Shown here: positions 1-64,000 of the stretch, piece after piece | How the letters are laid out: every line of letters starts with the position of its first letter | Position numbering within the stretch: position 1 is the first letter of the stretch | Source of the DNA: Rheinheimera texasensis | GTDB taxonomy: Bacteria > Pseudomonadota > Gammaproteobacteria > Enterobacterales > Alteromonadaceae | DNA: 64,000 nucleotides | Assembly: GCF_964031785.1 (NCBI RefSeq) | Contig: NZ_CAXIRE010000014.1 | Coordinates: 59,927-123,926 of the forward strand | Direction of reading: 5' to 3' | Translations under genes and position numbers: made by a program | The notes under the pieces: generated by a model | The model's database searches: none | Seen by the model: the letters and a program-made list of their open reading frames with translations, nothing else | What the model was told of the DNA's origin: nothing

Positions 1-296
1 CACCTCACGTTGACACCGGCGACTACATCATCGTAGTTAACGCTGACAAAGTGACTGTCACTGGCAACAAAGCGAAAAACAAAATGTACTACTCTCACTC
101 TGGTTTCCCAGGTGGCATCAAAGAAATTAACTTTGAAAAGCTGTTGGATAAAAAACCTGAGATGGTACTGGAAGCTGCGATCAAAGGCATGCTGCCAAAA
201 GGTCCACTGGGTCGCGCTATGTTCCGTAAGTTAAAAGTGTATGCAGGCGCCGAGCATCAGCACGCTGCCCAGCAACCACAAGTTTTAGACATCTAA
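1..296 (+). CDS. rplM: 50S ribosomal protein L13 (5' truncated by window edge)
   Basis: Frame from base 3 reads [17 protein letters not shown]...[13 protein letters not shown]...[13 protein letters not shown]...[17 protein letters not shown]; directly followed by rpsI. Confidence 0.98.
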
Positions 297-309
297 CGGG
301 AGCATAGAC

Positions 310-702
310 ATGGCACAGAATCAATATTACGGTACTGGTCGTCGCAAGACCTCTACTGCACGTGTATTCCTGAAAGCTGGTGCTGGTAACATCGTTATCA
401 ACCAACGCTCAATCACTGAATACTTCGGTCGTGAAACTGCTCGTATGGTTGTAATGCAGCCATTAGAGTTAGTTGAAATGGTTGGCAAGTTTGACATGTA
501 CATCACTGTAAAAGGTGGTGGTATTTCTGGTCAGGCTGGCGCAATCCGTCACGGTATCACTCGTGCACTGATGGAATTCGACGAATCTCTGCGTCCTGCA
601 CTGCGTAAAGCTGGTTTCGTTACCCGCGACGCTCGTCAGGTTGAACGTAAGAAAGTCGGTCTGCACAAAGCGCGTAAGCGTCCACAGTACTCTAAACGTT
701 AA
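310..702 (+). CDS. rpsI: 30S ribosomal protein S9
   Basis: [61 protein letters not shown]. Confidence 0.99.
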
Positions 703-714
703 TTCGTTTTACCG

Positions 715-743
715 AAAAACCCGGCATTTGCCGGGTTTTTTTT
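715..743 (+). terminator. Rho-independent terminator of rplM-rpsI
   Basis: AAAAACCCGGC-ATTT-GCCGGGTTTTT plus further T's. Confidence 0.9.
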
Positions 744-863
744 ATCCGTTACTGTACCGGCAGCGGTGGCAATTCATAAAAGCCCGACAATACTTGTCTG
801 CAACCAGCTGGAAACCGAACTCCGACCTCAGGCTGATGTGGCTGAAATTGTCACTTCATTCCC

Positions 864-878
864 GTTACTAATTTGTAA
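864..878 (+). promoter_or_regulatory. Possible ArcA box upstream of petABC
   Basis: GTTA-CTAATTT-GTAA resembles the ArcA GTTA-N7-GTTA direct repeat; single site, about 200 nt before petA. Confidence 0.3.
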
Positions 879-1082
879 AGTAAATTCAGTCTGTTGAATG
901 CGTTGTCCGGGATCAAAAAATTGCGAAAAAAAAGCTGCAGCTGGTCGCAGAGAATCATGGTAAATCCTTGTAACACGCAGGGCTTTTCATTATGATCCGC
1001 CGTATTTTTCAACTTATAATAATCGCTGTAATTCAGCCGCTTAAACCGTTCAGGTTTTAAGCGTAAACGTGGAGATGAGTGG

Positions 1083-1673
1083 ATGAGCAATGCGCCAGTT
1101 GATCATGGTCGCCGTCGCTTCCTGACCATCGCTACCTCAGTTGTGGGTGGTGTTGGTGCTGTTGGAGCAGCCGTTCCCTTTATTGCGTCCTGGAATCCGA
1201 GTGAGAAAGCAAAACAAGCGGGTGCGCCTGTTACTGCGAATATCGGTAAACTCGAGCCAGGCCAGTTAATTCGGGTGGAATGGCGTGGTAAACCGGTATG
1301 GGTCGTCAATCGCACACCGGATATGTTAAAAAGTCTGGCGGCCGTAGAAGACAAACTGCGGGATCCGAATTCTGATGAAGAACAGCAGCCGGCTTATGCA
1401 AAGAACCAGCATCGTTCTAAAAAGCCAGAAGTTTTTGTTGCTGTCGGGATTTGTACTCACCTCGGTTGTTCTCCGACTTACAAAATGGCTGACTTTGACG
1501 CCCACGTTGAAGGCATCGCATCTGGTTTCTTCTGTCCTTGCCATGGTTCTACGTACGACATGGCCGGTCGGGTATTCCAGGGTGTTCCGGCACCAAAAAA
1601 CCTGATGATCCCACCATATATGTTCACTGATGACACGACGCTGGTGATCGGTGTTGACGAGGGGACTGCCTGA
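1083..1673 (+). CDS. petA: Ubiquinol-cytochrome c reductase Rieske Fe-S subunit
   Basis: Tat-type GRRRFL, TM helix, CTHLGC and CPCHGS boxes. Confidence 0.97.
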   Translation: MSNAPVDHGRRRFLTIATSVVGGVGAVGAAVPFIASWNPSEKAKQAGAPVTANIGKLEPGQLIRVEWRGKPVWVVNRTPDMLKSLAAVEDKLRDPNSDEEQQPAYAKNQHRSKKPEVFVAVGICTHLGCSPTYKMADFDAHVEGIASGFFCPCHGSTYDMAGRVFQGVPAPKNLMIPPYMFTDDTTLVIGVDEGTA

Positions 1674-2947
1674 TGTTTAAAAATTTCATGAACTGGATTG
1701 AATACCGCATGCCATTTATGGAGAAAATGAATCTCCATGTCATGCAGTATCCTGCGCCAAAAAACTTCAACTTCTGGTACTTCTTCGGCTCGCTGGCGAT
1801 GCTGGTACTGGTAAACCAAATCGTCACTGGTATCTGGCTGACGATGAACTTCGAACCTTCTGCTGAACGTGCTTTCGCCTCAGTTGAATACATCATGCGT
1901 GATGTTGACTACGGCTGGTTGCTGCGTTACATGCACTCTACCGGTGCTTCTGCTTTCTTCGTCGTGGTCTATCTGCATATGTTCCGCGGCATGATGTATG
2001 GCTCATATCAGAAGCCACGTGAATTGCTGTGGATCTTCGGTATGCTGATTTTTGTCGTGCTGATGGCCGAAGCTTTCATGGGTTACCTGCTGCCTTGGGG
2101 CCAGATGTCATTCTGGGGTGCTCAGGTTATTATCTCGATTTTCGGTGTTATTCCGGGCATTGGTGATGATTTAACACTGTGGATCCGTGGTGACTACGTT
2201 ATCTCCGGCGCTACGCTGAACCGTTTCTTCGCCTTGCACGTCATTGCACTGCCGCTGGTACTGGTGATTCTGGTGTTCCTGCACATCATCGCACTGCATG
2301 AAGTAGGTTCGAACAACCCGGATGGTATCGACGTCAAAGTGCCAAACGAAGGTCAGAAGTTCGAAAACAACGTGTCTGACAAATTCACTTTCCATGAATA
2401 CTTCACCAAAGGCGGTAAGAAAATTATCGTTGATGCGATCCCATTCCATCCGTATTACACGGTGAAAGATATCGTTGGTGTGGTTGGTTTCCTGATTATC
2501 TTCTGTGCGGTGATTTTCTTCGCACCTGAAGGTGGTGGTTACCTGCTGGAAGCGCCGAACTTTGAACCGGCTAACCCAATGAAGACCCCTGATCATATTG
2601 CACCAGTGTGGTATTTCACACCGTTCTACGCCATTCTGCGCGCGGTACCGGATCAACTGTGGGGCGCGATTTTCATGTTCGCCGCTATTATCCTGCTGGC
2701 ATTGTTGCCTTGGTTAGATCGTTGCAAAGTGCGTTCAGTGCGTTACCGTTCTACTTTACACAAACTGAATCTGGTCAACTTTGTGATTAGCTTCTCGGTG
2801 TTGGGTGTGTTGGGTGTATTACCTGCAACACCAACCTATACGCTGTTTGCGCAAATTGCATCCGTTGCTTATTTCGGCTTCTTCGGTTTGCTGTGGTGGT
2901 ATAGCAAAAACGAAAAAACCAAGCCATTGCCTGTGAGGTTGTCATAA
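1673..2947 (+). CDS. petB: Cytochrome b
   Basis: NFWYFFGSL, RYMHSTGAS, GYLLPWGQMSFWGA, RFFALH, TPDHIAPVWYF; overlaps petA stop. Confidence 0.97.
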   Translation: MFKNFMNWIEYRMPFMEKMNLHVMQYPAPKNFNFWYFFGSLAMLVLVNQIVTGIWLTMNFEPSAERAFASVEYIMRDVDYGWLLRYMHSTGASAFFVVVYLHMFRGMMYGSYQKPRELLWIFGMLIFVVLMAEAFMGYLLPWGQMSFWGAQVIISIFGVIPGIGDDLTLWIRGDYVISGATLNRFFALHVIALPLVLVILVFLHIIALHEVGSNNPDGIDVKVPNEGQKFENNVSDKFTFHEYFTKGGKKIIVDAIPFHPYYTVKDIVGVVGFLIIFCAVIFFAPEGGGYLLEAPNFEPANPMKTPDHIAPVWYFTPFYAILRAVPDQLWGAIFMFAAIILLALLPWLDRCKVRSVRYRSTLHKLNLVNFVISFSVLGVLGVLPATPTYTLFAQIASVAYFGFFGLLWWYSKNEKTKPLPVRLS

Positions 2948-3687
2948 TGCTGAAAAAGTTATTCTCAGTACTGGCACTGGTAACGTCTGCTTCAGTGCTG
3001 GCGGCAGGTGGACATGCAGTCCACCTGGATAAAGCGCCAATTAACCTGCATGACAAAGAGTCACTGCAGCGTGGTGCCAAGATGTTCCAGAACTACTGTC
3101 TGGGTTGTCACCAGATGGAATATCAGCGCTATTCACGGACTTTCCGTGACCTGGGTATCCCGGATGAAGTCGGCATGAAAGAGCTGGCCTTCACCGCGAA
3201 CAAAGTCGGTGATTTTATTAAAAATGCCGCACCAAAAGCTGATCTGGCCAGATGGTTTGGTGCACCGCCACCAGATTTAACTAACGTTGCACGGGTGCGT
3301 GGTCCGGACTGGATTTACACCTATCTGCGTTCGTTTTATGTCGACCCAACCCGTCCATTTGGCGTGAACAATGAAGTGTTCCCGCTGGTCGGTATGCCGC
3401 ATGTGTTACAGGAACTGCAAGGTATCCCGTACAAAAAACACGAAACGCAGATGGTCGATGGTGAATCTAAAGAAGTTTATGTAGGTATCGTTGCTGATGG
3501 TTCAGGTGAGTTAAGCCCGGATGAATATGACCGTGCTGTGGCTGATCTGGTGAACTATCTGGAATACACCGGTGAACCTTCGAAGTTAGAATCTCATAGC
3601 ATTGGCATTAAGGTCATGATCTTCCTGTTTATTTTCTTCATCCTGGCATTCCTGTTGAAGAAAGAATACTGGAAAGACGTCCATTAA
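2947..3687 (+). CDS. petC: Cytochrome c1
   Basis: Signal peptide, CLGCH heme motif, PPDL, GMPHVL, C-terminal TM ending KKEYWKDVH. Confidence 0.97.
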   Translation: MLKKLFSVLALVTSASVLAAGGHAVHLDKAPINLHDKESLQRGAKMFQNYCLGCHQMEYQRYSRTFRDLGIPDEVGMKELAFTANKVGDFIKNAAPKADLARWFGAPPPDLTNVARVRGPDWIYTYLRSFYVDPTRPFGVNNEVFPLVGMPHVLQELQGIPYKKHETQMVDGESKEVYVGIVADGSGELSPDEYDRAVADLVNYLEYTGEPSKLESHSIGIKVMIFLFIFFILAFLLKKEYWKDVH

Positions 3688-3707
3688 GCGTCAGCCGCTG
3701 TTTGTTT

Positions 3708-3728
3708 AAGGGGCCGCAAGGCCCCTTT
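3708..3728 (+). terminator. Terminator-like hairpin after petC
   Basis: AAGGGGCC-GCAA-GGCCCCTT followed by T/C-rich tract. Confidence 0.7.
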
Positions 3729-3747
3729 GCCTTTTCCGGAGGAAGCT

Positions 3748-4383
3748 ATGGCGAGCAACGCCAGCAGACGAAATACCATGACTTTATTTAGTGCCGCCGC
3801 TGAGATGGACAGTCATCATGTCCGTATCGTGCTGGCAGAAAAGGGCATTACCGCTGATATTCTGATCGCACATCCGGGCAATCTGCCGGAAGATGTCTAC
3901 GAAGTGAATCCTTATGGCAGCCTGCCGACTTTGATTGACCGTGATCTGGCGCTGTACCAGGCCGACATCATCATGGAATATCTGGACGAGCGTTTCCCAC
4001 ACCCGCCGTTGTTGCCGGTTTATCCGGTGGCCCGTGCCCAGACTCGTCTGATGATGTATCGCATCAAACATGATTGGTATGGTCTGGCGACGAAGATTTT
4101 GGCTGATGGCGAAGATGCCGCCGACGCCCGGCATGATTTACGCGAAAGTTTATTATCGACCGCGCCAATTTTTGCAGATACCGCATTTTTCATGAGTGAT
4201 GAATACAGTCTGCAGGATGTGTATTTGTCGGTGCTGTTATGGCGTTTGCCGCTGCTTGGTATTGAACTGAGCGGCCCTGGCAGCAAACCTATTAAAAACT
4301 ATATGCTGCGGATGTTCGAACGCGATGCGTTTCAACAGTCGTTGACTGACGCCGAGCGCCGGATCCATCCCGGTATGTATTGA
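3748..4383 (+). CDS. sspA: Stringent starvation protein A (GST-like)
   Basis: GGAGG RBS then ATG 3748; RIVLAEKG, NPYGSLPTLIDRDLAL, IMEYLDERFPHPPL; upstream of sspB. Confidence 0.93.
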   Translation: MASNASRRNTMTLFSAAAEMDSHHVRIVLAEKGITADILIAHPGNLPEDVYEVNPYGSLPTLIDRDLALYQADIIMEYLDERFPHPPLLPVYPVARAQTRLMMYRIKHDWYGLATKILADGEDAADARHDLRESLLSTAPIFADTAFFMSDEYSLQDVYLSVLLWRLPLLGIELSGPGSKPIKNYMLRMFERDAFQQSLTDAERRIHPGMY

Positions 4384-4400
4384 GAGCTGGAGACCAAAAG

Positions 4401-4841
4401 ATGCAAATGACCCCCAATCGGCCTTATCTGTTACGCGCCTTTTATGAATGGATTGTGGACAACAATTGCACACCCTATCTGGTCGTGGACGCAACTATGC
4501 CTGGCGTGAAAGTGCCGCTGCAACATGTTAAAGACGGTCAGATAGTGCTGAATATCAGCCCGGGCGCTGTCGGTAACTTGTTGCTGGGTAATGATGCGGT
4601 GACCTTTAATGCCCGTTTCAGCGGTAACCCGTTTGCGCTGTATATTCCGCAGCGTTCTGTGCTGGCGATTTATGCCCGCGAAAATGGCGCCGGCACTATG
4701 TTTACGCCGGAAGAAGAGTGGCAGGAAGATGAGCTGGACGACACAGAGCTTGAGCTGGATGTGCCGGCCGCAGACCCGACCGAGCCAGGCCCGGACGATG
4801 ACAAACCGAAAAAAGGCAGTCATTTACGCGTCGTGAAATAA
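4401..4841 (+). CDS. sspB: ClpXP adaptor SspB
   Basis: PNRPYLLRAFYEWIVDN, DGQIVLNI, FNARFSG, acidic linker, C-terminal HLRVVK ClpX-binding tail. Confidence 0.96.
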   Translation: MQMTPNRPYLLRAFYEWIVDNNCTPYLVVDATMPGVKVPLQHVKDGQIVLNISPGAVGNLLLGNDAVTFNARFSGNPFALYIPQRSVLAIYARENGAGTMFTPEEEWQEDELDDTELELDVPAADPTEPGPDDDKPKKGSHLRVVK

Positions 4842-4890
4842 TCTGTCCAATTTATCTGTCCAGGTTATCTGCCCAAGCCAATCTACAAAG
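4839..4890. repeat. Imperfect 13-nt tandem repeat
   Basis: TAATCTGTCCAAT / TTATCTGTCCAGG / TTATCTGCCCAAG / CCAATCTACAAAG. Confidence 0.55.
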
Positions 4891-4899
4891 TTCCAAAGC

Positions 4900-4924
4900 A
4901 AAAAGCCGCATGATGCGGCTTTTT
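4900..4924. terminator. Bidirectional terminator between sspB and the small lipoprotein gene
   Basis: AAAAAGCCGCA-TGA-TGCGGCTTTTT. Confidence 0.85.
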
Positions 4925-4942
4925 CGTTTTCAGCCCAATCTA

Positions 4943-5140
4943 TTAATGCACCACGACTTTTCGCACCACCACAGGTTTTTTCACCACGACTGCCTGTTTG
5001 ACCACCACAGTTTTTGTCACCGGTTTTGCTACCACCACATGCCGATGATGTGCCGGATGCACCACACAACCGGACAGCATCAGCAGCGCTATCAAAGCCG
5101 TTAATCCAATTTTTAGAGATGAGTCAGCAACCTTGTTCAT
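4943..5140 (-). CDS. Small Val/Lys/His-rich lipoprotein (65 aa), function unknown
   Basis: AAGGTG RBS, hydrophobic signal with LSG-C lipobox, five VVV blocks, terminator just downstream. Confidence 0.7.
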   Translation of the reverse strand: MNKVADSSLKIGLTALIALLMLSGCVVHPAHHRHVVVAKPVTKTVVVKQAVVVKKPVVVRKVVVH

Positions 5141-5444
5141 ATGGGCACCTTTTGCGGTTTGGTATCAGATACCACTCAGTCTAGTCATTGCTGCGTCAAC
5201 ACGGCGAAAAGGCAGGTAAAGGTTGGGTAAAGCTTTGGGCAACTCTTTGCTTGGCTGAACAATTTTTCGCGGTACTCCTTCAAATTATCAATTTTTCATT
5301 AGGTTTTCGGCGGCATTTTTCTTTAACTTGCGTTAAATATTTACCGCTATATTGCTACAAATATACATTAAAGTTACATTCGTCTTTAAATAACATACTG
5401 ATCATGCTCAGTTTGTGCAGTTTTTCACAGAGGATGTGACATCA

Positions 5445-6707
5445 ATGCAAATCCCCGCAGAACGTCAGCCATATTGGCAAAGTCGTAATTTATTGCTGCT
5501 AGTTGCATGCGTCGTCCTGGTCACCGTCTTGGGTTTGTTGAGCTCAGGCGCGGTGCGGGGTTCCAGTGCCCAGATTTCACAGAGTAGCCCGGTGACACGA
5601 GGCAATTTAGACCATCAAATCAGCGCATTTGGCGTTTTAGTGCCACAAAAAGTCCAAAGTCTGATCGCAATGACTGAAGGCCGGGTGCTGCAGCTGGCGC
5701 AACGACCCGGTGCTATGCTCGAGGCCGGCCAGCCGATTTTGCAGCTGGTGAATCCAAAATTACAGCGTCAGCTGGAAGAGCAGGAACTGGCATTACAAGC
5801 ACAACAAGCCGAATTTTTATTGTTGCAGCAGCAGTTAGAACAAGAACAGTTGCAACTGAGGCATGATTTACAGCTGGCCAAGGCTGAACAGCAGTTGTTG
5901 CAAAGCCAGCTGGCAGCCAAACAAGAGCTGTTTCGCCAGCAGATTATTTCAGCGCTCGATTTTGCCCAAAGCGAGGCGCTGCTGATGCAAGCCAAACAAA
6001 AAGTGCTGCTGGCCGAAGAGAAACTCAAAGGCTTTGCTAAATCCAGCCAAAACCGGCTGGCAGCGGCAGAACTCAACCGGCAACGGGCAGAAAAACAACG
6101 TGATATTGCCAAGCAAGATGTGCTGGCGTTGGCCGTCAGCAGTGAGATCAGCGGCCAGCTGATTGCGCTGGATGAAAGTTTAAAACCGGGTAGCCAGGTG
6201 GTGGCAGGGCAGGCGCTCGGGCAAGTGGCTGAGCCAGGGCAATTGTTAGCGGATCTGAAAATCGGTGCGGTCGATGCCGCTTTAGTGAAGCCCGGCCAGG
6301 CAGTGACGCTGAATATCAAAGGCAAACCCATGCTCGGTGAAGTCAGCTGGGTGTCGCCAAATGTGGTAGACAACTTTTTACGCGTCGATGTGGCGTTATT
6401 AAGTGAATTGCCGGATACCGCCCGCGCCAATATTGAAGTCAAAGCCGATATCAATGTCGGGACCCAGGAGCAGACGCTACTCAGTGACCGCGCTTCCTAC
6501 ATTCAAAAACCACAACAACGCCAGGCGCTGTTTGTCTGGGATGCTGCTACTGAACAATATCAGCGCCGCGAAGTGCTGATCGGCAGCCTGACGCCAAAAC
6601 AAATGCAGCTGTTAGATGGCGTGAAAGCCGGTGAACAGATTTTATTGCAGGTGCCGGCGGCACTGTTAAACAACGAAGTAATTGCACCGGAGGACCTCAA
6701 TGGCTGA
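5445..6707 (+). CDS. Periplasmic adaptor (MFP/HlyD family) of a MacAB-like exporter
   Basis: N-terminal TM, VTRG..I.AFG.LVP, biotin-lipoyl-like halves flanking a long Q/L coiled coil; AGGA RBS before ATG 5445. Confidence 0.85.
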   Translation: MQIPAERQPYWQSRNLLLLVACVVLVTVLGLLSSGAVRGSSAQISQSSPVTRGNLDHQISAFGVLVPQKVQSLIAMTEGRVLQLAQRPGAMLEAGQPILQLVNPKLQRQLEEQELALQAQQAEFLLLQQQLEQEQLQLRHDLQLAKAEQQLLQSQLAAKQELFRQQIISALDFAQSEALLMQAKQKVLLAEEKLKGFAKSSQNRLAAAELNRQRAEKQRDIAKQDVLALAVSSEISGQLIALDESLKPGSQVVAGQALGQVAEPGQLLADLKIGAVDAALVKPGQAVTLNIKGKPMLGEVSWVSPNVVDNFLRVDVALLSELPDTARANIEVKADINVGTQEQTLLSDRASYIQKPQQRQALFVWDAATEQYQRREVLIGSLTPKQMQLLDGVKAGEQILLQVPAALLNNEVIAPEDLNG

Positions 6708-7482
6708 AGCACATAACCCGCAATCCAATCTGGCTGAAACCCTCATCGACATCCGGCAGGCCTCAAAGGTGTTTACTCAGGGCAAGCTGCAACTGCCGGT
6801 ATTACAGGCTTTAGATTTTAGCGTGACGCGCGGTGAGTTTGTCGCGATTGAAGGCCGCTCCGGTAGTGGTAAATCGACCTTGTTATCGATTATCGGTTTA
6901 CTCGACAGCTTTTCTGCCGGCCAGTATTTGCTGCTTGGCCAGTCGGTGCCGGGCTTGTCGGCTTATCAGCATAGTGTGCTGCGTAACCGCCATATTGGCT
7001 GGATTTTTCAGAACTTTAACCTGATTAGCAGCATGACTGTGGCGGAGAATGTCAGTTTACCACTGCGTTATTTAGCCGGCGTCAAAGCAGCCGACTACCG
7101 CAGCCGCGCAGCGCAAGTGCTGGCACAGGTGGAGCTTTCAGACAAGCTGGATGCATATCCCGAGCAGTTATCCGGTGGTCAGCAACAACGGGTAGCGATA
7201 GCGCGGGCGCTTATTACTAACCCGAGTTTGTTATTGGCAGATGAACCGACCGGTAACCTGGATTCGCAAAGCGCCGAGATTGTGATGAACCTGCTGAGCA
7301 AATTACACCAGGATGGCGCAACCGTGCTGATGGTGACACATGACCCGCAGCTGGCCGCCAGGGCACAGCGCCGTTTGTATCTGGCTGATGGTCAGTTTGT
7401 CGCAACAGCGCCAGTCACAGCAAGACAGCCAACTTGTGTTGCGCCAGTAAACTCGTCACTGGCCGAACAGAGGGCAGGCTGA
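6700..7482 (+). CDS. ABC transporter ATP-binding protein (MacB/LolD-like)
   Basis: Walker A GRSGSGKST, LSGGQQQRVAIARAL, LLADEPTGNLD, VTHD. Confidence 0.93.
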   Translation: MAEAHNPQSNLAETLIDIRQASKVFTQGKLQLPVLQALDFSVTRGEFVAIEGRSGSGKSTLLSIIGLLDSFSAGQYLLLGQSVPGLSAYQHSVLRNRHIGWIFQNFNLISSMTVAENVSLPLRYLAGVKAADYRSRAAQVLAQVELSDKLDAYPEQLSGGQQQRVAIARALITNPSLLLADEPTGNLDSQSAEIVMNLLSKLHQDGATVLMVTHDPQLAARAQRRLYLADGQFVATAPVTARQPTCVAPVNSSLAEQRAG

Positions 7483-9893
7483 TGCAGATGCTGTTCACAC
7501 TTAAGTTTAGCTGGCGCTTATGGCGCGGACAGCGCCTGCAATGGAGTTTGCTAGCGCTTGGCCTAGGTTGTTTCAGTGCTTTATTGCTGTTACTACTGCA
7601 ATTAGGGCCACAGCTGCGCACACCGTTGCCGGGCTGGGCGCAGCCGGCAGATTTAGTGGCGACTGTGCACCGCACCGACCCACAAGGCCGTTATCAACCC
7701 GTCAGTCATGCTGAGCTGTACCGGTTAAAGCAGCAGCCTGAAGTGAAGGCGCTGGCCATCGCGCAGTTTAGGTCCAGTGAGCTGCGGATTGCCGAACAGA
7801 ATATCGACCGCACTAAGCTGGTGTATTACAGCGAAAATTTGCCAGCAGTGTTGGGGCTGCAAGCACCTTTTACCCGGCCGGAAGCAGGGCAGGCGCAGCC
7901 GGTGTACCTGAGTCATTGGCTCTGGCAGTTATTGGGTAAGCCGGAAGTTCAAGGTTTAGATGTATTGGTCCGTGAAAATGACAAACGTTATGTGATTGCA
8001 GCGGTATTACCGCCGGCGCTGGACCGCTTTAGTGAGAAACGTCCGGGTCTGTGGCTGCCGTGGGAAGACCGGTTTATGCCTTTATTGGATATTGACGAAG
8101 GCCATGACACCAGCAAAGGCCCTGGCCCCGAAGCATTAGCGATGACTGAAAACCTTCCTGATAGTATTGGTTTTATTCAGCATAAAGCGGAGGCGGATCT
8201 CACTGCGCTAGCCAAGAACTATGATGCGACACCGGTTGAATGGCTCGGTCTGCAAGCTTTTAAAATGCTGGAAGATAAACATCAGGCCGATATTATTCCG
8301 GGTATTGAGCTGTTTCCTGAGCAACGCGCTGACTTATTGCAGCAATTCTGGTTGCTGTGTTGCCTGACGCTGTTATGCGGCGCCGTGGTTGCTATTAACC
8401 TGGTATTTTGCCTGATCGGTCAGTTGGTGCAACGCCAGCATGAAATGGGGATGCGCCAGGTGTTGGGTGCCCGCAGCCTGCAGTTAAGCCGGCAGCTGGC
8501 GCTGGAGCAGTTGCCACTTTGGTGCGCAGCTTTGGCCATAGGTGGGATGCTGTATTGGCAGGGGACGACGTTATTATCCGGTTTGCGGGTCTATCAGCAA
8601 TATTTTGGCAGCGCCGGTGTGCCCTTTGCCTGGGGTTATGCCGCCGTTGCCGTGTTGGGGCTGACTTTGTTTTTGCTGCTGTGCAGCCAGTTGCCCCTGC
8701 TGTGGTTGTTGCGCCGCGCCCGGATGTTCCGCAATCGTCAGGGCCAGCGTAACTTGTTACAGCAAAGGCTGGCGTGGGCGCAACAAGTGCTGCAACTGAG
8801 TTTTGCTGGTCTGGCGCTGGTATTGGCTTTGTCGTTACAGTTCCAATTACTGCAACAGGAAAAAACCATCAGCCGCTGGTTGCCATTCGAGGAGCTGCAG
8901 TTGCGATTAAACCCAGGCATTCAACCTGATGCGAAGCTGCAACATGGTGAATTTGGTCAGTATTCAGCAGCACAAGTGGCGTTTGCCAGCGAATTCACGG
9001 AGCCGGTGGAACGTAAACTCACTACCACTGTAGATGGTCACTCGTTGGAGTTGTTTGTCCACAGTACTGAAATGAGCAGCAATTATCTGCAATTTATCGG
9101 TGCCGATGTTATTGCAGGCAGTGCCGAAACAGACAGTGACGGCATTGTGATCAACCGGGCGCTGGCCGACCGTTTGCTGGAGCCGGGCCAAACCTATGCG
9201 GATTTGCCTGGCAAGACTTTGAGCTACATAGCCCCATTTCCCTTGCAGACACAAATCCGTGGCGTGATTCAAAACCTGCCGCATCGCGGCGTTGCTGCAG
9301 CGCCAATGCTGATGATGTATACCCAGCTGAAAGTCAACGGCTGGGGCCCGCATGATGTTCTAACCCTAACCACAAATCCGGCGTTAGTCGATGAAGTGAC
9401 CACAGCACTGGAAGACTGGGCCGACCGGCAAGGCCAGGATTTAGACATCAGCTACCAAGGCACTTTGGCCACCCAGTTGGAACAAATGAATGAACCTTAT
9501 TGGATTTTTGCCCGCATCTCGTTGCTGTTGGCTGGGGTGATTAGCCTGCTGGCCGCGTTAAGTTTGTATTATCAGCTGAAAACCCAGTTGCTGTTAGAGC
9601 AAAGTGTGCTGGCGACCAAACTTGCGGTCGGTGCCACAGTACCGGGTTTAATCAGCCGCTTATGTGGCCATCAGCTCGGGTTATTACTGTTCAGCCTGCC
9701 GGTCTGTGCGCTGTTGGCGGCAGGGCTTTCGCCCTGGCTGAGCGGCAAATTAGGCGCACCGGTATTTCAGCACAGTGCTGTGTTACCGGCGCTGGCACTG
9801 CTGCTGGGTCTGGTGCTGCTGGCCACAGTGTTGCCTGCGCTGCGGCTGTTGCAAAAACCAATCGCTTTATTGCTGCAGGGCAGGGCCACCTGA
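7482..9893 (+). CDS. ABC transporter permease (duplicated MacB/FtsX-like)
   Basis: Two periplasmic domain + TM repeats, R..EMGMRQVLGA and TKLAVGA motifs; TGATG coupling to the ATPase. Confidence 0.8.
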   Translation: MQMLFTLKFSWRLWRGQRLQWSLLALGLGCFSALLLLLLQLGPQLRTPLPGWAQPADLVATVHRTDPQGRYQPVSHAELYRLKQQPEVKALAIAQFRSSELRIAEQNIDRTKLVYYSENLPAVLGLQAPFTRPEAGQAQPVYLSHWLWQLLGKPEVQGLDVLVRENDKRYVIAAVLPPALDRFSEKRPGLWLPWEDRFMPLLDIDEGHDTSKGPGPEALAMTENLPDSIGFIQHKAEADLTALAKNYDATPVEWLGLQAFKMLEDKHQADIIPGIELFPEQRADLLQQFWLLCCLTLLCGAVVAINLVFCLIGQLVQRQHEMGMRQVLGARSLQLSRQLALEQLPLWCAALAIGGMLYWQGTTLLSGLRVYQQYFGSAGVPFAWGYAAVAVLGLTLFLLLCSQLPLLWLLRRARMFRNRQGQRNLLQQRLAWAQQVLQLSFAGLALVLALSLQFQLLQQEKTISRWLPFEELQLRLNPGIQPDAKLQHGEFGQYSAAQVAFASEFTEPVERKLTTTVDGHSLELFVHSTEMSSNYLQFIGADVIAGSAETDSDGIVINRALADRLLEPGQTYADLPGKTLSYIAPFPLQTQIRGVIQNLPHRGVAAAPMLMMYTQLKVNGWGPHDVLTLTTNPALVDEVTTALEDWADRQGQDLDISYQGTLATQLEQMNEPYWIFARISLLLAGVISLLAALSLYYQLKTQLLLEQSVLATKLAVGATVPGLISRLCGHQLGLLLFSLPVCALLAAGLSPWLSGKLGAPVFQHSAVLPALALLLGLVLLATVLPALRLLQKPIALLLQGRAT

Positions 9894-10763
9894 GGCTACT
9901 TGCCAGAAAGCACGCATCAGCGGTTCGTGCAGGCGTTTGGATTGCATGCAGATGCCCAAATCAAAAGGGCTGAACTGATAATCCAGCGCCAGCACGCGCA
10001 CCCGGTCGCGCACCGGGCTGTGCTGCACCACGGGATCGGGCGCAATGGCTACGCCAGTGCCAAGCGCCACCATACTGACCATGGCTTCATGGCCTTCTAC
10101 TTTGGCGACAATATTCGGTGTGATGCCCTGATGTTTTAACCAGGCATCGAGGCGGCTGCGCGCCGGGCCATGTTCTGGCACAATCAGCGGGATTTTATCC
10201 CAGTCTGGTGCAGCTTCACTGAGTAAATCATTGACCTTACAGGGGATCACCGGCGCTATCAGCTGCAGCGGTAATTTGGCGATACTGGCAAAAGCGATAT
10301 TCAGCGGTAAATTCGGTGGATAAACAGCCAGCGCAATATCGGCTTCGTCGTTTTTCACTTTCTCCAGCGCCAGCGCGGCGTCGCCGGTGGTCAGGCTGAT
10401 TTCAGCTTTGGGGCACAGCAGGCGGAATTTATCCAGAATGGCCGGTAAATGGCTGTAGCTGGCTGTGACAGTACAAAACAGCCGGATCTCGCCTTGTAAG
10501 GCGTCTGAGGTTAATGACAAATCAACCTGCAGCTGATGCCAGTCAGCCAGATATTGCTTCACAAACTGCTGAAAGCGCACACCGGCCGGTGTCAGCCGCA
10601 CCGACCTTTTGTCGCGGCTGAACAGCTGCACGCCTAAATCATCTTCCAGCCGCTGAATAATGCGCGTCAGCGTCGACGGTGAAACATATAACTGTTCACT
10701 GGTTTTACTGAAATTCAGGCTGCTGGCCAGATGCAGAAAAAGCTGCGCGCTGCGGATATCCAT
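9867..10763 (-). CDS. ilvY: LysR-family regulator IlvY
   Basis: LysR HTH (LNFSKTS..VSPSTLTR.IQRLE), LFCTVTASYSHLP.ILDKFR; divergent from ilvC. Confidence 0.95.
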   Translation of the reverse strand: MDIRSAQLFLHLASSLNFSKTSEQLYVSPSTLTRIIQRLEDDLGVQLFSRDKRSVRLTPAGVRFQQFVKQYLADWHQLQVDLSLTSDALQGEIRLFCTVTASYSHLPAILDKFRLLCPKAEISLTTGDAALALEKVKNDEADIALAVYPPNLPLNIAFASIAKLPLQLIAPVIPCKVNDLLSEAAPDWDKIPLIVPEHGPARSRLDAWLKHQGITPNIVAKVEGHEAMVSMVALGTGVAIAPDPVVQHSPVRDRVRVLALDYQFSPFDLGICMQSKRLHEPLMRAFWQVASGGPALQQ

Positions 10764-10803
10764 CAGATTCCTTCGCTACAATCTGTCGATTGCAGATTCT
10801 TAA

Positions 10804-10869
10804 TTGCAAAAAGTGAAATACTGTTTTGAGAATATATCACTTCACGCAATGAAACCAGTGGCCTATGCT
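10804..10869 (+). promoter_or_regulatory. IlvY operators O1/O2 and ilvC -10
   Basis: TTGCAAAAAGTGAAAT (10804-10819) and GAATATATCACTTCACGCAAT (10830-10850) closely resemble the E. coli ilvYC operators as I recall them; TATGCT at 10864-10869. Confidence 0.75.
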
Positions 10870-10968
10870 GGCTTTATCAAAACAGCGCACAGAGCGTTGT
10901 TCTGCCAAAGCTCCCACAGTGCTTGTTGCACCACCGGACCGGCAAATCAGAATTATCAGGATCGACAG

Positions 10969-12450
10969 ATGGCTAATTATTTCAACACACTGAACTTACG
11001 CCAGCAGTTAAAGCAGCTGGGCAAATGCCGTTTTATGCAAAAAGAAGAGTTTGCTGACGGTTGTAACTTTATCAAAGGTTGGAAAGTAGTCATCGTTGGC
11101 TGTGGTGCTCAGGGTTTAAACCAGGGCCTGAACATGCGCGATTCTGGTGTGAACATTTCTTATGCACTGCGTGCTGACGCCATTGCGCAAAAACGTAAAT
11201 CTTTCCTGCAGGCCAGCGAAAATGGTTTCACGGTAGGGACTTACGAAGAATTAATTCCAACGGCCGATCTGGTACTGAACCTGACGCCGGACAAACAACA
11301 TACTTCAGTCGTGAAAGCGGTGATGCCGCTGATGAAACAAGGCGCGACGCTGGCTTATTCGCACGGTTTTAATATCGTCGAAGAAGGCACGCAAATCCGC
11401 AAAGACATCACCGTCATCATGGTGGCGCCGAAGTGCCCGGGTACTGAAGTGCGTGAAGAATACAAACGTGGTTTTGGTGTACCGACGCTGATTGCGGTGC
11501 ATCCGGAAAACGACCCGAACGGCAACGGCCTGGCCATCGCCAAAGCTTATGCTTCAGCCACCGGCGGCGACCGTGCCGGCGTGCTGGAATCCAGCTTCGT
11601 CGCTGAAGTGAAATCAGATTTGATGGGTGAGCAGACCATTCTGTGCGGCATGTTACAGACCGGTGCGATCCTGGCCTATGACAAGCTGGTTGCTGATGGT
11701 TATGAAGCCGGTTTTGCTGCCAAGCTGATCCAGTTTGGCTGGGAAACGATTACTGAAGCGCTGAAGCACGGTGGCATCACCAACATGATGGACCGCCTGT
11801 CGAACCCGGCGAAAATCAAAGCCTATGATTTGGCTGAACAATTAAAAGGCATTCTGCAGCCGCTGTTTGCCAAGCACATGGACGACATCATCTCCGGCAA
11901 GTTCTCTGAGACTATGATGGCGGACTGGGCCAACGACGACAAACAATTGCTGGGCTGGCGCGAAGAAACCCGTCAAAGCGGTTTTGAAAATGCACCGGTA
12001 TCGAGCGAGCAAATTGCTGAACAAGATTATTTCGACCGCGCGATTTTGTTAGTCGCCATGGTGAAAGCGGGTGTTGAACTGGCGTTTGATACCATGGTGG
12101 AAGCCGGTATCGTGGAAGAATCAGCCTATTACGAGTCGTTGCATGAGACGCCACTGATTGCGAACACTATTGCCCGTAAACGTCTGTATGAGATGAACGT
12201 GGTGATCAGCGACACGGCAGAATACGGTAACTATCTGTTTGCCAACGCCGCAGTACCGATGCTGCGCGACCTGGTGAACAACATCAGCCCTGAACTGTTG
12301 GGCAAAGGTTTAGCCTCAGCCAGCAACGGTGTCGATAACGTGCGGTTGATTGAAGTAAACGATGCCATCCGCAATCATCCGGTGGAAATCGTTGGCAAGA
12401 AATTACGGGGTTACATGACCGCGATGAAGCGGATTGTAGTAAGCGCTTAA
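10969..12450 (+). CDS. ilvC: Ketol-acid reductoisomerase (long, class II)
   Basis: [57 protein letters not shown]. Confidence 0.98.
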
Positions 12451-12500
12451 TCTGCGCCACTAACCCCACACTGAGTTTTTTACGTGGACCTTGGTTGTTT

Positions 12501-12524
12501 GCCCGGCTTTGCCGGGCTTTTTTT
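12501..12524 (+). terminator. Terminator of ilvC
   Basis: GCCCGGC-TTT-GCCGGGC-T7. Confidence 0.9.
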
Positions 12525-12526
12525 AT

Positions 12527-12705
12527 GTACAGGAAGTACGGTACAGCGAAGCAGGGATTTCGAAACGCCAACAGTTTGGCGTTTCGCCTGATAAGCACCA
12601 TTCGCTCTGCGAATGGAAAATGCAGGTACGTGGTACCCAGAGCTTTTCCGTGATGCGCACCATCCATGGCGCTTACCCTACCTACAGCTTTTCGTGATGG
12701 TGTAT
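12527..12705. repeat. Multi-hairpin palindromic intergenic element (REP/MITE-like or structured leader)
   Basis: Hairpins CGAAACGCCAA/TTGGCGTTTCG (12561-12586), CCATTCGC/GCGAATGG (12598-12616), GGTAC/GTACC (12625-12637); GTAC-AGGAA-GTAC at the left end and CATCCATG near the right end. Confidence 0.45.
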
Positions 12706-12737
12706 CTTCAATCACAAATGTAGCGCAAAGGAACCTT

Positions 12738-13175
12738 ATGAAATCTATCGCCCTGATTGCCCACGACGGTAAAAAAGCTGAATTGCTGGATTGGGTTGCA
12801 ACGCATGCGGCTTTTTTCCAGAACAAAACGTTGTACGCCACCGGTACCACCGGGCGCCTCATCAGCGACAAATTACAGCTGCCGGTGCATTGTTTTGCCA
12901 GCGGGCCACTCGGTGGTGACCAGCAAATCGGTGCTTTAATCGCAGAACAAAAAATCGACTGGCTGGTATTTTTCTGGGACCCACTCAGTTCCCAGCCGCA
13001 TGACCCTGATGTCAAAGCGCTGATCCGCCTTGCCGTGGTGTGGAATATCCCGGTAGCCTGTAACAAAGCCACCGCCGATTTTATTGTGCATTCGAGTTTA
13101 TTTCAGACTGATTATCAGCGCGCGGTGCCGGATTTCAGTGCCCATCAGCGCCGGTTTGAGCCGGGGAAATCTTAG
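12738..13175 (+). CDS. mgsA: Methylglyoxal synthase
   Basis: [55 protein letters not shown]. Confidence 0.97.
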
Positions 13176-13178
13176 ACT

Positions 13179-13583
13179 TCACGTTGGCTTTGCCAGCTGA
13201 TTCAGAATATTGCAGTGTGGGCTGCCGTCGCCTTTGCAACTGTCTGCCAGCGCGGTCAGCACTTGCTGCATATGTTGCAGTTCCGCAATTTTGGCGGCGA
13301 TTTCAGCGAGATGCTGTTGGGCCAGTTGTTTTACGGCCCGGCTTTCGCGCTCGGGGTTTTGCCACAGCTCAAGCAGGGCATGAATATCTGCTAGCGAAAA
13401 CCCAAGATTACGCGCCTGGCGGATAAAGCGTAACTGATTGATTTGTTCACTGTTATACAAACGATAACCCGCGTCAGTCCGGGCAGATTTTCGCAGCAAC
13501 CCAGACTGTTCGTAATGGCGAATCATTTTGGCGCTTAAGCCGCTGGCTTTCGCCGCATCGCCGATGGTCAGTAAAGTTGCCAT
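13179..13583 (-). CDS. cueR: Cu(I)-responsive MerR-family regulator
   Basis: IGDAAKASGLSAKMIRHYE, GYRLY, metal loop CKGDGSPHC; downstream of copA. Confidence 0.93.
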   Translation of the reverse strand: MATLLTIGDAAKASGLSAKMIRHYEQSGLLRKSARTDAGYRLYNSEQINQLRFIRQARNLGFSLADIHALLELWQNPERESRAVKQLAQQHLAEIAAKIAELQHMQQVLTALADSCKGDGSPHCNILNQLAKPT

Positions 13584-13596
13584 GGTTTTTTCCTTT

Positions 13597-15999
13597 TTAG
13601 AAAGACATGCGTTGCAAACGCAGGGCGTTAGTGACGACGAATACACTGCTACAGGCCATGGCCGCACCGGCAATCACCGGGTTTAAAAAGCCCATGGCGG
13701 CGAGTGGGATGCCGACAATATTAAAGGCAAAAGCCCAAAACAGATTTTGCTGAATATTGCGGTAAGTGGCACTGGCGAGCTGCAAGGCGGAGGCGACCAG
13801 CGCCGGGTTGCCGCGCATCAGCGTCATCGCCGCAGCGCTGACGGCGACTTCGGTGCCAGTGGCCATCGCAATACCCAAATCGGCCTGCGCCAAAGCCGGC
13901 GCATCATTGATGCCATCACCGACCATCGCCACCTGAAAGCCTTGCGCCTGAATATCCGCAATCGCCTGTGCTTTGCCTTGTGGTAACACTTCGGCCTGCA
14001 CATGATCCAGCCCCAACTGCTCAGCGATGTAGCTGGCGCTTTGTTGAGAATCACCGGTCAGCATCGCGACTTGAATGCCACGCTGCTGCAGTTTTTGCAC
14101 TGCGGCTTTGGCTTCAGGTTTGGCTTGGTCAGCAAAGCAGAACAACCCAAGCAGTTTGGCCTGACCAGCGCTGGTTTCGGCCAGCCAGGACACGGACGCG
14201 CCCGGGATCTGGATTTGCTCGGTCGGCAGTGTTAATCCCAGTTCGCGCATCCAGTGACCAGACCCCAGCACAACAGTGCGCTCGCCGAACTGTGCCTGCA
14301 CGCCTTTACCGGCCACCACAGTGAACTGGCTGACTTCGTCGAGTGGCACTTGCTGGATTTGGGCATAATGGACCACCGCTTTGGCCAGCGGATGTTCGCT
14401 GTGCTGCGACAGCGCGTAGGCTATCCGCAGCACTGTTTGCTTTTCTTCTGCGAAGGCGGTCAATTGCAGCAATTCAGGTTTACCTGCGGTCAGGGTACCG
14501 GTTTTATCAAAGACGACATAATCGATTTTGGTCGCCTGCTCGAGTGCAACAGCGTCTTTGACCAGAATGCCGTGCCGGGCGGCGGTGCCGGTACCGGCCA
14601 TAATAGCGGCTGGCGTGGCAAGGCCTAGTGCACAAGGACAGGCAATCACCAACACCGCCACAGCGTGTAAGATGCCTTGGGTCCAGTCGTTTAGCACCAG
14701 CCCCCAAACCAGCAATGTGAGTAGGGCAATCAGCAGCACGACCGGCACAAAAATATTGCTGATCTTATCGACCAGTGCCTGGACCGGTGCTTTGGCGCCT
14801 TGGGCTTGCTCGACTAACCGGATGATTTTTGCCAGCGTGGATTCGCTCCCCACAGCCGTGGCTTCGAATTCAAGCAAGCCATCCAGATTAATGGCACCAC
14901 CGGTCAGGTGATCGCCAACAGTTTTGTGCAGCGGAATACTTTCACCACTGATCAGCGCTTCATCGACATGGCTGCTGCCGCCTATCACAATGCCGTCGGC
15001 CGGAATGCGCTCGCCGGGCAAAACTTTGACTCTGTCGTATTTTTTCAACGCCGCGGCAGCAATATTGCGCCAGCTGCCATCGCGCCAGACGGTGGCTGTT
15101 GTTGGCTTTAAGTTTTCCAGTGCCTGCAACGCGTCTGTCGTACGTTTTTTCGCGCGTTTTTCTAAGAATTTGCCGAGCAATACCAGCGTCAATACCGCTG
15201 CGCTGCTTTCGAAATACAGGTGCGGTGCGCCATGATGACCATCAAAGCTGTACCACAGATAAAGTGACAACCCATAAGCCGCGCTGGTGCCGATCGACAC
15301 CAATAAATCCATATTGCCGCTTTTTGCTTTTAAGGCGTGCCATCCGGCTTGGTAAAAGCGCGCACCAAAATAAAACTGCACTGGCGTTGCCAGCACCCAC
15401 TGCCAGAAGGCCGGCAGCATCCAGTCGATGCCAAATAACAGGCCAAACATTGGCAGCACCAGCGGGATGGTCAGCAGCGCCGCGCCGAGCACCGGCCAGC
15501 TGTCGGTCTGATAAAACGCCAATGGCTTTGTTGCAGCGCCATTTTCAGCGCCGTTTTCAGCATTATTCCCAGCCCCAGTTTCAGTGGTAGTTGGTGCCAG
15601 CACCAATTCATAACCGGCGTTTGTGACAGCTTGCGCCAGACTTTCTTCGCTGACGGCGCTGGTTAAACGCAGGCTGACCTGTTCTGTGGCCAGATTGACG
15701 CTGGCGGCCAATACACCAGGCACTTTCAGCAGGCTTTTTTCCACCCGACCGGCGCAGGAGGCGCAAGTCATGCCTTGGACGGCAAACTGTCGCTGCTTGC
15801 TCTCGAGCTGATAACCGGCCGCGCTGATGGCGGCTTCTAATGCATCAGTGGCGACCTGACCAGTCACTGTTGCCGTCTCAGTCGCCAGATTCACACTGGC
15901 CGCTTCGACGCCAGCGACCGCACTTAAGGCTTTTTCCACCCGGCCGGCACATGAGGCGCAGCTCATCCCATTGATTTTCAACTGCGTGGTCGCTGTCAT
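13597..15999 (-). CDS. copA: Copper-translocating P1B-type ATPase
   Basis: Two GMxCASC domains, CPCALGLA, DKTGTLT, SEHPLA, GDGINDAPALA, MACSS. Confidence 0.95.
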   Translation of the reverse strand: MTATTQLKINGMSCASCAGRVEKALSAVAGVEAASVNLATETATVTGQVATDALEAAISAAGYQLESKQRQFAVQGMTCASCAGRVEKSLLKVPGVLAASVNLATEQVSLRLTSAVSEESLAQAVTNAGYELVLAPTTTETGAGNNAENGAENGAATKPLAFYQTDSWPVLGAALLTIPLVLPMFGLLFGIDWMLPAFWQWVLATPVQFYFGARFYQAGWHALKAKSGNMDLLVSIGTSAAYGLSLYLWYSFDGHHGAPHLYFESSAAVLTLVLLGKFLEKRAKKRTTDALQALENLKPTTATVWRDGSWRNIAAAALKKYDRVKVLPGERIPADGIVIGGSSHVDEALISGESIPLHKTVGDHLTGGAINLDGLLEFEATAVGSESTLAKIIRLVEQAQGAKAPVQALVDKISNIFVPVVLLIALLTLLVWGLVLNDWTQGILHAVAVLVIACPCALGLATPAAIMAGTGTAARHGILVKDAVALEQATKIDYVVFDKTGTLTAGKPELLQLTAFAEEKQTVLRIAYALSQHSEHPLAKAVVHYAQIQQVPLDEVSQFTVVAGKGVQAQFGERTVVLGSGHWMRELGLTLPTEQIQIPGASVSWLAETSAGQAKLLGLFCFADQAKPEAKAAVQKLQQRGIQVAMLTGDSQQSASYIAEQLGLDHVQAEVLPQGKAQAIADIQAQGFQVAMVGDGINDAPALAQADLGIAMATGTEVAVSAAAMTLMRGNPALVASALQLASATYRNIQQNLFWAFAFNIVGIPLAAMGFLNPVIAGAAMACSSVFVVTNALRLQRMSF

Positions 16000-16037
16000 C
16001 GTACTGACTCCTGGTCAACAAGGGTTTTTGATAACAT

Positions 16038-16069
16038 AAGGCTAAACCTTGCCATGGTGGTAAGGTCAA
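16038..16069 (-). promoter_or_regulatory. CueR-type promoter for copA
   Basis: Minus strand TTGACC-19 nt-TAGCCT containing ACCTT-N11-AAGGT dyad; 19-bp spacer typical of MerR promoters. Confidence 0.88.
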
Positions 16070-16096
16070 ACAGTTTTTTAAAAATAAAATTCTGGC

Positions 16097-16127
16097 TTGA
16101 CTCTGCCATAGGGAGAAGCTTCAGTCT
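16097..16127 (+). promoter_or_regulatory. CueR-type promoter for copZ
   Basis: TTGACT-CTGCCATAGGGAGAAGCTT(19 nt)-CAGTCT; degenerate CueR dyad. Confidence 0.7.
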
Positions 16128-16157
16128 GGGTACCGAGTTCAACAGAGGAGATGTAAC

Positions 16158-16394
16158 ATGATGAAATTCTACGTCGCAGACATGACCTGCGGTCATTGTG
16201 TCAGCCGGATCACCAAAGCAATAGTGCAACTGCAGGCTGATGCCACAGTTGAAGCAGATTTAGCCAATACCACTGTGTCGGTGCATAGCACACTCAGTGC
16301 GGACGAGATTATCGACGCCATCACAGACGCCGGTTATACCGCGGCCAGCCAGCAAAGCGATTGCTGTGATCCAGCCAACAGTTGTCACAGCTAA
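16158..16394 (+). CDS. copZ: Copper chaperone (HMA domain)
   Basis: AGAGGAG RBS, DMTCGHC, DAGY; extra tail SDCCDPANSCHS. Confidence 0.88.
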   Translation: MMKFYVADMTCGHCVSRITKAIVQLQADATVEADLANTTVSVHSTLSADEIIDAITDAGYTAASQQSDCCDPANSCHS

Positions 16395-16413
16395 AACGGC
16401 TAAATCTGATAAA

Positions 16414-16440
16414 ACCAACCCCGCTTTTGGCGGGGTTGGT
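16414..16440. terminator. Terminator hairpin between convergent copZ and alx
   Basis: ACCAACCCCGC-TTTTG-GCGGGGTTGGT, flanked by A and T runs. Confidence 0.75.
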
Positions 16441-16478
16441 GGTTTTGCTGGGGCAGTCAGCTCTTTCACAACCTGCCG

Positions 16479-17465
16479 CTAGTCAGCCCTATGTTCCTGC
16501 TCAGCATCGGTGCTGCGGCTTTGGCGCAGCGATAACACCACGGACGTTGCGATGATGAGGGCGACAACGCTTAAAGAGACCGCAACCGGGATCTTATAGA
16601 TATCAATCAGCAACATCTTCGCGCCGATAAACACCAGCACTAAAGCCAGGCCGTATTTGAGCAAGCTGAAGCGGTCTGCCATATCAGCCAGCAAAAAGTA
16701 CATGGCGCGCAGGCCCAGGATCGCAAAGATATTCGAGGTCAGCACGATAAAGGGGTCGGTAGTGATGGCAAAAATCGCCGGGATTGAATCAACGGCAAAA
16801 ATCACATCAGAAAACTCGACTAACACCAGTACCAAAAATAATGGCGTGGCATAACGTACCCAACGGCCATTGACTTCACGGCGCACAAAAAACTTTTCGC
16901 CTTCCAGCTCTTCTGTGACGTTAAAGCGCCGGCGGACCCATAACACCAGTGGATTATTTTGCAGATCAGGCTCTTGGTCTGCTGCCCACCACATTTTAAT
17001 GCCGGTGAACAGCAGGAAAGCGCCAAACACATACAGTAGCCAGTGGAACTGGGTGATAAGCCAGACGCCGGCAAAAATCATCACAGTGCGCAGCACAATA
17101 GCCCCCAGCACGCCTAAAACCAGCACGCGTTTTTGTAATTCCGGCGGGATAGCAAAGACACTGAAAATCATCAGCCAGACAAAGACGTTGTCAATCGCCA
17201 GCGATTTTTCAATCAGATAACCGGTAATGAATTCGAGCGTTTTGGCGTTAGCAATTTCAGGCCCGGCAGTGTCACGCAAATACCACCATAAACCGGCAGC
17301 AAACAGCATCGACACCGACACCCAAATCACCGACCAGATAGCCGCTTCTTTGACCGAAACTTTGTGTTGTTTACCGCCACCGACCAAAAACAGATCGATA
17401 GCGAGCATGATCAGCACCAGGCTGAAAAATACAGCCCAGAGCCAGGGATTGGCGATTGTTTCCAT
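16479..17465 (-). CDS. alx: TerC-family membrane protein Alx (Mn homeostasis)
   Basis: [49 protein letters not shown]; yybP-ykoY riboswitch upstream. Confidence 0.93.
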
Positions 17466-17565
17466 AAATGAACTCCAAACAGGGTGATACAGCCGGTTGC
17501 TGCCGGCGTTGTCCGGCCCACGCTGGCCGGATGTCCTGTTTAGAGGGGGATCTTTGCCAGAGTGG

Positions 17566-17658
17566 CAAAGGTCTTGCTCATCAGCTGGGCTGACCCGGTT
17601 ACCGGAAACCTGTGGGTTTCGGCATGACGATAAACCGGCGTGGAGCTACTCCCCTTTG
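17566..17658 (-). ncRNA. yybP-ykoY (Mn2+) riboswitch
   Basis: Minus strand CAAAGGGGAGTAGC ... TCGTCATG ... GAGCAAGACCTTTG with P1 CAAAGG/CCTTTG; further hairpins before the alx ATG; TTGACT -35 at 17693-17698. Confidence 0.9.
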
Positions 17659-17698
17659 GGATGGCGCGACTCTAACAAAAGCTGACGAATTTAGTCAA

Positions 17699-18862
17699 CT
17701 ATTCGGCGGGTGAAAAATTCGCCGCCGTGTAGCCGGGATGGGCTATTTGCCAGCGCTGCATTTCATAAAGACGCGAGACGGTGCGTTCAAAGGCAAAACT
17801 AAGCTGACTGGCCTGATACCAATGCTCCGGCGCGCTGTCGGCAGTGCAGAGCAGCAACACGCCACGCTCATAACATTCGTCGACCAGCGCAATCAGCCGG
17901 CGCGCTTCGTTGTCGAGTTTGCTGACAAACACCTCGCTGTGTTCACGCTGATAATTCTCTTCCACGCCATGCAAAATGGCAGTGGCGCTTTCGGGCAAAA
18001 ACTGCGGAATATTGGCCAGGGCAATAGCGCGGTATTGTCTGCCCTGATCTGGCTGGCACAGCGCCATGTAATCAAGCTGGCTGCGTGGCCCGCTGCAGAG
18101 CGCCATAAAGTCAAAGCCGATGACGTGTTGATTGCGCCATAAGGCCAGTATCGGCCTGTTGTGCACCAGCACCTGCTCGCAGGGTTCTACAGCACCAAAA
18201 TACTGCTGCGCCTGTTGCGCCAGCCAGTCGGCGGGCATGGCAATGCCGAGATAACGCCAGTCGCTGGCCTGCTGGCGGCGATAGTCGATGCCGGCATCCA
18301 GGCTCAGCACCTGACAATGTTGCTGCAGTACATCGATAAAAGGCAGGAACCGCGCGCGTTGCAGGCCGTTATTGTACAAATCCTGCGGCGCACAGTTGGA
18401 CGTTGCTACCAGCACCACACCTTGCGCAAACAGCTGGCGCCATAAAGTGGCCAGTAACATCGCATCACCAATGTCACTGACAAAAAACTCGTCAAAACAC
18501 AGCAGCTGATATTGTGCTGCCCAGCTGCGCGCGACCTGTACCAGCGGGTCCGGCTCCCCTTGCCGCTGGCGTAATTCCTGATGCACCGCCGCCATAAAAT
18601 GATGAAAGTGCAGCCGTAATTTACGCGGCGTGGCTGTCGTGTCGAAGAACCAGTCCATCAGCATGGTTTTACCACGGCCAACCGGGCCGTACAGGTAAAT
18701 CCCTGTGCTGGCCTGGTCCGCGGCTAATTGCTGTTGCAGCTGCGCCAGTGCATTAACCAGATGCTGCTGTGCCGCATCCGGCTGCAACTGGCCAGTGGCG
18801 ATGGCAGCCTGATAGCGTTGTTGCAGGCTATCAGGCCTTATGTTGTCGGTTAAAGCTGTCAC
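17699..18862 (-). CDS. ZapE/AFG1-family ATPase
   Basis: Walker A GPVGRGKT, RLHFHHFM, LCFDEFFVSDIGDAM, TSNCAP, FERTVSRLYEM. Confidence 0.88.
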   Translation of the reverse strand: MTALTDNIRPDSLQQRYQAAIATGQLQPDAAQQHLVNALAQLQQQLAADQASTGIYLYGPVGRGKTMLMDWFFDTTATPRKLRLHFHHFMAAVHQELRQRQGEPDPLVQVARSWAAQYQLLCFDEFFVSDIGDAMLLATLWRQLFAQGVVLVATSNCAPQDLYNNGLQRARFLPFIDVLQQHCQVLSLDAGIDYRRQQASDWRYLGIAMPADWLAQQAQQYFGAVEPCEQVLVHNRPILALWRNQHVIGFDFMALCSGPRSQLDYMALCQPDQGRQYRAIALANIPQFLPESATAILHGVEENYQREHSEVFVSKLDNEARRLIALVDECYERGVLLLCTADSAPEHWYQASQLSFAFERTVSRLYEMQRWQIAHPGYTAANFSPAE

Positions 18863-18886
18863 TGAATCAGCTGTTTATTCAGCTTT

Positions 18887-20917
18887 TTATTCACTGGAAC
18901 CTTTGCCAATATAACGCTCCAGCCACTGGCCAAATTCGTGGTACCAGTAAATCGAGTTTTGCGGTTTTAAGATCCAGTGATTTTCGTCCGGGAAATACAC
19001 CAGGCGTGCATCGACGCCTTTGCCTTTGAGCACACCATAAAGCGCTAAACCCTGAGTGACCGGCACGCGATAATCCTGTTCGCCATGAGTGATTAACATC
19101 GGTGTATTGAAGTTTTCCGCGAACATGGCCGGACTGGCTTTCAGCACATTGTCTTTATCTTTCCACGGTGAGCCGGCATAGGCATAAGTGCGCATTAAAG
19201 TACTGTCGGAGGCAAACTGCGCCATCAGATCATAAACACCGGCATGGTTAACCAGTGCTTTATATTTAGTGCTGTGGCCGGCTATCCAGCTGACCAGATA
19301 ACCGCCATAACTGCCACCGGCCGCTGCGACGCGGCTTTCGTCGATATAACCGCGGGAAGTCATGTAATCGATGGCGGCTTCGCTGTCAAAAAACGGCTTA
19401 GTCGCATGGTCGCCGTGAATGGACGCAGTGAACGCTTCGCCAAAACCGGTCGAACCGTGGAAGTTTGGCATAATCACCACATAGCCCATGGCGGCAAACA
19501 CTTGCGGGTGCCAGCGCGTACCAAAAGCGTCGTTAAAAGCACCATGTGGGCCGCCATGTAACAGGCTCAGCAGTGGCCAGCGTTTTTTCGCGTCAAAGTT
19601 GGGCGGGAAAATCACAAACATCTGGATCGGTTTGTTGTCCGAGCCCGGATACGTCATGTCTTCGACTTTGCCCCATTGGGTGTTTTGCTGCAGCGCCGTG
19701 TTGATCTGGCTGATCTGTTTTAAGGTGCGGCTTTTATTGTCGAGCAGGAAAATCTCCGGCAACTGACTGATGCCATGCTGTACCAGTGCAAATTGCGCTG
19801 GGCCTGCCACTTGTACTTGCTCATTAGTGGCCTGACGCAGCACTTGTTTCACCGGGCCGCCGGCGGCCGGCACGGAAAATAACGACACCCGCGCTTTGTC
19901 TTCGGCGAGGAAATACAACATCTGGCTGTCTTTGCTGAAGAACCACTGCTGTGGCGATAAATCGATATTGCCGGCCAGCACTGTGGCGGTTTTTGCGGCT
20001 AAATCAAACCGGGTCAGTTTGACGTTGTCATTGCCAAAATCGGTGCGTTTTTGTGCGCCGTACAGCAGGCTGCGGCCGTCCGGGCTGAATGCCGGTTTGC
20101 TGTCGTCGGCCGGATTGGCTTCGGTCAGATTCACTGCTTTACCACTGCCGTCGGTCGGCACTAAATACACGTCATAATTTAAGCTGTTGTAAGGCGGTTT
20201 ACTGCTGACAGCACTCAAGGCCAGCTGTTTGCCGTCTGGCGATAAATCAAATTCGACACCGCCGTCGAGGCTGGTCCATTGCGCCCAGCCCGGTGTCAGC
20301 GCCTGTACGTCGCCAGTTGCAATGTTGTAGGCGAAAAACTGGGTAACTTTGTCGTCGGTGAGGAAATGGTCCCAGTAGCGGTAAATGCGATTTTCGCTGA
20401 CTTTGGCCGAATGCAGTGGTTTTTTCTCATCTTTTAATAAGTTGAAATCACCGGCAAAACCTGCCGGCACTTCGGCACTGAACAGGATTTTTTTGCCATC
20501 CGGGAAAAACCGCGGATTACTGACGCTGACCGACAAATCAGTCAGCTGGCGGGCCTCACCACCGCCTAACGTCAGCAGTTGTAGCTGATTTTTTTCGCCA
20601 TCGCGTTTGGAAACAAACACCAGCTGACGGCCATCCGGGCTCCAGGCTGGCTGATTGTCGGCGGCCGGATGGAAGGTGAGCTGGGTTTGTCGGCCGGAAC
20701 CGAGTTCCAGCAGGTGTAAATCGGTATTGCTTTTGTTTTTCGCCAGATCATAGCGGTTCAGGCTAAAGACCGCGCGCTGACCGTCCGGCGATACCTGCAT
20801 GCCGGTTGGTTTTTGCACCTGATATAAATCAGTGGCGGTCAGTGGCGCGGCTGGCGCCGCCAATACGGCACTCGTAGACAGTGTGAATAACAGAGACAAA
20901 GACAAGGATAATTTCAT
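18887..20917 (-). CDS. Secreted S9-family (prolyl/dipeptidyl oligo)peptidase
   Basis: Signal peptide from ATG 20917, WSPDG/FSPDG propeller repeats, LHGGPH, GGSYGG nucleophile, DYRVP Asp, ENHW His. Confidence 0.92.
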   Translation of the reverse strand: MKLSLSLSLLFTLSTSAVLAAPAAPLTATDLYQVQKPTGMQVSPDGQRAVFSLNRYDLAKNKSNTDLHLLELGSGRQTQLTFHPAADNQPAWSPDGRQLVFVSKRDGEKNQLQLLTLGGGEARQLTDLSVSVSNPRFFPDGKKILFSAEVPAGFAGDFNLLKDEKKPLHSAKVSENRIYRYWDHFLTDDKVTQFFAYNIATGDVQALTPGWAQWTSLDGGVEFDLSPDGKQLALSAVSSKPPYNSLNYDVYLVPTDGSGKAVNLTEANPADDSKPAFSPDGRSLLYGAQKRTDFGNDNVKLTRFDLAAKTATVLAGNIDLSPQQWFFSKDSQMLYFLAEDKARVSLFSVPAAGGPVKQVLRQATNEQVQVAGPAQFALVQHGISQLPEIFLLDNKSRTLKQISQINTALQQNTQWGKVEDMTYPGSDNKPIQMFVIFPPNFDAKKRWPLLSLLHGGPHGAFNDAFGTRWHPQVFAAMGYVVIMPNFHGSTGFGEAFTASIHGDHATKPFFDSEAAIDYMTSRGYIDESRVAAAGGSYGGYLVSWIAGHSTKYKALVNHAGVYDLMAQFASDSTLMRTYAYAGSPWKDKDNVLKASPAMFAENFNTPMLITHGEQDYRVPVTQGLALYGVLKGKGVDARLVYFPDENHWILKPQNSIYWYHEFGQWLERYIGKGSSE

Positions 20918-21040
20918 ACAGGTTGTCCTGACAGAAGGAAACACAATGCCGGCTAGCATAGGGCAAGCGCGGGCTGGCAGGCAACCAGGTGTTGGTTCAG
21001 ACCCGACAGTCGGCGGCGCCAGCCTGACCAATGGCAAGTG

Positions 21041-21889
21041 TCATTGAGTAGGCTGGGCAACAGCAGCTGCGGGGGCTGTTTGCAGATAAGACATCGATAA
21101 ATAACGCTGATAAATCTCAGTGCCTTTATTGGCCTGCAACTGCTGCCACAAGGCGTCAGCGCTGGCGCGCTGCTGTTGGTAAAATTGCCGGCTGAACAGC
21201 AGATAACCGACATTTGAGTGCAAAGCCGGCGTCAGTACTTTCAGGCCTCGCTGCAGAATATTTGGCGACACTACGGATTGGCCGGCGATGTTACACAAAG
21301 TCGTGACCGCATGGACCCGTCCGGCCTGCAGCAGTTCTAAATCCATAGTGCCGGATAAGGTGTAGTGCATCAGCACTTGTTTTGGCCCAGGTACCAGCAG
21401 CGGCGCATAACCCAGCGGTCTTGCCACCACCAGACTATCGATACCGCTGACTTCATGGCCATTCCAGCGCCAGCTGCTGCCGACTTTTTGTACCAGGCAG
21501 GTTTGGTGTTCACTAAACGCACGGTGTGGATCAGGCTGGTTGTTCAGCATCGGATAGACGCCAATGTCTTCACGTTCGGGTCTGTAGCTGGCAACGACGG
21601 CGTCGGTTTCGCCTTGGTGCAGTTTGGCGAGGCACCGTTTCCATGGCCGGCGTTCCAGCTGCAGTCGGATACCAGACATTTTGCTGACCAGCAGCTGTAA
21701 GTGTTCGATCGTCGCGCCCGGATTGTCTTTAGGGACCAGCGCGCCCTGGCCGCGGTAATAAGGTTCGAGTGGTTTATCTTCGTAGCAAAACCGCAATACC
21801 ACTGCATTGGTGGCTGTTGTGTCATCTGCCAGCACGTCTATGGCAGTCAGGCTACAAAGCAGGCTCAACACAATTTTTATTCGCAGCAC
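21041..21889 (-). CDS. Orphan periplasmic solute-binding protein (family 3-like)
   Basis: Signal peptide, PWKRCL..L..GE.DA, GYLLFS; no permease or ATPase adjacent. Confidence 0.7.
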   Translation of the reverse strand: MLRIKIVLSLLCSLTAIDVLADDTTATNAVVLRFCYEDKPLEPYYRGQGALVPKDNPGATIEHLQLLVSKMSGIRLQLERRPWKRCLAKLHQGETDAVVASYRPEREDIGVYPMLNNQPDPHRAFSEHQTCLVQKVGSSWRWNGHEVSGIDSLVVARPLGYAPLLVPGPKQVLMHYTLSGTMDLELLQAGRVHAVTTLCNIAGQSVVSPNILQRGLKVLTPALHSNVGYLLFSRQFYQQQRASADALWQQLQANKGTEIYQRYLSMSYLQTAPAAAVAQPTQ

Positions 21890-21944
21890 GGCAGTTCATC
21901 CATCACGGTCGTGGTTGCAGTATCGCACAGATTTCACACAGAAG

Positions 21945-21980
21945 AAAAAACCGGGCAAAGAGGCATGACTTTGCCACGGT
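21945..21980 (-). terminator. Terminator of the permease-esterase operon
   Basis: Minus strand ACCG(T)GGCAAAG-TCATGCCT-CTTTGCCCGGT followed by T run. Confidence 0.7.
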
Positions 21981-22042
21981 GGGCCCACGCAACACGCCTC
22001 AAATAGCGGCGCCGGGGCAGACAGGACAGGGAAGCAAAAGGT

Positions 22043-23269
22043 TCATTTCTGCGGTTGTTGTAAAAAGGCCTTTAACTCAGGCGCTATCGTCTGAATATTC
22101 AATAATCCATCTAAGTGGCCCATCTGGCCGGGGATCTGCGACAGCTGGTTGGCTGTGCTGCGGGCGCCGTTAGTATCCAGCGCTTGCTGGCTTTGCTGCG
22201 CCATCAAAGGTGTCAGCAATAAGTCGCCCGCCGCTGGCAACCACAGTACCGGCGCTTTGATGTTTTTGATGGCTTGTTGCCAGTTGTCGCCCATGCCGGC
22301 ACGCCATAACTGCGAAGCGCGCACCAGATACAGCAAATGATTGGCGTCCTGCAGCGCGGCGCGCTGAGTGGCGACTGCCAGTAATTGATCAAGCGCAGTG
22401 AAACTGGCGCGGATATCCTGATGGGCGGCTTTGTCCAAGCGTAAATCCGGGTACTTCTGGTTAAAACCGGCTGGATTTAACGCATCTAAAGTCACCCAGG
22501 CCAGCGCCATGGCAAGCCCTGCAGTGGGTTGTTGCGGTTTGTCGTAATAATCGCCTTGTTGCCAGTGCGGATCGGCTTTAATCGGATAAGCCCAACGTTC
22601 TAACTTGATGGCGCTGTAAGCATCGATATAAGCAGTACCGATCACCGGCACCAGCCGCTGCACCCGCTCTGGGTAACGCTGCGCCCATTCAATCGCCTGA
22701 AAAGAACCCATCGAAGCACCGACTACTGCGTGTAGCTTGTTGATGCCAAGACTGTCTAACAATGCTTTTTGCACTTCAACAAAATCGGTGATGGTCACCA
22801 CCGGAAAGCTCAGGCCATATCTTTTACCTGTCGCCGGATTGATGCTGGCAGGGCCTGTGGTGATGACATGTGGATCATTGGCATTGGCATTGGCATTGAC
22901 CAATGTATCAACGCTAACCACATAAAACTGATTGGTATCAATGGCTTTGCCAGGACCAATGATGGCATCCCAATAACCGGGCGCTGCGTCTGTCGCCTGA
23001 TAACGGCCGGCTGCATGTGAAGTGCCGGAAAAATAATGCGTAATTAAAATCACATTCGATTTGTCAGTATTCAGCTTGCCATAGGCTTCCCAGCCGACTT
23101 GCACTTGCTTTAACTGCGCGCCGTTTTGCGTGATAAAAGTTGGCAGTTCAAAGCGCTGTTTTTGCACCAGCGGCAGTTCGGCGGCCTGACTGGCGGCAGC
23201 GCACAGCAGGCCCAACACCAGACTCGATAAAAACCAGCCGTATTTGATGAAATGTCGCATGCGAAACAA
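22043..23269 (-). CDS. Exported MetX(HTA)-fold alpha/beta hydrolase (E22-like esterase)
   Basis: Signal peptide ending ASQA, LITHYFSGTSHAAG, GYWD..IGPGKAIDT, GASMG Ser, GDLL Asp, GHLDG His. Confidence 0.85.
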   Translation of the reverse strand: MFRMRHFIKYGWFLSSLVLGLLCAAASQAAELPLVQKQRFELPTFITQNGAQLKQVQVGWEAYGKLNTDKSNVILITHYFSGTSHAAGRYQATDAAPGYWDAIIGPGKAIDTNQFYVVSVDTLVNANANANDPHVITTGPASINPATGKRYGLSFPVVTITDFVEVQKALLDSLGINKLHAVVGASMGSFQAIEWAQRYPERVQRLVPVIGTAYIDAYSAIKLERWAYPIKADPHWQQGDYYDKPQQPTAGLAMALAWVTLDALNPAGFNQKYPDLRLDKAAHQDIRASFTALDQLLAVATQRAALQDANHLLYLVRASQLWRAGMGDNWQQAIKNIKAPVLWLPAAGDLLLTPLMAQQSQQALDTNGARSTANQLSQIPGQMGHLDGLLNIQTIAPELKAFLQQPQK

Positions 23270-23286
23270 TCCTGTTTAAAAACCGG

Positions 23287-24588
23287 TTAAAACCACTGAA
23301 ACATTAAAATCGCCAGGCCAGTCCCGAGCGCCGGCACTACCACTGTCACTGCCGCGACGGGCCAATAAGCCTGCTGGTGACTTTCGCCACAAATGGCCCG
23401 GATGGTGGTGACCACATAACCGTTATGCGGCAGTGAATCCAAAGCACCGGATGAAATCGCCACCACACGGTGTAACTCTTCCGCGTCGACCCCCCGGTCC
23501 AGATAGACAGGCGCCAGTTCCGGCAGCGCAATGGCCTGACCGCCGGAGGCAGAGCCGGTAAGGCCAGCAATAGCACTGACCGCGACCGCAGCACCCAAGA
23601 GTTCTGGCCCAGGCAGATGGGTCATGGTTTGAACTATGTCGTTAAACGCAGGTGTTAGCTTGGCGACAGCACCAAAACCCACCACAGCCGCCGTGTTGCC
23701 GATGGCCAGCAGAGAGCCCAACACGCCTTCGTTAATGGCTTTATCCAGGCTTTGAATAAAACGCCGGTTCAGCACATACAGCGCCAGCACGCCGCCGCTC
23801 AGCGCTACGATGAGCGCCGCCTGCTGCAGACTATGATGCAGCCAGTTCGATAAACCCAGCACCACCAACAGCGGAATCAGGCCCATTAACGGATGCGGTA
23901 ACTTGCGGTCAGTCAGCTGCGGGTCGCTGTCGCGGCCAATAAAGACTTCACCTTGCGCCACGGCTTTGCGAATCATCTGACTTAACCAGGCATAACCAAA
24001 AGCGGCCATAAAAATCGCCACCACAATACTGACTTCCCAGCCGGCATAAGGCGAAGTGTGCAGATATTGAATAGGGATCCAGTTCTGGATTTCCGGCGAG
24101 CCGGCGGAAGTCATGGTAAAGGTTACTGAACCCAAACCCAGCGCGGCCGGAATAAAACGGCGCGGTAAGTTGGCGTCTTTAAACAAACTGACCGCCATCG
24201 GGTAGGCCGAAAACGCCACGACAAACACCGAGACACCACCATAGGTCAACACGGCACAAGCCAGCACCACAGCGGCAACGGCGTGCGCCCTGCCCAGTTT
24301 TTGCACAATCCATAAAGCGACAGCATCGGCGGCGCCGCTGTGTTCCATCAGTTTGCCGAACAGCGAACCTAACAAAAACATCAGAAACCAGGCGGCGACA
24401 AAACCGGAAAAACCGTTCATGTAAGCGTGGATAAAATCGGTATTACCACTGGCTTGCCAAAACGGAATACCGTTAGTGACAGCGACAAACAAGGCGCACA
24501 AAGGCGCCAAAATAAACAGGTTCAGCCCGCGCATCGTCAGCCAAATCAGCAGGCAGAGCCCGAGCAACAAGCCGGTTAAACTCAGCAT
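23287..24588 (-). CDS. GntP-family H+/monocarboxylate permease
   Basis: About 12 TM segments, GSLFGKLMEHSGAA, LTYGGVS.FVV.F, AGLTGSASGG, LDSLPHNG. Confidence 0.88.
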   Translation of the reverse strand: MLSLTGLLLGLCLLIWLTMRGLNLFILAPLCALFVAVTNGIPFWQASGNTDFIHAYMNGFSGFVAAWFLMFLLGSLFGKLMEHSGAADAVALWIVQKLGRAHAVAAVVLACAVLTYGGVSVFVVAFSAYPMAVSLFKDANLPRRFIPAALGLGSVTFTMTSAGSPEIQNWIPIQYLHTSPYAGWEVSIVVAIFMAAFGYAWLSQMIRKAVAQGEVFIGRDSDPQLTDRKLPHPLMGLIPLLVVLGLSNWLHHSLQQAALIVALSGGVLALYVLNRRFIQSLDKAINEGVLGSLLAIGNTAAVVGFGAVAKLTPAFNDIVQTMTHLPGPELLGAAVAVSAIAGLTGSASGGQAIALPELAPVYLDRGVDAEELHRVVAISSGALDSLPHNGYVVTTIRAICGESHQQAYWPVAAVTVVVPALGTGLAILMFQWF

Positions 24589-24616
24589 AAAAAAGTCCTT
24601 GCTTCGGTTTTTTCTG

Positions 24617-24690
24617 AGTCTGAGCCATCAGGCAGCGTATCTCTATAGTACTAAGGTACAGATTAACATTTCATCAGTTCAGCCTAAAGT
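24617..24690. promoter_or_regulatory. Back-to-back promoters sharing a central activator-type palindrome
   Basis: GTAC-TAAG-GTAC (24648-24659); 25 nt from it on each side lie -10-like hexamers CAGACT (minus, 24622-24617) and TAAAGT (plus, 24685-24690). Confidence 0.65.
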
Positions 24691-24858
24691 AAGGCTATCA
24701 GTCTGAGCGTTTTGTCACTGATTTGCCTGTGCCCCGATTTTTATGACAGCGGGTATTAAGCGGGTTAGTATCACAGCGAAACGCCCGGAGCAACTATAAC
24801 AAGTAACTGAAATAATTCAGAAAGATAAGTGATAGCCGAGATCAGCAGGAGATGCCCG

Positions 24859-27096
24859 ATGGCCCAGAATAACTATAAATTAAACCGTACCACTGACAAT
24901 TCGTTTAAACCGGCGCTGTTGGCGCTGACCATCAGCGCTGTGCTGGCAGGCCCTGTGTATGCACAGGATGCGGCAGCTGGCAAAGATGTCAAAAAAGAAG
25001 AAGCAGCACTGGAAGTGATCCAGGTCACGGCGCGACGCACTGCAGAAAACCTGCAATCGGTGCCGGTGGCGGTGACGTCGATTGGCGCCGAAGATTTAAA
25101 ACAAAAAGGTATCGAAAACCTGACGGCGATTCAACAGCAATCACCGAATACTACGCTGCAGGTGTCGCGCGGCACTAACAGCACTTTAACCGCCTATATT
25201 CGCGGTATTGGTCAGCAAGATCCGCTGTGGGGTTTTGAGCCTGGCGTCGGCATCTACATTGATGATGTGTACATGGCGCGTCCACAAGGCGCGGCAATGG
25301 ATATCTATGATGTCGAGCGCATTGAAGTATTACGCGGCCCGCAAGGTACTTTATACGGCCGTAACACTATCGGTGGCGCGGTGAAATATGTCACTAAGCC
25401 TTTGAGCGGTGAAGACGAGTTTGCTATTCGCGGCACTGTCGGCAGCTACCATCAGCGCGACTTAAAACTGTCTGGCCAGAAAGCCATTACTGACAAGCTG
25501 TCCATCGGTGGAGCCGGCGCATTTTACGACCGTGATGGTTTTGGTAAATACCTCAATACCGGCGCAGAAAACTACAACAAAGACATCATCACTGGTCGTT
25601 TCAGTGCGCAGTATCAGGCGCTGGACAATCTTCGTTTTAACTTTGCCTACGACAAAACCAAAGATGATTCCAATTCCAAAGGCGGCCACCGCTTAACGCC
25701 GAGTTTACTGACCAAAGAAACGCCGCCGTCGAATGTCTACGACTCCAACACCAGTATGCCGGCCACTAACATGGTCCGTACCGAAGGCCACTCACTGACA
25801 ATGGCCTGGGATATCAATGCCGACTGGACGATGAAAGCCATCACTGCCAAGCGTGAAGGCGTCACCGATACCAACATCGACTTTGACTCGACCAAACTGC
25901 CTTCGCTCGATGTGCCGGCGTTTTATGAAGATGAACAAACTTCACACGAATTGCAGTTCCTGTATAACAGTGGCCCGTTGAAGTTTGCGTCAGGCCTGTA
26001 TTCGTTTGAAGGCGACGCCTGTGGTGCCTTTGGTACTGTGCTGGTGTCTGGCCTTGGCGTGACCATCGAAAACGGTGGCTGTGTGCAAACGGATTCTTTT
26101 GCCGGTTATGCGCAGGGTACTTATCAGCTGAATGACCAGTGGTCGTTCACTTTGGGTGGTCGGTATACCGAAGACGACAAAGACGCCAACGTGTATCGTT
26201 ATGTGTATCTTGGCTACAAACTGCCACGCAATACCGCGACCAAAATCGGCACCCAGTCGGATTTTAAAGGCAGTGAAAGTTTCAGCCATTTCTCGCCACG
26301 TGTTGGTTTTGAATATCAGGCCAATGACAGCATGATGGTGTATGGCTCTTATACTGACGGCTTTAAATCCGGTGGTTTTGATATGCGTGGTAACCAGTCG
26401 GTCAACCCAAATGCCGGCGATCCGTACCAGCCAGAAACGGTCGATACTTATGAGCTGGGTCTGAAAAGCGAATGGCTGGACCGCCGGCTGCGTTTAAATG
26501 CCGCAGTGTTTGCCTCAGCTTATGATGATATGCAAGTGACAGTGCAACGTGCGGTGAATAACACTGTGGCATCACAAGTACTGAACGCCGCCAGCGCTGA
26601 TATCAATGGTATTGAGCTGGAAGCCACGGCGGTGGCCAGCGATGCCCTGCAATTTAACCTGATTGTTGGTTATACCGACGCCAAGTTTAACGAAGTGCTG
26701 TTTTATGATGCCGTGACTAAAACCACGTCAGACGTGTCTGGGTTATGGTCCTTTGCCAACACGCCAGAACTGACCGCGACTTTAGGCGGCAAATACACAG
26801 TGGCGATGTATGGCGGCGAACTGGTGCTGAATGCGAACTTGTCCCACCGCAGCGAAACGCAGATTTTTGAGCTGCCATCGATGCTGGACTACGGCGGTTA
26901 CACGTTGTTTAACGCCGGCGCCACCTGGTATTCCGCTGATGGCCACTGGGACGTGTCACTGCAGGGCCGTAACTTAGGCGATAAGATCACCCGCATCGCC
27001 GGTTACAACTTCCCGCTGCTGGCGGCCGAACAAACCATCACGGCCTATTATGGTGACCCAAGAACAGTGAGTTTGTCACTGGGTTACCGGTTCTGA
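24859..27096 (+). CDS. TonB-dependent receptor
   Basis: AGGAG RBS, signal peptide, TonB box EVIQVTARR, RIEVLRGPQGTLYGRNTIGGA, terminal GYRF. Confidence 0.95.
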   Translation: MAQNNYKLNRTTDNSFKPALLALTISAVLAGPVYAQDAAAGKDVKKEEAALEVIQVTARRTAENLQSVPVAVTSIGAEDLKQKGIENLTAIQQQSPNTTLQVSRGTNSTLTAYIRGIGQQDPLWGFEPGVGIYIDDVYMARPQGAAMDIYDVERIEVLRGPQGTLYGRNTIGGAVKYVTKPLSGEDEFAIRGTVGSYHQRDLKLSGQKAITDKLSIGGAGAFYDRDGFGKYLNTGAENYNKDIITGRFSAQYQALDNLRFNFAYDKTKDDSNSKGGHRLTPSLLTKETPPSNVYDSNTSMPATNMVRTEGHSLTMAWDINADWTMKAITAKREGVTDTNIDFDSTKLPSLDVPAFYEDEQTSHELQFLYNSGPLKFASGLYSFEGDACGAFGTVLVSGLGVTIENGGCVQTDSFAGYAQGTYQLNDQWSFTLGGRYTEDDKDANVYRYVYLGYKLPRNTATKIGTQSDFKGSESFSHFSPRVGFEYQANDSMMVYGSYTDGFKSGGFDMRGNQSVNPNAGDPYQPETVDTYELGLKSEWLDRRLRLNAAVFASAYDDMQVTVQRAVNNTVASQVLNAASADINGIELEATAVASDALQFNLIVGYTDAKFNEVLFYDAVTKTTSDVSGLWSFANTPELTATLGGKYTVAMYGGELVLNANLSHRSETQIFELPSMLDYGGYTLFNAGATWYSADGHWDVSLQGRNLGDKITRIAGYNFPLLAAEQTITAYYGDPRTVSLSLGYRF

Positions 27097-27250
27097 TGAC
27101 TAGTTAAAGAAGAAGAGTTGCTGGCGCGGGGCTGTTCAGGCGCTGTGCCTGCCAACTGCGCGACGCCATCAAAGCCGGTGTGAGTGTAATGCTTGCACCG
27201 GCTTGTCTGCTCCCGCATCATGGTTGTTCTGCTGTCTGGACCTGTGACTT

Positions 27251-27898
27251 ATGATTGCCATTATTGCTGATGACCACCCGTTATTCCGTATTGCTTTATC
27301 GCAGGCACTGCAGACGATTCTTGGCCTTGAGGCCAGCCTGTATCAGGCGCACAGCATGGCGCAGTTGTGGCCTTTATTGCGCGAACATCCGGATACCCAA
27401 TTAATTCTGCTCGATCTGAAATTGCCGGATGCTGAAGGTTTTGCCGGTTTAACCGCGCTGCGTACTGAATATCCGGATATTTCTATTCTGATGGTGTCGG
27501 CGATTGAAGACCCGGCCGTGATTAAACAAGCGTTGCAATTAGGCGCTGCCGCTTATCTGCCCAAATCGGCGCCGCTGGACGTGTTAACCGAAGCGGTGGA
27601 CGCTGTGCTGGCGGGGGACACCTGGTTGCCGGCGGATTTACAACAAAGTGTGGCGCAGGCGCAGGATTTGATTGACGCCGAATTTGCCGGGCGGCTCGAG
27701 CAGCTGACGCCGCAACAATTTCGTGTGTTAAAAATGATTGCCGATGGTTTGCTGAATAAACAAATCGCTTATGAAATGAATGTGCAGGAAACCACCGTCA
27801 AGCAGCATGTGTCGGCGATTTTGCGCAAACTCAATGTCAATAATCGTACCCTGGCCGGGATCTTATTTGAAAAACTGAAACTTCCGGATACCCTGTAG
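27251..27898 (+). CDS. NarL/LuxR-family response regulator, CrbR/ErdR-like
   Basis: ADDHPLFR, LLDL phosphoacceptor, PKS; HTH LTPQQFRVL.MIADGLLNKQIAYE..V.ETTVK.HVSAILRKL. Confidence 0.9.
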   Translation: MIAIIADDHPLFRIALSQALQTILGLEASLYQAHSMAQLWPLLREHPDTQLILLDLKLPDAEGFAGLTALRTEYPDISILMVSAIEDPAVIKQALQLGAAAYLPKSAPLDVLTEAVDAVLAGDTWLPADLQQSVAQAQDLIDAEFAGRLEQLTPQQFRVLKMIADGLLNKQIAYEMNVQETTVKQHVSAILRKLNVNNRTLAGILFEKLKLPDTL

Positions 27899-27938
27899 CC
27901 TCTAACTGCCAGTCTTGAGTCTTCCGGGAGAGCGCCAG

Positions 27939-28517
27939 ATGCGCCGAATCACTTTGTTTGTCCTGTCTTGTTCCACTATGTTCAGTATTTTTCCCAGCCA
28001 TGCTACTCAGCTGCAGCCGCAAACCGGTCACTGGCGCAGTCAGCATCAGGTGCTGGTCAATGGCCAGGATATTCTGCAGCAGATGAAAGCACTGCAACAA
28101 CAAATGCTGGCGGCGGTGCCGGCGGAACAACGGGCTTTAGTCGCCGGTATGATGCCGAAAAAAGACTTAAGTACGGCGCAGGAATGTTTAACTGCGGCTG
28201 AAGTCGCGTTGTTAAAAACGCCGGAGCAATGGCTGGCCAGAGCCAAACAGCAGTTACCGCGTTGCCAGTTACAACTGACCGGCAGCACGACCAATTCGGT
28301 GTCAGTCAAAGGCCAGTGTCAGGATCAGGGCGGCTACACCGGCTCGTTGCAGGGCACTGTCACATTAAAAACACCGCAATGGATGCAGATGAACATGCAG
28401 GGCACCGGCCAGTACAAAATGCCGCTGCCGGGCCAGGCACAAAACGGTGACGTGCAGTTTAAACTCGATAGTGACTCGCGTTGGCAAAGTGCCAGCTGCC
28501 CGGCCGGTATGCGGTAA
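27939..28517 (+). CDS. Secreted DUF3617-like protein
   Basis: Signal peptide, TGHW, ECLT, four spaced cysteines ending RWQSASC. Confidence 0.6.
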   Translation: MRRITLFVLSCSTMFSIFPSHATQLQPQTGHWRSQHQVLVNGQDILQQMKALQQQMLAAVPAEQRALVAGMMPKKDLSTAQECLTAAEVALLKTPEQWLARAKQQLPRCQLQLTGSTTNSVSVKGQCQDQGGYTGSLQGTVTLKTPQWMQMNMQGTGQYKMPLPGQAQNGDVQFKLDSDSRWQSASCPAGMR

Positions 28518-28606
28518 GCCGGCGGGACTCGTCTGTTAACCTGATGTTGTGATTGAAATGTGTTTCCTGCATGCTGAAATCTTTCGCAGCAATACAGGAC
28601 AATCAG

Positions 28607-29833
28607 ATGACAACAGCAACATCAGGCAGCGCCGGCCAGCCCAGCTGGCAAAAAACACCGCAAACCGGTTTACAGGTCAATTCAGTGGCAGTCAGTCCGG
28701 ATGGTCAACTGACCGTTGGCGGCACCTCCAGCGAATTTGGCAGCGGGCAGTTTAATTTTTATGGCTTTGACGCGACTGGCCAGCAACTCTGGTCGGTGCC
28801 GGTTACCGCCGCCAACGTCACGCAGGGCATTTTCTGGGTCGCCGTCAGTGACGATAAACGTTTTGCCGCCTGTGGTGGCGAAACCAGTAAAACCTGTGGT
28901 TTTTTGTGTATCCTCGATGCCAGCACTGGCAGTATTCTGTTTCAGGATAACAACTTACCTGCCCGCGTCAATCAACTGACTTTCAGCAGTGACGGCACTT
29001 TGCTGCTGGCGGATTTCCAGCACGAATTACGCTTGTATCACTATGCCAGCGGCAGCACCTTGGTGCCGGTCTGGTCACTGAGTGACAGCTTGGCGCTTTC
29101 GGCCGACTTTTCCAGTTACAGCGCTGTGCTGGCGCCAAACGGCGGCCGGGTTTGGGTCGGCGCTATCAACTACAACGTGAAACCGGTCTACACCGGGCTG
29201 GTGCAGCAGATTGCGCTGGATAACGGCAAATTCGGCGCAGCAACCAGTTATCAGCAAGCACAAGGGGTGATGCGGGTGGTGACGACCACAGATGGCACTT
29301 ATGCCGCCGCGGCGTTACACGATGGCAGCTGCGCGTTTTTTCAGGCGGTACAGCCCAGCACAGCTTTTGTCTATAAACCGGCGCTGACCGGGCTTAATAT
29401 CGCCTATGCCATCGCCATCACTGAAACGCCAGCCAAAGAACTGGTGATAGTGGTCGGTGCTAACCAAGGCGAAGCCGGGGTGTTGTACCGGGTGGATGCA
29501 GAGCAAACAGCGTCTGAGATCGCCAACTATCCCATCTGGGGGCCAGTGCTGAAATGGAGCAAACCGGTGCAATATGCGGTGAATCCGGGCGTGACTTTAG
29601 ACGCTGCAGCAACCCTGGTCAGTGTCACTGACGGTAAACCGGATGAAAGCTCCGGCGGCAGCGATCAAAAGGAATCACCGGGTAACTTTTATCTGTTCGA
29701 CGCTTGCTCTGGGCAGCAACTGTGGCAATATGGCACCAAGCTGATGAACTGGCCAATGATGCTGACGCCGGACGGTAAAACCGCAGTGGGTGGCAGTGAT
29801 GATGGCAGTATTTATTACTGGAATTTGCAGTAA
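28607..29833 (+). CDS. Beta-propeller (WD40/PQQ-like) protein without signal peptide
   Basis: Repeated VAVSPDG / VAVSDD / TFSSDG / LTPDG blades, QQLWS and QQLWQY, GSDDGSIYYW. Confidence 0.7.
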   Translation: MTTATSGSAGQPSWQKTPQTGLQVNSVAVSPDGQLTVGGTSSEFGSGQFNFYGFDATGQQLWSVPVTAANVTQGIFWVAVSDDKRFAACGGETSKTCGFLCILDASTGSILFQDNNLPARVNQLTFSSDGTLLLADFQHELRLYHYASGSTLVPVWSLSDSLALSADFSSYSAVLAPNGGRVWVGAINYNVKPVYTGLVQQIALDNGKFGAATSYQQAQGVMRVVTTTDGTYAAAALHDGSCAFFQAVQPSTAFVYKPALTGLNIAYAIAITETPAKELVIVVGANQGEAGVLYRVDAEQTASEIANYPIWGPVLKWSKPVQYAVNPGVTLDAAATLVSVTDGKPDESSGGSDQKESPGNFYLFDACSGQQLWQYGTKLMNWPMMLTPDGKTAVGGSDDGSIYYWNLQ

Positions 29834-31303
29834 GTGAAACCTGAAGGTCTGGCCCAAGCGCCGCTGTTTGACCGCCAACGTTGGCAAGACCGGCTGCAGC
29901 AATCCTGGTTGCTGCGCAACCTGTTGTTATTGCTGCTGTGGCTGCTGGTGTTTGAGATCGGCTGGCTGGTGGAATATACCCATCACGCCAGTGTCTGGTA
30001 TCCGGTCGCGGGCCTGACTTTCGCATCGTTGTTATTACTGGGTTTTTCTGTGTTACCGGCCTTGTTGACAGGCTGCGTGCTTATCACTTTTTACACCGCC
30101 CGCCACTACAATATTCAGCTGCCGCCGTGGCAAATTCTCGAGGCCGGTTTGTTATTTGGCCTGGCGCATATTTTACCTTATGCCGTCGGTGCTATTGCCT
30201 TGCGCACGCTGGCCAAACGCGGCGCCCGCGATATTAGCCGGATCATCGTATCCTTCCTGGTGATTGCAGCCGTCAGTTCATTTTGTGCCACCTGGCTGGT
30301 GCTGCCGACTTTGGTGATCACTGACATGATGACGGAAGCTGAGATCGCCTCAACCTGGCTGCCGTTCTGGATTGGTGATATGGCCGGTGTCATGGTGCTG
30401 GCGCCGTTTTTTGTTGGCCTGCTGAGTCGGGTTTTACCTGGCGCGCTGTTTCGTCTGACCGATATGGCGGGCCTGCAACAGCAAAAGTTCAGCTCGCGTT
30501 ATCTGTTGAAACTGTTGCTGAACGGTCTGTTACTGACTGCATGCATGCTGCTGGCGAAAGTGACAGATTCACCAAACAGCGCTTTTGCGATTTTTTTCCT
30601 GGTGATCCCGCATATGTGGATCGCCTGTTCCGAATCGGCATTACTTAATGTCAGTAGTGTGGCGCTGTCGAGTTTCCTGATTGCCTTTTGGGTGCATCTG
30701 TTTGATTTGATGGACTATGTGATGGTCTATCAGTTTGCGATCAACGTCATTGCCGCGAACACCTTATTTGGCCTCGCCATTCCGACTTTATTGGCAGATA
30801 ACCTGCAACTGCGCAAAGTGGCTTTTACTGACAGCCTGACACAAGTGGCGTCCCGTGACCGGCTGGAGCAAAGGGCAACGCTTGAGATCAGCCGTAGCCG
30901 GCACGAACAGCGGCCTTTGTCGCTGTTGGTGTTTGATATCGATTATTTCAAAAAAATTAATGATGAGTTTGGTCACCATGTTGGCGATCAGGCGCTGCAG
31001 CAACTGGCGCGTTTAGCCCAGCTGTCGCTGCGACCGACGGATTTGCTTGGCCGTTTTGGCGGCGATGAATTTGTCGTGTTATTGCCACAAACCGCGCAGC
31101 CGGCCGCTTTGTTGATTGCCGAGCGGATTATCAGCGAATTACGCCAGGTCTACATCTGTGATGTCCATCCGCTGACCGCCAGTTTTGGCGTCGCGCAATT
31201 ACAGCCAGACGAAGATTACGAACGGCTGTTCCGCCGCGCCGACCGGGCTTTGTATCAGGCCAAGCTGGCCGGGCGCAATCAGGCTTGTGTCGCGGCCGAC
31301 TAA
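29834..31303 (+). CDS. MASE1-GGDEF diguanylate cyclase
   Basis: Multi-TM N-terminus with WYPVAG and WIGDMAG, TDSLT, DIDYFKKINDEFGH..GD, RPTD I-site, intact GGDEF. Confidence 0.9.
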   Translation: MKPEGLAQAPLFDRQRWQDRLQQSWLLRNLLLLLLWLLVFEIGWLVEYTHHASVWYPVAGLTFASLLLLGFSVLPALLTGCVLITFYTARHYNIQLPPWQILEAGLLFGLAHILPYAVGAIALRTLAKRGARDISRIIVSFLVIAAVSSFCATWLVLPTLVITDMMTEAEIASTWLPFWIGDMAGVMVLAPFFVGLLSRVLPGALFRLTDMAGLQQQKFSSRYLLKLLLNGLLLTACMLLAKVTDSPNSAFAIFFLVIPHMWIACSESALLNVSSVALSSFLIAFWVHLFDLMDYVMVYQFAINVIAANTLFGLAIPTLLADNLQLRKVAFTDSLTQVASRDRLEQRATLEISRSRHEQRPLSLLVFDIDYFKKINDEFGHHVGDQALQQLARLAQLSLRPTDLLGRFGGDEFVVLLPQTAQPAALLIAERIISELRQVYICDVHPLTASFGVAQLQPDEDYERLFRRADRALYQAKLAGRNQACVAAD

Positions 31304-31320
31304 AGATTTAACCCCGGCGC

Positions 31321-34300
31321 TCAGCGCAGCAGGCGTTGCAGCAACCGCTTCAGATTGGCCGGTTTGAGTGGTTTCAGCATAAAGTGAAAGCCGTTATTCA
31401 GTGCATGGTCGCGGGTTTGTTGTTGTTGATCGGCGGAATGGATTAACACCGGCACCTGCAACGCATAATGCTGCTGCAGTTGCATCGCCACTTCGACACC
31501 GGTCGCGCCCTGGTCCAGATGATAATCAAACAACAATAAATCCACCGGATGACCTTCGCTGAGCCAATGCAGCGCCTGAGAAGGCTGCTGCGCCACCAGT
31601 ACCTGACAATCCCAGCTTCTGAGCAATGCCGCGACCGCGCCGGATAATTGCGGGTCGTTATCGAGCAATAAGATTGTTTTACCGCGGAAACTGACCGACT
31701 GCTCACGTGGTTGCAGCGCAGGTGCTGCAGTCGCGCCCGATGCACAGACCGGCACTGTCACGGCAAAACAGCTGCCTTTGCCTGGTTCGGAGTGCAAAGT
31801 CAGCGCATGCTGCAGCAAATCGCTGATGCGCTGGCTGATGGCAAGACCAATGCCAAGGCCCTGATTATTCGCTTCTTTACCCTGCTGAAATTCCTGAAAA
31901 ATCCGTTGTTGTTCATCCGGACTGATGCCGACGCCGGTATCCCAGACTTCAATCCGCACCGCCGGCAGCCCTTGCCAGTGGCAGCGCCGGCAGCCCAACA
32001 GGATTTTGCCTTGTGGGGTGTACCGCAGGGCGTTGGCGACCAGATTCTGCACCACACGGCGTAGCAGACGGCTGTCAGTATCCACCCAAAGCCGGCTTGG
32101 CCGGTAGCGGAAACGAATCGGTTTACCGGTTGAGATTAAGCCGGCTTCGCGGGCGATTTGGTCCAGCAGGCTGGTCATTGCTACCGGCGCTTTTTGCGCT
32201 TTAATCACGCCGGCATCCAGTTTGGTCAGTTCCAGAATACCGGCCAGGAGTTCTTCAGCGGAATTTAACGACGCCGCTAAATCTTTCGCCAGTTGCTGCA
32301 CCTGGCCATCGCTGCTTTTCTCGCGGATCAGCCCGCAAAATAATGCGGCGGCATTAAAGGGTTGCAGCAAATCGTGGCTGGCTGCAGCAAAAAAACGGTT
32401 TTTGCTGGCGGTTTGTTCTTCCAGCTGTTGTTTGGCGGCGGCCAATTGTTGATTAAGTTGCTCCAGCTCGGCGGTGCGGCTCATCACCCGTTGCTCCAGC
32501 GTGCTGTTACTGGCTTCGAGCTGTTGTTGCACCTCGATAAAAGAGCTGACATCGCTGTAGGTTGTAACAAAACCACCGCCCGGCAGCGGATGGCCCTGCA
32601 TCTCAAACACCCGGCCGTCGCGCTGGCGGCGCTGAAAACGATAACTGCTGCCCTGGCGTAAAAAATTCAGCCGTTTTTCTACTTCGGCGCTGATTTGCGT
32701 GGCATCGGGTAGGGCACTGTCATGGAACCAGCCGCGTTCGGCGTTATAACGAATTAAATCCGCGACCGGCCGGCCTACTTCAATCAGGCCAGGCGGATAA
32801 GCAAACATCTGCAGATAACGTTGGTTCCAGGCGATCAGGCGTAAATCGGCGTCCACCACGCTGATGCCCATACTGATATTGTCGATAGTGGCGCGCAGCA
32901 GCGCCTGATTAAACAGATAGACCTGACTGGCTTCGTCGACAAAACGCGCGACAGATTCCAGCGGCAGCTGACTGTTTTTGCCGGCGGCGTTCAGTAACAA
33001 CCGCATCGAAGCACCGCCAACCACAGCTGCCAGCGTACGCTCTGTGCTTTGCTGCAGCGCTTGTGGCGCGCGCGTCTCCAGCTGAGGTGAAACCGATTTA
33101 AACTGACGCTGCAGCAATAAGCGCGCTTCACGCTCGCCGGCAAAACGCCGCACCAGCAGATAACAATCCTGTACTGTCAGCTGTGGCGCCACCTGTTGCG
33201 GTTTTGACTGGCTCTGGCGGAAAAAACGTGCACTTTCCAGATACTCCGTCAGCCGGGTGTGGCTGAGCTGACTGACCAGCAACAGCAGCAAGGTATTCAT
33301 GCTCAGACTGACCACCACCCCGAGGCTTATCAGATCAAACTGGCCACCGAGCAAGGCATTGGGCGCCAACGCCTGCCAGCCAAAAGGCCCCTGGCTCAGC
33401 CAGTCCCAGCGGATTAAACCGGCGCGGCTTAATTCCGGTAACAACAGAATGTAGGCCCACAAACTGGCGCCGCAGAGTAAACCGGCCAAAGCGCCCTGAC
33501 GATTGACCCGGCGGTTCAGCAGGCCAAAAATCAGCGCCGGTGCCAGCTGGGCAATTAACGCAAAGGCCATCAGGCCAAGCTGAGCCAGACCGGTTTCAGT
33601 GCCAATCAATAAGTAGTACAGATAGCCCAGCGTCAGCACGCTTAACATCGATAAACGGCGCAGCGTCACCATGCGGATCCAGGGTTTGCCGTCGGCCGGT
33701 TTCTGCTGCTGGCGGTATATCAGTGGCGTCAGTAAGTCGTTGGTGATCATAATGCCAAGCACCACAGTGGCGACTATCACCATACTGGTGGCAGCAGAAA
33801 AACCACCTAAGTAAGCCAGCAGTGCCATATCGGTGCGATTCGCCGACAGCGGCAGCTGCAACACCACTAAATCGATGCTGGCGCTCTGGCCCAGTAACAA
33901 AGTACCGGCCAGTGCCACCGGCAATGTAAACAGGCTCATCAGCAGTAAATAGCCGGGGAAGATCCAACGCGCATAGCGCAGATGACCCAAATGCTGGATC
34001 TCAACAAAACTGACGTGAAACTGGCGCGGCAGGCATAAAGTCGCGACAAAACCGAGCAAGACGTGGATCCAATACACTGACCAGGGCGCGCCCTGACTTT
34101 GCAGCTGCTGGACGTCGGCTGAGACGGCTGCCTTGGCAAAAATATCGCTAAAACCATCAAACAGCCCAAACACGACAAAAAATCCGACGGCCAGCAGTGC
34201 TAATAATTTCACCAGCGATTCAAAGGCAATAGCCGTCATCAGGCCGGGATTGGGCTGATGCGCTTTGGCGCTGCGACCGACAAATAACATGGCAAATATC

Positions 34301-34833
34301 GCCAGCCATAAGCTGACGTAAAGCCCGGTGTCCTGATACCAGGGCCCGCCGCTGCTGCTGCCGACCAAGGCGTTGATACTGGTCGACACCGCCTGTAGCT
34401 GCAAAGCGATATAAGGAATAACCGCCATCAACACGATGAGTGTGGTGATCACGGCTAATAAGCGGGAATGCCCATAGCGGGTGGCGATAAAGTCGGCGAC
34501 TGAAGTGATACGTAAACGCCGGCAGACAATAGCGATGCGGCTAATCAGGCCAAACGCGAACCAGAACAACAACAAAGAACCGATATAAGTCGGCGGGATC
34601 CACCAGCCATTGACTGCGGCCTGCGCGGTCACGCCATAAAAGGCCCAGCTGGTACAGTAGATGGCGAGGGCAAAACTAAACACCCAGGGCGCGAGCGGAT
34701 GGCGGCCAGTCAGACGCCGGCCGAGCAGCCCGACGCTGTACAGTACCGCCAGATACAGCAGCGACAGCACGGCTATGCTGCCAATGCCAATGCTGCCCTG
34801 ACTCAGAATCATTTCAGAATTTACCGCATTCAC
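31321..34833 (-). CDS. SLC5 symporter-fused hybrid histidine kinase (CrbS/MxtR-like)
   Basis: 13-TM SLC5 region (AIYCTSWAFYG, PYIALQL, LPRQFHV, GGFSAATSMVIV), PAS, SHDLLQP His box, DTGVGI / GLGIGL, C-terminal REC (LFDYHLD); alternative start 34812. Confidence 0.92.
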   Translation of the reverse strand: MNAVNSEMILSQGSIGIGSIAVLSLLYLAVLYSVGLLGRRLTGRHPLAPWVFSFALAIYCTSWAFYGVTAQAAVNGWWIPPTYIGSLLLFWFAFGLISRIAIVCRRLRITSVADFIATRYGHSRLLAVITTLIVLMAVIPYIALQLQAVSTSINALVGSSSGGPWYQDTGLYVSLWLAIFAMLFVGRSAKAHQPNPGLMTAIAFESLVKLLALLAVGFFVVFGLFDGFSDIFAKAAVSADVQQLQSQGAPWSVYWIHVLLGFVATLCLPRQFHVSFVEIQHLGHLRYARWIFPGYLLLMSLFTLPVALAGTLLLGQSASIDLVVLQLPLSANRTDMALLAYLGGFSAATSMVIVATVVLGIMITNDLLTPLIYRQQQKPADGKPWIRMVTLRRLSMLSVLTLGYLYYLLIGTETGLAQLGLMAFALIAQLAPALIFGLLNRRVNRQGALAGLLCGASLWAYILLLPELSRAGLIRWDWLSQGPFGWQALAPNALLGGQFDLISLGVVVSLSMNTLLLLLVSQLSHTRLTEYLESARFFRQSQSKPQQVAPQLTVQDCYLLVRRFAGEREARLLLQRQFKSVSPQLETRAPQALQQSTERTLAAVVGGASMRLLLNAAGKNSQLPLESVARFVDEASQVYLFNQALLRATIDNISMGISVVDADLRLIAWNQRYLQMFAYPPGLIEVGRPVADLIRYNAERGWFHDSALPDATQISAEVEKRLNFLRQGSSYRFQRRQRDGRVFEMQGHPLPGGGFVTTYSDVSSFIEVQQQLEASNSTLEQRVMSRTAELEQLNQQLAAAKQQLEEQTASKNRFFAAASHDLLQPFNAAALFCGLIREKSSDGQVQQLAKDLAASLNSAEELLAGILELTKLDAGVIKAQKAPVAMTSLLDQIAREAGLISTGKPIRFRYRPSRLWVDTDSRLLRRVVQNLVANALRYTPQGKILLGCRRCHWQGLPAVRIEVWDTGVGISPDEQQRIFQEFQQGKEANNQGLGIGLAISQRISDLLQHALTLHSEPGKGSCFAVTVPVCASGATAAPALQPREQSVSFRGKTILLLDNDPQLSGAVAALLRSWDCQVLVAQQPSQALHWLSEGHPVDLLLFDYHLDQGATGVEVAMQLQQHYALQVPVLIHSADQQQQTRDHALNNGFHFMLKPLKPANLKRLLQRLLR

Positions 34834-34880
34834 CGCGAAGCCTTTGATTGTGCCTCAGATTTTGTTAGCAGGAAAGGGCG

Positions 34881-35633
34881 CTAGCGCGCCGTCCAGCCAC
34901 CGTCGAGCACCAGCGTTTGCGCCGTGATATGGCGGGCCGCGGCTGTGGTCAGAAACACTGCGGTTGCGGCAATTTCATCGACGCCAATAAAGGCTTTTTG
35001 TGGCATTGGCGCCAGCATGATTTTTTCGATGACTTCGGTTTCGCTGAGCTGATGTTCTTTGCACTGAGCAGCAATTTGCGCATCTACCAATGGCGTACGC
35101 ACATAAGCCGGGCAGATAGTATTGATAGTGAAATCAATATCAGCGTTCTCCAGTGCTACCACTTTACTAAAGCCAAGCAAACCGTGTTTGGCCGCGACAT
35201 AAGCCGACTTAAACGGCGAGGCGACTAAGGCGTGAATAGAGCCGATGTTCACAATCCGGCCAAAACCGCGGCTGCGCATGCCTGGCAATAAGGCTTTACT
35301 CAGCATCGCCGGGCCGGTCAGCATCACCTGTAACAGCTGCTGCCATTTGTGTTCCGGAAATTCTTCCAGGCGCGCCACGTGCTGGATACCGGCGTTATTG
35401 ACCAATACATCCACCTGGCCTGCGGCTGCAGCGGTATTTTCAATACTGTCCTGAGAGGTTAAATCCAGCAGCAACGCGCTGGCTTTGGCGCCGCTGGCGA
35501 TCAGTTCTGCCGCTTTTTGTTCGGCGACGGCCAGATTAATATCGGCCAGGATCACTTCGTCGCCCTGAGCGGCATACGCCTGTGCCACCGCAAAGCCAAT
35601 ACCGCCGCTGCCGCCTGTGATCAGTACCCGCAT
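34881..35633 (-). CDS. bdhA: D-3-hydroxybutyrate dehydrogenase
   Basis: TGGSGGIG, NNAGIQHV, SPFKSAYVAAKHG, ICPAYVRTPLVDAQI, MPQKAF, DGGWTA: HBDH subfamily signatures. Confidence 0.9.
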   Translation of the reverse strand: MRVLITGGSGGIGFAVAQAYAAQGDEVILADINLAVAEQKAAELIASGAKASALLLDLTSQDSIENTAAAAGQVDVLVNNAGIQHVARLEEFPEHKWQQLLQVMLTGPAMLSKALLPGMRSRGFGRIVNIGSIHALVASPFKSAYVAAKHGLLGFSKVVALENADIDFTINTICPAYVRTPLVDAQIAAQCKEHQLSETEVIEKIMLAPMPQKAFIGVDEIAATAVFLTTAAARHITAQTLVLDGGWTAR

Positions 35634-35666
35634 AACACCCTCTGCTGTTGTTGTGTGCTTTGCTGC

Positions 35667-35713
35667 AGGGTAGAAGTTTGCGGTCAGGCGGTAAACGGTA
35701 CTTTAGTGCTATA
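35667..35713 (-). promoter_or_regulatory. bdhA promoter with the shared palindrome
   Basis: Minus strand TATA-GCACTAAAGTAC-cg-TTTACC-17 nt-TACCCT. Confidence 0.65.
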
Positions 35714-36047
35714 CCGCTGAATGGTTGGCAACAGTCGGTGAAAATAACAACAGCAGTGCAATTAACTCAGACTCTTCACGCATGTAAATTCAAATTAGAT
35801 AGCAGAGAAACTCAGACACAGCCGTTCATAGCGCTGAGCGCTCAGAAAACCGCACAAGACTTTGCCAGAACCCATATCTATGATATGTTTCGGCACATAA
35901 TAAAAAAATTATCTTGTGCTTCCCACGCAGTTTAGACCGTAAAAAACTCTTGATAACAATGTGTTGTGCCATTGTTTCGCGTTAAGTCGGAAAAAGTCCT
36001 GCTCAGTTGCACTTCATTCTGTAGACCTGTCACGTAAGGAATTCTGC

Positions 36048-37298
36048 ATGCAGACTTCAACCGCATTGATCACCAACGACGCCGTCGTGCTCGGCCTGTT
36101 GGCGCTTATTTTAGGCTTTGTGTTTCATACCAGTGCCAGTAACCATCCGTTCTGGCAGAAGTTTTATAAATACGTGCCTTCGGTATTGTTGTGTTATTTC
36201 ATTCCGTCGTTGTTTAACACTTTCGGCATTATCGATGGCGATACCTCAAAACTCTATGAGATGGCGTCGCGTTATCTGTTACCAGTCTGCTTAGTGCTTT
36301 TGACACTGAGCATTGATTTTAAAGCTATTTTAGGACTCGGCCCTAAGGCACTGGCGTTGTTTCTGACCGGTACCGTCGGTGTTGTGCTCGGTGGCCCCAT
36401 TGCGCTTGCGACTGTGGGTACTTTCTTCCCTGAGCAAATGGGCGGTGAAGGCGCTGATGCGGTCTGGCGTGGTATGGCAACTATCGCTGGTAGCTGGATC
36501 GGCGGCAGTGCCAACCAGGCGGCGATGAAAGAAGTGTTTCAGCCGAGTGGCGAAATCTTCTCGGTGATGATCACTGTCGATGTAGTCGTCGCAAATTGCT
36601 GGATGGCGATCCTGTTGTGGATGGCGGCCAATGCGTCCCGTATTGATCAGGCCAATGGCGCTGATACCCGTGCCATTGAAGCGTTAAAAAGCAAAATCGA
36701 AAAGTACCAGGCGGAAAATTCGCGTAATCCGTCTACGTCAGATTTGATTAAATTACTGGCTGTTGGTTTTGGTTTGGCCGGTGTTGCACATTGGTTGTCA
36801 GACTATATCGTGCCATTTATCAAAACCCATGCGCCGGAACTGGCGATGTACAGCCTGACCAGCAGTTTCTTCTGGATTGTGGTGCTTGCGACGACTTTTG
36901 GTTTGTTATTGTCCTTTACCAAAGCGCGGGAACTGGAATCAGTCGGCGCGTCTAAAGTCGGCTCTGTGCTGGTGTATGTGCTGGTCGCCAGTATCGGGAT
37001 GCATATGGATATCACCGCAGTGGTGGATTATCCGGTGATGTTCCTGGCCGGTGTGGTTTGGATTTCGTTCCACGGTTTACTGATGTTTGGCATGTTACGC
37101 CTGTTAAAAGCACCGGCGTTTTATATGGCTGTCGGTAGTCAGTCGAATATCGGTGGTGCAGCGTCAGCTCCTATTGTTGCAGCAGCTTTCCATCCGGCGT
37201 TAGCGCCTGTTGGTGTGTTGCTGGCGGTATTAGGTTATGCGCTTGGCACTTATGGCGGTTACCTGTCAGCATTAATTATGCAGTCGATTGCGCCTTAA
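36048..37298 (+). CDS. DUF819-family membrane protein
   Basis: AAGGA RBS, about 11 TM, GSWIGGSANQAAM, SQSNIGGAASAPIVAAAF, LGYALGTY. Confidence 0.85.
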   Translation: MQTSTALITNDAVVLGLLALILGFVFHTSASNHPFWQKFYKYVPSVLLCYFIPSLFNTFGIIDGDTSKLYEMASRYLLPVCLVLLTLSIDFKAILGLGPKALALFLTGTVGVVLGGPIALATVGTFFPEQMGGEGADAVWRGMATIAGSWIGGSANQAAMKEVFQPSGEIFSVMITVDVVVANCWMAILLWMAANASRIDQANGADTRAIEALKSKIEKYQAENSRNPSTSDLIKLLAVGFGLAGVAHWLSDYIVPFIKTHAPELAMYSLTSSFFWIVVLATTFGLLLSFTKARELESVGASKVGSVLVYVLVASIGMHMDITAVVDYPVMFLAGVVWISFHGLLMFGMLRLLKAPAFYMAVGSQSNIGGAASAPIVAAAFHPALAPVGVLLAVLGYALGTYGGYLSALIMQSIAP

Positions 37299-37329
37299 GA
37301 CCGGACCCTGAAGCTGAACCCATCCTATG

Positions 37330-37356
37330 AAAAAGGAGCCATTTGGGCTCCTTTTT
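37330..37356. terminator. Bidirectional terminator between DUF819 and nagR
   Basis: AAAAAGGAGCC-ATTTG-GGCTCCTTTTT. Confidence 0.85.
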
Positions 37357-37383
37357 TCATTTGCCGAACTTTATTTGCCGACC

Positions 37384-38412
37384 TCAGTGCTGGCAGGGCG
37401 CGGTTGATTCGCGTACCAGCAACTCCGGAATAAATACCGGCTGCTGTTCCACAGCGCTGCGGGCATTGCCGGGTCTGGTGTGGCGGAACAACAGCTCAGC
37501 GGCCTGTGCAGCGATAGTGCTGTTCGGCTGGTTCGCTGTGGTCAGTGGTGGCCAGGTCTGCCGCGAGAACGGACTGTTTTCAAAGCCGACAATGGACAGC
37601 TGCTGTGGGATCTCAACGTGACTGAGCCTGGCGCTAAATAAAGCCCCCGCGGCAATTTCGTCGTTACAGGCGAAGATGGCGGTGGGTTTATGCGCCATCG
37701 CCAGCAGATGTTTGGCGCCTTTGACACCGGATTCAAACGAATAACTGCCCGGCACCACAAATTTTGGATTGGCCTGAATGCCGCGTTTGGTCAGGGCTGC
37801 CTGAAAACCGGCCAGCCGCTCGCCGCTCGAACTGTGTTCTTCATCACCACATAAAAACGCGATGTCGGTGTGACCCAGTTCCAGCAGGTGATTGGTGATT
37901 TTAAAGGCGGCCGTGAAGTCGTCAATCAACACACAGTTGGTCAGCTTCGGCGACGGCGTCGAGCCGGAAATGATCCGGACGAAGTCGACATCAATCCGTT
38001 CCAGCGCTTCAGCAATTTCCGGCATTTCGGAAAACGGCGGGGTCAGTACTAAACCGGCAAGGCGTGAATGCTGCACGACGTCTATCACTTCCTGCACTAT
38101 GTTGGCGGACTTGGCGTTGGTCGGGTGGATCAGCAGTTCATAACCATGCTTGCGGCAGGTATCCAATAAACCCTTTTGCATATCAATCACATAATAAGCA
38201 TTCGGGTTGTCGTAGATATAACCGATGGTGTAAGAGCGGGTACTGGCAAGATTACGGGCGGCGGCATTGGGCTGATAATTCAGCTGGGCGATGGCTGCCG
38301 TGACTTTATCCAGCGTGGCCTTTTTCACCGAAGGTTCGTTGTTCATCACCCGCGACACCGTCTTGATCGACACTCCGGCCAGCTCAGCGACGTCATTAAT
38401 GGTTACTTTCAT
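37384..38412 (-). CDS. nagR: LacI-family regulator of GlcNAc utilisation (Shewanella-type NagR)
   Basis: TINDVAELAGVSIKTVSRV HTH, YQPNAAARNLAS, IFACNDEIAAG; adjacent nag cluster carries repeated LacI-type operators. Confidence 0.85.
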   Translation of the reverse strand: MKVTINDVAELAGVSIKTVSRVMNNEPSVKKATLDKVTAAIAQLNYQPNAAARNLASTRSYTIGYIYDNPNAYYVIDMQKGLLDTCRKHGYELLIHPTNAKSANIVQEVIDVVQHSRLAGLVLTPPFSEMPEIAEALERIDVDFVRIISGSTPSPKLTNCVLIDDFTAAFKITNHLLELGHTDIAFLCGDEEHSSSGERLAGFQAALTKRGIQANPKFVVPGSYSFESGVKGAKHLLAMAHKPTAIFACNDEIAAGALFSARLSHVEIPQQLSIVGFENSPFSRQTWPPLTTANQPNSTIAAQAAELLFRHTRPGNARSAVEQQPVFIPELLVRESTAPCQH

Positions 38413-38759
38413 AGCGCTTCCAGGCAAATAAGCCGCTGTCAGCAAGCCTGTCCGGTATTCCGAAAACAGGCTGGAAATTTCCCCTGTAAAGCAGGGAATG
38501 ACAGCGGTAGTCATTTTGTAAGAATTATTGAACTAAGGGATACAACGTTTTGGCCAAAACAGCAATTGTTTATTTATCAAAAAATGAGCAGTAGCGTGAC
38601 TGATATTTTTCTTAATTAAAAAAGATGAATAAATACATATAGTTATAGTGTGATTGATCTGTGATAGCCTGAAAATACAGCTGTCCTGGTCTAAAATCAG
38701 CCATAACTGAGGCCTTGTCTTAAGCGACAAAATCAGTCTAAAAAATCAGCGGATGGGGT

Positions 38760-38812
38760 TTGCAAAGTAAAAATAATTTGTGTATGTTGAGATTTAATGA
38801 CAGCGTTGTCAT
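38760..38812 (+). promoter_or_regulatory. Nag TBDR promoter with NagR operator
   Basis: TTGCAA-17 nt-TATGTT, then ATGACAGCGTTGTCAT (38797-38812) at about +1. Confidence 0.85.
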
Positions 38813-38868
38813 TGCAGGACAAATAAAAATTCATCGCACACGAAGAAAAACAGGAATGGGAGAAGCTT

Positions 38869-41472
38869 ATGTCGCACAATAAAATGAATAAATGTGCCGT
38901 AGCGGTCAAACTGGGTCTGATGGTGGGTACTGTGGCGTTTACTGCGCCGGTATTTGCTCAGCAGGCTCCGGCTGATGGCGCGAAGAAAGATCAACAGGTA
39001 GAAGTCATTCAGGTGCGCGGTATCCGTGCATCACAGGAAGCCAACTTAAACGCTAAGCGTTTCAGCGATACAATCGTTGACGTCGTGACCGCGGAAGATA
39101 TCGGTAAGTTTCCGGATAAAAACGTCGCTGAATCTCTGCAACGGGTACCGGGTGTCACTATCCAGCGCCAGTTCGGTGAAGGCGCCGGTGTGTCTATCCG
39201 TGGTTCAGGCCAGGATTTAACTCTGACGACCCTGAACGGTCAGAACGTGGCTTCTACCGGCTGGTTCGTACTGGAACCTGCCCGCCGCAGCTTCAACTAT
39301 GAATTACTGCCATCTGAACTGGTGGGTAACCTGGAAGTGTATAAAGCTTCTCAGGCTGATCTGAGTGAAGGTGGTATCGGTGGTACTGTGGTGGTTCATA
39401 CCCGTAAACCACTGGATTTGGATGCCAACACCGCATACGCCTCTATTGAAAGCACTTATCAGAGCGATTCAGGCAGCAACGACCCACAGTTGTCGGGCAT
39501 GTACAGCTGGAAAAACGACGCTGAAACTTTTGGTGCTTTAGTATCGTTAGTGGCGCAAGAGCGTAGCCTGCAACGTCAGGGTAACGAAGCATTCTGGGAA
39601 TGGGGTGCTGGCCCAGTTGGTTTTGAACAGGACCGTAAACGTTCTGCTTATACTGCGACTTTACAGTTTGCACCAAGTGATAACCTGAATATCGTGTTCA
39701 ATGCCTTAGATATGCAAATGGACGCGGATAACACCAACTATGCATTATGGCTGACACAAGCGGACACTACCTGGGGTACAGGCGGTACTGAAGCCTGGAT
39801 TGGCGGTGACGGTAAAACGCCTGGCAAACAAGGTACACAAGCCAAAGGCCCGTTGAACGTGGCTTATTATCAGGCTCGTCCACGCGAAGCTACGATGAAC
39901 TCAGAAGTGTACGATCTGAAGTTTGAATACGAAGGTGACGGCTACAAGTGGGCCACCCAGATTGGTGATACTTCATCAACTGGCGGTACTGACTTTGAAA
40001 TGGTGGTGGACGATGGTACCGGCGGTACGCCAATCGTCGGTGGTAAGTATGACTTCACCGGTGGTGGTCAGAGCTGGGCACCAGGTAACCTGAACATCGG
40101 CACTTATGACCCGGGTTCACTGGCCATGGGTACAGGTCCGAACTTCAACAAAACACCAAAAACTGATGGCGAAAGTTATATCCAGTCTGATTTGACCTTC
40201 CCATCAACACTGGGTCCAATCACTGAATTCAAAACTGGTTTCCGTTATGCGGATCACAACACCACCAGCCGTCGTTTTGAATTTATTCAGAAAGCTGGTT
40301 TTAACCCGGTCATCTCTACCAAAGACATTCAGGCTGGTTCAATTGATGTTGGTGCCGGTAACTACAGCATCAAGAAATTTGACGTAAACGCGCTGAAAGC
40401 CTGGGCAAAAGCCAGCATCACCGGTGAAACCGAAGATTTAGGTGCTTACTCAGAAATCACGGAGAAAAATGCGGCGCTGTATGGTATGGCCATCTACAGC
40501 ACTGACAAAGTGCGCGGTAACTTCGGTGTGCGTTATGTCACCACTGATGCGACCTCAACTTACTACGTGAACAAAAAGCAAACAGAATCAGACGCAGATT
40601 ATTCTGAGTTCCTGCCAAGCTTCAACATGGTCGTTGACCTGGCGGATGACAAAATCCTGCGTGCTTCTGCCGCCCGTGCACTGGCGCGTCCACAGTATGT
40701 CGATATGTACGTCAACCCGAACGTGATGGGCACCAACGATGACACGCCAAACAACCAGCGCTGGATTGTTGGTAACATCGGTCTGAAACCATTTATTTCT
40801 GACCAGTTCGATTTAGGTGTCGAGTGGTACTACGATGCCAACTCTATGGTGTCTGCTGCACTGTTCCTGAAAGATGTGAAGAACTTCGTGAACATCGCGC
40901 AGGGCACTGCAACTGCTGCAGAAATTCCATTCCCGCTGACGCGTCCGGATGAAGCCGCCAACGGCTGGATCACTGAACAGAAAGGCAACGGTAAAGATGC
41001 TTCTATCAGCGGTATCGAGTTACAGCATCAGGCGTATTACGGCAATGGTTTCGGTACCATCGTCAACTATACCTACACTGATACTGAAACAGACAAAGAC
41101 ACCTTCACTGACATGAACCCAATCCTGAGCGACAGTTCACGTCATTCATACAACCTGACCGGTTACTATGAAAACGATCTGTTCCAGGTCCGTGTTGCTT
41201 ACAACTGGCGTAGTGAGTACATGATCCGTGAATCAGGTTCTTACGGTAACCGTCTGCATGACGACTTCGGTTCTCTGGACCTGAGCGCTGTGTATCATGC
41301 GACTGATTACCTGGACGTGAAGCTGGACGTGAACAACCTGCTGGAAGAGAGTTCTAAACAGTTTGGTCATAACAACAAACAAACCAACTACTCGGGCTTT
41401 GCCAAAGGCTTCCCGCTGTATGAATATGAAATGGCCCGCCGTATTTCTTTAGGCGCCAGCTTCAAGTTCTAA
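38869..41472 (+). CDS. TonB-dependent receptor, probably GlcNAc/chito-oligosaccharide
   Basis: Signal peptide, EVIQVRGIR, AEDIGKFPDKNVAESLQRVPGV, terminal SFKF; NagR operator upstream. Confidence 0.93.
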   Translation: MSHNKMNKCAVAVKLGLMVGTVAFTAPVFAQQAPADGAKKDQQVEVIQVRGIRASQEANLNAKRFSDTIVDVVTAEDIGKFPDKNVAESLQRVPGVTIQRQFGEGAGVSIRGSGQDLTLTTLNGQNVASTGWFVLEPARRSFNYELLPSELVGNLEVYKASQADLSEGGIGGTVVVHTRKPLDLDANTAYASIESTYQSDSGSNDPQLSGMYSWKNDAETFGALVSLVAQERSLQRQGNEAFWEWGAGPVGFEQDRKRSAYTATLQFAPSDNLNIVFNALDMQMDADNTNYALWLTQADTTWGTGGTEAWIGGDGKTPGKQGTQAKGPLNVAYYQARPREATMNSEVYDLKFEYEGDGYKWATQIGDTSSTGGTDFEMVVDDGTGGTPIVGGKYDFTGGGQSWAPGNLNIGTYDPGSLAMGTGPNFNKTPKTDGESYIQSDLTFPSTLGPITEFKTGFRYADHNTTSRRFEFIQKAGFNPVISTKDIQAGSIDVGAGNYSIKKFDVNALKAWAKASITGETEDLGAYSEITEKNAALYGMAIYSTDKVRGNFGVRYVTTDATSTYYVNKKQTESDADYSEFLPSFNMVVDLADDKILRASAARALARPQYVDMYVNPNVMGTNDDTPNNQRWIVGNIGLKPFISDQFDLGVEWYYDANSMVSAALFLKDVKNFVNIAQGTATAAEIPFPLTRPDEAANGWITEQKGNGKDASISGIELQHQAYYGNGFGTIVNYTYTDTETDKDTFTDMNPILSDSSRHSYNLTGYYENDLFQVRVAYNWRSEYMIRESGSYGNRLHDDFGSLDLSAVYHATDYLDVKLDVNNLLEESSKQFGHNNKQTNYSGFAKGFPLYEYEMARRISLGASFKF

Positions 41473-41489
41473 GTGGTTGATTGAATGAA

Positions 41490-41515
41490 AAAAAGGGAAG
41501 GAAACTTCCCTTTTT
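41490..41515 (+). terminator. Terminator after the nag TBDR
   Basis: AAAAAGGGAAG-GAAA-CTTCCCTTTTT. Confidence 0.85.
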
Positions 41516-41663
41516 CTTTCTGCAAAAGTGCTGGTCAAAACGCTGTGCAACACAGTTTCCAGTGTTTTGACCAACACTTCTGCCCGGCACGGAACTGCAC
41601 CCTTCGCAAAGGGAACAATCCCTGTCATGCTGCTGTTTTCACCATTTACCGAGGAGCCGAAGT

Positions 41664-42368
41664 ATGAGCCAACCTGTGGTCGCGCTGCATCCTGATGTCC
41701 ATGCCCATGTACGTCTGACTGAATCCCGTAGTTTTGCGCCTTTTGCCCGACAACATTTATTCCCGCTGTCGGTGCATGAGTTTGTTCGCGCCAGTACTGA
41801 GTTTGCGCTGGTATTTGTTAAAGACAGTGAAACCGGTCAATTCCGTGCCGTCGCTTTAACCGGCCTGGTGCCGGGGGAGAATCTGTATGCAACAGCTTCT
41901 GTCAGCCCCAACTACCTGCCGCACGCAGTTACTAACTACCCGTTGGTGCTGCTGGCCAATCCGCAGCAACCGGATCAATTCAGTATTGGCCTGAATACCG
42001 CAGCCTCTCAGGTACAGGTCAATGACGGTGAAGCCTTGTTCAGTGGCGGACAGGAAACCCCTTACCTGAGCAAACGCAAACAACAGTTGCTGCAAAGCTT
42101 TGAGCAGTTGCAGGTCACTGCCGCTTTTGTTGAACTGCTGCAACAACATGAACTGCTGGTGCCGCAAGGCTTTCAGTTTGATTTAAAAGGTCAGCAGCAT
42201 CAGCTGAACGGCATTTATATCATCAGCGAGGCCAAACTGAATCAGTTGCCAACGGACGTATTCGCCGATTTGCGTCAGCGCGGGTTTTTACCGGCGATTT
42301 ATGCGCAACTGACATCATTGCATCAGCTGAACCGGCTGGCGGCGCTGAAAATCAGTCAGCTGGCGTAA
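41664..42368 (+). CDS. sapC: SapC-family protein
   Basis: PLSVHEF.RAS.EF.LVF, G.NLY, YLP.....YP, G..LF, GFLPAIYAQL.SL; typical TBDR-sapC-halogenase context. Confidence 0.85.
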   Translation: MSQPVVALHPDVHAHVRLTESRSFAPFARQHLFPLSVHEFVRASTEFALVFVKDSETGQFRAVALTGLVPGENLYATASVSPNYLPHAVTNYPLVLLANPQQPDQFSIGLNTAASQVQVNDGEALFSGGQETPYLSKRKQQLLQSFEQLQVTAAFVELLQQHELLVPQGFQFDLKGQQHQLNGIYIISEAKLNQLPTDVFADLRQRGFLPAIYAQLTSLHQLNRLAALKISQLA

Positions 42369-43930
42369 TGGAGGCGAAGATGCAGCAGATCCGCAAAGTA
42401 TTGATCGTCGGTGGCGGCACCGCCGGCTGGTTAGCCGCCTGCCACCTGGCGAAAAAGCTGCACAGGCCAGACGGCACAGGTGTTGAGATTTGCCTGATTG
42501 AATCGGCAGATATTCCGACCATCGGCGTGGGTGAGGGCACGGTGCCGGCTATCCGCCAAAGTTTGCAATATCTGGGCATCAGCGAAACCGAATTTATCCG
42601 CGACTGCGACGTCACTTTTAAGCAAAGCATTAAGTTTGTCGACTGGGTCAAAGCGCCAGGGCAAGCCAGCCCGAATTATTACCATCATGTGTTTGATTAT
42701 CCGGATCTGGCTACGCTGGACCTGACGCCGTATTGGCTGCAGGGCCTGGCCGGGGACTGTTCATATGCAGATGCAGTGTCCGTGCAGGGGCGGGTGGCTG
42801 ACGCCGGCTTTGGGCCAAAAACCATACTGCAGCCCGAGTTTCAGGGCCTGACTAATTACGCTTACCACCTTGATGCCGCCAAGTTTGCCGCCTTATTAAC
42901 TAAACATGCGACGCAAAAACTGGGTGTACGCCATTTGTTTGGTAATGTCGGCGCAGTACGTTTTGCTGACAACGGCGATATTGCCGCCATCCAGACTGAC
43001 AGCCACGGTGAGCTGACAGCCGACATTTTTGTTGATTGCACCGGGTTTCGCGCTTTATTAATTGGCGACGCCTGTCAGGTACCTTTTATCCCGAAAAACG
43101 ATGTGATGTTTGTTGACCGCGCTTTGGCGGTGCAAGTGCCATATCGCGACCCGGCAGCGCCTATTCCCTGTTACACCATCGCGACGGCACAACCGGCCGG
43201 CTGGATCTGGGATATCGGTCTGACCGAGCGGCGCGGCACTGGTTATGTCTACTCGAGCCGTTATACCTCAGACGATGAAGCGCTGGCGGTACTTAAGCAG
43301 TATCTGCAAGGCGATGCTGATCATCTAACGCCGCGCCGGATTGAGATGCAGGTCGGTTACCGCGAGAAATTCTGGCATCGCAACTGTATTGCGCTGGGGT
43401 TGTCGCAGGGTTTTGTTGAACCGCTGGAGGCCACCGGTTTGTTGGTCTACGACGCCACAGCACGCATGCTGGCGGATTCATTTCCGGCCCACACTGCCGT
43501 GATGCCATTGCTGGCAGAGCGGTTTAATCAACGGGTGCGCACTGCCTGGGATAAGGTCATCGACTTTATCAAACTGCATTATTTCCTGTCGCAGCGTGAC
43601 GATTCGGCGTTTTGGCGCGATAACCGCGACCCGGCCAGTTGCCCGCAAAGTTTGCTGGATAATCTGGCGTTATGGGCGCATCAGGTGCCCACGCCTTATG
43701 ATTTCCATAGCAAGTTAGAAATTTTTAACCTGGAAAATTATCTCTATGTGCTGTACGGCATGCAGTTCGGCACTGATTTGAGCCAGCAGCAATATCGCTT
43801 CAGTCAGCCGGAACTCGCCGCGCAAATGTTTGGTTTTTACCGGCATAAAGCCGCGCAATTACAGTCGCAATTGCTGCCACACCGTGAATTGCTCAATCGT
43901 ATCCGCCAGTTTGGTTTACAAAAAGTCTGA
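42368..43930 (+). CDS. Tryptophan halogenase-family flavoprotein 1
   Basis: GGGTAGW, IGVGEGT, TFKQ Lys, FVDCTGF, WIWDIG, GFVEPLEATG. Confidence 0.9.
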   Translation: MEAKMQQIRKVLIVGGGTAGWLAACHLAKKLHRPDGTGVEICLIESADIPTIGVGEGTVPAIRQSLQYLGISETEFIRDCDVTFKQSIKFVDWVKAPGQASPNYYHHVFDYPDLATLDLTPYWLQGLAGDCSYADAVSVQGRVADAGFGPKTILQPEFQGLTNYAYHLDAAKFAALLTKHATQKLGVRHLFGNVGAVRFADNGDIAAIQTDSHGELTADIFVDCTGFRALLIGDACQVPFIPKNDVMFVDRALAVQVPYRDPAAPIPCYTIATAQPAGWIWDIGLTERRGTGYVYSSRYTSDDEALAVLKQYLQGDADHLTPRRIEMQVGYREKFWHRNCIALGLSQGFVEPLEATGLLVYDATARMLADSFPAHTAVMPLLAERFNQRVRTAWDKVIDFIKLHYFLSQRDDSAFWRDNRDPASCPQSLLDNLALWAHQVPTPYDFHSKLEIFNLENYLYVLYGMQFGTDLSQQQYRFSQPELAAQMFGFYRHKAAQLQSQLLPHRELLNRIRQFGLQKV

Positions 43931-43944
43931 AGAGGTCGGCAAAA

Positions 43945-45456
43945 ATGATGAAATCTATCTGTATTGTTGGCGGTGGTTCTTCCGGCTGGATGACCGCTAT
44001 TTATCTGAACCGCTATTTTAATCAGCAACAAGCACGTGTGCAGGTGCGGGTCGTTGAAAGCGAAGACATCGGCATCATTGGTGTTGGCGAAGCAACAGTA
44101 CACAGCATCCGTTATTTCTTTGCGGCTATGGGGCTGGACGAAGCTGAGTTGCTGGAAGCGACCAATGCCACTTTTAAAACCGGCATTATGTTCAGAAACT
44201 GGATGAAACCGGTCGACGGCCAGATGCATCAGTATTTCCATCCGTTTGACCATCTGAAACCGCCGCTGGATTTGGATATCTCCACCAGCTGGCTGCTGGA
44301 CCGGCGCTTTGAACTGGAGCGTTTTGACCAGGGCGCCAGTCTGTCGTCGCACCTGGTTGCCAGCGGTCATAGCCCCAAAACGCCGCAGTCGCCGCCGTAT
44401 CAGGGCGTGGTGCCTTATGGTTACCACTTAGATGCCGTCAAAATGGCGCGTTTCCTGCGCAAAAAAGCTATCGAAGCCGGTGTGCTGCACAGTGTCGCGA
44501 CTGTGACAGATGTAACGGTAGCCGATGGCAATATCCGCGCGGTGCAAACCGATCAGGGCGAATTCAGCGCCGATGTGTTTATTGACTGTACCGGTTTCCG
44601 TGGGCTGTTAATGGAAGCGTTAAAAGCCGATAACTGGCAGTCCTTTACTGATGCCCTGCCTTGTAACAAAGCGGTGGCAATTCAGCGCGAACTGCCGGGC
44701 GAGCCGAAGCCGTATACCACAGCCACCGCGTTAACCAACGGCTGGGTCTGGGAGATTGACCTCGTTGACCGCCAGGGCACAGGTTATGTCTATGACGGCG
44801 AACGCCTGAGCCGCGAACAGGCCGAGCAGGAGCTGCGGGACTATTTGGGCCCGGCTGCGGCAGTGCTCAAATGCACCCATTTGGATATGAAAGTGGGCTG
44901 TCGCAAAGAATTCTGGGTCGGTAACTGCATCGCGGTTGGCCTGGCTGGCGGTTTTATCGAACCGCTGGAATCGACCGGCCTGCATCTGATTAACCTTGGC
45001 GTGCGGCTGTTATCGACACATCTGGCCGGCAGCGAGCTGACGCAACCGGTGCGGGACTCCTACAATCGGCTGATGAATGGTTTTTACACTGATTTAAAAC
45101 AGTTTATTGTGCTGCATTATTGCCTGACCGACCGCGATGACTCTGCCTTTTGGCGCGACGCAGCGGCAAAAGCCGCTTATTGCCCGGGCTTAGAAACGCA
45201 GCTGGCGGCCTGGCGTTATAAAGTCTGTGAGTACATGGATCTAGCCGGCACTTTCTCGACAACCTTCACCGATGAAAACTATCGGTTTATTTTGTACGGC
45301 ATGGGCCATTATCCGCAGTTACAAGCGACGGCGACTGGGCGACAGTTTGATGAGCTGTTTAGCAAAGTCGCCCAGCAAGCCAAGCATGCGGTTTTCAGCA
45401 CTTTGCCGTTACAAGCCTGGATCCGCCAGCTGCATAGCAGCAAAAACAGCGCCTGA
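43945..45456 (+). CDS. Tryptophan halogenase-family flavoprotein 2
   Basis: GGGSSGW, IGVGEAT, TFKT Lys, FIDCTGF, WVWEID, GFIEPLESTG. Confidence 0.9.
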   Translation: MMKSICIVGGGSSGWMTAIYLNRYFNQQQARVQVRVVESEDIGIIGVGEATVHSIRYFFAAMGLDEAELLEATNATFKTGIMFRNWMKPVDGQMHQYFHPFDHLKPPLDLDISTSWLLDRRFELERFDQGASLSSHLVASGHSPKTPQSPPYQGVVPYGYHLDAVKMARFLRKKAIEAGVLHSVATVTDVTVADGNIRAVQTDQGEFSADVFIDCTGFRGLLMEALKADNWQSFTDALPCNKAVAIQRELPGEPKPYTTATALTNGWVWEIDLVDRQGTGYVYDGERLSREQAEQELRDYLGPAAAVLKCTHLDMKVGCRKEFWVGNCIAVGLAGGFIEPLESTGLHLINLGVRLLSTHLAGSELTQPVRDSYNRLMNGFYTDLKQFIVLHYCLTDRDDSAFWRDAAAKAAYCPGLETQLAAWRYKVCEYMDLAGTFSTTFTDENYRFILYGMGHYPQLQATATGRQFDELFSKVAQQAKHAVFSTLPLQAWIRQLHSSKNSA

Positions 45457-45480
45457 ATTATAGGGCTCAGCACCCGATTA

Positions 45481-45512
45481 AACGCCGGCCTTTTCAGGCC
45501 GGCGTTGTTATT
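45481..45512 (+). terminator. Terminator after the halogenase-like genes
   Basis: AACGCCGGCCT-TTTC-AGGCCGGCGTT then GTTATTTT. Confidence 0.75.
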
Positions 45513-45571
45513 TTGGCGGCAGAGAGCGTGGCAACCATAAAGCTGAAAAAATGTCTGAAAATTCGGCAAAT

Positions 45572-45605
45572 AACTAATGACAGCGTTGTCATTAGTTGGT
45601 AGGAT
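45572..45605 (+). promoter_or_regulatory. NagR operator overlapping a sigma70 promoter
   Basis: AACTAATGACA-GCGT-TGTCATTAGTT; ATGACA-17 nt-TAGGAT with TGn extended -10. Confidence 0.8.
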
Positions 45606-45611
45606 GTTTTT

Positions 45612-45852
45612 AACCTGAACACAAAGTCAGTGGTACTTGTGTGCAGACTAGCCGGAATAAGCGGACGCGTTGCGACCTTATGCCGGTGCACGATAGCGGC
45701 CCGACTGGTAGCTGCTGTTGTCTCCCTTGTCGCAGTCGGTAACATTGGTAGTTGGTGTTACAGGCTGACCAGTCACACGGATGTTGTGTTTTATTTGCCA
45801 ATCCTTATCCAAGGGTATTTGCAGGATACTGTGTTCAGTGTCCTGCTTTTTT
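45612..45852 (+). ncRNA. Candidate NagR-repressed sRNA (~240 nt)
   Basis: Promoter and operator at 5' end, 5' hairpin ACACAA(A)GT/ACTTGTGT, intrinsic terminator GCAGGATACTG-TGTT-CAGTGTCCTGC-T6 (45821-45852), no convincing ORF. Confidence 0.55.
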
Positions 45853-45944
45853 ATTGCCGCAAAGGTTTCCTGCTGCGTAAACTCTCCATGACTGCAGATA
45901 CGTGAACCTGTCAATTTCCGAAATAGATCAACAAGAGCTGTCTG

Positions 45945-46955
45945 ATGAACAACACAATTCGCTGGGGCATTTTAGGTTGTGGCAACGTCACTGAAGTTAA
46001 AAGTGGTCCGGCTTATCAGCAAACGCCGGGTTTTGTTGTCCAGGCCGTGATGCGCCGCGATGCCGGCAAAGCCGCCGATTATGCCAGTCGCCATCAGGTA
46101 CCGGTGTGGTACAGCGATGCTGATACGCTCATTAATGACCCGGATATCGATGCGGTGTATATCGCCACGCCGCCGGACAGCCATCTGTTTTATGCGCTGA
46201 AAGTCGCAGCCGCCGGCAAAATCTGTTGTGTTGAAAAGCCGATGGCGCTTGATGCAGAAGAGTGCGCACAAATGAATGCGGCTTTTGCTGCGGCGGGTGT
46301 GCCGCTGTTTGTCGCTTATTACCGGCGCAGTCTGCCGCGTTTTTTACAAGTCAAACAATGGCTGGATGCCGGCCTGATTGGCACTGTGCGACATGTACAG
46401 TGGAATTTCAGCCGCAGCCCGAATCCGCTCGATTTATCCGGCGCCGCGAACTGGCGCACCGATCCGGCTCAGGCTGGTGGTGGTTATTTTGTTGATCTGG
46501 CCAGTCACGGCCTGGATCTATTGATGTATTTACTCGGTGACATGCAACAGGTGCAAGGGCAGGCACTGAATCAGCAAGGCTTGTACCAGGCCGAAGACGC
46601 GGTCACAGCGCAGTGGTTGTTTGCACCGGATGCCAGGGGGCATGTCGCGACCGGTAGCGGTTTCTGGCATTTTGGTACGGACGGCCGGCGCGATGCGGTG
46701 GAAATCATCGGCAGTTTGGGCCACATCCGTTTTTCGGTATTTCAGGAAGACCCATTGCAGTTAACTGTGAACGGTGTGACAGAATCGGTGTTTATCGAGC
46801 ATCCGGCGCATATTCAGCACTATCATGTCGCCAATATTGCCGCGCATTTACGCGGTGAACTACAACATCCGTCAACCGGTGACAGCGCTTTACGCGCGAC
46901 CGCGGTGATGGAGCAGATCCTGCAGAAAAAATCAGGCCGGAATGAACCGGCCTGA
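45945..46955 (+). CDS. Gfo/Idh/MocA-family oxidoreductase
   Basis: WGILGCG.V, DAVYIATPPDSH, VEKPMA, GGGYFVDLASH. Confidence 0.9.
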   Translation: MNNTIRWGILGCGNVTEVKSGPAYQQTPGFVVQAVMRRDAGKAADYASRHQVPVWYSDADTLINDPDIDAVYIATPPDSHLFYALKVAAAGKICCVEKPMALDAEECAQMNAAFAAAGVPLFVAYYRRSLPRFLQVKQWLDAGLIGTVRHVQWNFSRSPNPLDLSGAANWRTDPAQAGGGYFVDLASHGLDLLMYLLGDMQQVQGQALNQQGLYQAEDAVTAQWLFAPDARGHVATGSGFWHFGTDGRRDAVEIIGSLGHIRFSVFQEDPLQLTVNGVTESVFIEHPAHIQHYHVANIAAHLRGELQHPSTGDSALRATAVMEQILQKKSGRNEPA

Positions 46956-46979
46956 ACGCTTGTCACTCACAGCTGCTCA

Positions 46980-49592
46980 TCAGGGCTGAGTCTCTGGTAA
47001 TTTAGTCAGGCGGCTGTTGCGGCCATCAACAGCCCGGCTGCGTAACCAGACTTCAGCGCCGGCACGCACCGGTACTGCTTCCTGATAACGTAACCAGCTT
47101 TTGCCCTGATCCAGACTGTATTCAATAGTGAGACCCGGATAGGCGATATTGGCAACCAGTTGCCCGGCCTGGATCTCTGCCCCTACCGGCGGCAGATAGT
47201 AGTGCACACCGGCCTGACTTAGCTTCGGCAGTTCTTTTTCACTCATGGCCCGCGCAAAACGCTGCCAGGATTGATCTCTGGCTTTCATCCGCTCTGTTGC
47301 ACTGACAGTCGCAGCTTCCCAGTCGGCTTTGTGCCAGGCGCGTTCGGCGATAGGGAGCAACCGTGGATAGACCATTTCTTCCAGTTGCGTCGCAGTGCGG
47401 ATGGTTTCGGTCCAGACCTGGCCCTGCACACCGAGAATATTTTCTGGTTTTTCCAGCTTCGGCAAGGCGCGGCCAACTAGTTGCTCCAAATCGTCGATCA
47501 CAGCACCAGTACGGGTTTTGTCGGCGTTGGCGTAGACATCGTCCGGCATATAACCAAAGATCTTTTTCGCGTCGGTATACCGCGCAGCCCAGTAATAACC
47601 GCGCTCATCCGGATGGGTTTCATTCGGGTGATCCAGATATAAATGGGTGCCGTGTGACATGACCACCTGATAACCGGCATTGGCCAGCCGGTAAGCACGG
47701 TCGGCCACACCCCATTCCCAGATGTTGTCCCAGACGTTGGCATACACGTTTTTGTTGGCAAATTGTTCACGGTTAAACGGATTGACCGCATCGTACATCA
47801 GACCATCTTCCCAGCCACCCAATGCCAGTTGGCGGCTGTGTAATAAGGCCGCAACTTTACTGACAAAATAGGGTTTAAGGTCAGCGACGCCGGCAACACC
47901 AGGCACGCCTTTGGCAAACAGCGCCTGACATTGCGGTGACGCTGTCCAGCTGCCGGCACCCACTTCATCGCCACCCATATGATAAGTCGACAGTTTTAAG
48001 CCGGCAGCGCGGTACATTTGCTGCAGTTCGTACACCACTTTATCAATAAAGGCGTAGCTGGAATCCATACAGACGTTGACCGAGTTGTCGGTGTAGTTCT
48101 GCACTGTCATGTATTTAGACTTATCCGCGGGATCACTAAGTAGATATTGCTCTGCTTCTGCTTTTTTACCTTGTTTCAGCAAACGCTGATAACGCGCCTG
48201 CATGGCCACAATCGCTGCACGGGCGTGGCCCGGCATATCAATTTCCGGGATCACTTCAATATGGCGGGCGTTGGCGTATTTCAGAATTTCAATAAAATCG
48301 TCACGCGTGTAAAAACCGTTGCCGGAGCCGGATTTGTGTGGCCCAGTGCCAAGCTGAGTCAGCAGACAACGTTGTTCAGTTAAATCAAAACAGCGCTGCG
48401 CGCCGATGTCGGTCAGCTCCGGCAAGCCTGGGATCTCCAGTCGCCAGCCTTCATCTTCGGTCAGATGCAGATGCAGTTTGTTCATTTTGTACCGCGCCAT
48501 CTGCTCAATCAGCCGCAGTGTGACCGCTTTGCCATGGAAATTGCGCGCCATGTCGTAATGCATGCCGCGCCAGCGATAACGTGGGCTGTCCTGAATTTCC
48601 TGCTGCGCCAGACTGATGCTGCTGAACTGCGCCGGTGTCAGCGCCAGTAAGGATTGCAGACCGTAAAACACACCGGCATTGTCGGCCGCGCTGACTTCAA
48701 TGCGGTTATCCGCGATGCGCAGCCGATAGCTTTCCGCCGTGGTCAGCGCCGGGTCAACCCGCAGCTGGATTTGTCTGGCGCTGTTATCGGCAAGCCCAGG
48801 CACAGTTTTCAGCGCGAGACCGGCGAGGCCCAACCGGTCCTGCAAATAAGCGGCTTCGGCCTTTAACCGGCCCTGAAAACGGATAGTCCACTGCTGATCT
48901 AACAGCAGTTTGCCGCCGAGCAATTTTTGCTGTTGCGGTGTCGGAATGATCTGGTCGGCGATGCTGCTATCGTCAGCAAGTGGCGCGTTGACGGCCAGAT
49001 TGTCCTGAAAACGGCTTTGGGCTGTAGCCACTTTATATAAATCCGGTTCAGGCTGCTGATAGCGGTACAGCTGTTCCGGGCGGCGCAACGGCGCGACAAA
49101 CTGACTGAAATCCTCTGAATCTGTATTGCTGAATACTTCCGGCTGTAGCTTGCCGGCAACAATAAAAGCGCGTGGCATAAAATCGCTGTAGGTCACCAGA
49201 TAAGGCGCGCCGCTGACTTCAACCGTCAAAGCGGCACCTGCCGCCAATCCTTTAAAGGCTTTGGTTGGCGCCAGCCGGTGCAAGTCGCCTTGTACATGTT
49301 CAAGAGTCAGTCCGGCCGGTGCGGTCAGCTGCAATCTGCGAATGGAGTGAAAATAAATCTGCCAGTTACCGCTGCCGGCAGCGAGGGCTTGCGCTGATTT
49401 GTTGTTGAGCTGGAGCTGCCCGGAGAAAGTGCCGGCTTTGGCGGCAAAATTACTGACAACAGCCATTTCAAAGCGGGCATTGCTGGCAAATGTCTGCAGT
49501 TCTGTCTGCTGATTAAACTGATGCGCCTGCAGTGGTGCCGCCGACAACAAGGCTGCGCTGAATATGACTGGAATGACCTGCGTGTTCTTCAT
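46980..49592 (-). CDS. GH20 beta-N-acetylhexosaminidase (chitobiase-like)
   Basis: Signal peptide, N-terminal CBD-like domain, DSPRY.WRG...D.ARNF, HLHLTEDEGWR, IDMPGHA, HMGGDEV, QGQVWTE. Confidence 0.95.
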   Translation of the reverse strand: MKNTQVIPVIFSAALLSAAPLQAHQFNQQTELQTFASNARFEMAVVSNFAAKAGTFSGQLQLNNKSAQALAAGSGNWQIYFHSIRRLQLTAPAGLTLEHVQGDLHRLAPTKAFKGLAAGAALTVEVSGAPYLVTYSDFMPRAFIVAGKLQPEVFSNTDSEDFSQFVAPLRRPEQLYRYQQPEPDLYKVATAQSRFQDNLAVNAPLADDSSIADQIIPTPQQQKLLGGKLLLDQQWTIRFQGRLKAEAAYLQDRLGLAGLALKTVPGLADNSARQIQLRVDPALTTAESYRLRIADNRIEVSAADNAGVFYGLQSLLALTPAQFSSISLAQQEIQDSPRYRWRGMHYDMARNFHGKAVTLRLIEQMARYKMNKLHLHLTEDEGWRLEIPGLPELTDIGAQRCFDLTEQRCLLTQLGTGPHKSGSGNGFYTRDDFIEILKYANARHIEVIPEIDMPGHARAAIVAMQARYQRLLKQGKKAEAEQYLLSDPADKSKYMTVQNYTDNSVNVCMDSSYAFIDKVVYELQQMYRAAGLKLSTYHMGGDEVGAGSWTASPQCQALFAKGVPGVAGVADLKPYFVSKVAALLHSRQLALGGWEDGLMYDAVNPFNREQFANKNVYANVWDNIWEWGVADRAYRLANAGYQVVMSHGTHLYLDHPNETHPDERGYYWAARYTDAKKIFGYMPDDVYANADKTRTGAVIDDLEQLVGRALPKLEKPENILGVQGQVWTETIRTATQLEEMVYPRLLPIAERAWHKADWEAATVSATERMKARDQSWQRFARAMSEKELPKLSQAGVHYYLPPVGAEIQAGQLVANIAYPGLTIEYSLDQGKSWLRYQEAVPVRAGAEVWLRSRAVDGRNSRLTKLPETQP

Positions 49593-49800
49593 TATTAATC
49601 CTGTTGCAAAAGATGGTACATTAGTACCACAGTTCCTTTTTAAAGCGATGCTGCTCAGTCGTTACAACAGGATGACTGGTCTAACTCGCTGATTTTTATT
49701 TTGTTTTACTGGAAGCAGCAGCTGCTGCGTGAATTTCCAGTCTGATTTTTAATCAGGGGTCTTGTTATTTGTCAAAATTATTATATGCTGAACTGAAAAA

Positions 49801-49816
49801 ATGACAACGCTGTCAT
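49801..49816. promoter_or_regulatory. NagR operator between hexosaminidase and nagK
   Basis: ATGACAACGCTGTCAT, exact reverse complement of the 38797 and 45577 sites; TATGCT -10 at 49784-49789. Confidence 0.88.
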
Positions 49817-49905
49817 AAATAAAAATGCCGGTTTTTTCAACAGCGCTGAAAATGGGGCTGGGAACAGGGCACTGACAGCCGCAAGGTGTGCAACGAGGGT
49901 GCTTG

Positions 49906-50832
49906 ATGAGTAGCGAAGCAGGGCAGCACAGCCCATTGTATTTAGGCATAGACGGCGGTGGCAGCAAATGCCGGGTCGTGATCGTTGACGCCGCGGACCG
50001 GTTGTTGGGCGAAGGGCTCGGTGGGCCAGCCAATCCACTGCGCGGCATGAAAGTCGCCACTGATTCTATTTTGACCGCCACTCAGCAAGCGCTGCAGGCT
50101 GCTGGCATGACCTTTAATGACATGTCGCGTCTGATCGCCGGTGCTGGCCTTGCCGGTGTCAACATGCCGCAGTATTTCCAGTTGTTTTCTGAATGGCAGC
50201 ATCCGTTTGCCGAATTTCATCTGACCACAGATTTACATACTGCCTGCATTGGTGCGCACAAAGGCGCCGACGGTGCGGTCATTATTATCGGCACCGGTTC
50301 CTGTGGCCTCGCCGATGTGGATGGTCAGTGTCTGGATGTCGGCGGTCATGGTTTTCCGTATGGCGACAATGGCAGCGGCGCCTGGTTTGGCAATCAGCTG
50401 GTGCATCATGTATTGCTGGATAAAGACCAGATTGGCGCACCGACGCTGATGACGTCGTTACTCTGTGAAGCGCTCGGCGTCAGCGGCACTTTAGAAATTG
50501 TCAGTCAGTTTATGCATGCCACACCGACAGTGTTTGCCCGTTATGCGCCGCTGGTCTTTACCGCCGCCGAGCAAGGCGATGCAGTTGCTGCCGAGATTAT
50601 TCAGGCCGGCGCCCGCCATATCGATAATATCGCGCTGCGGCTTTTAAGTATTAAACCGAAGCAGTTGTCGTTAATTGGCGGCCTTGCTTACAAAGTTCAG
50701 CCTTATTTATCAGCGCCGGTGCAAGCTTTGCTGGCGCCCGCGCAGGCCGCACCGGAATTTGGTGCCGTCTGGTTCGCCCGTGCCCGGCAGGCAAAACGCC
50801 AGGCCGCAGTATTATCCGTGTCTAATCAATGA
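49906..50832 (+). CDS. nagK: N-acetylglucosamine kinase (BadF/BadG type)
   Basis: LGIDGGGSKC, GGPAN, AGAGLAG, IIGTGS, GGHGFPYGDNGSGAW. Confidence 0.88.
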   Translation: MSSEAGQHSPLYLGIDGGGSKCRVVIVDAADRLLGEGLGGPANPLRGMKVATDSILTATQQALQAAGMTFNDMSRLIAGAGLAGVNMPQYFQLFSEWQHPFAEFHLTTDLHTACIGAHKGADGAVIIIGTGSCGLADVDGQCLDVGGHGFPYGDNGSGAWFGNQLVHHVLLDKDQIGAPTLMTSLLCEALGVSGTLEIVSQFMHATPTVFARYAPLVFTAAEQGDAVAAEIIQAGARHIDNIALRLLSIKPKQLSLIGGLAYKVQPYLSAPVQALLAPAQAAPEFGAVWFARARQAKRQAAVLSVSNQ

Positions 50833-50844
50833 AGTGAGATTCGC

Positions 50845-51843
50845 ATGACCAGCACTATCATGGCGCAAGAAGCCGCAGAAGCCCCAGTCCGTATCCGCGA
50901 ACAGTTGCAAACCAATGCAGCCGTGATCGCGGCCGTTGTGGCGCAGATCCGTCAGCGTCAGCCGAAATATGTTTATATGGTGGGCCGCGGTTCGTCAGAC
51001 CACGCCGGCGTGTTTGGCAAATACCTGATTGAAAGTGTCATTGGTCTGCCGGTGGCACCGGCTGCGCCTTCAATTGCCAGCGTTTACAACAAACAACTGC
51101 AGCTGACCGACGCGCTGGTGATTTGTATTTCGCAAAGCGGCCGCAGCCCGGACATCCTGGCCCAGGTGGCGATGGCGAAAAATGCCGGTGCTTTAGTGGT
51201 GGCGCTGGTCAACGACACCACATCGCCACTGGCGGAACAAGCTGATTTTGTCGTGCCGCTGTTTGTTGGCCCGGAAAAAGCAGTTGCCGCGACCAAAAGT
51301 TATCTGGCGACATTAAGTGCTTTGTTGCAGCTGGTCGCAGTCTGGTCAGCGGATTCCGATTTACAGGCGGCGGTCAATCAATTACCGGAATTGCTGCTGC
51401 AGGCGCAACAGCTGCCAGCGCAGCTGACTGCAGAAGCTGTCACCAGTGTTCAGCATTGCGTGGTGCTGGGTCGTGGCCCGGGTTATGCCATTTCGCGTGA
51501 AATCGCGCTGAAACTCAAAGAAGTTTGTGGCATTCATGCTGAGGCTTTCTCCAGCGCTGAATTCCTGCATGGCCCTGTGACTTTGGTCAAAGATCAGTTC
51601 GCCATTATTGATGTGTCCATCCAGGACGAAGCTTATCAGGCGCACAAAGCGCAAATCGCCGAGGTGCAAAGCCGGGGCGCCAGCCTGGTGCATCTGCATC
51701 ACGGCCAGCTCGCCAGCCATCCACGGGTGCTGCCACTCTTGTTATTACAGCGTTTTTACCTCGATGTTGAAGCGGTAGCGCGTAGTCGGGGCGTCAATCC
51801 TGATGCACCGCCGGGCCTGAATAAAGTGACAAAAACAGTTTAA
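50845..51843 (+). CDS. nagB: SIS-family glucosamine-6-phosphate deaminase (NagB-II)
   Basis: GRGSSDHA, SQSGRSPD, GPEKAVAATKS, EIALKLKE, AEFLHGP, PPGLNKVT. Confidence 0.9.
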   Translation: MTSTIMAQEAAEAPVRIREQLQTNAAVIAAVVAQIRQRQPKYVYMVGRGSSDHAGVFGKYLIESVIGLPVAPAAPSIASVYNKQLQLTDALVICISQSGRSPDILAQVAMAKNAGALVVALVNDTTSPLAEQADFVVPLFVGPEKAVAATKSYLATLSALLQLVAVWSADSDLQAAVNQLPELLLQAQQLPAQLTAEAVTSVQHCVVLGRGPGYAISREIALKLKEVCGIHAEAFSSAEFLHGPVTLVKDQFAIIDVSIQDEAYQAHKAQIAEVQSRGASLVHLHHGQLASHPRVLPLLLLQRFYLDVEAVARSRGVNPDAPPGLNKVTKTV

Positions 51844-51850
51844 CGAAAAT

Positions 51851-51890
51851 AAACGAAACCATTTTTTAGATCCGAATGGTTTCGTTTTTT
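51851..51890 (+). terminator. Long stem-loop between nagB-II and nagA
   Basis: AAACGAAACCATT-11 nt-AATGGTTTCGTTT plus T run. Confidence 0.55.
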
Positions 51891-51953
51891 CTGAGCCTGA
51901 CGTAGTATGGCGTGACAGCGCCTCAACGGGTGAAGAATAAAGGAGCGGTTTTA

Positions 51954-53075
51954 ATGCAACAACAACAGTGGGCCGTTGCGCGGTTATTTGATGGTGAGCA
52001 GTGGCATTCATCTGTGCGGGTCAGTGCGCTTGATGGCGTGATCAGCCGGATTGAAAGCTGCGCACCGGCTGAATGTGCTGATCTGACGCTGGCACCAGGT
52101 TTTATTGATGTGCAGGTCAACGGCGGCGGCGGTGCTTTATTTAATACAGCACCCACCATCGACAGCCTGCGCACTATGCTCAAAGCGCATGCCGGTTTTG
52201 GCACCACGGCGATGTTACCGACTGTGATCACAGATTCAGTTGAGACTATGCAGCACTGCGCCGACGCTATCGCTGCCGCCATCGCTGCCGGTGAACCTGG
52301 TATTCTCGGCGTGCATTTTGAAGGCCCACATTTGTCGGTGCCCAAACGTGGTGTGCATCCGACTGAGCATATCCGTGGTTTATCTGCCGAAGAACTGGCG
52401 CTGTACGGCCGTACAGATCTGGGTATTAAGCTCGTCACTGTCGCGCCGGAGAATGTTTCACCGGAGCAAATCCGTCAGTTAGTGGCGTTAAATGTCATTG
52501 TGTGTTTGGGCCATTCCAACGCCGATGGCGCGACGGTTGAAGCTGCGCTCGCGGCCGGAGCGACCGGTTTTACTCACTTATATAATGCGATGTCGCCATT
52601 GACCTCCCGCGAACCGGGTATGGTCGGCGTGGCATTGGCCGATCGCAACAGCTGGTGCGGTATTATTTTTGATGGCCACCATGTGCATCCGGTCGCCGCC
52701 AAACTGGCACTTGCAGCCAAACCGCGTGGCAAAATGCTGATTGTCACCGACGCGATGTCACCAGTCGGCACCAGCGCTACTGAATTTCCATTTTTTACCG
52801 GCAAAGTCACCCGCGACGGTAACAAACTGACTAACGATGCCGGCTCGCTGGCCGGTTCAGTGCTGGATATGGCTGGTGCTGTGCAGTATGCCGTGACTGA
52901 GTTAGGGGTTGAGCAGGGCGAAGCATTGCGGATGGCTGCGTTGTATCCGGCTGAGTTTTTGGGCATTGCGGACCATGCAGGTCGTATCGCTGCCGGCTAC
53001 CGGGCAGATTTCGTGCTACTCGACGCCCAAGGCGTGGTACAACAGTGTTATATCGCCGGTCAGGCATTGAAATAG
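51954..53075 (+). CDS. nagA: N-acetylglucosamine-6-phosphate deacetylase
   Basis: AAGGAG RBS; PGFIDVQVNGGGG, HFEGP, GHSNA, THLYNAM, DGHHV, VTDAM, LAGS. Confidence 0.96.
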   Translation: MQQQQWAVARLFDGEQWHSSVRVSALDGVISRIESCAPAECADLTLAPGFIDVQVNGGGGALFNTAPTIDSLRTMLKAHAGFGTTAMLPTVITDSVETMQHCADAIAAAIAAGEPGILGVHFEGPHLSVPKRGVHPTEHIRGLSAEELALYGRTDLGIKLVTVAPENVSPEQIRQLVALNVIVCLGHSNADGATVEAALAAGATGFTHLYNAMSPLTSREPGMVGVALADRNSWCGIIFDGHHVHPVAAKLALAAKPRGKMLIVTDAMSPVGTSATEFPFFTGKVTRDGNKLTNDAGSLAGSVLDMAGAVQYAVTELGVEQGEALRMAALYPAEFLGIADHAGRIAAGYRADFVLLDAQGVVQQCYIAGQALK

Positions 53076-53157
53076 TTTTAACGACAACAAACAGAAAAAT
53101 CACAGGGCAACAAGTCTGGCGTCAACGTCAGCGCAAATAATAACAACAGACGAAGAG

Positions 53158-54486
53158 GTGAATATGGATATGGCAATGGTACGACCGGCACCCAAAAATA
53201 CCGTACTGCCGATGGTGATCATCGGCACGCTGTTTTTTGTGTTTGGTTTTGTCACCTGGCTGAACGGGTCTTTGATCCCGTTTTTAAAGCTGGTGTGTCA
53301 CCTGACAGAATCGCAGGCGATGTGGGTCACTTTCGCTTTTTATATCGCGTACGTGGTGATGGCATTGCCGATGTCCTGGGTACTGAACCGCATTGGCTAT
53401 AAAAATGGCATGGTGGCGGGGCTTGGTATTATGGCGGCCGGCGCTGTGTTGTTTATCCCGGCGGCACAAACCACTTTGTATAGCCTGTTTCTGGTCGCGT
53501 TATTTACACTCGGCACCGGCCTGACAATTCTGCAAACCGCGTCCAATCCCTATATCGTTTGTATCGGCCCGCGTGAAACCGCGGCGATGCGTATCAGTAT
53601 TATGGGCCTGGTGAATAAAGGCGCCGGTGTTGTGGTGCCGCTGATTTTTACCGCCTGGATTTTGACCGGTATGGACCAGTTCACCCCGGAAGTGCTGGCT
53701 GCACTGAGTGAAGAAGAAAAAGCCAGCCGTATTGCTGAACTTTCCAATCGTCTGGTCACGCCATACATCTACATGACAGTGGCGCTGCTGGCGTTAATGG
53801 CTTTTGTGAAGTTTTCGCCACTGCCGGAGCCTGAGCTGGAACAGCCGGCAGAGCAAGGTGTGGCGCCGGAACACCGCACTTCAGTGCTGCAATTCCCGCA
53901 GCTGATGCTGGGTGTCGCTGCGTTGTTTTTTTACGTCGGCGTTGAAGTCATTGCCGGTGATACTATTGGTCTTTATGGCCAGCATCTGAATGTGTCGCAT
54001 TGGGGCGCGCTGACTTCTTATACCATGGTGTTTATGGTGCTGGGTTATCTGGTTGGTGTCAGCTGTATTCCGAAATACCTGTCGCAACCGCGTGCACTGC
54101 AAGGCTCTGCCGTGTTTGGCATCCTGTTCACCTTGGGTGTGATGTTTGGTTCGGCCGAAAGCCATCAGTTATCGGCGTTGTTATTTGGCTGGGCCGGCAT
54201 TCCGACTGTGCCTGATACTGTGTTGTTCCTGGCGATGCTGGGTTTTGCCAATGCCTTAGTCTGGCCTGCGGTGTGGCCACTGGCGCTGGAAGGGTTGGGC
54301 AAATTTACCGCCACCGCTTCAGCTTTATTGATTATGGGCATCGCCGGCGGTGCTGTGTTACCTAAGGTGTATGGCTATCTGTCGACCGCGTCCGGTGATG
54401 CGCAAGGTGCTTACTGGATGATGATCCCGTGTTACGCCTTTATCCTTTATTACGCTTTCAGCGGCTATAAAAAACGCCAGTGGTAA
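53158..54486 (+). CDS. nagP: FucP/GluP-family MFS sugar permease (GlcNAc)
   Basis: LFFVFGFVTWLN, LQTASNPY, YVGVEVIAG, ANALVWPA.WPLA, MGIAGGA; within nag operon. Confidence 0.85.
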   Translation: MNMDMAMVRPAPKNTVLPMVIIGTLFFVFGFVTWLNGSLIPFLKLVCHLTESQAMWVTFAFYIAYVVMALPMSWVLNRIGYKNGMVAGLGIMAAGAVLFIPAAQTTLYSLFLVALFTLGTGLTILQTASNPYIVCIGPRETAAMRISIMGLVNKGAGVVVPLIFTAWILTGMDQFTPEVLAALSEEEKASRIAELSNRLVTPYIYMTVALLALMAFVKFSPLPEPELEQPAEQGVAPEHRTSVLQFPQLMLGVAALFFYVGVEVIAGDTIGLYGQHLNVSHWGALTSYTMVFMVLGYLVGVSCIPKYLSQPRALQGSAVFGILFTLGVMFGSAESHQLSALLFGWAGIPTVPDTVLFLAMLGFANALVWPAVWPLALEGLGKFTATASALLIMGIAGGAVLPKVYGYLSTASGDAQGAYWMMIPCYAFILYYAFSGYKKRQW

Positions 54487-54505
54487 GCCATTTTTTAAAA
54501 AGTGA

Positions 54506-54532
54506 AACAGGGCTGACTTTGTCAGCCCTGTT
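54506..54532 (+). terminator. Stem-loop between nagP and nagX
   Basis: AACAGGGCTGAC-TTT-GTCAGCCCTGTT, short T tail. Confidence 0.55.
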
Positions 54533-54553
54533 GTCTTTCGGAGCACCATAACA

Positions 54554-55639
54554 ATGCAAAATTCCGCACGTTTTTATGCACTGGACGTGCTGCGTGGCCT
54601 GGCCATCGCGCTGATGATTCTGGTCAATACACCGGGCAGCTGGTCGCATGTGTATAGCCCGTTGCTGCATGCCAGCTGGGATGGTTTTACCTTTGCCGAC
54701 ATCGTGTTTCCCGGCTTTTTATTTGTTGTCGGCGCCGCCATGGCGTTTTCGCTGAAAGACAGCCGGCTCAGTTCCGCAGTGGTGGCGAAAATTGCCAAAC
54801 GCGCGTTGCTGATGTTTGGCTGCGGTTTGTTGCTGAATTTTCTCAGCCATCCGGATCTGGCAACTTTACGGATCCCTGGAGTGTTGCAGCGCATCGCGCT
54901 CTGTTACGCGCTGGCGGCATTGTTGGTGCTGAGTCTGCCCAAACGTGGGCTTTGGGCGGCAGTGTTGTTGCTACTCGGCGGTTATTTCGCTTTGCTGCAA
55001 TTATCGCCGGCGCCGTTTTCGCTGGAACAAAATATTGTTCGCACGCTGGATCTGGCAGTCTTCGGCACTGCCCATGTTTATCAGGGCTTTGGGGTGGCGT
55101 TTGATCCGGAAGGATTACTCAGCACTTTGCCGGCCACCGTCAACGTGTTGCTTGGTTATTTAGTCGCGACCGGTCTTAAAGGCAAAGCGCCGCTGCAGGC
55201 GGTGCGGGATTTAGCGGCTTTTGGTGCTGTTTTAGTGCTGCTGGCTTTGGCCGGACATTGGCTGTGGCCGGTGAATAAAGCTTTGTGGTCCGGCACTTAT
55301 GTCGCCTTAAGTAGTGGTTTATTGCTGTGGCTGCTGGCTGCGCTGGTATATCTGGTGGATATCCGCAAGGCAACCAAACTGACCGAGCCGCTTAGGATCT
55401 ACGGCACCAATCCGCTGTTTATTTATATGCTGAGCTGGATGTTTTCGGTGGCAACTGGCCGATGGCTGAGCTGGAGCACTGCAGACGGCACTCAGTCAGT
55501 CGCCGGCTTGCTTTATACGGCATTGTCGTCGCTGCTGCCGCTGCAGGCGGCTTCCTTAGTGTTTGCGCTGCTGCACGTCGTGTTGTTCTGGGCGTTGTCG
55601 CTGTGGCTGTACCGCCGGCAAATTTTTATCAAGCTGTGA
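54554..55639 (+). CDS. nagX: HGSNAT-like membrane acyltransferase NagX
   Basis: LDVLRGLAIALMILVNTPG, H..WDG.T.AD.VFP.F.F.VG, RIPGVLQRIA, FDPEGLLSTLPA, NKALWS.TY. Confidence 0.88.
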   Translation: MQNSARFYALDVLRGLAIALMILVNTPGSWSHVYSPLLHASWDGFTFADIVFPGFLFVVGAAMAFSLKDSRLSSAVVAKIAKRALLMFGCGLLLNFLSHPDLATLRIPGVLQRIALCYALAALLVLSLPKRGLWAAVLLLLGGYFALLQLSPAPFSLEQNIVRTLDLAVFGTAHVYQGFGVAFDPEGLLSTLPATVNVLLGYLVATGLKGKAPLQAVRDLAAFGAVLVLLALAGHWLWPVNKALWSGTYVALSSGLLLWLLAALVYLVDIRKATKLTEPLRIYGTNPLFIYMLSWMFSVATGRWLSWSTADGTQSVAGLLYTALSSLLPLQAASLVFALLHVVLFWALSLWLYRRQIFIKL

Positions 55640-56542
55640 TGCACTGAAGTCGGCCGGCACAAACCAATATCGCCGGTTAAGGAAGTCAGTATCCGGGCTC
55701 AGGCCCGGATTCTTGAGTTCCAGCCAATGCGGCATGCTGAATTGACTAAGCGGAAACACATGTGCAGTCAGCGGATGTTGCTGCATATGCGCCAGCAACT
55801 CGCCGTCGGCAATCATCATTTCTAAACCCTGCTCAATCCACTGCGCCAGCGCTGCATTTTGTTTGCCGGTAAAAAAATAGATGGCAAAAGGGTAGTGCAG
55901 CATCAGGTTGGGATGACGCACCAAATCAGGATACAACGCAGCGCGCTCGCGCAGTTCGGTCTGACCTTCATGTAAACCGCGCGGGAAATAATCACAGCGT
56001 CCAGCGTTCACTTGCTTAAACAGATTTTCATAGACCGGGGATGTCTGCACCTTTAAGCCGGCGTTTTGCAGGATTTTAGTATCCGGCCAGCTCAGTCCCT
56101 GGCAGGCGGTGAGTTTGTGTAGTTGCTGCAGGATACTAATTTTATTGAATTTATCTGTTTGATCCCGCCGAATCGTCAGCATCCGGAAGCCCATCAGACC
56201 GCGTTCGAGTGGGATACGGATGGCGCGCAGTTGTTGTTCTTTGTCGCGGTCCGTCCCCATCCAAAATAAATCGATGATCTGGCCTTTTTGCAGTTCACGC
56301 ACAGCGCGGCCCTGTTCCATTTCGGCCACCGGCAGAATGTCGGGCAAAGGCCGGCCGGCTGCGGCTTTTTGCAAAGCTTTGCGCAGCAGCTCCACATAAT
56401 ATTGCTGGGAGACATCATGTTCAGAACGGGGTTTGGGGACGCGGATTTGGCTGATCACAGCAGTCTCTGTGGCAAAGACCGCCGCAGCAGGCATTGCCAG
56501 CAGATAACCAATCGCGACCCAAGCTAAGCAATTTTTCACCAA
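55556..56542 (-). CDS. Orphan solute-binding protein (family 3-like)
   Basis: Signal peptide, IRIPLERGLMGFR, QGLSWPDT.IL, GRCDYFPRG, YP...YFF; start uncertain (TTG 56542 or downstream). Confidence 0.75.
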   Translation of the reverse strand: MVKNCLAWVAIGYLLAMPAAAVFATETAVISQIRVPKPRSEHDVSQQYYVELLRKALQKAAAGRPLPDILPVAEMEQGRAVRELQKGQIIDLFWMGTDRDKEQQLRAIRIPLERGLMGFRMLTIRRDQTDKFNKISILQQLHKLTACQGLSWPDTKILQNAGLKVQTSPVYENLFKQVNAGRCDYFPRGLHEGQTELRERAALYPDLVRHPNLMLHYPFAIYFFTGKQNAALAQWIEQGLEMMIADGELLAHMQQHPLTAHVFPLSQFSMPHWLELKNPGLSPDTDFLNRRYWFVPADFSASQLDKNLPAVQPQRQRPEQHDVQQRKH

Positions 56543-56584
56543 GATCCACGCTCCGTTGTCTCACGCTGCGCGGTGAGAAATCGC

Positions 56585-58476
<1,892 letters not shown>

Positions 58477-58600
58477 CTAACCTATGGTCGTTTTAGCTCT
58501 GATGCAAACGCATGCGGTCGGGCAGGCGGGGCTGGTAATTTTTTTCGATTTGACGTTACTATACCAAAATAATTCCTTTCACTATAAGCCCGTGCCGGTC

Positions 58601-59263
58601 ATGGACAAGAAGTTGCGCACTAAAGATAAAATATTACAAGCCAGCATCGAGTTGTTTAACCAGCAAGGCGAGCGTCAAATCACCACCAATCATATTGCGG
58701 CGCACCTCGGCATCAGTCCGGGTAATCTGTATTACCATTTCCGCAATAAAGAGGACATTGTCCGGCAAATTTTCAAAGAATACGCCAAATTGCTGGAAAA
58801 CCGCCTGCAGCCGCCAAGCCGGCATTCCGAAGCGCTGGATGCACTGGCGCAGTACCTGGATATTGTGTTTGAACTGATGTGGCGCTTTCACTTTTTCTAC
58901 GCCAATCTGCCGGATATTTTAAGCCGTGACCCGCTGTTGCAGCAGGACTATTTGCTGGTGCAAAAAGGCGTGCAAAGTAAAGTGGTGTCGGTGCTGCAGG
59001 CGTTAAAAGCCGCCGAGGTGATTGAGATTGATGATAGCGATATCGCCAACTTCGCCCACACCATCAAACTGGTGGTGACTTTCTGGATTAGTTATCTGAA
59101 AACGCAGGCACCGCACGCCGCCATTGATCAGGCGCAGGCTTATCAGGGGGTATTAAAAATTCTGCTGTTGTTTAAACCTTATGCCACTGCACAGGCCTTA
59201 CCGCGTATTGTTAACCTGCAACGCCATTACCAGCAGTTAGCTGGCCAGCCGGTGCTGAATTAA
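58601..59263 (+). CDS. TetR/AcrR-family regulator
   Basis: TKDKIL..S.ELFN, TTNHIAAHLGISPGNLYYHFRNKEDI. Confidence 0.92.
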   Translation: MDKKLRTKDKILQASIELFNQQGERQITTNHIAAHLGISPGNLYYHFRNKEDIVRQIFKEYAKLLENRLQPPSRHSEALDALAQYLDIVFELMWRFHFFYANLPDILSRDPLLQQDYLLVQKGVQSKVVSVLQALKAAEVIEIDDSDIANFAHTIKLVVTFWISYLKTQAPHAAIDQAQAYQGVLKILLLFKPYATAQALPRIVNLQRHYQQLAGQPVLN

Positions 59264-59497
59264 TCGTTTGGAACACTTGCAGCAGGTTGTTGCACTGTAA
59301 AGATATTTTACAGATTCGGGTGTTCCTTGTTGCATTTCGTTACAACTTGCTGGCCTTCGGCATTGTCGCCTGCCGTGCGCCGCGTTACCATGGCAACAGA
59401 GTTCAGGCGCATCTGCAGCAGGCTGCAGCCGGATCCGCAACGAGATCAGCACGCCCAAGACTCAGGGTCTTATAAAAATCAACCAGGAATTATCCCG

Positions 59498-61582
59498 ATG
59501 AAAAATATCTCTGTACTGGCGCTTAGTGTTGCACTGGCGCTTGGTCTGACCGGCTGTGAAAAAGCCGCCCAAGCTCCGGCACAAACGGCCGCTGAAACCG
59601 CACCAGTAGCCGCAGCACCGGCTAAAACCCTGGTGTCAGGTGTGGAACAGGAAAACTTTGACCCTGCGGTCAAACATAACGAAAACTTCTTCTACAGCGT
59701 CAATGGGACCTGGCTGAAGAACACCGAAATCCCGGCAGATAAATCGAACTACGGCTCTTTCACCAAACTGTATGACGATTCTCAGGTTGCGATGCGCACT
59801 ATCATCGAGTCTGCAGCAGCGAAAAAAGACAAAGTTGCCGGCACTGACGAGCAGAAGCTGGGTGATTTCTACAATAGCTATATGGATGAAGCCGGCATCG
59901 AAGCCAAAGGTGTCACACCAATCAAAGCCGATTTAGACAAAATCGCGGCGATTAAAGATCACACTGAACTGGCCCGCGTCATGGGTGAAATGCAGCTGAC
60001 CGGCACCAGCCTGCCATTTGGCTGGTATGTCAACAACGATGCCAAAGCTTCTACCCAAAACGCGGTGTATCTGGGCCAGAGCGGCCTGGGTTTACCGGAC
60101 AAAGATTATTACTTCAATAAAGACGCGAAGTTCGAAACAATCCGTGCTGAATATCAGAAATATCTGGTGGATATGCTGACCTTAGCTGGTGTGGCAGAGC
60201 CTGCCAAAGCGGCCGAGCGCATTTACGCGCTGGAGCTGAAGATTGCTGAGAAGCACTGGAGCCGTGTGGAAAACCGCGACGCCGACAAAACTTACAACAA
60301 GTTCAGCAAAGCAGATTTAACCGCCAAACTGGGCGCTTTCCCGTGGGAAGAATATGCCAAAGTGGTGAAACTGGATGGCGTGGCTGACATCATCGTTGAA
60401 CAGCCAAGTTATTTTGAAGCCTTTGGTGCTATCTACAAAGACACTGACTTGCAAACCTGGAAAGACTACCTGAGCATCCGTTTTGTCTCTGAGTATTCAG
60501 GCAAACTGAGCAAAGCCTTTGTTGACCGCCAGTTCGCTTTCTACGGCACTGTGTTGTCAGGTACCAAAGAGCAACAACCACGCTGGAAAAAAGCCGTCAA
60601 CGCGTCTGACGAAGTGTTGGGTGAAATCGTTGGCAAACTGTACGTTGAGCAACATTTCAAACCAGAAGCCAAAGAACGCATGACAGTGCTGGTCGACAAT
60701 CTGATCAAAGCCTATCACCAGAGCATTGACACACTGGAATGGATGACGCCGGAAACCAAAAAAGCCGCGCATGAAAAGCTGAACAAGTTCACACCAAAAA
60801 TCGGTTATCCGGATAAATGGAAAGACTACAGCAGCCTGAGCATCAAAGGTGACGACCTGGTCGGCAACTACAAAGCAGCTGCGCAGTTCGCTTACACCAA
60901 GATGACCGAGAAACTGGGCAAGCCGGTTGACCGTTCTGAATGGTTTATGACACCACAAACTGTCAACGCCTACTACAACCCGGTGAACAACGAAATCGTG
61001 TTCCCGGCTGCGATTCTGCAACCACCGTTCTTTAACCTGGAAGCGGATGATGCGGTGAACTACGGTGGTATCGGCGCTGTGATCGGCCACGAATTAGGCC
61101 ATGGTTTTGACGACCAGGGCGCGAAGTTTGACGGTGACGGTAACCTGCGCAACTGGTGGACCGACGCCGATAAAGCCGAGTTCGAAAAACGCGGCAAGCA
61201 GTTAGTGGCGCAGTACAACCAGTACTCCCCACTGGAAGGCATGCACGTCAACGGCGAGCTGACGTTAGGTGAAAACATTGGCGACCTCGGTGGTCTGACC
61301 GTAGCTCTGAAAGCTTATAAACTGTCGTTAGGCGGTGTCGATGCCCCAGTGATGGACGGCTTCACCGGTGAACAACGTTTCTTCCTGAGCTGGTCACAAG
61401 TGTGGCGTCGCAAAGGCCGTGAAGAGTACTTACGCAATATGCTGACCACAGATCCGCATTCACCAAGCGAATACCGCGTCATTGGTATCGTGTCGAACAT
61501 TCCTGAGTTCTATGACGCATTTAACGTCAAACCAGGCGACAAGATGTACATCGCACCGGAAAACCGCGTTAAGATCTGGTAA
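59498..61582 (+). CDS. M13-family zinc endopeptidase lipoprotein (PepO-like)
   Basis: LTG-C lipobox, VNAYY, HELGH, GENIGD, DPHSP. Confidence 0.95.
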   Translation: MKNISVLALSVALALGLTGCEKAAQAPAQTAAETAPVAAAPAKTLVSGVEQENFDPAVKHNENFFYSVNGTWLKNTEIPADKSNYGSFTKLYDDSQVAMRTIIESAAAKKDKVAGTDEQKLGDFYNSYMDEAGIEAKGVTPIKADLDKIAAIKDHTELARVMGEMQLTGTSLPFGWYVNNDAKASTQNAVYLGQSGLGLPDKDYYFNKDAKFETIRAEYQKYLVDMLTLAGVAEPAKAAERIYALELKIAEKHWSRVENRDADKTYNKFSKADLTAKLGAFPWEEYAKVVKLDGVADIIVEQPSYFEAFGAIYKDTDLQTWKDYLSIRFVSEYSGKLSKAFVDRQFAFYGTVLSGTKEQQPRWKKAVNASDEVLGEIVGKLYVEQHFKPEAKERMTVLVDNLIKAYHQSIDTLEWMTPETKKAAHEKLNKFTPKIGYPDKWKDYSSLSIKGDDLVGNYKAAAQFAYTKMTEKLGKPVDRSEWFMTPQTVNAYYNPVNNEIVFPAAILQPPFFNLEADDAVNYGGIGAVIGHELGHGFDDQGAKFDGDGNLRNWWTDADKAEFEKRGKQLVAQYNQYSPLEGMHVNGELTLGENIGDLGGLTVALKAYKLSLGGVDAPVMDGFTGEQRFFLSWSQVWRRKGREEYLRNMLTTDPHSPSEYRVIGIVSNIPEFYDAFNVKPGDKMYIAPENRVKIW

Positions 61583-61604
61583 TAAAGCCGGTTAACACCG
61601 CTTA

Positions 61605-61635
61605 AAAAAATGGCCGCCTGTTGCGGCCATTTTTT
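61605..61635 (+). terminator. Terminator after the M13 peptidase
   Basis: AAAAAATGGCCGC-CTGTT-GCGGCCATTTTTT. Confidence 0.88.
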
Positions 61636-61760
61636 ATGCTTTTGCGGTGATAACGGTTTGACGCTGCAGCTGGACACAGAGAATTAAGCTGCGTTATTGT
61701 TTTAAACAAACACCATTCAGCAAACTTATAGCGACTATAAGCCATGCTGCTTATACTACG

Positions 61761-61790
61761 GTGTCAATTCCGGCCAAATTTTCTTATAAT
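61761..61790 (+). promoter_or_regulatory. sigma70 promoter of acnB
   Basis: Perfect TATAAT at 61785-61790; weak -35 GTGTCA with 18-nt spacer. Confidence 0.6.
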
Positions 61791-61859
61791 CCAGCCGTTT
61801 GATTTGCTGCCAACCCGCTGAATGGCAAGTGTTCAGCGGACCAACCTGAGGACATTACT

Positions 61860-64000
61860 GTGCTGCAACAATACCGTGAACACGTCGCTGAACGTGCGAC
61901 CCAAGGCATTCCTCCAAAGCCGCTGACTGCGCAACAAGTGGCTGATTTAGTTCAATTATTAAAGAATCCTCCAGCCGGCGAAGAAGCATTCCTCGTCGAC
62001 TTACTCGAAAACCGCATTCCACCGGGTGTTGATGAAGCGGCTTATGTCAAAGCCGGTTTCTTAACTGCAGTCGCCAAAGGCGAAGTCACCAGCCCGTTAG
62101 TGACGCCAGAACGTGCCACAGAACTGTTAGGTACTATGTTCGGCGGTTACAACATTCAGCCAATGATTGACCTGCTGGACAGCGACAAGTTAGGCGCTCT
62201 CGCCGCGAAAGGCCTGTCGCACACGCTGCTGATGTTTGATTCATTCCACGATGTGAAAGAAAAAGCTGACAAAGGCAATCAACACGCGAAAAACGTGCTG
62301 CAAAGCTGGGCCGATGCCGAGTGGTTCTTAAGTAAACCTGCTATCCCGGAAAAAATCACTGTGACTGTGTTTAAAGTCACTGGCGAAACCAACACCGACG
62401 ACCTGTCGCCGGCACCTGATGCCTGGTCACGTCCGGATATTCCGCTGCACGCTTTAGCCATGCTGAAAAACGAACGTGATGGCATTGTGCCGGACGTTCC
62501 AGGCTCAAAAGGCCCGGTCAAACAAATCGAAGCGCTGATTGCCAAAGGTTTCCCACTGGCGTACGTCGGTGACGTGGTCGGTACTGGCTCAAGCCGTAAA
62601 TCTGCGACTAACTCTGTGCTGTGGTTTATGGGCGACGACATGCCGTTTGTACCAAACAAACGCACTGGCGGTGTTTGTTTAGGTGGCAAAATCGCACCAA
62701 TTTTCTTCAACACCATGGAAGATTCAGGTTCGCTGCCAATCGAGCTGGATGTCAACAGCATGGCGATGGGCGATGTCATTGATATTTTCCCACATCAGGG
62801 CGTCGTGAAACGTCACGGCACTGATGAAGTGATTTCTACTTTTGAGCTGCGTTCTAACGTGCTGTTAGACGAAGTGCGCGCTGGTGGCCGTATTCCACTG
62901 ATCATCGGCCGTGGTCTGACTGACAAAGCGCGTGAAGCGCTGGGTCTGCCGCATTCAACAGTATTTGAGCGTCCGGCTGTGACTGCAGTCACTAATAAAG
63001 GCTTCACGCTGGCGCAAAAATTGGTCGGTAAAGCTTGTGGCGTCAAAGGGATCCGCCCTGGCCAATACTGTGAGCCAAAAATGACGACTGTTGGTTCACA
63101 AGACACCACAGGTCCTATGACACGCGATGAGTTAAAAGACTTAGCCTGTTTAGGTTTCTCGGCCGATTTAGTGATGCAGTCTTTCTGTCACACGGCGGCG
63201 TATCCGAAACCAGTAGACGTGAATACTCACCACACGCTGCCGGATTTCATCATGAACCGCGGCGGTATTTCACTGCGTCCGGGTGACGGCGTGATCCACA
63301 GCTGGTTAAACCGCATGTTGTTACCAGACACAGTCGGCACTGGTGGTGACTCACACACCCGTTTCCCACTGGGTATTTCGTTCCCGGCCGGTTCTGGCCT
63401 GGTGGCATTCGCGGCTGCTACCGGCGTAATGCCGCTGGATATGCCGGAGTCTGTGTTAGTGCGCTTTAAAGGCGAAATGCAGCCAGGTATCACCTTACGT
63501 GATTTGGTCCATGCCATCCCTTACTACGCCATTCAGCAAGGCCTGCTGACGGTGGAGAAAAAAGGCAAGGTCAACATTTTCTCAGGCCGCGTGCTGGAAA
63601 TCGAAGGTCTGGAGCATTTAACTGCGGAACAGGCGTTTGAACTGTCTGACGCTTCTGCTGAGCGTTCAGCGGCTGGTTGTACTATCACGTTGTCGGAAGA
63701 TTCAGTGCGTGAGTACCTGCAATCGAACATCGTGATGCTGAAGTGGATGATTAGCGAAGGGTACGGCGATGTCCGCACTATCGAGCGCCGGATCAACGCG
63801 ATGGAAGCCTGGTTGGCCAATCCGAAACTGGAACGCGCGGATGCGGATGCTGAATATGCAGCTGTCATTGAAATTGATCTGGCGGATGTGAAAGAACCAA
63901 TCCTGTGTGCGCCAAATGACCCGGACGACGCCCGTCTGTTGTCAGCAGTTGCCGGTGAGAAGATTGACGAAGTCTTTATCGGTTCTTGTATGACTAACAT
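61860..64000 (+). CDS. acnB: Aconitate hydratase B (3' truncated by window edge; absent from the ORF track)
   Basis: GAGGA RBS, GTG start: [68 protein letters not shown], ends VFIGSCMTN. Confidence 0.98.

Follow-up and report, generated by a model that had tools for sequence, protein, structure and literature searches.

The interval at positions 45,572 to 45,852 of the window (the whole 64,000-nt stretch of Rheinheimera texasensis DNA analysed here) lies inside a chitin/N-acetylglucosamine (GlcNAc) cluster. The cluster carries the gene of a LacI-family regulator (37384-38514) as well as nagK-like, SIS (nagB-II) and nagA genes, and genes for a GH20 hexosaminidase, an MFS transporter and an HGSNAT-like acyltransferase. 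Its layout is that of the Shewanella-type NagR regulon, with which it is also alike in gene content, namely nagK, nagB-II, nagA, hex and a TonB-dependent receptor (PMC3223726). The MFS transporter and the HGSNAT-like acyltransferase-family membrane protein are encoded downstream of nagA (window 53158-55639), and this pair resembles nagP/nagX of the Shewanella GlcNAc pathway. The interval follows an operon of TonB-dependent receptor (TBDR), SapC and two halogenase genes, of which the last coding sequence (Hal2) ends at 45456 and the terminator sets the 5' limit of the RNA unit. A preliminary description of this DNA had placed past that terminator an orphan NagR operator, overlapping the -35 of an extended -10 promoter, and a transcript that ends about 240 nt later in an intrinsic terminator, 92 nt ahead of the next coding sequence. 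The features found in the interval and at its borders, given below, agree with this outline.

45481-45515, + strand: terminator of the upstream TBDR-SapC-halogenase-halogenase operon (stem 45481-45506 with 11 pairs, 8 of them G-C, and a T-rich tail)
45572-45597, no strand: predicted operator of NagR (LacI family), a perfect 11+11 bp palindrome, AACTAATGACA-GCGT-TGTCATTAGTT
45577-45605, + strand: predicted sigma-70-type promoter, ATGACA (45577-45582)-N17-TAGGAT (45600-45605), with an extended -10 TG at 45597-45598
45612-45852, + strand: predicted non-coding RNA of ~240 nt, candidate for a GlcNAc/NagR-controlled sRNA (fold, conservation, covariation)
45615-45721, + strand: clade-specific 5' domain with three stem-loops, SL1 (45615-45646), SL2 (45651-45687) and SL3 (45690-45721)
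45721-45727, + strand: motif R1, UCUCCCU, single-stranded and anti-Shine-Dalgarno-like, candidate seed
45733-45767, + strand: stem-loop SL4, whose loop is motif R2, UUGGUAGUUGGU (45745-45756), candidate seed
45779-45815, + strand: motif R3, a near-invariant block of 37 nt, GGAUGUUGUGUUUUAUUUGCCAAUCCUUAUCCAAGGG, which includes a U-rich stretch and a small hairpin, SL5 (45802-45815)
45821-45852, + strand: Rho-independent terminator (11-bp stem 45821-45846 with 6 G-C pairs, 4-nt loop, T6 at 45847-45852)
45945-46955, + strand: GFO/IDH/MocA-family oxidoreductase gene (MocA below), the usual but not obligatory downstream neighbour, outside the RNA unit

The MocA coding sequence starts 92 nt past the RNA terminator, and the U run of this terminator is 6-9 nt long in all copies of the RNA. 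The RNA interval folds with -87.3 kcal/mol (z = -2.9), and only one of 200 shuffles was as good. Of the two segments that had been quoted from it, CUGCUGUUGUCUCCCUUGU lies at about 45712-45730 and GAUGUUGUGUUUUAUU at about 45780-45795.

The operator had been described as the most extended of the three NagR palindromes in the window, and this holds, with arms of 11+11 bp at 45572-45597 compared with arms of only 6-7 bp at 38796 and 49800. Its 18-bp core, AATGACAGCGTTGTCATT (45576-45593), is shared with these two sites, as had been pointed out for a core of 16 bp: the copy at 38796, upstream of the TBDR operon, is exact, and the one at 49800, in the gap between hex and nagK, has one mismatch. 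Three core sites in the window stand against 0.35 expected, and none of 100 shuffles reached three. Genome-wide, ~10 intergenic NagR-like sites were found, and the site at 45572 is among the three perfect matches. NagR-like intergenic palindromes beyond the window lie at G000 C16:52459, C16:93044, C17:30069, C19:85161, C19:230649, C19:262518, C11:738 and C21:897053. This set suggests a predicted regulon of about ten operators, which would include those of two large proteins, of about 900-1070 aa, that are secreted or located in the outer membrane.

The predicted promoter of the RNA uses the left half-site of the operator as its -35, which puts the predicted transcription start near 45612, and a scan of the intergenic region gave no promoter-like match besides ATGACA-N17-TAGGAT. 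For Shewanella, NagR bound to such operators was reported to repress the genes next to them 5- to 50-fold, and GlcNAc to release it (PMC3223726). The NagR regulon of Shewanella and other Alteromonadales is like the present one in its palindromic operator, which has a TGACA-N4/6-TGTCA core and overlaps the promoter, and in having the gene of the LacI-family repressor within the cluster; it differs in that the described targets are all protein-coding operons, whereas the Rheinheimera operator is predicted to drive a non-coding RNA (PMC3223726). The locus adds a conserved, predicted RNA output to the NagR regulon.

An operator core of the NagR type lies upstream of every copy of the RNA (32 Rheinheimera representatives and 8 genomes of a sister genus in the same family), and for these copies we scored pairs of -35 and -10 elements on both sides of the operator. 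In 21 of the 32 Rheinheimera representatives, the window included, the ATGACA half-site serves as -35 with a TAnnAT exactly 17 nt downstream. The downstream -10 hexamer has decayed in the remaining 11 and in all eight sister-genus copies, and a good promoter is found immediately upstream instead, either of the form TTGATT-16/17-TAATAT or TTGCA/TTGAAC...TATAGT, in which case the operator covers the start site. The loci compared in this respect with window 45540-45610 are L013, L015, L016, L018-L020, L025, L026, L028-L030 and L102-L116; in the upstream arrangement, the palindrome would be transcribed as the 5' hairpin of the RNA. By these predicted elements, the promoter has switched sides of a fixed operator between clades, and the overlap of the operator with the core promoter, the geometry expected for repression, is constant. 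Since the promoter has turned over and the overlap was always kept, selection appears to maintain the overlap of operator and promoter and not any single promoter. A promoter that moves across a fixed operator with their overlap preserved is a natural example of the turnover of regulatory architecture. The promoter of the TBDR operon (window 38759-38813) resembles TTTGCA-17-TATGTT and is followed, directly after its -10, by the NagR operator, and thus has the same operator-at-start-site geometry as the RNA gene in the other clades.

A BLAST comparison with relatives recovered the interval from 31 of the 37 Rheinheimera genomes, counting that of the window, and identity in the 3' half of the RNA stays at 77-88% even where that of the flanking proteins has dropped to about 60%. 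A covariance model was built from the 3' 122 positions of the RNA and used in a survey of 59 genera of the family and 110 of the order. Exactly one copy was identified in 38 of 43 Rheinheimera genomes and one in each of the eight sampled genomes of the sister genus. Convincing matches were absent from the remaining 57 genera sampled in the family and from 107 additional ones in the order; an order-level match in G128 (E about 0.008, 37 bits) was not credible. The unit of operator, RNA of 160-240 nt and terminator is single-copy, and in 46 genomes the RNA has the same orientation to its operator and terminator. As it is conserved as a whole in two genera, the unit is far beyond chance.

Within the RNA, conservation is uneven. 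The 5' domain (45615-45721) is unconserved outside the clade of the window, and the 3' two-thirds are conserved. Motif R1 is kept in most Rheinheimera copies and reads CUCCCU in the sister genus, in which the R2 loop is identical and the terminator, though in the same place, is of unrelated sequence. The order of the two motifs is swapped in L055/L117, where R2 is upstream of R1; the motifs therefore behave as separable modules, as would be expected of independent seeds. In addition, some genomes lack the RNA. It was lost together with the operator in four Rheinheimera genomes, G032, G065, G031 and G030 (L239, L240, L241 and L244), which keep SapC-MocA-GH20-nagK with unrelated sequence in the SapC-MocA spacer and no recognisable NagR site at MocA. 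A fifth genome of the genus, G013, is devoid of both the RNA and the GH20 gene. The RNA is therefore dispensable, given that four species keep the cluster without it and G013 lacks it along with GH20. As minor observations on these assemblies, the orthologue of the GH20 hexosaminidase in L241 (G031:C1:641129-643639) has one in-frame TAG and is a pseudogene or carries a sequencing error, and in L005/L053 (G022) the genes for halogenase and SapC, which lie some 170-3300 nt ahead of the operator, are found in several frame-shifted pieces, which in this MAG are probably an artefact of assembly or polishing and not real decay.

Selection at the level of the RNA was assessed in an alignment of 29 species, with column shuffles (500) and partners slid by 1-3 columns as controls. 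Double changes occurred in 17 of the 26 scored pairs. In the SL4 stem, both sides have changed in 11 of 12 pairs while the loop UUGGUAGUUGGU is nearly invariant, and in the terminator stem the same is seen for six of the nine pairs scored. Overall, 90.5% of the cells were paired compared with 73.9% in the shuffles, none of which reached the observed value (0/500), and 32-50% in the slid controls. For the clade-specific domain, RNAalifold on seven close relatives gave compensatory changes in all three 5' stems, SL1 to SL3. Compensatory double substitutions of this kind are a signature of RNA-level selection. Coding potential was considered as well, as a 91-codon ORF with a GTG start (45630-45905) and several shorter ones overlap the interval; these traverse the terminator and are unconserved. 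One-base indels fall within the near-invariant R3 in six species (L006, L007, L023, L024, L010 and L027), so no reading frame is conserved and coding is ruled out. The ORFs of 33-91 codons over the interval were thus rejected, their frames being broken by indels in relatives, in line with the earlier remark that the interval has no good ORF.

Given that MocA follows the RNA in the window, the interval could be a transcription-attenuating 5' leader of the MocA-family gene, or give rise to an sRNA released from such a leader. NagR-controlled transcripts would then mostly stop at 45852, with a regulated fraction reading through into 45945-46955. In most Rheinheimera genomes MocA is indeed co-oriented and lies 45-390 nt past the terminator, a promoter search of 45853-45944 gave no separate consensus promoter, and MocA, although it belongs to a NagR-controlled cluster, lacks a NagR operator of its own. 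However, in all eight genomes of the sister genus there is no co-oriented downstream gene, but the 3' end of a convergent GH20 gene within about 45 nt of the terminator. With a convergent gene abutting the terminator, the RNA cannot be a 5' leader there. Also within Rheinheimera, the RNA is kept without MocA in the lineages L005/L053, L023/L040, L024/L036 and L055, about 1.1 kb are inserted between the two in L014 and L027, and the genomes without the RNA keep MocA behind an unrelated spacer. Each of the two, RNA unit and MocA, can thus occur without the other, which argues against a dedicated leader or attenuator; moreover, the RNA has a strong terminator, and the alignment folds gave no sign of a conserved anti-terminator alternative. 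We thus regard the leader as unlikely, and the attenuated leader that the preliminary description had kept as its fallback is disfavoured, with MocA missing or displaced in some lineages, retained elsewhere without the RNA, and replaced by a convergent GH20 gene in the sister genus. Some terminator read-through into MocA is possible in the species of the window.

The interval 45572-45852 is in our view probably a free-standing gene for a non-coding RNA of ~240 nt, which would be derepressed by GlcNAc and act in trans as an Hfq-assisted sRNA. That the RNA is independently transcribed, non-coding and under the control of NagR is highly likely; for its action as a trans base-pairing sRNA, the arrangement of its motifs makes us lean towards this role. 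We infer its transcription, its control by NagR and GlcNAc, its dependence on Hfq and its action in trans from the sequence and its comparison among relatives. Judging from the geometry of the site, the LacI-family repressor of the GlcNAc/chitin regulon would shut off a promoter built into its own operator and, by analogy to NagR of Shewanella (PMC3223726), GlcNAc or the breakdown products of chitin would switch this promoter on. The transcript is predicted to end at the strong intrinsic terminator and to consist of a variable, structured 5' domain and the conserved 3' two-thirds. The invariant U-rich block and small hairpin right before the terminator have the layout of an Hfq-binding 3' module, and with UCUCCCU and the loop motif UUGGUAGUUGGU as putative seeds, the RNA may, in the presence of amino sugar, tune how well mRNAs from other loci are translated or how stable they are. 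Genes for Hfq and CsrA are present in the genome. The proposal of an independent non-coding RNA gene had been made in the preliminary description, which named Rfam, conservation and covariation as checks; these, as well as the analyses of reading frame and operator, all came out in its favour.

Some properties of the RNA speak against its reading as an sRNA. The invariant block of 37 nt exceeds the usual length of an Hfq module and may have another binding partner. Furthermore, most of the conserved seeds in enterobacterial sRNAs are at the 5' end, and in the Rheinheimera RNA the 5' third is the least conserved part. A bolder version of the sRNA reading, which we deem improbable, would make the RNA a hub for the chitin/GlcNAc signal unlike ChiX, TfoR or GlmY/Z, with interchangeable seed modules and a 3' block that docks a dedicated protein or ligand, reprogramming uptake across the outer membrane (TonB-dependent receptors, DUF1302-type proteins) upon the appearance of amino sugars. 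If this is true, no earlier sRNA is known that is coupled in such a direct way to a sugar repressor of the LacI type.

It is less probable still that the RNA binds or sequesters a protein, in which case the 3' block or a GGA hairpin, ACACGGAUGUUGUG, would titrate or recruit CsrA, ProQ or another protein when GlcNAc is present. The 37 invariant nucleotides (45779-45815) exceed the needs of a terminator-proximal Hfq site, the genome has a csrA gene, neither the two-genome screen nor the regions of the NagR regulon yielded an outstanding mRNA target (see below), and CACACGGAUGUUGUG may fold into a short hairpin whose loop contains GGA, by which it resembles the SELEX site of CsrA. However, there are only 3-4 GGA triplets per RNA, about what chance gives for 220 nt, and only one of them is conserved and even this one is lost in L024 and L030, whereas sponges of the CsrB type have many repeated GGA hairpins. 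With GGA counts at chance level, a CsrB/RsmZ-type sponge for CsrA is unlikely. In addition, R1 and R2 look like classical seeds, one of which is presented in the loop of a covarying hairpin. Finally, that there is no functional RNA, but constraint on the DNA (extra regulator sites, a bidirectional terminator) or a small protein gene, is very improbable: the RNA is a prediction and is overlapped by the 91-codon GTG ORF at 45630-45905 and by shorter ones, but the stems change in a compensatory way, indels break the frame in R3, the orientation is constant in 46 genomes and the ORFs are unconserved.

As for known RNAs, none of the families of Rfam 15 has a gathering-level match in the whole window, and only noise at E < 10 was found around the locus, in agreement with the earlier statement that the RNA is unlike GcvB, Spot 42, RyhB and CsrB. 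The best sub-threshold match, frnS, reaches 22.5 bits compared with the required 60 and is found on the other strand, where it spans the operator and the upstream terminator; the others (rnk leader, a microRNA and EBER1) are noise on flanking features. Our literature search found no description of a Rheinheimera sRNA, of a NagR-controlled sRNA or of an RNA at 45612-45852. The covariance model could seed an Rfam family.

Turnover of chitin and GlcNAc by aquatic Gammaproteobacteria is a large flux of carbon and nitrogen, and its post-transcriptional control is, to our knowledge, known only in enterobacteria (ChiX, GlmY/Z) and vibrios (TfoR). ChiX (MicM/SroB) of E. coli and Salmonella is an sRNA of the Hfq type that is linked to chitosugars and silences an outer-membrane uptake channel with a pyrimidine-rich anti-Shine-Dalgarno seed (review PMC4098024). 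The tie to chitosugars and the anti-Shine-Dalgarno seed (compare UCUCCCU in Rheinheimera) are common to both RNAs. ChiX differs in that it is about 80 nt long, constitutive and controlled by an mRNA decoy and not by a repressor, and it has no similarity to the Rheinheimera RNA in sequence or in Rfam. The logic is also the opposite one, as ChiX is active without chitosugar whereas the Rheinheimera RNA is predicted to be made in its presence. In Vibrio cholerae, the sRNA TfoR is induced by a chitin-derived signal and links the sensing of chitin to a post-transcriptional output (PMC3903286). TfoR, an RNA of about 100 nt, depends on the membrane regulators TfoS/ChiS for its activation and itself activates the translation of tfoX, unlike the Rheinheimera RNA with its predicted control by a LacI-type repressor; the analogy to TfoR was rejected, as no TfoX_N domain is found in the Rheinheimera genome. 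The nearest functional analogue by signal is GibS of Bacteroides thetaiotaomicron, which is highly expressed on GlcNAc and regulates metabolic mRNAs by base pairing (PMC7366714). It belongs to another phylum without Hfq, is unrelated in sequence and structure, and is induced through a regulator other than NagR. GlmY/GlmZ and Spot 42 are enterobacterial sRNAs that integrate the status of amino sugars and carbon sources (PMC4098024). Of these, GlmY/GlmZ sense the depletion of GlcN6P via RapZ and Spot 42 is repressed by CRP, and the Rheinheimera RNA has no Rfam match to either. Thus, none among ChiX, TfoR, GibS and GlmY/GlmZ is similar in sequence or structure, and none is known to be under a LacI-type repressor; the Rheinheimera RNA is a new family of a familiar kind, restricted to two genera. 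With one operator, one RNA and three candidate functional motifs, the locus is a compact and testable model.

Candidate targets of the RNA were searched for by several approaches. Within the nag cluster, no duplex exceeded 10-13 contiguous pairs and none involved the conserved motifs, and the translation-initiation regions of the NagR regulon are not enriched for complementarity to the RNA. The scores of a genome scan with RNAduplex were dominated by long interior loops, and a listing of 10-mer complements was at chance level. The case of glmS was rejected as well, with one imperfect duplex 41-73 nt upstream, inside the preceding ORF, and no comparative support. In the two-genome screen, the genome of the window was compared with 2.4 Mb of a second Rheinheimera, G019, by way of 1668 reciprocal best matches; for the three motifs, chance alone would give rank products as good as the best ones 0.2-0.4 times, and no target in this screen beats chance. 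Two weak leads were obtained. One, from a scan for contiguous pairing, is the gene of a TonB-dependent receptor (G000 C15:222353-225218) that has sites for both R1 and R3. Its Shine-Dalgarno region, CCAGGGAGA, pairs with R1 and is conserved in orthologues; the receptor itself is found in only about 14 of 41 genomes, some of them with a divergent RNA or none. The other is the top R1 pair of the two-genome screen, a gene for a DUF1302 outer-membrane protein (G000 C21:222334-224536, - strand) and its orthologue in G019. The translation-initiation region of this gene, CCUGCAGGGACAGGGGGGAGA, is conserved, unusually rich in G and, in both species, complementary to the part of the RNA around UCUCCCU.
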